The notes: generated by a model from the sequence alone, not told the origin. A DNA stretch of 64,000 nt from an uncultured Candidatus Binatia bacterium (GCA_965200125.1 OZ241332.1:2830438-2894437); one strand, 5' to 3'; shown: positions 1 to 64,000, counted from the stretch's first letter. Numbers and translations are program-made.

Positions 1-629
1 CGTCGTTGTCCAGGATCGTCAGCGTGGCGGTCGAAATGACGAATTCGCCATCCCCGACGCCATAAAAATAATCCGAGGTGGTGATCGGCAGAGTTCCCGT
101 GACCGTCACCGTCCGGGTTCCGGTGGCGTTGCTGTCGTCCACGGGAGTGATCGTCACCGTTCCGCTCGCATTGCCGTTAAAGTTTCCGCTGCCCAGCGAG
201 TTATCATGCCGGTTTTCCAGGTACGTCTGCCAACTCCACCGTGTGTTGGTACTGAAGTTGACAGCCCCGCCGCCGGTCGGGGATGCCGCACTTTTCGAGA
301 GTTGGATGTATGCGCTGGCGTATCTGTTCCCGCGGTTTCCGGAATGGACAACCGCATTTGGCCCAGAGTAGCTATAGGTGACGGTGGTGGTTTGCCCTTC
401 GGTGATCGTACTGGGGGTCAGACTTATGTTGAAGTGGCCATGTGTGTTCGGAGAAGTGTGCGCCGCCGCCGGTGACGGCGCGCACCACAGTGCCGCGGCC
501 AGCAGCGAGAGGGCGAGCCAGAAGCCGCGGGCGGGAGTGAGCGGGAGACGGGCTATCCGTCCGAGTCCGAGGCAAGCCGGGGTCACTGATACGTTCTCCG
601 AGATGCGTGTGGTATTCATCGGTGTCTCC
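1..629 (-). CDS. Secreted hypothetical protein, 5'-partial at window edge (Thr/Val/Gly-rich beta-type repeats). Not in the ORF track because it runs off the window.
   Basis: Reverse-strand ATG at 627-629 gives MNTTRISENVSVTPACLGLGRIARLPLTPARGFWLALSLLAAALWCAPSPAAAH, a signal-peptide-like N-terminus. The frame stays open to position 1. Confidence 0.45.
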
Positions 630-861
630 CCTGCGGGCTAGCGTGAGAGAACCTCACCCGCCGCGAAAATCAGCGCCGGGAGCACCATGCGTGTCCCGGC
701 GGCTCCCCCGCCCGCCGCCCCTATTGACAATCCCCCGAAATCGTGCGGGGGGGGGGGATACATCCACTGCGGCGGCGCTTCATCGACGCGGAGCGTAACG
801 GGAAAAACATGGTTCCCTCACTCCGGTTTCTCGGCGGTTCACGGGTCGGATTGGGGAAAGG

Positions 862-1368
862 TCAGGCCAGGCTCGTGCGCTCGATCAGGGTTTCCATCGC
901 CCGGCGCTGGACGTCCAGCGCCGCCATCGTGGCCTCGTGCTGTTTCTGCTGCGCTTCCTGCTGCGCCCGCAGCACCGTCATGGTTTCCTCGTGCCGTTCC
1001 TGCATGGCTGTCATGGTTTCCTCGTGCTGTGTCTGCATGGCGGCCATAGTCTCCTCATGGCGCCGCGCATGCTCCCGCGCCCGGGCCCGGCTCTCCGACC
1101 GCATGAACAACAAGCCGCCGGCGATCACCACCGTTTGCAGCACCCCCGCCACGATCTGCCCGATGCCGACCCGGATCGCGGAGCGGCTGACTTCCAGCGC
1201 CGAGCGGCCGATTTCCAGCCCCGAGCGGCTGACTTCCAACTCCGCTTCCTGCAAGGCCAAGCTCGATTCCTGCAAGGCCAGGGCCGATTCCTGGACGGTC
1301 AAGGCCGTTTGCTGCACGGCCAGCGTCGCTTCCTGTATGGCGAGCGCGGCGGTTTGGAATTCGGTCAT
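862..1368 (-). CDS. Hypothetical coiled-coil membrane protein with internal tandem repeats (HEETM x3, SRSxLE, LQES) and one TM helix.
   Basis: High GC3 codon usage. RBS gggagag upstream of the ATG at 1368. The antisense ORF 743..1429 is Cys/Ser-rich junk. DNA tandem repeats are visible at 978-1075 and 1180-1300. Confidence 0.5.
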   Translation of the reverse strand: MTEFQTAALAIQEATLAVQQTALTVQESALALQESSLALQEAELEVSRSGLEIGRSALEVSRSAIRVGIGQIVAGVLQTVVIAGGLLFMRSESRARAREHARRHEETMAAMQTQHEETMTAMQERHEETMTVLRAQQEAQQKQHEATMAALDVQRRAMETLIERTSLA

Positions 1369-1550
1369 GCGACTCTCCCGATCGGGTTCCGATGATCGCG
1401 TGGATGTTCGTGTTCGACGCGCTTTTTAACATCGAACCGGCTCGTGAAGCAACACGCTGCGCACATGACGGGAACGACTCGGCTGCCCAACTCCGGTTTC
1501 TCGGCGGTTCATGGGGCGGGATGGAGGGAGACAGTCAGCGGGTGCTCTCC

Positions 1551-1606
1551 CTGGGAACGCGAGCGTCTCGCCCGCCCCGGGGCGGGCGAGACGCCCGCGT
1601 TCCCAG
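1551..1606. repeat. Near-perfect 28+28 bp palindrome (27/28 pairing): ctgggaacgcgagcgtctcgcccgcccc / ggggcgggcgagacgcccgcgttcccag. Strong hairpin in a roughly 690 bp non-coding stretch.
   Basis: Read directly from the sequence. It lies between the coiled-coil gene and the DedA gene. Confidence 0.6.
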
Positions 1607-2054
1607 GACGCACTTCCCTTGAAGACGGGTGCATCGGCTGCCGGCCCTCGCCCCGCGACAAGCGTCCTTCGACGGGGTTCGACTCTGCGGCGGGAGCTCC
1701 AAGCCCTCCTGTCGGGGGGAGCAGAAGGAGACTGCCCTTCGAGGCGGTGCGAACTCTCCACCCTTCGGCAGGCTCAAGACACCGGGCGCTCAACGAACCG
1801 AGGGGGGAGGCGGGGAAGGGCCTCGAGCCTGTCGAAGGATCGAAAGGCCGTAGAGTGTGAGAGAGGGAGCGGGAGATGAGGAAAGGGAACAGCCCGTCCC
1901 TTCCCCACCGAAGCGATTTCGAATCGAGACGCGCCCCGGAGGACATCGGGCTTGAACCGTTCGGCATATCGCATACATTCTTCCGCTCTTTCGCCAACGT
2001 GCGGCGCATGCCGTTCGGAAACATCGGCCCCGCGTCCGGAAAGTAGCTCACGTC

Positions 2055-2717
2055 GTGATCGAACCCGCTTCGGCCTCCACGCTCGACCCCTGGGCGGCCT
2101 CCCTCGCCTACGCCCCCTACGCGACCGTGCTGGTGCTGCTCATCGCCGGCGTCTGGATCATCCCGCTGGCCGAGGAAATGGCGCTCGTGGCGGCCGGCTA
2201 TTTGTACTATTCGGACCAAGTCCAGTTGACCGCCATTCTGATCGTGCTCGGCGTGGGGGTCTTCTTCGGCGACTTCGCCGGCTTCTGGCTGGGTCGGCGC
2301 TGGATCGGACGACGCCCGTATCCGGCCATGCTCCGGTTCCGCCGCGGCGCCTGGGTGGAGCGGTTCAAACGCTGGCTCGACACGCACCGCAACCGCGCCC
2401 TGTTCCTGACGCGCTTTCTGCCCGGGCTGCGGCTCCCCGCCCACGTCATCGTCGGCGCGCACGGCATGCCGACCGCGACCTACGTGCGCATCTCGCTGCT
2501 CGCCATCCTGGTCTATGTGCCGCTGATCTTCACGCTGGCGTATTCGTTCGGCGCGGAGATCGACGCGGCGTTGGCCTCGATCCACCGGCTCGGCACCGCG
2601 GCCTGGGCCGTCATGCTGGCCGCGGCCGTGTCGTGGATCGTCGTCCGCTATCGTGTCGGACGCGGGACGTGGGCCGGTTCGGACGGTGGCGCCGGGGGAA
2701 CGGCGGCCCGGCATTGA
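2055..2717 (+). CDS. DedA/SNARE-associated (VTT domain) family membrane protein.
   Basis: Multi-TM protein with the DedA signature FLTRFLPGLRLPAHVIVGA. GTG start. Confidence 0.75.
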   Translation: MIEPASASTLDPWAASLAYAPYATVLVLLIAGVWIIPLAEEMALVAAGYLYYSDQVQLTAILIVLGVGVFFGDFAGFWLGRRWIGRRPYPAMLRFRRGAWVERFKRWLDTHRNRALFLTRFLPGLRLPAHVIVGAHGMPTATYVRISLLAILVYVPLIFTLAYSFGAEIDAALASIHRLGTAAWAVMLAAAVSWIVVRYRVGRGTWAGSDGGAGGTAARH

Positions 2718-2787
2718 GCGTCACATGGGTTTTGCTTATGGTCAGGGGTCACACCCTCGCACCCCTGCATCGACGGGAGGAATCGCT

Positions 2788-2886
2788 ATGGAAAATCAAG
2801 GGCAAGGTCCGGGCTGGGTCGTCTTTCTGTTGTGGATGCTCGTCCCCACGCTGGTGTTCTTTCTGGCCCTGACGTTTACCGGCTAG
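2788..2886 (+). CDS. Possible 32-aa small hydrophobic protein (MENQGQGPGWVVFLLWMLVPTLVFFLALTFTG).
   Basis: GGAGGA lies 7 nt upstream of the ATG. There is a single TM helix. Short, no homology evidence. Confidence 0.25.
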   Translation: MENQGQGPGWVVFLLWMLVPTLVFFLALTFTG

Positions 2887-2924
2887 GAGCGGCCGTGAAC
2901 CGAACCGGAGGAGGGACGACTCCC

Positions 2925-3956
2925 ATGACACGCGACACCGTTCGCCGACACGGAACGAAACCCGGGCTCTTGGCCATAACCATGCTCGTCTGCGGCCTGT
3001 GCCTGACGTGGCGTGGCGCGGCCGCGGACGAGGTCATCGCCACGGTCGGCGATACCCCGATCACCGACGCCGACATCGCCCCGCACGTCAAAGGCCCGCT
3101 GCTGCGGCTGAACACGCAGATCTACGAAGTCAAGAAGCGCGCGGCCGACGCGATCATCGACGCCCGCCTGATCGATGAAGAGGCCGCCCGCCGCGGCATC
3201 GGCAGGACGCAACTGCTGCAGCGGGAAGTGGACGAGAAGACCGGGACGGTCGGCGACGCCGCGGTCGAGGCGTATTACGACGCCAACGCGGCACAATTCG
3301 ACGGGAAGCCGTTGGAAGAGATCCGCGACCGGCTCACGGCCGCGCTCCAGGCGCAAGCCCGGGCCGAACGCCAAGCCGCGTTTACCGCGGAGCTGCGCAA
3401 GAACGTCGCCATCGACTTCGCCCTGAGCCCGCCCCTGGTCGAGGTGCCGGTCGGCGCGGCGCCGACCCGGGGGCCGGCCGACGCCCCGGTGACGCTGGTC
3501 GAGTTCTCCGACTATCAATGACCCTACTGCGCCCGAGTGCAGGCTGCACTCACCCGCCTTCGCGCAACCTATCCGGACACGCTCCGCGTCGTCTTCAAGG
3601 ATTTTCCGCTCGCCCATATTCACCCGCAGGCGCACACCGCGGCACAGGCCGCGCGCTGCGCCGGCGACCAGAACAAGTACTGGGAGTACCACGACGTGCT
3701 GTTCGCCCACACCGACGCGCTGGAACCCGATCACCTCAAGGGCTATGCGACCGACGTCGGGCTCGACGCCGCCGAGTTCGCCGCCTGTCTGGAAGAGCAG
3801 ACCCACGCGGCGGCCGTGGATCGAGACTCGGCACTCGGGACGCAACTCGGGGTCACCGGCACGCCGGCCTTCTTCGTCAACGGCCGCTTCATGTCCGGCG
3901 CCCAGTCGTACGCGACCTTCGTCGATGCGGTCGAGGAAGCCCTGGCGCGCCGATAA
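2925..3956 (+). CDS. Periplasmic DsbA-family thiol:disulfide oxidoreductase (SurA-like N-terminal region plus thioredoxin fold) with an in-frame TGA at 3519-3521 at the first Cys position of the CxxC motif. Best read as a selenocysteine selenoprotein (U-P-Y-C).
   Basis: Track ORFs 2832..3521 and 3537..3956 share one frame. Sequence reads VTLVEFSDYQ-TGA-PYCARVQ against the canonical DsbA EFSDYQCPYC. RBS GGAGGAGGG before the ATG at 2925. Signal-peptide-like N-terminus LLAITMLVCGLCLTWRGAAA. Confidence 0.65.
3535..3551 (+). promoter_or_regulatory. Putative bacterial SECIS-like hairpin gagtgcaGGCtgcactc (7-bp stem, GGC loop), 14 nt downstream of the in-frame TGA.
   Basis: Perfect inverted repeat read in the sequence. 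Resembles the E. coli fdhF SECIS apical element GUUGCAGGUCUGCAC. Confidence 0.45.
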
Positions 3957-4019
3957 CGGCTCCTCACCGCGGGCGCGCGGCGCGCCGGACGGGAAATAGT
4001 TGGCGCTCCGAAAACGCGT

Positions 4020-5267
4020 GTGGTAAAGCGTCGCCGCATGTCAGCCAGGAAAGCCAAGGCCGAACGCCGGGCCGCGGCCGAGCGCCAGACCGAACGAACG
4101 CCCGACGGTCGGGCCGCTCAGCGCGGCCCCGGCCGGGCGCTGTGGGCCGTGCGCGGCCTCGCCGGAATCGGCCTCGGGCTGGCTGGTCATCTGACCCTGC
4201 TGCATTACCAGGCCGGTGCAACGGGCGAGATCGAGTCGGCGCTGTGCGGCGCGGGCGCCACGGTCAACTGCAATCTGGTGCTGGGCAGCGCGTACGCCAC
4301 GCTGTTCGGCTGGCCGATCGCGCTGTACGCCGCGGCGACGTACGCCGCGCTGCTGGCCGGGACGTTTCTGGCGACGCTGTGGCCCGCGCTGTTGCTGTGC
4401 GGCTGGGCGTTCGTCTTTTCGGTGTACCTGGCAGCGCTGTCCTTTTTCGGCATCGGCGCGGTGTGCCCGCTGTGTACCGCGTTGTACGTCGTGAACCTCG
4501 GGCTCGCCGGCTGCGCCGCGCTGCTGGGACGCGCGACCGGCAGCGTGAGCGGAGCCGGACTCGGTTTCGCGGCGCTGGGCTTCGGCGTGGCGTTGGCCGG
4601 CATCGGCCTGACCCAGGCGCGCGACGCGGCCTTCGTCACCCCGCCGCAGGATTTTCTGGCCCCCGCGGCCGAAGACATGGACGCCGGCTTCGTGCGCTAT
4701 TACTACGAGCAGCCCGCGGTCGTGTTGCGCGGGGAGGAACGCCACGTCAAAGGCCCGGCCGACGCGGCGCTGACCCTGCACGAATTCGTCGATTTCCGCT
4801 GCCCGCAGTGCGCCATCGCCAGCGAGACGCTCCACAAGTTCCAGCGCGCCAACCCCGACGACGTGCGCCTCGTGTTCCGGCACTATCCGCTCGACCGCGG
4901 CTGTAACTCCGGCATGCAGAACCAGGTCCATCCCGGGGCGTGCGCCGCGGCCATGGCGGCCGAATGCGCGGGGGAGCAGGGGAAGTTCTGGGAGTATGCC
5001 GACCTGCTGTTCGCGGATCAGACCCGCTTCGCCCGCGCCGACTTCGAGGCGCACGCGGAGGCGCTCCGCCTGGACCTCGAGGGGTTTCGCGCCTGTCTGG
5101 ACGAGACGCGCATCCGGGAGTTGGTCCGCGCCGACATCGCCGAAGCCGAGCGCATCGAAATCCGGGCCACGCCGACCCTGGTCGCCAACGGCCGGCTGAT
5201 TCAGGGCGTGCCGCCGGCCGGTAAACTGGCCACGCTCGTGACCCTCGTGAAAACGCAGACGAACTGA
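4020..5267 (+). CDS. VKOR (vitamin K epoxide reductase) membrane domain fused to a C-terminal DsbA-like thioredoxin domain.
   Basis: Multi-TM region with CPLC plus a C-terminal FVDFRCPQC...HYPL domain. Start is ambiguous (GTG 4020 or ATG 4038). Confidence 0.75.
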   Translation: MVKRRRMSARKAKAERRAAAERQTERTPDGRAAQRGPGRALWAVRGLAGIGLGLAGHLTLLHYQAGATGEIESALCGAGATVNCNLVLGSAYATLFGWPIALYAAATYAALLAGTFLATLWPALLLCGWAFVFSVYLAALSFFGIGAVCPLCTALYVVNLGLAGCAALLGRATGSVSGAGLGFAALGFGVALAGIGLTQARDAAFVTPPQDFLAPAAEDMDAGFVRYYYEQPAVVLRGEERHVKGPADAALTLHEFVDFRCPQCAIASETLHKFQRANPDDVRLVFRHYPLDRGCNSGMQNQVHPGACAAAMAAECAGEQGKFWEYADLLFADQTRFARADFEAHAEALRLDLEGFRACLDETRIRELVRADIAEAERIEIRATPTLVANGRLIQGVPPAGKLATLVTLVKTQTN

Positions 5268-5282
5268 CCGGAGCGGCGCGCT

Positions 5283-5519
5283 TCAAGGCAGGAGCTTGAT
5301 GAGGGCCACGTTGAGGCCGACGATCCCCGCGGCTACGATCCAAAGGTGACGGTAGAGATGTTTGAACCCGGTCGCCATGTCGGTTCTGAGGACGGCGAGG
5401 TCGGTTTTCGTCGCCAACTGTTCGGTCGCCGGAATCGCTTCCGCCGCGGACCGAGCCTTGGCTTCGGACACACCTGCGGCGATGAACGCGTCATAGACTT
5501 CACTCACCATGATTCCCAT
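5283..5519 (-). CDS. Hypothetical small protein with a C-terminal TM anchor.
   Basis: RBS aggagaag before MGIMVSEVYDAF. C-terminal hydrophobic helix WIVAAGIVGLNVALI. Confidence 0.4.
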   Translation of the reverse strand: MGIMVSEVYDAFIAAGVSEAKARSAAEAIPATEQLATKTDLAVLRTDMATGFKHLYRHLWIVAAGIVGLNVALIKLLP

Positions 5520-5626
5520 ACGCTTCTCCTCGGGCGCGTACGCTAACCGACGCATGCGCGAGGAGCAAGGAGACGCCGTATTCTCGTGGGCGGGCTGCGG
5601 AGAATATTTCTAGGAACGGAGGGCAC

Positions 5627-6670
5627 ATGCCGACGGTCGGATACGTCCCCGACACCCACGGTGGGCCGTACGAACAGGCCGAACCGGACCCGCAACGTTC
5701 GGCCGACTTCGCGCAGCAGTTGCTGAACGAGGCAGTGGAAGCCGAAAAGGCGGGCTTCGACGCGGTGTTCGTGCCCGAACGCCACGCGCGCACCGAGTGC
5801 ATGTTTCCTTCGACGCTGACGCTCATGTCCGCGCTGGCCGTGCGTACCGAACGGGTCAAGATCGGCTCCTACGTCATCATGCCGCCGCTGTACGACCCCG
5901 TCCATCTGGCCGAACAGGCGGCCATGATCGACGTGCTGTCGCGCGGCCGGCTGATTCTGGGCGTCGGCGTGGGCTATCACGCGGACTATTTCAACCATTT
6001 CGGGGTGCCGATCCGCCAGCGCGAAGGGCGCTTCGAGGAAAGCCTGGAAATTCTCGACACGGCGTGGACGCACGAAGGGCCGGTCGCGCATCACGGCAAG
6101 TATTACGACTACGACGCCATTCACGTCACGCCCAAACCCTACCAGCAGCCGCGTCCCCCGGTCTGGATCGGGGCGTTCGGGCCCAAGTCCATCGCGCGGG
6201 CCGGCCGCTTGGGCGACGTGTGGGGCATGGCGCCGTTCTTCGACGGCTTCGACACGCTCAAGGCCCAACTCGACATCTACCGGCAGGCCGCAGAGCAGGC
6301 CGGCAAACGTCCGAGCGTCGCCCTGCTGCGCGACGGCTGGCTGGCCTCCAGCATGGAGGAAGCCGAAGCGACCTTCGGCCGGCTGTGGGTGGAGGAGTGC
6401 AAGTTCTACCTGCGCATGGGCATGCTCGCGCCGACCGACGAATTCCGGTCCGAGTCCGACTTCACGCCCGCCAAGGTGCGGCGTTTCCTGCCCATCGGCA
6501 CCAAGGACGACTGGCTCGAACATCTGCATCTGTGGCAACGCGAGTTGGGCGTCGAACACTTCGTGCTGCGCTGCCGGGTGCCGATGGGGCCGCGGCCCGA
6601 GCAGGTCGTCGAGTGCATCCAGCGCATCGGGGAAGAAATCCTGCCCGCGCTCAAGACCCTCGGGGAGTGA
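5627..6670 (+). CDS. LLM class (luciferase-like) flavin/F420-dependent oxidoreductase.
   Basis: Luciferase-like TIM-barrel motifs (DAVFVPERH, LILGVGVGY). Confidence 0.85.
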   Translation: MPTVGYVPDTHGGPYEQAEPDPQRSADFAQQLLNEAVEAEKAGFDAVFVPERHARTECMFPSTLTLMSALAVRTERVKIGSYVIMPPLYDPVHLAEQAAMIDVLSRGRLILGVGVGYHADYFNHFGVPIRQREGRFEESLEILDTAWTHEGPVAHHGKYYDYDAIHVTPKPYQQPRPPVWIGAFGPKSIARAGRLGDVWGMAPFFDGFDTLKAQLDIYRQAAEQAGKRPSVALLRDGWLASSMEEAEATFGRLWVEECKFYLRMGMLAPTDEFRSESDFTPAKVRRFLPIGTKDDWLEHLHLWQRELGVEHFVLRCRVPMGPRPEQVVECIQRIGEEILPALKTLGE

Positions 6671-6697
6671 CGCGCCGGGAGCGGTGGGGAGGCCGGC

Positions 6698-7888
6698 ATG
6701 GATTTTCAGTACTCCGCGGAGCAGGAGGCGTTCCGGGCGGAAATCCGCGACTGGCTGGCCGTGCACCTGCCCCCGGACCTGTGTGTCGACGATCCCAAGG
6801 ACGAGCGCGTTGCCCCGAACCGTGCGACGTTCGAGCAGCGTCGCGCCTGGCAGCGCACGATGTTCGAGGCCGGCTGGGTCGGGGTCGCCTGGCCCACGGA
6901 GTACGGCGGCCGCGGGGCCGGCATTCTGGAGCAGGTGATCTTCGAAGAGGAATACGGTGCGGCCCGTGCGCCCATCCTGCCCGGCTATTCGGGCATCGCG
7001 CTGTGCGGCCCGACGCTCATGCACTGGGGCACCGACGAACAGAAACGGCGGTTTCTGCAGCGCATTCTGAACGGCGACGACGTCTGGTGTCAGGGCTATT
7101 CCGAGCCGGGCGCCGGCTCCGACCTGGCCGGCCTGCAAACCAGAGCCGTCGCGGACGGCGACGATTTCATCGTCAACGGGCAGAAGGTGTGGACCTCGGG
7201 CGCGCAGTACGCGGACTGGATCTTCATGCTGGTGCGCACCGACCCGAACGCGCCCAAGCACCGCGGCATCAGCTACCTGCTGGTGGACATGCAGACCCCC
7301 GGCGTGACCGTCCGGCCGCTGGTGCTGATGAACGGCCACGCCCACTTCAACGAAGTCTTCTTCGAGGACGTGCGCGTCCCAAAGGCCAATCTGGTCGGCC
7401 CGCTCGACCAGGGCTGGAAAGTCGCCATGACCACGCTGATGTTCGAACGCGCGTACGCCGGCGTGGCGAACTACGACGACCAGATCGGCCGCTTGGCGGC
7501 ACTCGCGAAGACCGTCGCGTTCGGCGCCGGCCCGGCGTGGGAGGAAACCTGGGTGCGGCAGAAGCTGGCGCAGCTACGGATCGAGAGCGAGGCGCTCAAA
7601 TACACCCGCCTGCGCGGACTGACCAATCTGCTCAAAGGCGTGCCGCCCGGGCCGGAGGGCTCGATGCTCAAGCTGTGCGGCTCCGAACTCGGCATCGACA
7701 TCGCCGCGTTCGCCAGCGAGTTGCTCGGGCCCGCGGCCGTCACCGACCGGGCCAGCGACGCGGTGCCCGACGCGCCACGCTGGTTCAACCGCGTGTTGAG
7801 CGCCCGGCAATACACGATCGCGGGCGGCACCAGCGAGATTCAGAAGAACATCATGGGCGAGCGCGTGCTGGGGTTGCCCAAGGGCTGA
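6698..7888 (+). CDS. Acyl-CoA dehydrogenase family protein.
   Basis: Acyl-CoA dehydrogenase N-terminal, middle and C-terminal motifs (YGGRGAG, QGYSEPGAGSDLA, ...QYTIAGGTSEIQKNIMGERVLGLP). Confidence 0.9.
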   Translation: MDFQYSAEQEAFRAEIRDWLAVHLPPDLCVDDPKDERVAPNRATFEQRRAWQRTMFEAGWVGVAWPTEYGGRGAGILEQVIFEEEYGAARAPILPGYSGIALCGPTLMHWGTDEQKRRFLQRILNGDDVWCQGYSEPGAGSDLAGLQTRAVADGDDFIVNGQKVWTSGAQYADWIFMLVRTDPNAPKHRGISYLLVDMQTPGVTVRPLVLMNGHAHFNEVFFEDVRVPKANLVGPLDQGWKVAMTTLMFERAYAGVANYDDQIGRLAALAKTVAFGAGPAWEETWVRQKLAQLRIESEALKYTRLRGLTNLLKGVPPGPEGSMLKLCGSELGIDIAAFASELLGPAAVTDRASDAVPDAPRWFNRVLSARQYTIAGGTSEIQKNIMGERVLGLPKG

Positions 7889-7904
7889 GCCCGACCGTCC
7901 GGTG

Positions 7905-8193
7905 AGACCGGACCTCGAGCCTGTCGAAAAGGGTGTGGGATCACCTCGTCTGTAATTCCCATTAAAATCCCTCCCCGAAGGGAGAGGGGTGAGCAGAGGG
8001 GCTGCCACCGTGGCATGGATATCTGATTCCGCCGGCCCCCTCGTCGCCCCGGCGAAAGCCGGGGTCTAGGGGAAAGGTGTCCTCTGGATTCCGGCTTTCG
8101 CCGGAATGACGAAGGGGGCTGGACAGGGGCGGAAGGACAGAGGGGTATGACGAGGAAAAATCGTCTTCGGGATCGTCTTGTATATAATTCCCC
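7905..8193. mobile_element. Compound MITE-like repeat: solo right-end fragment 7905-7951 plus a copy sharing about 170 bp at >95% identity with 47405-47576. Ends in TIR gggatcgtcttgtatataattccc.
   Basis: Direct sequence comparison with the other copies in the window. Confidence 0.6.
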
Positions 8194-8245
8194 ATCGAAT
8201 CGTCCGAGAACTCCGAACCGAGCTACGCTCCTTTACGCGGCGGGT

Positions 8246-8274
8246 TTGCCTGTTCCGTCCGCTTTGCGTATAGT
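8246..8274 (+). promoter_or_regulatory. Putative sigma70-type promoter TTGCCT-N17-TATAGT just upstream of the trp leader.
   Basis: Hexamers read in the sequence. The predicted TSS sits about at the leader ATG, so the leader would be nearly leaderless. Confidence 0.3.
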
Positions 8275-8280
8275 CATCGC

Positions 8281-8343
8281 ATGCTGAATCGTCCGCACAG
8301 GGCCGCCGCGACGAACCGCCGGAACTGGTGGTGGCTGCCGTAA
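8281..8343 (+). CDS. trpL: Tryptophan operon leader peptide MLNRPHRAAATNRRNWWWLP (three consecutive Trp codons, then stop).
   Basis: ATG...TGG TGG TGG CTG CCG TAA read in frame. Located 148 bp upstream of the fused anthranilate synthase gene. Confidence 0.55.
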   Translation: MLNRPHRAAATNRRNWWWLP

Positions 8344-8380
8344 CGGGCGGCCGGCACGTCGGACGACGACGCCAACACGG

Positions 8381-8412
8381 AGCCGCCTTGGTCACGAGGC
8401 GGCTTTTCTTTT
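8381..8412 (+). terminator. trp attenuator: intrinsic terminator hairpin agccgcc-ttggtcacga-ggcggct followed by tttctttt.
   Basis: Perfect 7-bp GC-rich stem plus a T-tract. An upstream ggcggc segment can form an alternative antiterminator pairing. Confidence 0.55.
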
Positions 8413-8490
8413 GCCTGGCCGCCTCCCAGCCGAGGTTCCAGCCTGCACCGAGCGGGCTCGGCTCCCCGAACGGAGGAGACGGTAACTACC

Positions 8491-10650
8491 ATGTCAGCCT
8501 TGTCGCATCACACCGACCATTACCACACCCGTGGCGGCGTCACGGTCTATCGGGCCGTTGACGACCTGCCCGTCGCCGGCACCATCGAGCCGCTACTGGA
8601 CGCACTGGACGGCAGCCGCGGGGCGTTGTTCGCCTCGAGTTACGAATATCCCGGACGCTACACACGCTGGGACATGGGTTTCGTCAACCCGCCGCTGGCG
8701 GTCGTGTGCCGCGGCCTGGAGTTTCAGGTCTCGGCGCTCAACGCACGTGGCCACCTGCTACTCCCGCCCATTGCGGCCGCGGTCGAACGCCTGCCCGCGG
8801 TCGCCGCGTTCCAAGCGCACGATACGGGCCTGACCGGGACGATCTCCCCGACCACGGAACGGTTCCCCGAAGAGGAACGCAGCCGCCAACCGTCCGTGTT
8901 CTCGCTGCTGCGCGCCATCGTCGAACTCTTCTCCAGCACCGCCGAGCCGCACCTCGGGCTGTACGGGGCGTTCGGCTACGATCTCGCGTTCCAGTTCGAG
9001 CCGGTCGCCCTGCGTCAGGAACGGCCGGCCGACCAGCGCGACTTGGTCCTCTATCTGCCCGACGAACTCATCGTGGTGGATCACCGGCGCGAACGCGCAA
9101 CGCGGCGCCGGTACGAATTCGAGATCGACGGCCGCTCGACGCACGGCATGCCCTGCGACGGGGTGTATCGCAGCTATACCGGCCGGCCCGACGTCGCGCC
9201 GCGCGGCGACCATCGGCCCGGCGAGTACGCGGAGGGCGTGGCCGTCGCCAAGCAGGCGTTCGCGCGCGGCGACCTGTTCGAGGTCGTGCCCGGGCAGACG
9301 TTTGCCGAGGGTTGCGGCGCCTCGCCGGCGGAACTGTTCCGCCGGCTGCGCGAGCGTAACCCGTCGCCCTACGGCTTTCTGATCAACCTCGGCGAGGACG
9401 AGTATCTGGTGGGCGCGTCACCCGAAATGTACGTGCGGGTCGAAGGCCGGCGCGTCGAGACCTGTCCGATCTCGGGCACCATCGCCCGCGGACACGACGC
9501 CATTGCCGACGCGGACCGCATCCGGGAACTGCTCACGTCGCAAAAGGACGAGTCCGAACTCACCATGTGCACGGACGTGGACCGCAACGACAAGTCGCGC
9601 ATCTGCGAGCCGGGCAGCGTGCGCGTCATCGGGCGACGGCAGATCGAGATGTACTCGCGGCTGATCCACACGGTCGATCACGTCGAGGGCACGCTGCGCA
9701 CGGAATTCGACGCGCTGGACGCCTTCCTGGCCCACGCCTGGGCGGTCACCGTCACCGGCGCGCCCAAGGCGTGGGCCATGCAGTTCATCGAGGATCACGA
9801 AAAATCGCCGCGCGCCTGGTACGGCGGTGCGGTCGGGCTGATCGGATTCAACGGCAGCCTGAACACCGGCCTGACGCTGCGCACCATCCGCCTGAAGGCC
9901 GGCGTCGCCCAGGTCCGCGCCGGGGCCACGCTGTTGTACGACTCGGACCCGCAAGCCGAGGAGGAAGAAACCCGCCTCAAGGCCGCGGCCTTTCTCGACG
10001 CCATTCGCCGCCCGCGCGGCGCAACGCACGAGGCCGGCACGTCATCGGCGCCGGTCGGCCGCGGCAAACGGATTCTGCTGATCGACCATCAGGACTCGTT
10101 CGTCCACACCCTCGCCAACTATCTGCGCCAGACCGGAGCCGAGGTGGTCACCCTGCGCGCCGGGTTTCCCGACAGCATGCTCGACGCGCCGCGGCCCGAC
10201 CTGGTGGTGCTGTCGCCCGGTCCCGGCCGGCCGCGGGACTTCGGCATGGGAGACACTCTAGCGGCGCTGATGCAACGCCGCCTGCCGGTCTTCGGCGTCT
10301 GCCTGGGCTTGCAGGGCATTGTCGAGCATTTCGGCGGACGACTGGCGACCCTGGCCCATCCCATGCACGGCAAGCCGTCGGTCGTGCACACGCGCGGCGG
10401 CCGTCTCCATGACGCCCTGCCCGCAGAATTTCGTGCCGGCCGCTATCACTCCCTGTTCGCCGTGCGGGACACGCTGCCCGCGTCCCTCCGCGTGACGGCC
10501 GAGAGCGACGACGGCGTGGTCATGGCGGTCGAACACGACACCCTGCCCGTGGCGGGCGTCCAGTTTCACCCCGAGTCGATTCTGACGTTGCAGGAGGATC
10601 TGGGACTCCGGCTCATCCGCAACGTCGTCGAGACGCTGACAGAGGGATAG
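8491..10650 (+). CDS. trpE: Fused anthranilate synthase TrpE(G): chorismate-binding component I with a C-terminal glutamine amidotransferase.
   Basis: N-terminal TrpE/PabB-type motifs (LYGAFGYDLAFQFE, FLINLGEDEYLVGASPEMYVR). C-terminal GATase domain (ILLIDHQDSFVHTLANYL, GVCLGLQGI). The Trp leader/attenuator upstream supports anthranilate synthase over PabB or PhzE. Confidence 0.75.
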   Translation: MSALSHHTDHYHTRGGVTVYRAVDDLPVAGTIEPLLDALDGSRGALFASSYEYPGRYTRWDMGFVNPPLAVVCRGLEFQVSALNARGHLLLPPIAAAVERLPAVAAFQAHDTGLTGTISPTTERFPEEERSRQPSVFSLLRAIVELFSSTAEPHLGLYGAFGYDLAFQFEPVALRQERPADQRDLVLYLPDELIVVDHRRERATRRRYEFEIDGRSTHGMPCDGVYRSYTGRPDVAPRGDHRPGEYAEGVAVAKQAFARGDLFEVVPGQTFAEGCGASPAELFRRLRERNPSPYGFLINLGEDEYLVGASPEMYVRVEGRRVETCPISGTIARGHDAIADADRIRELLTSQKDESELTMCTDVDRNDKSRICEPGSVRVIGRRQIEMYSRLIHTVDHVEGTLRTEFDALDAFLAHAWAVTVTGAPKAWAMQFIEDHEKSPRAWYGGAVGLIGFNGSLNTGLTLRTIRLKAGVAQVRAGATLLYDSDPQAEEEETRLKAAAFLDAIRRPRGATHEAGTSSAPVGRGKRILLIDHQDSFVHTLANYLRQTGAEVVTLRAGFPDSMLDAPRPDLVVLSPGPGRPRDFGMGDTLAALMQRRLPVFGVCLGLQGIVEHFGGRLATLAHPMHGKPSVVHTRGGRLHDALPAEFRAGRYHSLFAVRDTLPASLRVTAESDDGVVMAVEHDTLPVAGVQFHPESILTLQEDLGLRLIRNVVETLTEG

Positions 10651-10756
10651 GAACCGGGAATCGATCCGACGGATACGCCCCCCACACGGAAGCAGGAATC
10701 CAGACGAAGACGGGGCCGAGATCGGTCGGAGACGCCCCGCGTTCCGGATGCCGAGA

Positions 10757-11953
10757 CTACCAGAGCCGCTCGGAGGCCAGGGCCGCCCCTTGCGCCAGAA
10801 CGCGCAGCTTGGCCCACACCACGTCCGCGGCCACCATCGTATAGCCCGCAAACGTGGAGAAGCCGCAGTCGGTGCCCGCAATGACCCGCTCGCGGTCTTC
10901 CACCACGTCGATCACGCGGGCGATGCGCTCGGCAACCACCTCGGGGTGTTCGAGGTAATTGGTGGTGACGTCGATCACCCCCGGAAACAGCAGCATGTCG
11001 TCGGGCAGCGGGTCGCCGATCAGACATTCGGTTTCGTGCTGATGCCGCGGGTTGGCGAACGGCAGGCTCAGCCCGCCGACCTTGGCCGTGTACAGCAGCG
11101 GCAAGAGCGGCTCCAAGTCCATGTCGTCGATGTGCGGGCCGTCCCAGTTCCCCCAGCACACGTGCAGGCGGACCCGCTCTCTGGGGACGTTGACCAGCGC
11201 GGCGTTCAGCGCCTCGATGTGCAGCTCGACCCGCTCGAGGAATGCGTCGAGCGGGTCGTCCACGAACATGATCTGACGCTCCAGAGCCAGGTCGGGCGCG
11301 TCGATCTGCAAGGTATGGCCGTGCGCGACGATGAGTTCGTATTCGCCGCGCAACGCTTCGGCCAGGGCCATGACGTAGGCGCGGTCGTCGGCGTATTCCC
11401 GATGGGCGGGGTCGCGCAGGAGCGTGGTCGAAACGATGCCGGGCGCGGCCGCGGTCACGAACGTTTCGGCCACGGCGTTCCGCCCGCCGGCGCGCGTCAG
11501 CGCCTCCTCGAACAGACGCAACTCCTGACGCGCGGCACGCTGCTCCGGGTCGTAGCTCACCGCAGCCTGACAGGCGGGCATGTCGTACAGGCTCGCGCTC
11601 TCGGCAATCGCGTCTCCGCGGGCGGCCTGTCGCCGCTTCAGCGCGGCATAGCCCGGAAACTTGGCGAAATCCGTCACCGTGCCGCGCGCCGCCCGGCCGC
11701 CGAAGCCCGACATCCGGTCCTTGACGTACAACGAAAACCCGAGCCGGGGCAGTTCCCCGTCGCAGACGACGTCCACGCCCGCCTCACGTTGCCCGCGCAG
11801 TGCCACGTCCAGATCCTGCGCCACGCGCGCCTCGAATTCCCCCTCGTCCACCGGCGCCCCAGCCTCCTTGCGCAGCAGCAACCGCAGCAATTCGTCACTG
11901 CGCGGCAAGCTCCCCGCGTGCGTCGTCAGAATCCGATCAACGCTGTGCTGCAT
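10757..11953 (-). CDS. Cobalamin-independent methionine synthase (MetE) C-terminal-domain-like / uroporphyrinogen-decarboxylase-like family protein.
   Basis: AAGGAG RBS before the ATG at 11953. MetE catalytic-domain-like residues (GTDCGF, HxCWGNW). Confidence 0.55.
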   Translation of the reverse strand: MQHSVDRILTTHAGSLPRSDELLRLLLRKEAGAPVDEGEFEARVAQDLDVALRGQREAGVDVVCDGELPRLGFSLYVKDRMSGFGGRAARGTVTDFAKFPGYAALKRRQAARGDAIAESASLYDMPACQAAVSYDPEQRAARQELRLFEEALTRAGGRNAVAETFVTAAAPGIVSTTLLRDPAHREYADDRAYVMALAEALRGEYELIVAHGHTLQIDAPDLALERQIMFVDDPLDAFLERVELHIEALNAALVNVPRERVRLHVCWGNWDGPHIDDMDLEPLLPLLYTAKVGGLSLPFANPRHQHETECLIGDPLPDDMLLFPGVIDVTTNYLEHPEVVAERIARVIDVVEDRERVIAGTDCGFSTFAGYTMVAADVVWAKLRVLAQGAALASERLW

Positions 11954-12116
11954 GGAAGAACTCCTTGCTAGAAATACGCTCACGGAAAGTAAGGATACGG
12001 AGCGAAAAATAGAAAATTCATAAAGAGCTAACAAGATTGGGCAACCGACATTTTTCTTGCCAACCCACGGCAAACCACATAAGACGAGGCCGCCTCACTC
12101 GGAGGGAAATCACTCC

Positions 12117-12698
12117 ATGGCAGAGTCATCCTCGTCGCATCACACGCACGATCATAGACATCATGCCCGCCCCGCGTTCCGATTCTGTCCGAAGTGCGCG
12201 GGGCCGCTCGACCGCAAGCGGCTCAAACCTCACGAGCCGCCGCGGTTGGTCTGCGGGACGTGTACTTTCGTTCTGTACGACGACCCGAAAGTCGCCGCGT
12301 GCACGATCCCGGTCATGGACGGCAAGATCCTGCTGTTGCGACGCGGCATCGAACCGGCCTACGGCAAGTGGGTGTTTCCCGGCGGTTTCATCGACCGCGG
12401 GGAACGCGTCGAGGACGCCGCGATTCGAGAAACCCGCGAAGAGACGGGGGCGACCGTGGAAGTCGGGCACCTGCTGAACGCCTATTCCTATTCCGACTAT
12501 CCCGTCGTGGTGCTGGTGTATCCGGCCAGGGTCGTGGCAGGTCGGCCCCGGGCGCTCGACGAAACCCTGGAGGTTCGGCTGTTTTCCCCGGCGGACCTCC
12601 CCTGGTCCGAACTGGCGTTCCCCAGTACCAAACAGGCTCTCGAAGAATATCTCGCAGAAAACAGCCACATCCCGGAAGTTGAACTTTCCCATTCCTGA
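12117..12698 (+). CDS. NUDIX hydrolase with an N-terminal C4 zinc ribbon.
   Basis: Nudix box GGFIDRGERVEDAAIRETREETG. CPKC...CGTC zinc ribbon. GGAGGG RBS. Confidence 0.8.
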   Translation: MAESSSSHHTHDHRHHARPAFRFCPKCAGPLDRKRLKPHEPPRLVCGTCTFVLYDDPKVAACTIPVMDGKILLLRRGIEPAYGKWVFPGGFIDRGERVEDAAIRETREETGATVEVGHLLNAYSYSDYPVVVLVYPARVVAGRPRALDETLEVRLFSPADLPWSELAFPSTKQALEEYLAENSHIPEVELSHS

Positions 12699-12760
12699 CC
12701 GGCCACTGTTCTTGCCCCGGCGCATCTGGTAGGGTTCCGAAAACTCTTCAGGAGGACCGC

Positions 12761-13102
12761 ATGGCAGACGAAACCCTATCGGCGGGCGAACAACTCAAGA
12801 AAGCGACCTGGGGATACGTCGGGGTCGGCGTCTTATGGCTTTCGCTCATCATCTCGGGCATGGCCCTGGAGCGGTTGGACCTGACCAGCGGACTTCTGAC
12901 CGGCATCCTGCCGGGAGCGGTCAATACGCTGCGGGCCGACAACGCCGCGCTCACCGAGCAGGTCCGCGAATTGAAGGACGCCAAGCAACGTCTCGATGGT
13001 CTGATCGGCCGCGAACGCGCGACCGCCGAGGCCCTGGACATCTGTCAGGCGGAGAAGAAGACCATCACCGACGAACTCAAGGCGCTCAAAGCGGGGATGT
13101 AG
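12761..13102 (+). CDS. Hypothetical membrane/coiled-coil protein.
   Basis: AGGAGGA RBS. One TM helix plus a coiled-coil tail. Followed by a clean terminator. Confidence 0.5.
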   Translation: MADETLSAGEQLKKATWGYVGVGVLWLSLIISGMALERLDLTSGLLTGILPGAVNTLRADNAALTEQVRELKDAKQRLDGLIGRERATAEALDICQAEKKTITDELKALKAGM

Positions 13103-13140
13103 AGAGTTCGCGCATTCCAGGACCCCGCCTCGAAAAGCAA

Positions 13141-13170
13141 AGCGGCGTCCGAACGGGACGCCGCTTTTTT
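13141..13170 (+). terminator. Intrinsic terminator agcggcgtcc-gaacg-ggacgccgct plus tttttt.
   Basis: Perfect 10-bp stem and a T6 tract. Confidence 0.75.
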
Positions 13171-13195
13171 CGTCACGATCAGCCCTTCCCGCAGG

Positions 13196-13275
13196 TCGGA
13201 TCAGCCGGAGGCGTAATCCGACATTCCCACCGCTTCCACCGTCGGATTACGCTTCGCTAATCCGACCTACAGGAC
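13196..13275. repeat. REP-like palindromic repeat (gtcggatcagccggaggcgtaatccgaca...gtcggattacgcttcgctaatccgacct). A second copy lies at 52314-52395.
   Basis: About 80 bp shared between the two loci. Internal inverted repeats gcgtaatccg/cggattacgc. Confidence 0.55.
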
Positions 13276-13278
13276 TTC

Positions 13279-14094
13279 TCATTGCGCCCATGCCGGGCGG
13301 CGGCGCACGAATTCGCTCACCACGTCCACGGTCGTCTGCGCCAGCTCGACGTTGAACAGGTGGCTCGCGTTGGACAGCATCAGCAGGTCCGCGTTGGGAA
13401 TCCGTTCGGCCAGAGCCACTGAATTCTCCGGCGGCACGAGGCCGTCCCGTGTGCCGGTGACGACCAGCGTGGGCTGCCGGATCTGTGGCAATCTGTCGTA
13501 CGTGTCGTGCCCCTGAATGGCCGCCATTTGATTGACCATGCCATGTTTCGGGGTGGGATGCAGCGCGGACAGACGATTGAGTTCCAGCAAGGTGTCCATG
13601 TGCTTCTGCATGAACCAGGGCGTCACCGCGACCTTGGTCATCGCCAGCGCCGCCTGCTCGACCTCGAAGGCGGCGATGTTGCCGAGCATCTCGACGACCT
13701 CCGGGTCACGCGACAGCACCGCCGTCTCCCCGCCGCAGTTCGTGCAGCCCAACACCAGGCTTTTCACCCGGTCGGGATGGCGCAACGCGAACTCCTGAGC
13801 GATCATGCCGCCCATCGAAATGCCGAACACGTGGGCCTGTTCGATACCCAACCCGTCCAGGACGCCGGCCGTGTCGTCGGCGAACATGGGCATCGAGTAC
13901 GGCTCGTCGGGTTTGTCGCTCTGTCCTACGCCGCGGTTGTCGAACGCGATGGTACGGAACGACTCGGCAAAGCCCGGAACGTTCCAGTGCCAACCCACCA
14001 TGCTGACCGTGAAGCCCATGATCAGCAGGAGCGGCTCGCCGCTGCCGTGTTCTTCGTAGTAGAGCTTGACACCGTTGGATTCGAGATGCGGCAT
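13279..14094 (-). CDS. Alpha/beta hydrolase fold protein.
   Basis: GISMGG nucleophile elbow and HGSGEPLLLIMGF motif. AAAGGAGA RBS before the ATG at 14094. Confidence 0.8.
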   Translation of the reverse strand: MPHLESNGVKLYYEEHGSGEPLLLIMGFTVSMVGWHWNVPGFAESFRTIAFDNRGVGQSDKPDEPYSMPMFADDTAGVLDGLGIEQAHVFGISMGGMIAQEFALRHPDRVKSLVLGCTNCGGETAVLSRDPEVVEMLGNIAAFEVEQAALAMTKVAVTPWFMQKHMDTLLELNRLSALHPTPKHGMVNQMAAIQGHDTYDRLPQIRQPTLVVTGTRDGLVPPENSVALAERIPNADLLMLSNASHLFNVELAQTTVDVVSEFVRRRPAWAQ

Positions 14095-14274
14095 GATTGG
14101 CGGTCTCCTTTGGGTTCGAGGCCGAGTCGGTAAGCATACCCTACGCCCGGACACCGAGTCCGCCGTGCCTCGAACTTGGTCCCTGAACTTGCGGTGGCCT
14201 GAGCTTTCCGAGGGGTCGAAGGGTGCCGGAAAGTCGAGGATCGTCGTGGAGGCGGACCGGCCTCGTCCTCCACT

Positions 14275-14547
14275 TCAATCAATGTACGGGCTGAAATTGC
14301 GCATGGCTGACAGCAAGGCGTGCAGGTCGGCGTATTCGTTCAGTTCGGCATAGAGAAAATCGTACTGGCCGCGAACTTCGTCCTCGTCCTGCTCGTCCGC
14401 GGGCCGGGCGAACAGGGACTCGAACTCCTTCAACATCGCCTGGGACTGCAACTTGGTCTCGACCGGGATTTCGTCGTCCGTGGCGATCAACAGCTTCATC
14501 TGCCGAACCAGCCGGATCACCATTTCCTCGTCGCTTCGATCCGGCAT
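14275..14547 (-). CDS. Hypothetical acidic protein.
   Basis: ORF with the expected codon bias. No recognisable domain. Confidence 0.35.
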   Translation of the reverse strand: MPDRSDEEMVIRLVRQMKLLIATDDEIPVETKLQSQAMLKEFESLFARPADEQDEDEVRGQYDFLYAELNEYADLHALLSAMRNFSPYID

Positions 14548-14571
14548 GATCGTCCACCCCGGCGCGTGGCC

Positions 14572-14934
14572 CTACCCGTTCTCCCCCGGATTTTCCGTCG
14601 ATTTCCGTTCCTGCAACTGGCGCTTCCAGTCGAGCATACGCGCCTTGGCCGCGACCGCCTCGGCCTCGGGGACCATGCCCTTCTGCTGGTAGAGGCGGGA
14701 CAACACCGTAAAGCTCATCTCGTCGTCCGGGCTGAGTTCCGTCAGCTTCTTCGCCATTTCAATCGCGTCGTCGAGTTGTTCGGCGTCGGCATAGGCGTGC
14801 GCCAAGTCGTGCACTGCCTCGACATGATTCGGATCGATCTCGAGAATCGCCTTGTATGTCGCAATCGCCCGATCGGTCTCGCCGTCGCACAGAAAGTCGT
14901 ACGCCTCGTCGTACATTTCGTCGATGGATGGCAT
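14572..14934 (-). CDS. Tetratricopeptide repeat protein.
   Basis: TPR-like helices (AIATYKAILEIDPNHVEAVHDLAHAYA). GGAGGA RBS before the ATG at 14934. Confidence 0.55.
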   Translation of the reverse strand: MPSIDEMYDEAYDFLCDGETDRAIATYKAILEIDPNHVEAVHDLAHAYADAEQLDDAIEMAKKLTELSPDDEMSFTVLSRLYQQKGMVPEAEAVAAKARMLDWKRQLQERKSTENPGENG

Positions 14935-15076
14935 GGGTCCTCCGAGGGTGCCGCGCCCGCAGCATCGGAAGCACGGCTGGAAACGTCCGCCGAATCTAGC
15001 CGATTCGCCCGACCGCTCCAAGCCCGCGGTCGCGCGCGTTGACACGCTTTCGGGCGCTTCCTATGCTCCGCTTCCC

Positions 15077-16162
15077 GTGCCGCCGTCCTACCCATCGACG
15101 CCCGCGCGCGTCCTGGATTTCATCGCCGCGCCCGATTCCGACGCGTTTCCCGGCCTCGCCCTGGACGTGTTCGCCTATCAGTTCGAGCACAACTCACCGT
15201 ACCGGCGCTTTTGCGAAGCGCGCGCCCGCACACCCGCGACCGTCACCATGTGGAAGGACGTTCCGGCCGTGCCGGCGCTCGCCTTCAAGGAACTCGATCT
15301 GGCGTGCGGACCCGCGGAAAAGGTCTTTCTGACCAGCGGCACGACACGCGGGCAGCAGACACGTGGCAGGCATCTGGTGCCCGACCTGAAGCTGTACCAC
15401 GCTTCGGCCCTGGCGCATTTCACGGCGTGTCTGCTGCCGGACTCGGCCACGCTGCGCATTCTGAGTCTGATTCCTTCACCCGCAACGCGACCTGACTCGT
15501 CGCTGACCCAAATGGCCGATTGGGTCATGCGCGACCTCGGCACGTCGGACAGCCGGTATTTCATCGACGCGGACGGCATCCATCTCGACGCGTTCGCCGA
15601 AGCCGTGGCGCAAACCGATACCGATGGACGTGCGGTATGCGTGTTGGCGATCACGTCGGCTCTGACCGCCTTTTTCGATCGGTGCGCTGCGCTGGGTCGG
15701 ACCTTTGCCTTGCCGTCCGGAAGTCGCATCATGGACACGGGCGGCAACAAGGGCGGCGGGCGCCCGTTGTCGCGCAACGGCTATTTGCAGTCGTGCTGGA
15801 AGTATCTCAAAGTGCCCGGCTACGCCTGCGTCAACGAATACGGCATGACCGAAATGGCATCGCAGTTCTACGATCACGTCCTGTACAACCGCGCCCGGAA
15901 CAGCAACGAGCCCCGCTATAAAATCGGCCCGGCGTGGACCCGGACGCTCGTCGTCGATCCCGAGACACTGGAAGAAGTGCCGCACGGCGAACGGGGAATT
16001 CTGCGCCACTTCGACCTGGCGAACTGCGGTTCGGTCATGGCCATTCAGACCGACGACGTAGGGTATCTGACCGGCGCCGGCTTCGAGATCGTCAGCCGGA
16101 CGCCCGGGGCCGAAGCGCGCGGCTGCGCCCTCACGCTCGACGAGTTCCTGGCCGTGCAATAG
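15077..16162 (+). CDS. LuxE-family acyl-protein synthetase (long-chain fatty acid ligase of the fatty acid reductase complex). Start uncertain: GTG 15077 or GTG 14948.
   Basis: Alignable to LuxE (VLDFIAAPDSD...YRRFCEA...DVPAVPALAFK...GTTRGQ). The C-terminus GCALTLDEF matches LuxE KGCALSLTEAF. Confidence 0.6.
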   Translation: MPPSYPSTPARVLDFIAAPDSDAFPGLALDVFAYQFEHNSPYRRFCEARARTPATVTMWKDVPAVPALAFKELDLACGPAEKVFLTSGTTRGQQTRGRHLVPDLKLYHASALAHFTACLLPDSATLRILSLIPSPATRPDSSLTQMADWVMRDLGTSDSRYFIDADGIHLDAFAEAVAQTDTDGRAVCVLAITSALTAFFDRCAALGRTFALPSGSRIMDTGGNKGGGRPLSRNGYLQSCWKYLKVPGYACVNEYGMTEMASQFYDHVLYNRARNSNEPRYKIGPAWTRTLVVDPETLEEVPHGERGILRHFDLANCGSVMAIQTDDVGYLTGAGFEIVSRTPGAEARGCALTLDEFLAVQ

Positions 16163-16318
16163 TTGCTCGGAGCGAGCGCGGTCGGACCCCGTTGCAATCC
16201 CCCCTCGAACGATCCTTCGAGAGACTCGGAGGCCATTCCGACCGGACACCGGGCCTGTCGAAGTGTCCCCGCTGTAATCCGTGGTTCCTTCAACCCGCCC
16301 CACAGAAAAGGCCGCCGC

Positions 16319-17686
16319 ATGTCCATCGAGAGGCCCTCATCTCCGTCTCCAGAAGAACTGACTGCTATTATCGACACGCTGCTGGCGCGTCGCCGGCGGC
16401 ATCTCGTCCGGCGGCCCGTGCACGACATCCTGGCCGTTATAGACCGATGCATTCGGCGTTGGCTGGACCCGGACTCGAACGAACGCCGGCAGGCCGAAGC
16501 GCAACTGCCCGCCACGACCGGTCTGTCGCCGCCCATGCTGCGGCACGTACTGCCGCTCGTGTTCGAGGAATATCGCGGCGAACGGTTGGGCGCCCTGCTG
16601 GACGCGGAACTCGGCGGGCGGGACAGCCTCGACCGCGCGGTCGCATCGAATGAGGGAAACCGCCGCGCCATCGGCCCGGGGCTCAGCGTGCACGTGCTGG
16701 CTGGGAATCTGCCCGGCGCGGGTCTCGACGGGGTCATCTTCTCGTTGCTGGTCAAGTCGGCGGTGCTGATCAAAGTCGCGTCCACGGAACCCGTGCTGCC
16801 CGACCTGTTCGCCCGTTCGCTGGCCGCGGTCGATCCGGAACTCGGCGCATGTCTGCGCGTCGTGCACTGGCCGGGAGGGCGCGCCGACTTGGAGAAAGCC
16901 GCCTTCGGACGCGCCGACTTGGTAGTCGCTTCGGGCTCCGACGTCAGCTTGGCGTCGATCCGGGAACGCCTCGGCGCCGACACCCGGTTCATAGGATACG
17001 GACACAAGCTGAGCTTCGGACTCGTCACCAGAGCCGGACTGGCCGACTGCGGGGCGCTGGCACATTGGTCCCGCGCGGCGGCGTATGACGCCGCTGTTTA
17101 CGACCAGCTCGGCTGTCTGTCTCCGCAACTCGTCTATGTCGAGGAAGGCGGCCCGGTCAGCCCGCGGGAGTTCGCCTCGGCGCTCGCCGACGACTTGGCC
17201 GAATGGCAAATCACGCTGCCGCGCGGCGCCGTGCCCACCGAAGCCGTCAGTGCCGTCCGGCGCCTGCGCGATCGAGCCGAATGGCAGGCCCTGGCCGGCA
17301 AGGACGTAGAATTACACGCCAGCCGTGGTGGGACGGACTGGACCGTCATCTACGAGGCCGACCCGACGTTTGCGCCCTCGCCGCTGTATCGGACCGTGCG
17401 CGTCAAGCCGCTGCGCGGACCGACGCATTTAGCCGAACTGCTGGCGGACTGGCGTCCGCATCTCGAAGCCGTGGGTCTAGCCGCGGACTCGGACGAAAGC
17501 GCCCGCCTCGGAGAATTGCTCGCCGGCCTGGGCGTGAGCCGGGTATGTCCGCTGGGAAAGATGCAGCGTCCGCCGTTGAACTGGCGTCGCGGGGGCCGTC
17601 CACGAATCGGCGCTTTCCTCCGCTGGACCGGCTCTCCACCGACAACAGAAAAAAACATCCCCTCCCCCTTTGAGGGGGAGGGTTAG
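16319..17686 (+). CDS. LuxC-family acyl-CoA reductase (fatty aldehyde-forming).
   Basis: LuxC-like length and motifs (HVLAGNLPGAGLDGVIFSLLVKSAVLIKVAS). Directly downstream of the LuxE-like gene. The last ~15 codons fall in a GC-rich palindromic repeat, so the true stop may be earlier. Confidence 0.65.
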   Translation: MSIERPSSPSPEELTAIIDTLLARRRRHLVRRPVHDILAVIDRCIRRWLDPDSNERRQAEAQLPATTGLSPPMLRHVLPLVFEEYRGERLGALLDAELGGRDSLDRAVASNEGNRRAIGPGLSVHVLAGNLPGAGLDGVIFSLLVKSAVLIKVASTEPVLPDLFARSLAAVDPELGACLRVVHWPGGRADLEKAAFGRADLVVASGSDVSLASIRERLGADTRFIGYGHKLSFGLVTRAGLADCGALAHWSRAAAYDAAVYDQLGCLSPQLVYVEEGGPVSPREFASALADDLAEWQITLPRGAVPTEAVSAVRRLRDRAEWQALAGKDVELHASRGGTDWTVIYEADPTFAPSPLYRTVRVKPLRGPTHLAELLADWRPHLEAVGLAADSDESARLGELLAGLGVSRVCPLGKMQRPPLNWRRGGRPRIGAFLRWTGSPPTTEKNIPSPFEGEG

Positions 17687-17705
17687 GGAGGGGGGTCCTC
17701 CGCAT
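17650..17705. repeat. GC-rich palindromic motif ccctcccccttTgagggggagggttagggagggggg. A related copy lies at 59722-59780.
   Basis: Read directly. About 40-bp shared core. Confidence 0.4.
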
Positions 17706-17803
17706 ACCAGAAGACCGACAAGACGACAGAGACCCCTCTCCTTCTCTCCGCCTCCCCTCCACCGGAGAGGGAGACAACGCGAGAGGGTTCAGGACGGAGC
17801 ATA

Positions 17804-26973: not shown

Positions 26974-28059
26974 TCAGCCGGGCAGCAGCGCGGCGCGGGT
27001 TACTTCCTTGCGGTCCGATTTTTCCATGGCCTCGCCCGCGCGTTCGAGCGGGAATTCGGCGTCCACCAACTGTTCGTACGGATACGTGTCGATGTGGGCC
27101 GACAGAAAACGCAGCGCCTTGTGCAGATATTCGGGATTGTAGGTCGCCACGCCGATCATCTGGAGGGATTTGAACGTAATCAGCGCGGGTGGAACCTCGA
27201 CGGTCAGCCCGATCGCAATGTTCCCGATCTCGATCACCCGGCCGCCGTGCCGCGCCAAATTGATCGACTCCAGAAAGGCTTGCGGAACGCCGGCGACCTC
27301 CAGCACGACGTCGGCGCCGAGCCCGCCGGTGAGTTCGCGCACCCGGCCGGTGCGCGCCCGCGTGTCGGGATACTCGCGCATGTCGATCAGTTCGTCGGCT
27401 CCGAAGGCTTTGGCACGTTGCAGGCGTAAGTCCACCCCGTCGATCGCGATGACACGCGCACCGCGGGCCTTGGCGACCGCCATGGCGTGCAGACCCAGCC
27501 CGCCGGCCCCCTGCACGACGAGGCTTTCGTCATAGCGGAGGCCGGCTTGGTCGAGTCCGAAGAACACTTGCGACAGTGCGCAGTTCGCCGCGGACGCGGC
27601 ATGGTCCGGCACGTTGTCCGGCACCTTGTACACGTGCTGGCCGGGCTGCACGTAGTAATGCGTCGCAAACGGGGTGTGGAAATGGGGCGGATCGTGCGGG
27701 CCGACGCGCCGCGCGCGAATGCCCAGCACCACGCACGCGGCCGAGTTGCCGACGCAACAGTTCACGCAGTTGCCGCACGTCTCGTAGTACACCGGCGCGA
27801 TCCGATCGCCCGCTTTCAACGGCTGGCCGGCCGTATCTTTGGTCACGCCGTCACCGAGCTTGTACACGCGGCCGACCATCTCGTGGCCGGGCATGACGCC
27901 GCGCTTGCCGAACTCGCCGCGCCACATGTGCACCTCGGAACCGCACACGTTGGTACGCGTGACCTCGGCCAGAATCGCGCCCGGGGCGACCTCCGGCAGG
28001 TCGTACTCGAAGAATTCGATCGTGCGCGCCTTCGGAATGAAGCTGACGGTGCCCTTCAT
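26974..28059 (-). CDS. Zinc-binding alcohol dehydrogenase (MDR) family.
   Basis: GHEMVG and CGxCxxC structural-Zn motif. Rossmann motif GAGGLG. Confidence 0.85.
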   Translation of the reverse strand: MKGTVSFIPKARTIEFFEYDLPEVAPGAILAEVTRTNVCGSEVHMWRGEFGKRGVMPGHEMVGRVYKLGDGVTKDTAGQPLKAGDRIAPVYYETCGNCVNCCVGNSAACVVLGIRARRVGPHDPPHFHTPFATHYYVQPGQHVYKVPDNVPDHAASAANCALSQVFFGLDQAGLRYDESLVVQGAGGLGLHAMAVAKARGARVIAIDGVDLRLQRAKAFGADELIDMREYPDTRARTGRVRELTGGLGADVVLEVAGVPQAFLESINLARHGGRVIEIGNIAIGLTVEVPPALITFKSLQMIGVATYNPEYLHKALRFLSAHIDTYPYEQLVDAEFPLERAGEAMEKSDRKEVTRAALLPG

Positions 28060-28133
28060 CGTTGCCTCCTGTTCGGATTCCCAGGCCGTGCAGAAGCCCG
28101 GCTCGCCGGCGTGATGTATGAGAGTAGAGCAAA

Positions 28134-29801
28134 CTAGAACGTCGGCGGCACGTACTCGCCGAACGTTTCGCGGAGCGCGTCGGAAATTTCACCCAGTGTG
28201 GCGTATGCGCGCACCGCGTCGAGAATCGCCGGCATCAGATTCGTCCCGTCCCGAGCCGCGCGACTCACGCCGTCGAGTGCCGTTCGAGCCACCGCGGCGT
28301 TCCGTTCGGCGCGCACCGCGGCCACTTTTTCCTGCTGACGGCGTTCCAGGGCCAGATCGACCTTGAGCAGGTCGTCGTGCGCGTCCTCCGCAACCTGGAA
28401 GTCGTTGACGCCGACGATGATCTGCTCCCTGCTTTCGACCGCCCGCTGATACCGAAAGGCGGCCTCGTGAATCTCGCGTTGCTGAAACCCCGTCTCGATA
28501 GCCTTGACCGCGCCGCCGAGGGCGTCGATCCGGTCGATGTACGCGACCGCCTTGGCTTCCAACTCGTCCGTCAACGACTCGACGAAATACGACCCGGCCA
28601 ACGGATCGATGGTGTCGGCCACGCCCGACTCGTGCGCGATGACCTGCTGCGTCCGCAGGGCGACGCGCACCGCGTCTTCGGTCGGCAGGGCGAGCGCCTC
28701 GTCCTTCGAGTTGGTGTGCAGCGAGTTGGTGCCACCCAGGGCCGCGGCCAGGGCCTGGAGCGTCACCCGAATGACGTTGTTGTCGGGCTGCTGCGCAGTC
28801 AGCGTCGAACCCGCGGTCTGGGCGTGGGTGCGCAGCATCCAGGAGCGTGGGTTCTTGGCCCCGAACCGCTCCCTTATGATCCTGGCCCACAGCCGCCGTG
28901 CGGCGCGGAACTTCGCCACTTCTTCGAAGAAGTTGTTGTGGACGTTGAAAAAGAACGACAGCCGCGACGCGAAGCGGTCGACGTCCAGCCCGACCGACCG
29001 CGCCGCATCGACGTATGCGATCCCGTCGGCCAGCGTGAAGGCAATCTCCTGAGCCGCGGTCGAGCCGGCCTCGCGGATGTGGTAGCCGGAGATCGAAATC
29101 GTATTCCAGTTCGGCACCCGGTCCGCGCAGAACGCGAAAATGTCGGTGATGATGCGTAGCGACGGTCCAGGCGGATAGATGTACGTGCCGCGCGCGATGT
29201 ACTCCTTGAGCAAATCGTTCTGGATCGTACCGTTGACCTCGTCCCAGCCGACGCCCTGCTTTTCGGCGACGGCCAGATAGAGCGCCAGCAGGATGCCCGC
29301 GGTGGCGTTGATCGTCATCGAGGTGCTGACCTTCTCCAACGGAATCCCGTCCAGCAGAGTTTCCATGTCGGCCAGCGAATCGATCGCCACCCCGGCCCGA
29401 CCGACCTCGCCCGCGGCCAATGCGTGATCGGAGTCGCGGCCCATCTGGGTCGGCAGGTCGAAGGCGACCGACAATCCCGTCTGCCCCTGGTCGAGCAGAT
29501 AGCGGTAGCGGCGGTTGGACTCCTCGGCGGTTCCGAAGCCGGCATACTGCCGCATGGTCCAGAACCGCCCGCGGTACATCGTGGGCTGCACGCCGCGCGT
29601 GTAGGGATATCGGCCGGGGAAATCGAGCGTCTGCCGATAGTCGCGGCCGGCGGCGTCCTCGTCGGTGTACACCCGCTTGATCTCGATGCCCGACGACGTC
29701 TCGAACCGTTCTTTCCGTTCCGGGGAACGCGCGAGCGCCTTGCTCAGCACAGAGTCTTCCCAATCCTGACGGGCCTTGGCAGCCGTCTCCGCACTACTCA
29801 T
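28134..29801 (-). CDS. Methylmalonyl-CoA mutase family large (catalytic) subunit without a fused B12-binding domain (split acyl-CoA mutase).
   Basis: MCM N-terminal TIM-barrel motifs ([30 protein letters not shown]...LSVAFD). 555 aa. Confidence 0.85.
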
Positions 29802-29996
29802 AGAACATCCTCGAATCGGTCGAAAAATGGGCTCCCTGCCTATAGTAAATCGGTAGGAGAGACAACGGCGACAAGAGCAGTGCCTTTGTTTATAGCCTCA
29901 ATGTCAAGGTTACGATCCAGAGTGGATGTTGCTGAAAGTTTTATCCAGCGCAACGCCTGCGGCTATCTAGAAATAGGAATGGGACCGAGAGAAGAA

Positions 29997-30080
29997 TGCC
30001 GGGAGCGAGACTCGAACTCGCACGCTGTCGCCAGCGGTGGATTTTGAGTCCACTGCGTCTTCCAATTCCGCCATCCCGGC
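29997..30080 (-). tRNA. tRNA-Leu (anticodon CAA), type II with a long variable arm.
   Basis: Cloverleaf built by hand: acceptor GCCGGGA/TCCCGGC, anticodon loop CTCAAAA, T-loop TTCGAGT, long variable arm CGCTGGCGACAGCG. Confidence 0.8.
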
Positions 30081-30242
30081 ACACGGCGATGGTGGAAACG
30101 GCAGGATATTACCGAGCAAATAAGCGGAATGGCAAGGGAGACCGGAGGCCGCTCGCTGGAAGTCGCCCGGCGAGTGTGCCATAGTTTCATCTTTGTACGT
30201 CTCGCATTCTCGATTATCTACCAAATCCAGGGGGAATTACCC

Positions 30243-32342
30243 GTGTCCGTGGTCAGTGCTCCGACCGATGTCGCTTTACAGATCGACGCCGCTATCGACG
30301 CGGCTGCGGCGTGGCTGTACCGGAATCAGGCCGCGGACGGCCACTGGGTCGGCAAGCTGGAATCCAACTGCTGCATGGAGGCACAGTGGCTGCTGGCCAT
30401 GCACTTTCTGGACTATCGGCACCCGCGGCAAGCGGACATCGTACAGACACTGCTGAACGCCCAACGCGACGACGGTTCCTGGGAGATTTACTACGACGCC
30501 CCGGACGGGGACATCAATACGACGGTCGAATGTTACGCGGCGTTGCGCGCCAACGGGTTCGGCCCGGACGACGCCCGGCTGCGCACGGCGCGCGAGTGGA
30601 TATTCGCGCACGGCGGATTGCGCGAGATGCGCGTGTTCTCCCGTTACTGGCTCGCGCTGATCGGCGAGTGGCCGTGGCACAAGACCCCCAACCTGCCGCC
30701 CGAGCCGATCTTTCTGCCGTATTGGGTCCCGCTCAACCTCTATCACTTCGCCTCCTGGGCACGCGCCACGGTCGTGCCGCTGGCGGTGCTGTCGGCCCGT
30801 CGGGTCTCGCGTCCGTTGCCGCGGGAATCCCGCCTGGACGAACTGTTCCCCGCCGGACGCGACCGGGCGGATTATGACCTGCCGGCGCGGGCGGGAGCCG
30901 GGGTGTGGCACAAAGTCTTTCTGGTGGTCGACAAGCTGCTCCACACATACCAAACGCTTGGCCAGGGCATCGGCCAAGCGGTCGGAAGACGCCGCGGCTT
31001 GCTGCCCGGCCGAGAATCCGCGGTGCGCAACTGCCTGGAGTGGGTGATCCGGCATCAGGACGCCGACGGCGCGTGGGGCGGCATTCAGCCCCCGTGGATC
31101 TACAGTCTGATGGCACTCAAGGTCGAAGGCTATCCGCTGTCCCATCCGGTCATGGCCAAGGGGCTGGCAGCCCTCGACGACCGCTGGTCCTACACCCGCG
31201 ACGGCGGCCTCCACATCCAAGCCAGCCAATCGCCGGTCTGGGATACGCTGTTGTCCATGCTGGCGCTGCTCGACTGCCGCTTCCAACTCCAACAATCGGA
31301 ACCGCTCCAGCAGGCGCTCGGTTGGGTGCTGGAGAAGGAGGTACGGACCTACGGCGACTGGCAATACACCGTCCCGGAGGCGAAGCCCGGAGGATGGGCC
31401 TTCGAATACGAGAACGCCGCGTATCCCGACGTCGACGACACCGCGGTGGCACTGATCGTGCTGGCCCGGTTGTGCGCCCACGGCCCGCATGAACCGCGCT
31501 TCGAGGCCGCGATCTCGCGTGCCGTGGACTGGATGCTGGCCATGCAGTCGGACAACGGCGGCTGGGCCGCGTTCGACAAGAACAACGACCGGGGGCTCCT
31601 GACCAAGACGCCGTTTGCCGATTTCGGCGAGGCGCTCGACCCCCCCAGCGCAGACGTGACCGCCCACGTGCTGGAAGCCCTGGGTCTGCTCGGCTACGAC
31701 CGAACCCACCCCGCGGTTGCGCGCGGCCGCGCCTATCTCCTGGCCGAGCAGGAGCCGGAGGGAAGTTGGTTCGGCCGCTGGGGCGTGAACCACATCTACG
31801 GCACGGCCGCGGTGCTTCCCGCACTGCATGCAATCGGCGAGGACATGCACGCGACTCACATCCTGCTTGCTGCCCGCTGGCTCGTCGACCATCAGAACCA
31901 GGACGGCGGGTGGGGCGAAACCTGTGCTTCGTACGTGGACGACCGCTTGCGCGGGACCGGACCCAGCACCGCATCGCAAACCGCCTGGGCGCTGCTCGCG
32001 CTTTTATCCGTGGTCGGACACGATTTCGATGCCGCCATCCGTAGTGGGCTCGACTACCTGCTGCGCACGCAGCGCGACGGCACGTGGGACGAACGCTACT
32101 ACACCGGGACCGGATTTCCGGGCTATGGTACGGGTGCCCGCACGAATTTCCGCCTCCGGGAAATGAAACGGCTCTTTCAACAAGGCACGGAACTCCAACG
32201 CGGAGTCATGATCAATTACAACATGTACCGTCACTATTTCCCGCTCATGGCGCTGGGCCGCGCTCGTGCATATTTCCAGGCCGAGCCGCTTCAGGAAACG
32301 CCGGAAGCGGCTCGATACGCTCCCTCTTCGATTTCGGCGTGA
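30243..32342 (+). CDS. shc: Squalene-hopene cyclase.
   Basis: Several QW motifs (QAADGHW, QRDDGSW, QNQDGGWGE, QRDGTW) and the DVDDTA catalytic motif. AGGGGGAA RBS before the GTG at 30243. Confidence 0.9.
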   Translation: MSVVSAPTDVALQIDAAIDAAAAWLYRNQAADGHWVGKLESNCCMEAQWLLAMHFLDYRHPRQADIVQTLLNAQRDDGSWEIYYDAPDGDINTTVECYAALRANGFGPDDARLRTAREWIFAHGGLREMRVFSRYWLALIGEWPWHKTPNLPPEPIFLPYWVPLNLYHFASWARATVVPLAVLSARRVSRPLPRESRLDELFPAGRDRADYDLPARAGAGVWHKVFLVVDKLLHTYQTLGQGIGQAVGRRRGLLPGRESAVRNCLEWVIRHQDADGAWGGIQPPWIYSLMALKVEGYPLSHPVMAKGLAALDDRWSYTRDGGLHIQASQSPVWDTLLSMLALLDCRFQLQQSEPLQQALGWVLEKEVRTYGDWQYTVPEAKPGGWAFEYENAAYPDVDDTAVALIVLARLCAHGPHEPRFEAAISRAVDWMLAMQSDNGGWAAFDKNNDRGLLTKTPFADFGEALDPPSADVTAHVLEALGLLGYDRTHPAVARGRAYLLAEQEPEGSWFGRWGVNHIYGTAAVLPALHAIGEDMHATHILLAARWLVDHQNQDGGWGETCASYVDDRLRGTGPSTASQTAWALLALLSVVGHDFDAAIRSGLDYLLRTQRDGTWDERYYTGTGFPGYGTGARTNFRLREMKRLFQQGTELQRGVMINYNMYRHYFPLMALGRARAYFQAEPLQETPEAARYAPSSISA

Positions 32343-32548
32343 CATGGCGCCTCCTCTCTGCTCTTCGCAACATATTCTCCCGTTATGCTCAGGATGTTCT
32401 CTCCCCACTAATACGGGGTAGCGAGCTCATGAGCATCCATGACATCACAGCCCAGACATTGTTTAGACAGGTTGGTGTTACGTCTGCTTATCTCCCGATA
32501 TGGGCTGACTAACTGATTAGAGCTTCTGACAGAAGCTGAGAGGCTTCG

Positions 32549-34594
32549 ATGCTTGGACTCGTGTCACGAAACTGTCCGTCACCTGTTCGCAACAATTCAA
32601 TCTTGAGGATGCTCATCTTCCTCGTCGTCCCTTCCCTACTTCACATTCCAATTTTGTATTACTCATTAACGACGCCTTTTGGTCTGGTAGATGATTACGT
32701 ACTCTCGGGACATGTGCGCATATTCAATGATTCGTTTTTGGGCTGGTTGGACCGAACATTCCTGAATTTTAGCGACAGCCGTGCGAGATATAGACCTTTT
32801 TGGGAGATCTATAATGCGATTACATGGAGTCTTTTTGGTGCAACCCCATGGATGCATCACCTGAGCCGATGGATATTGCACTTTGGCGCGGTTTTTACTT
32901 TCTATGCTGCCTTTCGTGTTTTTTCTCGGAAATCGTCGGCAGCAAATTCTACCGTCCCGGCCGAATGCGAGAAGCTTGACGATCTGCTGCCTCTGATTTT
33001 CCTGGTGTACATCTATGTTTTCTTTCCGAACTCGCCCAGCTCCCGGTTGGGCCCCTTGGAAGTTTACACTGTCTCCTTTTTCGGCTTGTGCACCTGGATG
33101 ACAGCCCTCATGCTTTCCAAGAGGAGCAGGAGCAGAACATCTTCATCAATCCTGGAGCACGTCGTGTTCCACGTGGGCTACGTAGGCATCTGTTGGTCCA
33201 AGGAAGTTGGCGTCGCCGTAGCGGCATGGATATTAGTATTTTATTATGTTTTTCTCGTACCCGGGAACAACTGGAAAAAATTCATGAGCAGCACACCGCT
33301 GGCCCTGATCTTCTTTCACACTACTGGAATGGTGTACGTAGCCTCGAAAACGTCCGGCACCGGCTATAAGAACATCGGCGTCGTGCCAGAACCATTTTAT
33401 GAAAACGCAATAAGACTCCTCAAAGGGCTGTTTCAGATAGAGACGTCTCTGGGACTTACCGTCGGGTTCACTATTTTGTCCGTGATATCGCTCCTCTCCG
33501 TTGTCATCAAAATCGTCAATCGAAGACTCACAAATGAAAGTCTTTTTTTTCTGTTTCTCCTCGGCAGCTTTATGAGCATGTTCTCATTCCTCAGTTTGTC
33601 CTACGGCGTCGCGCTCCGCTACTGGTACGTCCTCATACCGGTATTTGCGATGTTGCTAGCTTTTTCCGTAAAAATCATCGTTGAAACTACCTGGCGACGT
33701 CATGCAATATTCACGTACCTGGGAGTGACCACATTAACCGGCTTTGTTGTGTTTTTCGTGGTTGTCAATTATTGCAATTTTCTATTCCAGACGACCGTTC
33801 AACATGCTCTGCGTTATGCTGATGGACGTTTGGTATCCGAAGTCTTCCATCTTATCGATCGGGGAGAGCACGTACAAATAGATCATACCGGGGCTTATGT
33901 TGAGAACCAACTTCTTTATTCTTTACCCCGTCATTCCGCTTATTTTCATCATCGAAATCTCCGCGTACGTAAAGACAAACCGGAAGTAGGAAGAGAGTAT
34001 TTCTTCATCACAAGGAGAACGTTGCCGGTCCTCGGAGATCCGCCTGTGACGATAGTCCCTTATTCGAACTACCCCCTCTTGTCGTATGCCTCGAGGATAG
34101 CAAGTTTCCTTCAAGGGAAGCCTGCATTCCTTGAAACGGACGGCGGGGTCCACTCCCCCGATCAGTACCAATGGAACATCCATCGTCTGACAAATGGAGA
34201 AGTCGAACTTTCTGTTCCTTCTGAAGCCCAAAAGCTTCTGATCCGTTCCAAATTCGATGTATACTTCAACCACGCTCAGAACATGCTGACTTTCTTTAAG
34301 GAATCCTGTCGGAAGGAGGACCTCCGCGCACCGTTTTTCCTGCACGTCATTCCCGTTGACATAGAAGATTTGCCCGAGCCCCGCAGAGAATATGGCTTCG
34401 ACAATCTGGACTTCTTCTTCCACGACTACGGGATACTGGACGGGAGCAACTGCGCGGCAGCACGGAGGCTTCCCGACTACCCGATCTCCAAAATTTCCAC
34501 TGGGCAGTACATTGACGAAGCCCGTCTATGGGAAGGGAGCAGCGAGCTTGATGGGCAATCGGGCAGCGACCTTCTCCCCTTTACAATGCCTTGA
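32549..34594 (+). CDS. Low-GC (about 47%) polytopic membrane protein with a C-terminal soluble domain, possibly a GT-C-fold glycosyltransferase (ArnT/PMT-like).
   Basis: About 12 TM helices. DD motif in the first loop (FGLVDDYV). Compositionally foreign. The family assignment is inferred. Confidence 0.4.
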   Translation: MLGLVSRNCPSPVRNNSILRMLIFLVVPSLLHIPILYYSLTTPFGLVDDYVLSGHVRIFNDSFLGWLDRTFLNFSDSRARYRPFWEIYNAITWSLFGATPWMHHLSRWILHFGAVFTFYAAFRVFSRKSSAANSTVPAECEKLDDLLPLIFLVYIYVFFPNSPSSRLGPLEVYTVSFFGLCTWMTALMLSKRSRSRTSSSILEHVVFHVGYVGICWSKEVGVAVAAWILVFYYVFLVPGNNWKKFMSSTPLALIFFHTTGMVYVASKTSGTGYKNIGVVPEPFYENAIRLLKGLFQIETSLGLTVGFTILSVISLLSVVIKIVNRRLTNESLFFLFLLGSFMSMFSFLSLSYGVALRYWYVLIPVFAMLLAFSVKIIVETTWRRHAIFTYLGVTTLTGFVVFFVVVNYCNFLFQTTVQHALRYADGRLVSEVFHLIDRGEHVQIDHTGAYVENQLLYSLPRHSAYFHHRNLRVRKDKPEVGREYFFITRRTLPVLGDPPVTIVPYSNYPLLSYASRIASFLQGKPAFLETDGGVHSPDQYQWNIHRLTNGEVELSVPSEAQKLLIRSKFDVYFNHAQNMLTFFKESCRKEDLRAPFFLHVIPVDIEDLPEPRREYGFDNLDFFFHDYGILDGSNCAAARRLPDYPISKISTGQYIDEARLWEGSSELDGQSGSDLLPFTMP

Positions 34595-35498
34595 CGTCGG
34601 CGTACGTGCCCACGTCGATGCCGAACGATTCGGCTTGGTGGAGCAGGTCGAGCGCGTTGCGCACGTGAGCGTAGTCGATCATCATCCCGTCGTACGTGAC
34701 CGCGGCCTTGCCGGCCTGCTCCGCGTCGGCCATGGCTTGCAACACTCCCTTGTTCCATTCGATCTCTTCGGGAGACGGAGAAAATATCTCGTTGGCAATC
34801 GGCACCGCGGACGGATGGATCAGCAGACAGCCCCGAAAGCCGATCTCCCGCCCGCGCTGAATCTGGGCGCGCACCAGATCCAGGTCGCCGACCTCCAGCG
34901 ATCCGCCGCCGATCGGATATTCGATCCCCGCGGCGCGTGCAGCCAAAAGGAGATGCGAGGCCATGTACAGCGTTTCGAGTCCCGAGCGCGTCCACTTGTA
35001 GCCGATCGCCTTGGTCACGTCGCCCGAGCGCGCTCCCACTGCACCGAGAATATTGCCGACGCGCGGACACGCGGTGGCGAGCTTGTAAGCGTCCATGATG
35101 CCGCGCGCCGTCTCCGGCAGCACCATGATTTCGATTCCGCCGACAGGCAGGTCTGCCTTGCGTTCGAACAACTCCAACCACGCGTCGACTTTGAGGACAT
35201 CTTCGACCTTCTCCAGCTTGGGCACTGCGACGGCGTCGAGCCCCTCGGTCACGACCGCTTCCACGTCTTCGCCCGTCAGGCCGGTATCCACACCATTCAG
35301 CCGTACGAACGCCCCAACTCCGCGACCGCGCAAGCCTTCGATTCCCTCGCGCACCACTTGCCGAGCCTGAGACTTTTCCGCAATCGGAACCGCGTCCTCC
35401 AGATCGATCATCAGCGCATCCGGCCCGTACTTCGGCGCCTTGGCGATCCAGTCGGGGCGGTTCCCCGGCACGAACAGGCTCGACCGATACAGCTTCAT
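34581..35498 (-). CDS. HpcH/HpaI aldolase / citrate lyase beta (CitE)-like CoA-ester lyase.
   Basis: CitE-family motifs (SLFVPGNRPDWIAKAPKYGPDALMIDLEDAV). Confidence 0.85.
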   Translation of the reverse strand: MKLYRSSLFVPGNRPDWIAKAPKYGPDALMIDLEDAVPIAEKSQARQVVREGIEGLRGRGVGAFVRLNGVDTGLTGEDVEAVVTEGLDAVAVPKLEKVEDVLKVDAWLELFERKADLPVGGIEIMVLPETARGIMDAYKLATACPRVGNILGAVGARSGDVTKAIGYKWTRSGLETLYMASHLLLAARAAGIEYPIGGGSLEVGDLDLVRAQIQRGREIGFRGCLLIHPSAVPIANEIFSPSPEEIEWNKGVLQAMADAEQAGKAAVTYDGMMIDYAHVRNALDLLHQAESFGIDVGTYADVKAL

Positions 35499-35969
35499 AC
35501 TCGGCTTCCTTCACAACGCGAAGAGTGCGGCAGGCATAGCCTGTCGGCTCGATTGACGTCAACGTTGGGCGGCAGGAGGATCGGTCCTATTCGGTCCAGG
35601 CATCAGGGACAGGCGGGACGCGCAAGCGTTCGGGGATGCGGTCCACGCCGATCCGGCGGTCCAGTGCTTGGTGCCAGTGGCAGATGTGCCGCTCCTGGTA
35701 GTTACGTGTCCGCGTTGCGATTAGAGATGTCGCCGAAAGCCTGCGCGCCACGTAGAAGAGACTTGACACGACGCCCCGAAAATCTGCCCGTTCCTACCCG
35801 TTTCTTTTGAAGACGGTCAAGCTGAATCCCGCGGAGTTGACACGGCTTCGGGTCTGCCGGTAGGGTTCGGGCTTCGCATTTCCCGACTCACGAAGCGGTC
35901 GACACTGACCGGTCTGCTTGACCCGTTTCCACTCAACCGCAGAAAAAAGGAAGAAGGAGGACGCCACTC

Positions 35970-37073
35970 ATGGCCGCCACACACATGACGCCGATGGAAA
36001 TCGGCATGGCGACGATCTGTCAGAACCCGGACCAGCGCATTTCGGATTACGAGGTGTACAAGAACGAAATCCGGCTCGCCGACTTGGCCGAACCGCTCGG
36101 CTTCGACTCGATCTGGAGCGTCGAGCACCACTTCACCGACTACACCATGGTGCCCGACGTGATGCAGTTCCTATCGTACATGGCAGGCCGTACTAAACAC
36201 ATCAAACTCGGCTCGATGGTCATCGTGCTGCCCTGGCACGATCCCATGCGCGCGGCCGAGCAGGTCGCCATGCTGGACGACCTGTGCGACGGGCGCCTGA
36301 TTCTGGGCATGGGCCGCGGGGCCGGCCAAGTCGAGTTCGAAGGCTTCCGCCTCGACATGGGCGAGTCGCGCGAACGCTTCGTCGAAGCCGCGGACATGGT
36401 GCTGACCGGCCTGGAGCAAGGGTATTGCGAGTACGAAGGCAAGTTCTATTCGCAGCCGCGCAAAGACATCCGGCCCAAGCCGTTCAAGTCGTTCAAGGGC
36501 CGCACGTACGCGGCCGCGGTGTCCCCGGAGTCCTCGGAGATCATGGCCCGGCTGGGCATCGGCATTCTCATCATCCCACAGAAGCCGTGGGAAGACGTGG
36601 CGGTCGAACTGGACAACTATCGGGCCGTCTATCGGGACGTGAACGGCACCGAGGCGCCGCCGCCGGTGGGCGCGGGCTGGGTGTTCTGCGATGCGGACGC
36701 CGGCCGGGCCGAGAAAATGGCTCGCACATACATCGGGGCCTACTGGCGCTCCGCCCTCAAGCACTACAACTTCGGCGGCGAACACTTCGCCAAAACCAAG
36801 GGCTACGAGTTCTACGGCAAGATGGCGGACGCCCTGAGCAGCAACGGCGTGGACGGTATCACCGATTTCTTCCTCAACCTGCAAGTCTGGGGCACGCCCG
36901 AACAATGTTTCGAGAAAATCCTCGACATCCGCGAGAAGATCGGCTGCGATTCCTACACCGGCGTCTTCAGCTACGGCGGCATGCCATACGAAGAGAGTGA
37001 GCGCAGCATGCGGCTGTTCGCCGAAGAGGTGGCGCCGCAATTGCAACGGCTGGGCGAGCGGGCGGTCGCCTGA
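35970..37073 (+). CDS. LLM class flavin-dependent oxidoreductase (bacterial luciferase family).
   Basis: AAGGAGGA RBS. Luciferase-like motifs (FDSIWSVEHHF, LILGMGRG). Confidence 0.85.
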   Translation: MAATHMTPMEIGMATICQNPDQRISDYEVYKNEIRLADLAEPLGFDSIWSVEHHFTDYTMVPDVMQFLSYMAGRTKHIKLGSMVIVLPWHDPMRAAEQVAMLDDLCDGRLILGMGRGAGQVEFEGFRLDMGESRERFVEAADMVLTGLEQGYCEYEGKFYSQPRKDIRPKPFKSFKGRTYAAAVSPESSEIMARLGIGILIIPQKPWEDVAVELDNYRAVYRDVNGTEAPPPVGAGWVFCDADAGRAEKMARTYIGAYWRSALKHYNFGGEHFAKTKGYEFYGKMADALSSNGVDGITDFFLNLQVWGTPEQCFEKILDIREKIGCDSYTGVFSYGGMPYEESERSMRLFAEEVAPQLQRLGERAVA

Positions 37074-37106
37074 TCGCGCCGTCGTTCAACCGTCGGGCCT
37101 ATGAAA

Positions 37107-37150
37107 AGACGCCTTCTCCCGCCACCGGGAGAAGGCGTCTTTCTTTTTTC
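37107..37150 (+). terminator. Intrinsic terminator agacgccttctcccg-ccac-cgggagaaggcgtct plus ttcttttttc.
   Basis: Perfect 15-bp stem and a T-tract. Confidence 0.8.
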
Positions 37151-37165
37151 TTTCCTACGCACTCC

Positions 37166-37636
37166 ATGCGATCCCGTCCCGGTACCTACGCGCTCGTCCT
37201 CCGCGCCACGCAGCAGAAGAACGTCCAAGTTGGTCGGTTGGGCAAGCTTGCGATGCAACAGGGCTTCTACGTTTACATCGGTAGCGCCCTAGGGCCGGGT
37301 GGGTTGAAGGCGCGGGTCGGTCGTCATCTGCGGCCCGCGGCACGTCCACACTGGCACATCGACTATCTGCGTCGGGAAACCGAATGGGTAGCCGTCTGGT
37401 ACGCTTACGTTGTCAGCCGGCGGGAATGTGCCTGGGCCGACGCTTTTTCCAATTTGAGAAGAAGCGAGATTCCGCTTTTCGGCTTCGGCTCGTCGGACTG
37501 CCGGTGTCCGGCGCATTTGTATTTCTTCGATCGGATGCCGCTGCTGCGAACCTTCAGAAACGCAATCACGGACTGCGAGACGGAACCGTGTGTTCTCAAT
37601 GAACATCTGGACGGGAACACAGAAATGGGAATCTAG
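37166..37636 (+). CDS. DUF123 (GIY-YIG/Uri-like endonuclease superfamily) protein.
   Basis: GTYALVLR...VGRLG...GFYVYIGSA...GGLKARVGRH...HWHIDYL matches the DUF123 pattern. Confidence 0.65.
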   Translation: MRSRPGTYALVLRATQQKNVQVGRLGKLAMQQGFYVYIGSALGPGGLKARVGRHLRPAARPHWHIDYLRRETEWVAVWYAYVVSRRECAWADAFSNLRRSEIPLFGFGSSDCRCPAHLYFFDRMPLLRTFRNAITDCETEPCVLNEHLDGNTEMGI

Positions 37637-37761
37637 GTTCCCTCCTTGATAAAGGTCCATCCGTTAAAGGCTCTTCACCTTCCCCCTCTCCCCCCAGAGG
37701 AGGAGGGATGGAAAGACGCCGAAAAAATGACTTCGAACCGATCGGCTGTCAGATGCCAGCG

Positions 37762-48502: not shown

Positions 48503-48547
48503 GCGCCGTTGCGCGGACATGGATCGAACGCGCCGACGCGGTCGTTG

Positions 48548-48572
48548 ATTAAGTACCAAAGTGGTACTTAAT
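48548..48572. promoter_or_regulatory. AT-rich palindrome attaagtaccaaagtggtacttaat immediately upstream of hicA. Putative HicB operator (or terminator of the SDR gene).
   Basis: 10-bp perfect inverted arms read in the sequence. Position relative to the TA module. Confidence 0.4.
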
Positions 48573-48576
48573 AGAA

Positions 48577-48790
48577 ATGCAGCCCAAGGTTCGGGCCCTG
48601 ATCAAAGCACTGGAGGCTGTCGGATTCGCCGACAGAGGGGGGAAAAGGGAGCCACAAGAATTTCAAACGTCCCAGCGGGGTCCGCGTCACCTTAAATGGG
48701 CGGCTGGGAAGCGATGCACGGGCATACCAGGAGCGCGACGTGAACGCGGCCATAGAGAAGGTGCGCCATGAAAAAAAGGAAAGAAAGTGA
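48577..48790 (+). pseudogene. hicA: hicA-family toxin gene carrying a +1 frameshift, probably in the G6/A4 homopolymer at 48635-48646.
   Basis: Frame 1 gives MQPKVRALIKALEAVGFADRGG. The HicA core GSHKNFKRPSGVRVTL continues in the next frame and ends 20 nt inside hicB. Confidence 0.5.
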
Positions 48791-49118
48791 CCGCTACCTG
48801 AAAATCGTCGAATGGTCCGCTGAGGATCAATGTTATGTCGGCAGAGCGCCCGGCGTCATGTTGGGCGGAGTCCACGGGCAGGACGAAGCCAAAGTGTACG
48901 CGGAATTGTGTCGCGTCGTGGAAGAGTGGATACGCATTCAAGAAGCTGACGGGGACGATCTTCCACCTGCAACGGCAAACAAGACGTATTCGGGGAAATT
49001 CAATCTCCGGGTCGGTGAATCCCTGCACGAACGGCTGGTGGTTGCTGCGCTCAAAGCCGACCAGAGTTTGAATGCTTTTTGTGTGAAAGTCCTCCGAAAA
49101 GGACTCGGGCGAACGTAG
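48768..49118 (+). CDS. hicB: HicB-family antitoxin (RNase H-like N-domain plus C-terminal RHH DNA-binding domain).
   Basis: C-terminal RHH sequence GKFNLRVGESLHERLVVAALKADQSLNAF. Confidence 0.7.
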   Translation: MKKRKESDRYLKIVEWSAEDQCYVGRAPGVMLGGVHGQDEAKVYAELCRVVEEWIRIQEADGDDLPPATANKTYSGKFNLRVGESLHERLVVAALKADQSLNAFCVKVLRKGLGRT

Positions 49119-49135
49119 CGGAAGTTCTGCACGCG

Positions 49136-49408
49136 CTACTCGAAAAGGTCGGCGTGAGAGCCGGTACGTTCGAGCCGAAGAGACTGATCGTCGACCGAGT
49201 AAATCAGGATCCAGTCGGACTCGATGTGGCAGTCTCGGCAATTCTTCCAGTCGCCGGCCAGCGCATGGTCCCGATGTTCGGGGCCGAGAGCTTCGCTTTT
49301 CGCTAAACGGCTGACGACGACTCCCAGCTTTTCAACGTCTTTTCCCCGTCTGCGCATTCGTTCGACGTCCTTCCTGAACTGTTTCGTCTGAGAGAGCTTT
49401 TTCATCAT
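49136..49408 (-). CDS. yafQ: YafQ/RelE-family type II toxin (mRNA interferase).
   Basis: KDWKNCRDCHIESDWILIYSVDDQSLRLERTGSHADLF matches the YafQ C-terminus. Confidence 0.7.
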   Translation of the reverse strand: MMKKLSQTKQFRKDVERMRRRGKDVEKLGVVVSRLAKSEALGPEHRDHALAGDWKNCRDCHIESDWILIYSVDDQSLRLERTGSHADLFE

Positions 49409-49441
49409 TCTTCTTCCATCTTGTCTTCCCGGCAGGGATTT

Positions 49442-49611
49442 TTATTGGAGAATTACATACAAGAGGATCCTAGAATTCTCTCCTGACTTGTATCCGCAAC
49501 CCTTGGTTGAAAACCGTTTGACCTTCTGACAGGCTCGATGCATCGTAAGCTCGGGGACCAACCTTTCGAGCTTGTCGAAACGGGCGAAGGATCATCTCGT
49601 ATATAATCCCC
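49442..49611. mobile_element. MITE-like element (TIRs ggagaattacatacaagaggatcc / ggatcatctcgtatataatcccc) inserted between the dinJ stop and the yafQ start.
   Basis: The right TIR ends 2-3 nt from the dinJ stop codon at 49614-49616. 170 bp. Confidence 0.65.
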
Positions 49612-49613
49612 TT

Positions 49614-49886
49614 TCATTTCCAACTCTCCATCATGTCCTCCAGTGTATCGAACGTCTCAACTTCCTCGCCTGTACGACTTTTCTCAAGGGTCCGCTTGGT
49701 GGCGGCGTTCGGGACCAGCACGGGAAACGGGATCCCTCCGTGCATGCAAATCTGGTGGTAGAAGAGCCGGATCGCCTGAGTCGGGGTAAGGCCGAGTTTT
49801 CGTAGGACACTTTCCGCCCGCTTCTTGGTTTGCGGCTCTACACGAGCGTGAACGATAGCCGATTTATGTGTAGGTGATCTGCTCAT
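49614..49886 (-). CDS. dinJ: DinJ/RelB-family antitoxin.
   Basis: RHH antitoxin pattern (IVHARVEPQTKKRAESVLRKLGLTPTQAIRLFYHQI...GIPF). Confidence 0.7.
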   Translation of the reverse strand: MSRSPTHKSAIVHARVEPQTKKRAESVLRKLGLTPTQAIRLFYHQICMHGGIPFPVLVPNAATKRTLEKSRTGEEVETFDTLEDMMESWK

Positions 49887-50013
49887 GGAAAAAACGTATT
49901 ACATATGCAACATGAAGACAACCTTCCTCGCCCCTCGAGTCCAGAGGGCCTGGTGTCGTTTTCCCTGCATTTTCTGTTATCCTCGCGCCGCTTTCTGACG
50001 AAGGAGGAAACGC

Positions 50014-50775
50014 ATGGCAGAACTGACGAAGGGCAAGGTTGCGCTGGTCACCGGCGCGGGATCGGGCATCGGACGGGCCGCGGCGCAGATATTCGCGCGC
50101 GAAGGCGCCAAGGTCGCGGCCGCGGACGTGAATCGGGCGAGCGCCGAGGAAACCGTCGGCATGATCCGCGAGGCGGGCGGCGAGGCGTTCGGTTTGCAGG
50201 CGGACGTGTCGAAGGCGGCAGAGGTCGAGGCGATGGTGGACGCGGTGGTCGGGACGTACGGCCGGCTGGATTGCGCGTTCAACAACGCCGGCATCGAAGG
50301 CGTATTGGCCTCCACGGCGGACTACACCGAGGCGGATTGGGCGCCGGTCATCGCCGTGAACCTCACGGGCGTGTGGCTGTGCATGAAGTACGAAATTCCG
50401 CGCCTGTTGGAGACCGGCGGCGGGGCCATAGTCAACACCTCGTCCGCGGCCGGATTGCTGGGCGCGCCGCGCATGCCGGCCTACGTCGCCAGCAAACATG
50501 GCGTCATCGGCCTGACCAAGACCGCGGCTCTGGAATACGCCAAATCCGGTGTGCGCGTGAACGCAGTCTGCCCCGGCGTGATCGACACGTCCATGGTGGG
50601 CAGGCTCAAGGAGCGCCGGCCGCGTATGTTCGAGAAGATCGTGCGGGGGGAGCCGATCGGTCGTATCGGCCAGCCTGAAGAGATCGCCGAGACCGCGGTC
50701 TGGTTGTGCTCGGACGCCGCCTCGTTCGTGACCGGCCACGCCATGTCCGTGGACGGCGGCATCGTGGCGCAGTAA
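50014..50775 (+). CDS. SDR family oxidoreductase, paralogue of 47741..48502 (about 70% identical; C-terminal 25 aa identical).
   Basis: TGAGSGIGRA, YVASKHGVIGLT and the identical tail WLCSDAASFVTGHAMSVDGGIVAQ. Confidence 0.9.
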   Translation: MAELTKGKVALVTGAGSGIGRAAAQIFAREGAKVAAADVNRASAEETVGMIREAGGEAFGLQADVSKAAEVEAMVDAVVGTYGRLDCAFNNAGIEGVLASTADYTEADWAPVIAVNLTGVWLCMKYEIPRLLETGGGAIVNTSSAAGLLGAPRMPAYVASKHGVIGLTKTAALEYAKSGVRVNAVCPGVIDTSMVGRLKERRPRMFEKIVRGEPIGRIGQPEEIAETAVWLCSDAASFVTGHAMSVDGGIVAQ

Positions 50776-50816
50776 TCGGCCCGACAGACATCGGACCGCA
50801 AGAAGGAGGACGGAAG

Positions 50817-51737
50817 ATGGCATCGGGCACGCATGCGGACGGGCGGATATACTGCGGATTGCACCTCGGCGGCGGAGCCGCGCTGCGCGAAGTGGACGGC
50901 GCCCGCCGGATCGGCGAGACTGCTGAGGAACTCGGCTTCGACAGCATCGTCACCGGGGATCACATCACCATCCCGAAACGGATCGGTGCGACGTATCCCT
51001 ACGTGGACGCGGCGCGCGCCCGCGGCCAGGACCCGTATGCAGTCTTCACGACGATGGAATGGATGGACGCGTTCGTCGTGCTCGGCCTGCTCGTGCCGGT
51101 CACCACAACGGTTCGGCTGGGGACGAGCGTGACGATCGTGCCGTATCGGCATCCGCTGGACATGGCGCGCGTGGTCGCCTCGCTCGACGTGGCCTCGGGC
51201 GGCCGGGTGATCTTCGGCGCCGGCGTCGGTTGGATGGAGGACGAGTTCGAGTTGCTGGGCGTGCCGTACAAGCAGCGCGCCTCGCGTACGCGCGAATACG
51301 TCGCGGTCATGCGGGAAGTCTGGACCAGCGACGCCCCGCGCTTCGACGGCCGCTACGTCCAGATCGCGCGTGACCTGCACTTCGCTCCGAGACCGACGCA
51401 GAAACCGCACCCGCCCATTTGGGTCGGCGGCGAGTCCACGCCGGCCCTCAAGCGCGTGGTCGAATTCGGCCAGGGCTGGCATATCGGCCCGGTGCCGCTG
51501 GCCGAGATCCGGCCCCGCTTCGACGAATTGCGTCGTCTGATGGACGCCGCGGGCCGCGACTTCGCCGAACTGGAAATCACGTCGATGGTCGATCCGAGCA
51601 TCACCGCGGACGAAATCCGGACCTACCGCGACGCCGGCGTGCACGGTCTGCACGTCACCTGCGCGGCGCCAAAGCCGGAGACCGTCTGTGGCGTCATGCG
51701 CGACTTCAAAGCGAAGATGCAGCAATCGCTGGCTTGA
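50817..51737 (+). CDS. LLM class F420-dependent oxidoreductase.
   Basis: AAGGAGGA RBS. Luciferase-like barrel motifs (FDSIVTGDH, VIFGAGVGW). Confidence 0.8.
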   Translation: MASGTHADGRIYCGLHLGGGAALREVDGARRIGETAEELGFDSIVTGDHITIPKRIGATYPYVDAARARGQDPYAVFTTMEWMDAFVVLGLLVPVTTTVRLGTSVTIVPYRHPLDMARVVASLDVASGGRVIFGAGVGWMEDEFELLGVPYKQRASRTREYVAVMREVWTSDAPRFDGRYVQIARDLHFAPRPTQKPHPPIWVGGESTPALKRVVEFGQGWHIGPVPLAEIRPRFDELRRLMDAAGRDFAELEITSMVDPSITADEIRTYRDAGVHGLHVTCAAPKPETVCGVMRDFKAKMQQSLA

Positions 51738-51780
51738 GAGAGAAATTAGAGAGAGTTCGTTAGGAGAGAGAGGATCTCTT

Positions 51781-51993
51781 ATGCACAAGTTCGAGATGAT
51801 TCTCTACTGGAGCAGCGAAGATCGGGCTTTCGTTGCAGAAGTACCCGAACTACCCGGATGTATGGCGCATGGCGACGGTCAAGAAGCAGCGATCAAACAC
51901 GTCAACGAAGCTATACAGCTTTGGATCGACACGGCACGAGAGTTCGGCGATCCGATTCCGCAACCCAAGGGCGAACGTCTCATGCTCGCGTAA
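51781..51993 (+). CDS. HicB-like / UPF0150 family small antitoxin-type protein. No intact HicA partner found nearby.
   Basis: AGGAGAG RBS. Pattern FVAEVPELPGCMAHGDGQEAAIKHVNEAIQLWI. Confidence 0.6.
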   Translation: MHKFEMILYWSSEDRAFVAEVPELPGCMAHGDGQEAAIKHVNEAIQLWIDTAREFGDPIPQPKGERLMLA

Positions 51994-52313
51994 CGATGCA
52001 TTAGCTGACAATGCTTCAGGCATCGAAGTATAGACCTCCCCCAACATCAAAAAGACGAGAACAGAGCTCGGAAGCTTTCTTTTCCTGCTTTCTGGTCGGA
52101 AGCTCGAAGTCGTCCGATCTTTCTGCGAATGAGTCTTCTATCTATGGTGACGACTTTGGCCAGACGAACAAGCGTCGGTTTCGGAAGTCCTGCATTGTTC
52201 CACTCTTACAAGACGACGTCGGAGACGAAGCTGAGGCCGCGAAGATGACTCGTCATCATGGCGACCACATAATGTTCGTTCAACCCTCTCTGCGTCTGCG
52301 GGAGCAGGCCCGT

Positions 52314-52395
52314 AGGTCGGATCAGCCGGAGGCGTAATCCGACATCTCCGCGGTACGCCATTTGTCGGATTACGCTTCGCTAATCCGACCTACCT
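52314..52395. repeat. Second copy of the REP-like palindromic repeat seen at 13196-13275.
   Basis: About 80 bp near-identical. Confidence 0.55.
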
Positions 52396-52491
52396 AGGCA
52401 TAGCATCGCCAGTTGCCGCTCACCCTTGACCCCTTCTCCCGCCGCTCGTAAGGAAGGGCGGCGGACGATCATCGGAAGGAGATTGTTGCGT

Positions 52492-54558
52492 ATGTGGCGT
52501 GTCGGCGTTGACGTGGGCGGGACGTTCACCGACCTGTTCGGGTGGGAGGAGACGAGCGGCGAGCGGGTCACCGCCAAGGTGCTCACCACGCCGTGGGACC
52601 GCTCGGTCGGCGTGATCGAGGCGGTCAAACGGGCCGCGCGCGATTCGGTCGAAGCGGTCGAACAGTCGGGTATTCCGTTCGACCGCATCTCCTGCCTGGT
52701 CCACGGCACGACGACCGCCACCAACGCCCTGATCGAACGGTCGTACCCCAACCCCGCGCTGGTCACGACCGACGGATTCCGCGACACCATCGAGATCGGC
52801 CGCCAGCACCGCAAGGAACTCTACGACCCGTATCAGAAGAAGCCCAAGCCCCTGATTCCGCGGCGCTACCGCTACACCGTGCCGCAGCGCACCAACGTCA
52901 AGGGCGAAGAGGAACGGGCGCTGGATACCGCCGCGGCGCACGCCGTGGCCGAAAAAATTCGTGCCGAGGGCATTACGTCGGTCGCCGTGTGCTTCATCAA
53001 TTCCTACGTCAACGCCGCGCACGAGCGGCAGATGCGCGACATCCTGCTCGCACGTATTCCCGATGCGCACGTCATGCTGTCGGGCGAGACGCGACCGCTG
53101 TTCCGCGAGCACGGCCGGTTCGTCACCACCGCGGTGAGCGCCGCGCTCAAGCCGGTCATGGCGGCCTACTTCGAGCATCTGCTCGCGCGCCTGACCGACC
53201 AGGGGTTTCGGGGCTCGCTGCTGATCCTGAAGAGCAGCGGCGGCGTCATGGGCGTGGACCTCGCCAAGGAGCACCCGGAAGAACTGCTGGAGTCCGGCCC
53301 GGCCGGCGGCGTGGCGTATGCCGGCTACCTAGCCGAGACGACGCGCGAGCGCAGCATCATCTGCGCCGACATGGGCGGCACGAGTTTCGACGTGTCGATC
53401 GTCGAGGACGGCAAGGGGCTCGTCACGCGCGAATACGAACTCGAATTCGAGATGCCGATCATCCTGCCCATGCTCGACATCCACAGCGTGGGCGCGGGCG
53501 GCGGGTCCATCGGCTGGGTGGATACGGGCGGCTCGTTGCGCGTGGGGCCGCGCAGCGCCGGCTCGCAGCCAGGCCCGGCGTGTTACGGCACGGGCGGCAG
53601 CGAACCCACGGTGACGGACGCCAACCTGTTGCTCGGGCGTCTGGAGCCTACGCTCGGCGGGAAGATCAATCTCGACCGCGCCGCGACCGAACGGGCGATG
53701 GACACCGTGGCGGGTCGGCTCGGGCTGTCCGCGGTCGAGACCGCGGACGCCATGGTCCGCATCAGTTGCGAGATCATGGCGCAGGCCGTCAAGAAGGTCA
53801 TCATCAACCGCGGCCGCGACCCGCGCGACTTCGTGCTGACCAGTTTCGGCGGCGCGGGGCCGATGCACGCCTGCTTCGTGGCGCGCGCCATGGACATTCC
53901 GAAGGTCGTCGTGCCGGCCGCGGCCGGCGTGGCCTCGGCGTTCGGCGCGACCGTGATGGACCTGCGCCAGGACGTCGAACGCTTTTTGTACGCGCCGGTC
54001 GTCGAGGTCGATCTGGAACGGCTGAACGCGACGTATGCCGAATTGGAGCAGACCGCGCTGGACCGTCTCGCCCGCGACAACGTCGACGCCGGCAACGCGG
54101 CGCTGCACCGGACTGCGCAGATGCGCTACGTCGGACAGACGTACGAAATCGAGACGCCGATTCCCGAAGGGCCGCTGAGCCGCGATTCGCTGGCCGAGAT
54201 CGCCGCGGCGTTCCACGCCGCGCATAAACAAGAGCACGGCGTCAGTTCGGACATCTTCGAGCCCGCGTTCGTCTCGCTCAGCGTGGCCGCGACCGCCCCG
54301 ACCGCGGCCGTGCCCGCCTACACGCGGCTGGCCGGAAAGAACGTGGTCGCCATGAAGAACACGCGACCGGTGTACTTCGCCGGCGAGTGGCTGGACTGCC
54401 CGGTGTACAACGGCCAGATCCTCGCCCCCGGGCATCGGACCGAGGGACCCGCCATTCTGGAATATCTCGACTCGGTCGCCGTGCTGCCGCCCGGGGCCCG
54501 GGCGACCGTTGATTCGCACGGGAACCTTATTATAGACGTGGGACCAGAACGACGCTGA
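52492..54558 (+). CDS. hyuA: Hydantoinase/oxoprolinase A family protein (HyuA-like; acetone carboxylase beta / N-methylhydantoinase A superfamily).
   Basis: N-terminal VGVDVGGTFTD motif and hydantoinase A architecture. GGAAGGAG RBS. Confidence 0.9.
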   Translation: MWRVGVDVGGTFTDLFGWEETSGERVTAKVLTTPWDRSVGVIEAVKRAARDSVEAVEQSGIPFDRISCLVHGTTTATNALIERSYPNPALVTTDGFRDTIEIGRQHRKELYDPYQKKPKPLIPRRYRYTVPQRTNVKGEEERALDTAAAHAVAEKIRAEGITSVAVCFINSYVNAAHERQMRDILLARIPDAHVMLSGETRPLFREHGRFVTTAVSAALKPVMAAYFEHLLARLTDQGFRGSLLILKSSGGVMGVDLAKEHPEELLESGPAGGVAYAGYLAETTRERSIICADMGGTSFDVSIVEDGKGLVTREYELEFEMPIILPMLDIHSVGAGGGSIGWVDTGGSLRVGPRSAGSQPGPACYGTGGSEPTVTDANLLLGRLEPTLGGKINLDRAATERAMDTVAGRLGLSAVETADAMVRISCEIMAQAVKKVIINRGRDPRDFVLTSFGGAGPMHACFVARAMDIPKVVVPAAAGVASAFGATVMDLRQDVERFLYAPVVEVDLERLNATYAELEQTALDRLARDNVDAGNAALHRTAQMRYVGQTYEIETPIPEGPLSRDSLAEIAAAFHAAHKQEHGVSSDIFEPAFVSLSVAATAPTAAVPAYTRLAGKNVVAMKNTRPVYFAGEWLDCPVYNGQILAPGHRTEGPAILEYLDSVAVLPPGARATVDSHGNLIIDVGPERR

Positions 54559-54588
54559 ACACGTCCGACGCGATGAAGGAGGCCGGCC

Positions 54589-56400
54589 ATGCAGTCAAGC
54601 ACGCTCGAAAAAACCGCCGCCCGCATTCAGGATCGGGACGGACTCGACCACGTGACCTTCGAGGTCTTGCGGAATCTGTTCGAATACACCTGCGACCGGA
54701 TGACCGCGGTGCTGCAACGCGCCTCGTTCTCGCCCATCCTGTCCGACATGGTGGACTTCTCCAATGCGATCTACGACCCGGACATGCGGCTGCTGAGCCA
54801 GGCGGCCAACGTGCCGGTCCACTTGGCGGCCATGAAATACTCGGCCCACGCGGTGCGCGACGAATTCGGCATCGAAAACATGCGCGACGGCGACATCTAC
54901 GTGGTCAACGACCCGTATCGCGGCGGCACGCACATCAACGACATCTCCTGGATCAAGCCCGTGTTCTACCGAGGGACCGAGTTGCTGGGCTTCGCCGTCA
55001 GCCGCGGGCACTGGATGGACTTCGGCGGCGGCGCCCCGGGCGGCCAGGCGTGGGGCACCCACATCGCCGAGGAGGGGCTCCGGCTGCCGCCCATCAAGGC
55101 GTTCGAAAACAACACCGTCAAACCGGACATTCTGAAAATCCTGCTCGCCAACACGCGCACGCCGCACTTCATCCAGGGCGACCTGCAAGCCCACGTCGGG
55201 TGCCTCAAGGCCGCGGAAGAGGAACTGCGCGCCGCGGCCGAACGCTACGGCGTGGACACGGTCAAGGCGGCCATGTCCGAACTCATCGCCTACACCGAGC
55301 GCATCGTGCGCGCCCGCATCGCGGACATTCCCGACGGCGTGTACGAGGGCGAGGACTACGCCGACACCGACGGCCAGACCGACACGCCGGTCAAGGTCAA
55401 AGCCACGCTGACGGTCGGGGGCTCGGACATCACCGTGGACCTGACCGGCTCCGACCAGCAATGCCTGGGCGCCATCAACTCGCCCAAGGCCAACACCCAC
55501 TCGGCCGTGTTCTATTCGCTGCAGTTCTTCCTGGAGCCGAGTGCCCCGCAGAACGAAGGCATGTTCAATCCCATCAGCGTGATCCTGCCCGACGACTGCT
55601 GGCTGAACCCCAAGTGGCCGGCGCCGACCATCGGCTGCACGGTGCTGGCCGCGCCCAAGGTTGCCAGCGCGGTGTGGCAGGCGGTCGCCAAGGCGCTGCC
55701 CGACCGCGCGGTCGGTTCGGCGTGCGGCGACTGCAACTGGTTCGTGTGTGGCGTGCGCGAGGCCGACGGCAAGACCGACGTCTTCTCCGACCTGCCGGCC
55801 GGCGGCTGGGGCGGCACGCCGTTCGCCGACGGCATGAACGTCACCATGGACCCGCTGGGCAACTGCATGAACATGGAGGCCGAAACCGCGGAACTGATGT
55901 TTCCGATCGCGTACGAGGCATTCGACATCCGCCGGGACTCGGCCGGAGACGGCTGCCACCGCGGCGGCCTGGGCTCCAACCTGAAGATCCGGTTCTTGTG
56001 CGACGGCGCTATGAGCGTGGAAACCGCGCGAACGCGCGAAGGCACCCCGGGCGTGAACGGCGGCCAGCGCAGCGCGCCGCAGCGCCTGTGGCATCTCTCC
56101 CCGGACGGCGACAGGAAAATCGTGGGCGGCATCGACGGAGATGGCCGCTGGCGGAACCCGTTACTGCGCGGCCACAAGCTCGGCTACGGCGACACCTTCT
56201 GGTTCGAGACCACGGGCGGCGGAGGCTGGGGCAACCCGCTCGACCGGCCCGAGCAAGAGGTACTGGACGACGTCCTCGACGAATACGTCTCAGTCGAAAA
56301 GGCGCGCTCCGTGTACGGCGTCGTCGTCGACGTCAACGCCAAGACGGTCGATGCGGCCGCCACGCAGCAGCTTCGCGCCGACCTGCGCGCTGGCGGCTGA
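54589..56400 (+). CDS. hyuB: Hydantoinase B/oxoprolinase family protein (HyuB-like).
   Basis: Hydantoinase B motifs (DPYRGGTHINDI). GAAGGAGG RBS. Confidence 0.9.
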   Translation: MQSSTLEKTAARIQDRDGLDHVTFEVLRNLFEYTCDRMTAVLQRASFSPILSDMVDFSNAIYDPDMRLLSQAANVPVHLAAMKYSAHAVRDEFGIENMRDGDIYVVNDPYRGGTHINDISWIKPVFYRGTELLGFAVSRGHWMDFGGGAPGGQAWGTHIAEEGLRLPPIKAFENNTVKPDILKILLANTRTPHFIQGDLQAHVGCLKAAEEELRAAAERYGVDTVKAAMSELIAYTERIVRARIADIPDGVYEGEDYADTDGQTDTPVKVKATLTVGGSDITVDLTGSDQQCLGAINSPKANTHSAVFYSLQFFLEPSAPQNEGMFNPISVILPDDCWLNPKWPAPTIGCTVLAAPKVASAVWQAVAKALPDRAVGSACGDCNWFVCGVREADGKTDVFSDLPAGGWGGTPFADGMNVTMDPLGNCMNMEAETAELMFPIAYEAFDIRRDSAGDGCHRGGLGSNLKIRFLCDGAMSVETARTREGTPGVNGGQRSAPQRLWHLSPDGDRKIVGGIDGDGRWRNPLLRGHKLGYGDTFWFETTGGGGWGNPLDRPEQEVLDDVLDEYVSVEKARSVYGVVVDVNAKTVDAAATQQLRADLRAGG

Positions 56401-56429
56401 CCGCCGAAGGTCTTTCTCGCAATAAAAGT

Positions 56430-56810
56430 ATGGGACTCGTTCGCACAAAAATCCGTCTTTCGAACCCTCGGGATCCAGCCATCAGAGCACTGGAGACGAG
56501 CGCCCTCGTCGATACCGGTGCCGTGACGTTGTGCATTCCCGAGCACGTCTCCCTACAACTCAAGCTGACCGCTATCGAACAACGCGAGGTCACGACCGCG
56601 GACGGAAAACCCCATCTCGTCCCGTATGTCGGCCCTCTTCAGGTAAGGTTCGAGAACCGGACGTGTTTCACCGGCGCGCTCGTGCTGGGAGACACCGTGC
56701 TGATGGGCGCCGTTCCACTGGAAGACATGGACTTGGTGATACATCCGCGGGAGCAGACACTCACGGTCAACCCGCTCAGCCCCAACATCCCCTCCGCCAT
56801 CGTGAAATAA
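56430..56810 (+). CDS. Retropepsin-like (clan AA) aspartic protease domain protein.
   Basis: ALVDTGAV catalytic motif. 126 aa. Called from the tail of track ORF 54573..56810. Confidence 0.5.
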   Translation: MGLVRTKIRLSNPRDPAIRALETSALVDTGAVTLCIPEHVSLQLKLTAIEQREVTTADGKPHLVPYVGPLQVRFENRTCFTGALVLGDTVLMGAVPLEDMDLVIHPREQTLTVNPLSPNIPSAIVK

Positions 56811-56832
56811 TCCCGCAGCCCCCTGCGATCAG

Positions 56833-57357
56833 CTAGGGTACCGGAACGAGCGGAAAGTTCCCTTCGACGAAGAACTTCGGTTGCAGCAGCCAGACCAGCG
56901 CGCCACAGCCGAAGGTCGCGTCCCGCCACCGCGCTATGTCCAGGTCAAGCCGTGCCAACGCCGCAGTCGGAAATCGCAGATCGCCGCCGCCGATCAGCCG
57001 GCTTGCCAATTCCGACCACGTCGGCTCGTGGCCGGCCAGCATCACCCTGGCCGCGGCGTCGGGCAGCCCGCGGATTTCCTCTAGCACGGATGCGGCGTCG
57101 GTGTTGTATAGCGCGTCGCTGGTTTCGACCGGGCACGTCCAACCCCCGGCTGCGTGCGCTAACTCTACCGTGGTGCGAGCACGGACCGCGGATGATGTGA
57201 CGACCAAGTTCGGGAGTTGGTCCGCCGCGGCAAGCACTCGGCCCATGACGCGCGCGGACTCACTCCCGCGCTTCGTCAGCGGGCGCTCGTGGTCACCCGG
57301 AATGCCGGCATGCCAATCCGACTTGGCGTGCCGGAACAGCAGGAGACGCTTGGACAT
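56833..57357 (-). CDS. sixA: Histidine phosphatase family protein (SixA-like phosphohistidine phosphatase).
   Basis: LLFRHAKS (RHG motif) and a second His in GHEP. Confidence 0.75.
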   Translation of the reverse strand: MSKRLLLFRHAKSDWHAGIPGDHERPLTKRGSESARVMGRVLAAADQLPNLVVTSSAVRARTTVELAHAAGGWTCPVETSDALYNTDAASVLEEIRGLPDAAARVMLAGHEPTWSELASRLIGGGDLRFPTAALARLDLDIARWRDATFGCGALVWLLQPKFFVEGNFPLVPVP

Positions 57358-57360
57358 CGG

Positions 57361-58023
57361 TCAGGTGAGCCCAGGCGGACTGCGGTTCACCTCCGCGGCA
57401 GCGCGATAGGCAGGCCGTGCCATCAGCCGCTGTACGTACTCGGCCAGCTCGGGCGCCAGCGGAATTTTACAGTACCGCGCCCAGGTCAGACACGTCGTCA
57501 ACAGTACGTCGGCACAGGTGAACCCGTCGCCCAACAGGTACGGTCCGCCCGACCGCAGCGTACGGGTGACCGCAGCGACTTGGCGCGCGAAGCCTTCTCT
57601 CGCGGCCTGCACCGCGTTCGGCGCCGCACCGTACAACGCGGCCAAGTCTTCGTGCCGGCGCAGAACGTAGAGTGTGTGGGCGTCGAGTTCGGTCATCACG
57701 AAGAAACACCACTGGTCGTAGAGAGCGCGTTGCGGCGTGCCGGGAGGCGGCACCAGCCCCGAGCCCGGCGCGTAGTTTTCCACCAAGTAGTTGATGATCG
57801 CGGCGCTCTCGGCCAGCACGAGGTCGCCGTCCTGCAACACCGGGATCTTGCCACGCGGATTGAGGGCGCGGAATTCCGCGGTGTGCGTTTCGCCGGTACG
57901 CGATCCGATCGGGCGTTTCTCATAGTCCAGGCCGAGTTCATGCAGCACCCAGTGCGGACGCAGTGTGCGCGTCGTGCCTGCACCCCACAGGATGAGGCTC
58001 GATGCTTGCCGCTCAACGGTCAT
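57361..58023 (-). CDS. Glutathione S-transferase family protein.
   Basis: Thioredoxin-like N-domain (KIPVLQDGDLVLAESAAIINYL) plus a helical C-domain. Confidence 0.8.
   Translation of the reverse strand: MTVERQASSLILWGAGTTRTLRPHWVLHELGLDYEKRPIGSRTGETHTAEFRALNPRGKIPVLQDGDLVLAESAAIINYLVENYAPGSGLVPPPGTPQRALYDQWCFFVMTELDAHTLYVLRRHEDLAALYGAAPNAVQAAREGFARQVAAVTRTLRSGGPYLLGDGFTCADVLLTTCLTWARYCKIPLAPELAEYVQRLMARPAYRAAAEVNRSPPGLT

Positions 58024-64000: not shown

What the first reader, a model, noticed from the sequence alone, without database searches (positions are those of the whole stretch)
2925..5267. DsbA-like oxidoreductase with TGA in place of the first CxxC cysteine, plus SECIS-like hairpin: probable Sec-containing periplasmic oxidoreductase paired with a VKOR-thioredoxin fusion
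- ORFs 2832..3521 and 3537..3956 are one reading frame interrupted only by TGA at 3519-3521.
- The TGA sits where DsbA has its nucleophilic Cys: FSDYQ-TGA-PYC against the canonical FSDYQCPYC.
- A perfect 7-bp hairpin (gagtgca GGC tgcactc) lies 14 nt downstream. Its position and sequence resemble the apical stem-loop of bacterial SECIS elements.
- The N-terminus has a signal-peptide-like segment, so a periplasmic U-x-x-C thiol oxidase is implied.
- The next gene fuses a VKOR domain (CPLC) to a Cys-type thioredoxin domain (CPQC). That is the expected membrane re-oxidant partner.
- Gene callers would emit two truncated ORFs here.
Basis: partly seen in the sequence, partly recalled or inferred. 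Interest (0 to 1): 0.75.

Follow-up and report, generated by a model that had tools for sequence, protein, structure and literature searches.

The report
Selenocysteine DsbA-like oxidoreductase beside VKOR
This is a real but mis-callable gene for a secreted disulfide-bond enzyme in a Binatia bacterium, in which the catalytic cysteine is very probably replaced by selenocysteine encoded by UGA; this kind of selenoprotein has been known since 2005, so it is a solid new member rather than a new kind.

Summary
ATG 2925 to TAA 3956 is one frame with a single TGA (3519-3521), at the first Cys of a DsbA-type CxxC motif (FSDYQ-U-PYC).

- **TGA is not an error.** At least 13 protein clusters (75-98% identical, independent assemblies) end at the same FSDYQ. 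One is a complete Candidatus Binatia chromosome.
- **The downstream part is translated.** It stays in frame, with dN/dS 0.18-0.25.
- **Sec/Cys pair.** Syntenic orthologs at 48-57% identity carry Cys there.
- **SECIS-like hairpin.** The 7-bp hairpin (3535-3551, loop GGC/GUC) is specific to the TGA forms. It is absent in Cys orthologs encoding the same peptide. It nearly matches the E. coli fdhF SECIS apex.
- **Independent lineages.** Four other TGA-type DsbA-like lineages have different hairpins in the SECIS distance range (two at nearly the same offset).
- **Second selenoprotein gene.** A UGSC-family gene (46786-47319, TGA 47065) with a similar hairpin lies in the same window.
- **Sec machinery not seen.** No selA/B/D or tRNA-Sec occurs in the DNA I could read.

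The protein has a signal peptide, a SurA-like chaperone domain and a DsbA domain. Its pairing with a VKOR-DsbA fusion is conserved. DsbA/DsbG-like UxxC selenoproteins are already catalogued, so this is a new member of a known kind.

The parts
2925..3956 (+). Selenoprotein gene, 343 codons: signal peptide, SurA-like chaperone domain and DsbA-like domain with a U-P-Y-C active site.
   Evidence: Single frame with one TGA. Pfam Thioredoxin_4 at 104.5 bits and DSBA at 97.2 bits with TGA read as Cys. Shine-Dalgarno GGAGGAGGG at 2907-2915. dN/dS is 0.18-0.38 on both sides of the TGA.
2925..3026 (+). Predicted export signal (residues 1-34): basic n-region, hydrophobic core LLAITMLVCGLCL, then AAA|DE. 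No lipobox.
   Evidence: Read from the sequence. Hydropathy maximum 2.28 at residue 14. AlphaFold2 gives a helix at 14-27 with low confidence. No SignalP-type predictor was available.
3030..3419 (+). SurA-like N-terminal chaperone-type helical domain (about residues 36-165).
3519..3521 (+). In-frame TGA, predicted Sec199, aligned to the invariant first Cys of CPxC.
   Evidence: The alignment column is invariant Cys in 21 full-length homologs. The TGA is conserved in L001-L005 and in clusters P0001-P0066.
3535..3551 (+). SECIS-like apical hairpin GAGUGCA-GGC-UGCACUC. A possible lower stem pairs 3528-3532 with 3562-3566.
   Evidence: The stem is invariant in all Binatia TGA copies, with loop GGC or GUC. 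It is absent after TGC in the Cys orthologs L168 and L169, which encode the same ARVQAxL peptide. The core TGCAGG(T)CTGCAC matches the E. coli fdhF Sec140 SECIS apex at nearly the same offset.
3462..3953 (+). DsbA-like thioredoxin-fold domain (residues 180-343). It carries U199-P-Y-C202, a conserved Cys245/Cys288 pair and the T313-P314 loop.
   Evidence: Pfam. Invariant columns. The AlphaFold2 model of the 57%-identical Cys ortholog P0007 (pLDDT 90.7) matches 3gyk, C. diphtheriae DsbA/TsdA, BdbD, Wolbachia alpha-DsbA and ScsC.
4038..5267 (+). VKOR-DsbA fusion protein (409 aa). VKOR domain at residues 37-157 with loop Cys pair (4245-4271) and CPLC (4464-4475). DsbA-like domain at residues 234-397 with CPQC (4800-4811).
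   Evidence: Pfam VKOR 64.2 bits, Thioredoxin_4 84.8 bits, DSBA 62.9 bits. Coordinates. It is adjacent in all Sec-form loci and 1-2 genes away in the Cys-form orthologous loci.
2788..2886 (+). Conserved 32-aa hydrophobic ORF (MENQGQGPGWVVFLLWMLVPTLVFFLALTFTG) immediately upstream.
   Evidence: A 32-33 aa ORF is called at the same place in L001-L004 and in the Cys-form loci L168-L170. Its function is unknown.
2055..2717 (+). VTT/DedA-family membrane protein, first gene of the same-strand cluster in the Sec-form loci (context).
   Evidence: Pfam VTT_dom 49.5 bits. Present upstream in L001-L004.
46786..47319 (+). Second selenoprotein gene of the window: a UGSC-family protein with in-frame TGA at 47065-47067 (ALAD-U-GSC) and hairpin CGUGCA-GUG-UGCACG at 47081-47095. 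It is supporting evidence that this genome decodes UGA as Sec.
   Evidence: NCBIfam NF041046 at 165.7 bits against a cut-off of 125. Fold. The same split gene is present in three other assemblies.

Best explanation
The gene at 2925-3956 encodes one 343-residue exported protein whose UGA at 3519-3521 is decoded as selenocysteine.

**Decoding (inferred).** SelB-GTP-Sec-tRNA(Sec) is recruited by the hairpin at 3535-3551, a bacterial-type SECIS inside the coding sequence. Its GUGCA/UGCAC stem and G-first triloop lie 20 nt after the UGA.

**Architecture.**
- A signal peptide.
- A SurA-like helical chaperone domain.
- A DsbA-fold domain with active site U199-P-Y-C202.

**Proposed catalysis (inferred).** The solvent-exposed Sec takes the place of the nucleophilic Cys of DsbA. 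It cycles between a selenolate and a Se-S bond with Cys202, exchanging with cysteines of unfolded envelope proteins held by the chaperone domain. The neighbouring membrane protein (VKOR domain plus its own periplasmic DsbA-like CPQC domain) most likely withdraws the electrons and passes them to a quinone. That would keep the selenoenzyme oxidised.

**Shown here.**
- The conserved TGA.
- The Sec/Cys pairing with orthologs.
- Purifying selection downstream of the TGA.
- A hairpin specific to the Sec forms.
- The domain folds.
- Conserved linkage to VKOR-DsbA.
- A second selenoprotein gene in the window.

**Inferred only.**
- Actual Sec insertion.
- Export.
- Direction of electron flow (oxidase versus isomerase).
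- VKOR as the direct partner.
For: - **Frame and motif.** One frame with a single TGA at the CxxC position.
- **Family.** Pfam DsbA/Thioredoxin_4 well above cut-off when TGA is read as Cys.
- **Conserved TGA.** Thirteen clusters of 196-198 aa (75-98% identical; P0001 alone has 51 member sequences) all end at FSDYQ.
- **Independent assemblies.** In five loci from different samples, including the complete Binatia chromosome OZ251505.1, the TGA and the downstream 144 codons are intact.
- **Purifying selection.** dN/dS after the TGA is 0.18-0.25 at dS up to 0.41.
- **Sec/Cys pair.** The column is invariant Cys in 21 full-length homologs. The nearest of these (P0007 at 57% and P0015 at 48% identity) sit in syntenic loci.
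- **Hairpin conservation.** The stem is unchanged across the Sec clade. It is missing in the Cys orthologs although they encode the same ARVQAxL peptide.
- **Other Sec lineages.** Four other TGA-type DsbA-like lineages are each nearest to Cys forms, and each has a hairpin 19-28 nt after the TGA:
  - L049: GAGGGUCG-GUC-CGACCCUC.
  - L085: AGAGUCG-GUC-CGACUCU.
  - L108/L121/L123: CUGGCG-CGGGU-CGCCAG.
  - L143: GUACG-GUC-CGUAC.
- **Control.** Only 5 of 228 Cys-type genes have a comparable hairpin.
- **fdhF match.** The E. coli fdhF Sec140 SECIS apex GGUUGCA-GGUC-UGCACC shares the core UGCAGG(U)CUGCAC at nearly the same distance.
- **Second selenoprotein gene.** A UGSC-family gene with a GUGCA/UGCAC hairpin lies in the same window.
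- **TGA is otherwise a stop.** Neighbouring genes terminate normally at TGA, so the code is not reassigned.
- **Folds.** DsbA-like catalytic domain and SurA-like N-domain.
- **Published criteria.** The criteria for bacterial selenoproteins are met: Sec/Cys pair, at least two sequences with the TGA, and a downstream stem-loop with a small G-containing loop (PMC1088965).
Against: - No selA, selB, selD or tRNA-Sec gene lies in the 64 kb window or in about 10 kb flanks of related loci. The Sec trait of this genome is therefore not directly shown.
- No Rfam SECIS family matches, even at E up to 10.
- The folding energy of the hairpin region is not better than shuffled sequence (z = -0.23).
- Within the Binatia clade the stem never varies, so there is no compensatory change inside the clade. 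The structural support comes from independent lineages, whose hairpins are offset by 1 nt or more.
- The oxidase role is not established. Among the structural neighbours are ScsC and BcfH, which I recall as isomerase/reductase-type enzymes with N-terminal oligomerisation domains.
- A Se-S bond is expected from general selenium chemistry to be a weaker oxidant than DsbA's disulfide.
- The structure of the exact window protein could not be predicted as one chain.
Confidence: 0.85

Rival explanations
1. UGA acts mainly or only as a stop. The functional product would be the 198-residue exported SurA-like chaperone fragment, and the downstream thioredoxin part would be untranslated or made separately from GTG 3537.
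For: Gene callers produce exactly these two products. A GTG lies at 3537. Sec insertion is known to compete with termination (general knowledge).
Against: The downstream 144 codons stay in the same frame with dN/dS 0.18-0.25. The split would fall between strand beta1 and the active-site helix of one thioredoxin fold. A fragment starting at 3537 would have no signal peptide and no nucleophilic residue. The GTG is part of the hairpin.
Confidence: 0.06
2. UGA is read through by a standard tRNA (Cys, Trp or Arg near-cognate) without the selenocysteine system. The hairpin would only slow the ribosome or release factor 2.
For: The Sec machinery was not seen in the available DNA. Rfam gives no SECIS match.
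Against: The hairpin resembles the SelB-binding apex of E. coli fdhF in sequence and distance. The same stem type follows the TGA of a second gene of a recognised (seleno)protein family in this window. The TGA replaces a redox Cys, the classic Sec position. Independent DsbA-like TGA lineages also carry G-containing small loops (first base G in three of four) 19-28 nt after the TGA.
Confidence: 0.05
3. The gene is a pseudogene, or the TGA is an assembly or sequencing error for TGC/TGT.
For: A single-base change separates TGA from TGC/TGT. Another long gene in the window (helicase, 37762-41769) does carry internal stops.
Against: The identical TGA occurs in at least 13 clusters and five loci from different runs and assemblers, at up to 25% protein divergence, with no other stop or frameshift and with strong purifying selection.
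Confidence: 0.02
4. This rival concerns function, not decoding. The selenoprotein would be a disulfide isomerase or reductase (ScsC/DsbC/DsbG-like) kept reduced by an unseen DsbD/ScsB-type partner, not an oxidase recycled by VKOR. The VKOR-DsbA fusion would be a self-contained oxidase that merely shares the locus.
For: Foldseek hits include ScsC (7rgv, 4xvw, 5idr) and BcfH (7jve), with alignments extending into their N-terminal helical regions. The closest NCBIfam model is the 'DsbG-like' (seleno)lipoprotein family (PMC13188914). The VKOR protein already has its own DsbA domain. The Sec forms in L049 and L085 have no VKOR detectable by tblastn, and none is evident among the ORFs read next to the gene. 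Selenium favours fast exchange over strong oxidising power (general chemistry).
Against: Linkage to VKOR-DsbA is kept in Sec and Cys orthologs across about 50% divergence. No DsbD/ScsB/CcdA-type gene was found among the genes read in the window. The best fold matches are oxidases: 3gyk-type, C. diphtheriae DsbA and BdbD.
Confidence: 0.35

Closest known systems
DsbG-like UxxC selenoprotein family (NCBIfam NF041057, 'Rcas_1661 family thioredoxin-like (seleno)lipoprotein'; Zhang et al. 2006, PMC1794560; listed in PMC13188914)
   Same: It is a DsbA/DsbG-type thioredoxin fold with Sec at the first position of UxxC and Cys-form homologs. It is the best NCBIfam hit of the window protein (E = 3.4e-31).
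   Different: The score of 108.7 is far below the family cut-off of 190. Only profile positions 81-246 align. The window protein has a SurA-like N-domain and no lipobox.
DsbA-like selenoprotein form 1 (PF01323, UxxC; COG2761/FrnE type; Sargasso Sea, PMC1088965)
   Same: DsbA-fold protein with UxxC and a bacterial SECIS directly after the UGA. An example turned up here in L143 (VFSDYV-U-PWC, hairpin GUACG-GUC-CGUAC).
   Different: It is a different DsbA subfamily. L143 is at most 33% identical to any Thioredoxin_4-type domain fetched (the window protein's type). FrnE structures rank only 41st-50th among the fold matches.
E. coli fdhF SECIS (Sec140)
   Same: A stem-loop inside the ORF. The apex GGUUGCA-GGUC-UGCACC compares with GAGUGCA-GGC-UGCACUC here. 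The loop starts 18 nt (fdhF) versus 20 nt (here) after the UGA.
   Different: Here there is a triloop instead of a tetraloop and no bulged U. The lower stem differs. SelB binding is untested.
VKOR-based disulfide-forming systems: Mycobacterium VKOR with DsbA, and the Synechococcus VKOR-thioredoxin fusion (from my knowledge of Dutton et al. 2008 and Li et al. 2010; not read here)
   Same: A membrane VKOR domain with a loop Cys pair and CxxC, fused to a periplasmic thioredoxin-fold CxxC domain and encoded next to a DsbA-like protein.
   Different: The neighbouring DsbA-like protein carries Sec and a SurA-like domain. No paper in the searched library mentions VKOR, DsbA and selenocysteine together.
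SurA-like periplasmic chaperones (PEB4, Cj1289, HP0175, PpiD, SurA)
   Different: Those proteins carry a parvulin PPIase domain. Here a DsbA domain occupies that place. The Pfam score is below cut-off.
ScsC / BcfH (DsbA-fold proteins with N-terminal helical domains)
   Same: DsbA-like catalytic domain preceded by a helical N-terminal region, with Foldseek probability 1.00.
   Different: They have Cys active sites and are partnered with ScsB/DsbD-type reductases (my knowledge). Here the conserved neighbour is VKOR.

Membership tests
Bacterial selenoprotein gene (criteria of PMC1088965) | In-frame TGA aligned to a conserved (catalytic) Cys in homologs (Sec/Cys pair). | tested here: met
   The TGA at 3519-3521 aligns to the invariant C199 column of 21 full-length homologs.
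Bacterial selenoprotein gene (criteria of PMC1088965) | TGA conserved in at least two different sequences, which excludes a sequencing error. | tested here: met
   Thirteen clusters at 75-98% identity end at FSDYQ. Five loci, including a complete Binatia chromosome, carry the TGA.
Bacterial selenoprotein gene (criteria of PMC1088965) | The ORF continues after the TGA and is conserved as protein. | tested here: met
   144 codons stay in frame in all copies, with dN/dS 0.18-0.25.
Bacterial selenoprotein gene (criteria of PMC1088965) | Stem-loop immediately downstream with a small apical loop containing G (bacterial SECIS). | tested here: met
   A 7-bp stem with loop GGC/GUC 20 nt after the UGA. 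It is specific to the Sec forms, and analogous hairpins occur in four other TGA lineages. Only 5 of 228 Cys controls match it. It resembles the fdhF apex.
Bacterial selenoprotein gene (criteria of PMC1088965) | Match to a curated SECIS covariance model. | tested here: not met
   No Rfam SECIS family is reported for 3400-3700 even at E up to 10. As far as I recall, Rfam's bacterial SECIS models are clade-specific, so this is weak negative evidence.
Bacterial selenoprotein gene (criteria of PMC1088965) | selA, selB, selC (tRNA-Sec) and selD present in the same genome. | not testable with these tools
   None lies in the window or the fetched flanks. The rest of the genome cannot be read. A second selenoprotein gene in the window gives indirect support.
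Bacterial selenoprotein gene (criteria of PMC1088965) | Selenium actually incorporated at the UGA. | not testable with these tools
   Needs 75Se labelling or mass spectrometry.
DsbA family (Pfam PF01323 / PF13462) | Profile score above the curated cut-off. | tested here: met
   Thioredoxin_4 at 104.5 bits (cut-off 23.2) and DSBA at 97.2 bits (cut-off 25.6).
DsbA family (Pfam PF01323 / PF13462) | Thioredoxin fold with an inserted helical domain, a CxxC-position motif at the helix N-terminus, and a conserved Thr-Pro (cis-Pro) loop. | tested here: met
   Shown on the 57%-identical Cys ortholog P0007. The model has pLDDT 90.7, and the top PDB matches are DsbA-like proteins with TM (target) of 0.75-0.87 for the single-domain top matches (0.58-0.60 for the longer C. 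diphtheriae chains). U199-P-Y-C202 and T313-P314 are in invariant columns.
NF041057 DsbG-like thioredoxin-like (seleno)lipoprotein | Whole-protein score at or above the curated cut-off (190 bits). | tested here: not met
   108.7 bits, covering the catalytic domain only.
NF041057 DsbG-like thioredoxin-like (seleno)lipoprotein | Lipoprotein signal (lipobox Cys). | tested here: not met
   Neither Cys23 nor Cys26 is preceded by [LVI][ASTVI][GAS]. The c-region is AAA|DE (by eye).
VKOR-thioredoxin-fold fusion (neighbour gene 4038-5267) | VKOR domain above the Pfam cut-off, with a loop Cys pair and a membrane CxxC. | tested here: met
   PF07884 at 64.2 bits (cut-off 27.5). C70-x7-C78 and C143-P-L-C146.
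VKOR-thioredoxin-fold fusion (neighbour gene 4038-5267) | Quinone-dependent re-oxidation of a DsbA-like partner. | not testable with these tools
   Only conserved gene linkage is shown.
SurA-like chaperone N-domain | Profile or fold match to the SurA N-terminal domain. | tested here: inconclusive
UGSC family (seleno)protein NF041046 (second gene, 46786-47319) | Score above the curated cut-off, with U/C in the UGSC motif. | tested here: met
   165.7 bits against a cut-off of 125. The TGA lies in ALAD-U-GSC.

The most novel reading that the evidence does not exclude
A selenium-dependent branch of oxidative protein folding. In this reading, a chaperone-fused Sec-DsbA hands disulfides to envelope proteins and is recycled by a VKOR-DsbA quinone reductase in a presumably aerobic Binatia bacterium (the window also encodes a squalene-hopene cyclase). 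It would be the first case where Sec sits in the primary disulfide donor of a VKOR pathway. It would also be a natural counterpart of the synthetic diselenide folding catalysts.
Probability: 0.4. Interest if true: 0.5.

Novelty: new member of a known kind. Interest (0 to 1): 0.38.

Why it matters
- **Annotation.** This gene is split into two 'hypothetical' or truncated ORFs in every public assembly seen here. The same is true of the UGSC gene. Selenoproteomes of Binatia and other uncultured phyla are therefore under-counted.
- **Evolution.** The Binatia orthologous group contains both Cys and Sec forms in the same gene neighbourhood. This is a clean natural pair for asking what Sec buys a DsbA-type enzyme. 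The DsbA family has also switched between Cys and Sec several times.
- **Biochemistry.** The conserved link to VKOR-DsbA and the SurA-like domain gives a testable model of chaperone-coupled, selenium-based disulfide exchange in the cell envelope.

Tried and rejected
- **Rfam scans.** The gathering scan of the whole window found only tRNA-Leu. The permissive scan of 3400-3700 gave only chance-level hits and no SECIS family.
- **Folding energy.** The hairpin region is not different from shuffles, so thermodynamics alone cannot support the SECIS.
- **Sec machinery.** ARAGORN on the window and 11 loci found no tRNA-Sec. Pfam scans of about 50 ORFs of the window found no SelA/SelB/SelD domains.
- **JGI metagenome scan.** No close relative was found (best 41% identity). 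The scan did yield the independent TGA lineages L085, L108, L121, L123 and L143.
- **VKOR in distant loci.** tblastn with the VKOR domain found it only in the Binatia loci. L049 and L085 show no VKOR next to the gene.
- **Structure of the joined protein.** I used the Cys ortholog P0007 and the window's own N-terminal 198 residues instead.
- **VKOR in solved structures.** The PDB sequence search with the VKOR fusion matched only its DsbA half.
- **Literature.** Nothing relevant was found for Binatia/Binatota with selenium, and nothing at all for VKOR with DsbA and selenocysteine.
- **Other in-frame TGAs.** The TGAs at 6668, 26974 and 57361 are ordinary gene ends followed by a new gene in the same frame. 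A TGA candidate at L005:722 (-) looks like chance.
- **Genetic-code reassignment.** Rejected, because neighbouring genes end at TGA.


Full report
**1. The observation**

The region 2925-3956 (+) translates as a single 343-codon frame. It has one internal stop, TGA at 3519-3521, in the context ...APVTLVEFSDYQ*PYCARVQAALTRL.... A strong Shine-Dalgarno sequence (GGAGGAGGG, 2907-2915) precedes the ATG.

With the TGA read as Cys, residues 180-337 match Pfam Thioredoxin_4 (104.5 bits) and DSBA (97.2 bits). The N-terminal part matches SurA_N_3 weakly.

The perfect hairpin GAGTGCA-GGC-TGCACTC lies at 3535-3551.

The next gene (4038-5267) is a VKOR domain fused to a DsbA-like domain:
- a loop Cys pair at 4245-4271;
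- CPLC at 4464-4475;
- CPQC in the DsbA-like domain at 4800-4811.

**2. The TGA is real and conserved**

The protein search returned thirteen clusters of 196-198 residues, 75-98% identical to the N-terminal part. Every one of them ends at ...VEFSDYQ. The nearest cluster alone stands for 51 member sequences.

I fetched five loci from different samples and assemblers (ENA, Logan, NCBI). All carry TGA at the same codon, followed by 144 intact in-frame codons that end at the same LARR-stop.

One of these loci is a complete chromosome labelled 'uncultured Candidatus Binatia bacterium' (OZ251505.1). Its protein is 79% identical to the window protein, which places the window in Binatia.

Between the window and these copies, dS reaches 0.39-0.41 in the part after the TGA while dN/dS is 0.18-0.25. 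This constraint is at least as strong as in the part before the TGA, where dN/dS is 0.22-0.38. The downstream part is therefore translated in this frame.

Gene callers split the gene in every assembly.

TGA is used as an ordinary stop by neighbouring genes, so the genetic code is not reassigned.

**3. Sec/Cys pair**

In an alignment with 21 full-length homologs (320-360 aa, 42-55% identity), the TGA falls in an invariant Cys column of CP[YF]C.

The closest Cys forms are P0007 (57%) and P0015 (48%). They are orthologs, because they lie in the same gene neighbourhood:
- a Trp-halogenase-like flavoprotein;
- a LysM protein;
- a 33-aa ORF;
- the DsbA-like gene;
- a luciferase-like monooxygenase;
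- the VKOR-DsbA fusion;
- an acyl-CoA dehydrogenase.

One orthologous group thus contains both Cys and Sec versions.

**4. The hairpin as SECIS**

On energy alone the hairpin is unremarkable in this GC-rich DNA (z = -0.23), and no Rfam SECIS model matches. The comparative evidence is much stronger.

(a) The stem is identical in all Binatia TGA copies. Only the loop differs, GGC or GUC.

(b) The Cys orthologs L168 and L169 encode the same peptide A-R-V-Q-A-x-L. They use codons that destroy the complementarity.

(c) Four other lineages of DsbA-like genes with TGA at the same position turned up among the 164 fetched loci. Each is most similar to Cys forms rather than to other Sec forms. Each has its own hairpin with a small G-containing loop 19-28 nt after the TGA:

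| Lineage | Source | Hairpin |
|---|---|---|
| L049 | Acidobacteria MAG | GAGGGUCG-GUC-CGACCCUC |
| L085 | metagenome contig | AGAGUCG-GUC-CGACUCU |
| L108/L121/L123 | metagenome contigs | CUGGCG-CGGGU-CGCCAG |
| L143 | metagenome contig | GUACG-GUC-CGUAC |

(d) Among 228 distinct Cys-type CPxC genes in the same loci, only 5 (2.2%) have a hairpin as good as the window's at that distance.

(e) I fetched the experimentally defined SECIS of E. coli fdhF for comparison. It reads UGA-N11-GGUUGCA-GGUC-UGCACC. The core UGCAGG(U)CUGCAC is shared with the window at nearly the same offset.

These features are the ones used in the literature to call bacterial selenoproteins (PMC1088965).

**5. Does this organism use Sec?**

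I found no tRNA-Sec and no SelA/SelB/SelD domains in the window or in the flanks of related loci. The rest of the genome could not be read.

A systematic scan of the window looked for in-frame TGAs with coding signal on both sides. It returned one further good candidate: ORF 46786-47319, with TGA at 47065-47067 in the motif ALAD-U-GSC.
- With U read as C, it scores 165.7 bits against NCBIfam NF041046, 'UGSC family (seleno)protein' (cut-off 125).
- Its TGA is followed by CGUGCA-GUG-UGCACG at 47081-47095. This is the same GUGCA/UGCAC stem type, at 19 nt.
- The same split gene occurs in three other assemblies.

Two selenoprotein-type genes with matching hairpins in 64 kb make a working Sec system in this genome very likely. 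This is still indirect evidence.

**6. What the protein is**

- **N-terminus.** Residues 1-34 look like a type I signal peptide or signal anchor, with no lipobox.
- **Catalytic domain.** This was modelled on the Cys ortholog P0007 (pLDDT 90.7). It matches DsbA-like proteins: 3gyk, C. diphtheriae DsbA/TsdA, B. subtilis BdbD, Wolbachia alpha-DsbA, ScsC and BcfH.
- **Conserved residues.** A Cys245/Cys288 pair and the Thr313-Pro314 loop are invariant.

The architecture is thus a chaperone domain fused to a DsbA domain. A parvulin domain would sit in that place in SurA-like proteins.

**7. How it probably works**

This section is inference.
- Sec199 replaces the exposed nucleophilic Cys of DsbA.
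- It would alternate between a selenolate and a Se-S bond with Cys202.
- It would exchange with substrate cysteines presented by the chaperone domain.

The VKOR-DsbA fusion is linked to the gene in both Sec and Cys orthologs. It is the obvious electron acceptor, which makes an oxidase cycle the leading model.

An isomerase or reductase role cannot be excluded, and I give it about one chance in three:
- ScsC and BcfH, which I recall as isomerase/reductase-type enzymes, are among the fold matches.
- The VKOR protein already has its own DsbA domain.
- The other Sec lineages lack a VKOR neighbour.
- A Se-S bond is expected to be a weaker oxidant but a faster exchanger (general selenium chemistry).

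**8. Comparison with what is known**

UxxC selenoproteins of the DsbA-like (COG2761) and DsbG-like (COG1651) types were described in 2005-2006 (PMC1088965; PMC1794560). They are listed in a 2026 review, together with the UGSC family (PMC13188914).

- The window protein's best NCBIfam hit is the DsbG-like (seleno)lipoprotein model NF041057. At 108.7 bits it is far below the 190-bit cut-off, and the protein lacks a lipobox. It is therefore not a member of that equivalog family, but of a sister DsbA-like subfamily with a SurA-like N-domain.
- I found no paper connecting Sec-DsbA proteins with VKOR.
- I found no paper describing Sec use in Binatia.

**9. Verdict**

- Probability that the UGA is decoded as Sec: about 0.85.
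- Novelty: a new member of a known kind (new lineage, new domain combination, conserved VKOR linkage), not a new mechanism.
- Interest: moderate, 0.38.

The decisive missing test is a search of the complete Binatia chromosome for selA, selB, selC and selD, followed by 75Se or mass-spectrometric confirmation.

Noticed in passing
window 46786-47319 (+); TGA 47065-47067; hairpin 47081-47095: A second selenoprotein gene. It is a UGSC-family protein split by an in-frame TGA in ALAD-U-GSC (NF041046, 165.7 bits against a cut-off of 125), with a GUGCA/UGCAC hairpin 19 nt after the TGA. The same split occurs in three other assemblies (L165-L167).
   Followed up: yes
L049:1194 (+), L085:3562 (+), L108/L121/L123:3052 (+), L143:5065 (-): Four further lineages of DsbA-like genes with TGA in place of the first CxxC cysteine and a hairpin 19-28 nt downstream. 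Each is most similar to Cys forms, which points to recurrent Cys/Sec switching in the DsbA family. L085 has the same SurA-like plus DsbA architecture.
   Followed up: partly
window 37762-41769 (-): A 1335-codon frame for a DEAD / Helicase_C / MrfA-Zn-binding (MZB) helicase is interrupted by two in-frame stops: TGA at 39754-39756 and TAG at 39469-39471. It lies in a region of lower GC (0.59). It is probably a decaying or split gene. An MZB ORF of similar size (522 aa) is also called in L165.
   Followed up: partly
window 8036-8192, 47427-47576, 59616-59720; also 13188-13270 / 52309-52393; and 49532-49611 / 61687-61766 / 62817-62896: Several families of short intergenic repeats, some with internal palindromes (for example ...CCCCGGCGAAAGCCGGGG...GGATTCCGGCTTTCGCCGGAATGACG). 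They are REP/MITE-like elements scattered between genes.
   Followed up: no
window 32300-34600: A low-GC island (GC 0.49 against 0.64 for the window). It holds one 681-aa multi-pass membrane protein (32549-34594). A likely counterpart in L165 (639 aa) is annotated DUF6798. It may have been acquired horizontally.
   Followed up: no
window 47615-48502 and 49999-50775: Two paralogous short-chain dehydrogenase genes (about 80% identical DNA, 2273 nt apart). They flank a toxin-antitoxin-like insert: a YafQ/ParE-type toxin at 49136-49441, with HicB-like genes at the same place in L165.
   Followed up: no
window 2055-2886 (+): A VTT/DedA-family membrane protein and a conserved 32-aa hydrophobic ORF precede the selenoprotein gene in all Sec-form loci. 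The small ORF also precedes the Cys orthologs. DedA proteins have been linked to selenite uptake or resistance in the literature (recalled from memory, not checked).
   Followed up: no
window 30129-32342 (+), 28134-29897 (-), many luciferase-like and acyl-CoA genes: The window's gene content includes a squalene-hopene cyclase, a methylmalonyl-CoA mutase, three luciferase-like monooxygenases, LuxC/LuxE-like acyl reductase and synthetase genes, and hydantoinase A/B. This fits the Binatia assignment obtained from L005.
   Followed up: no
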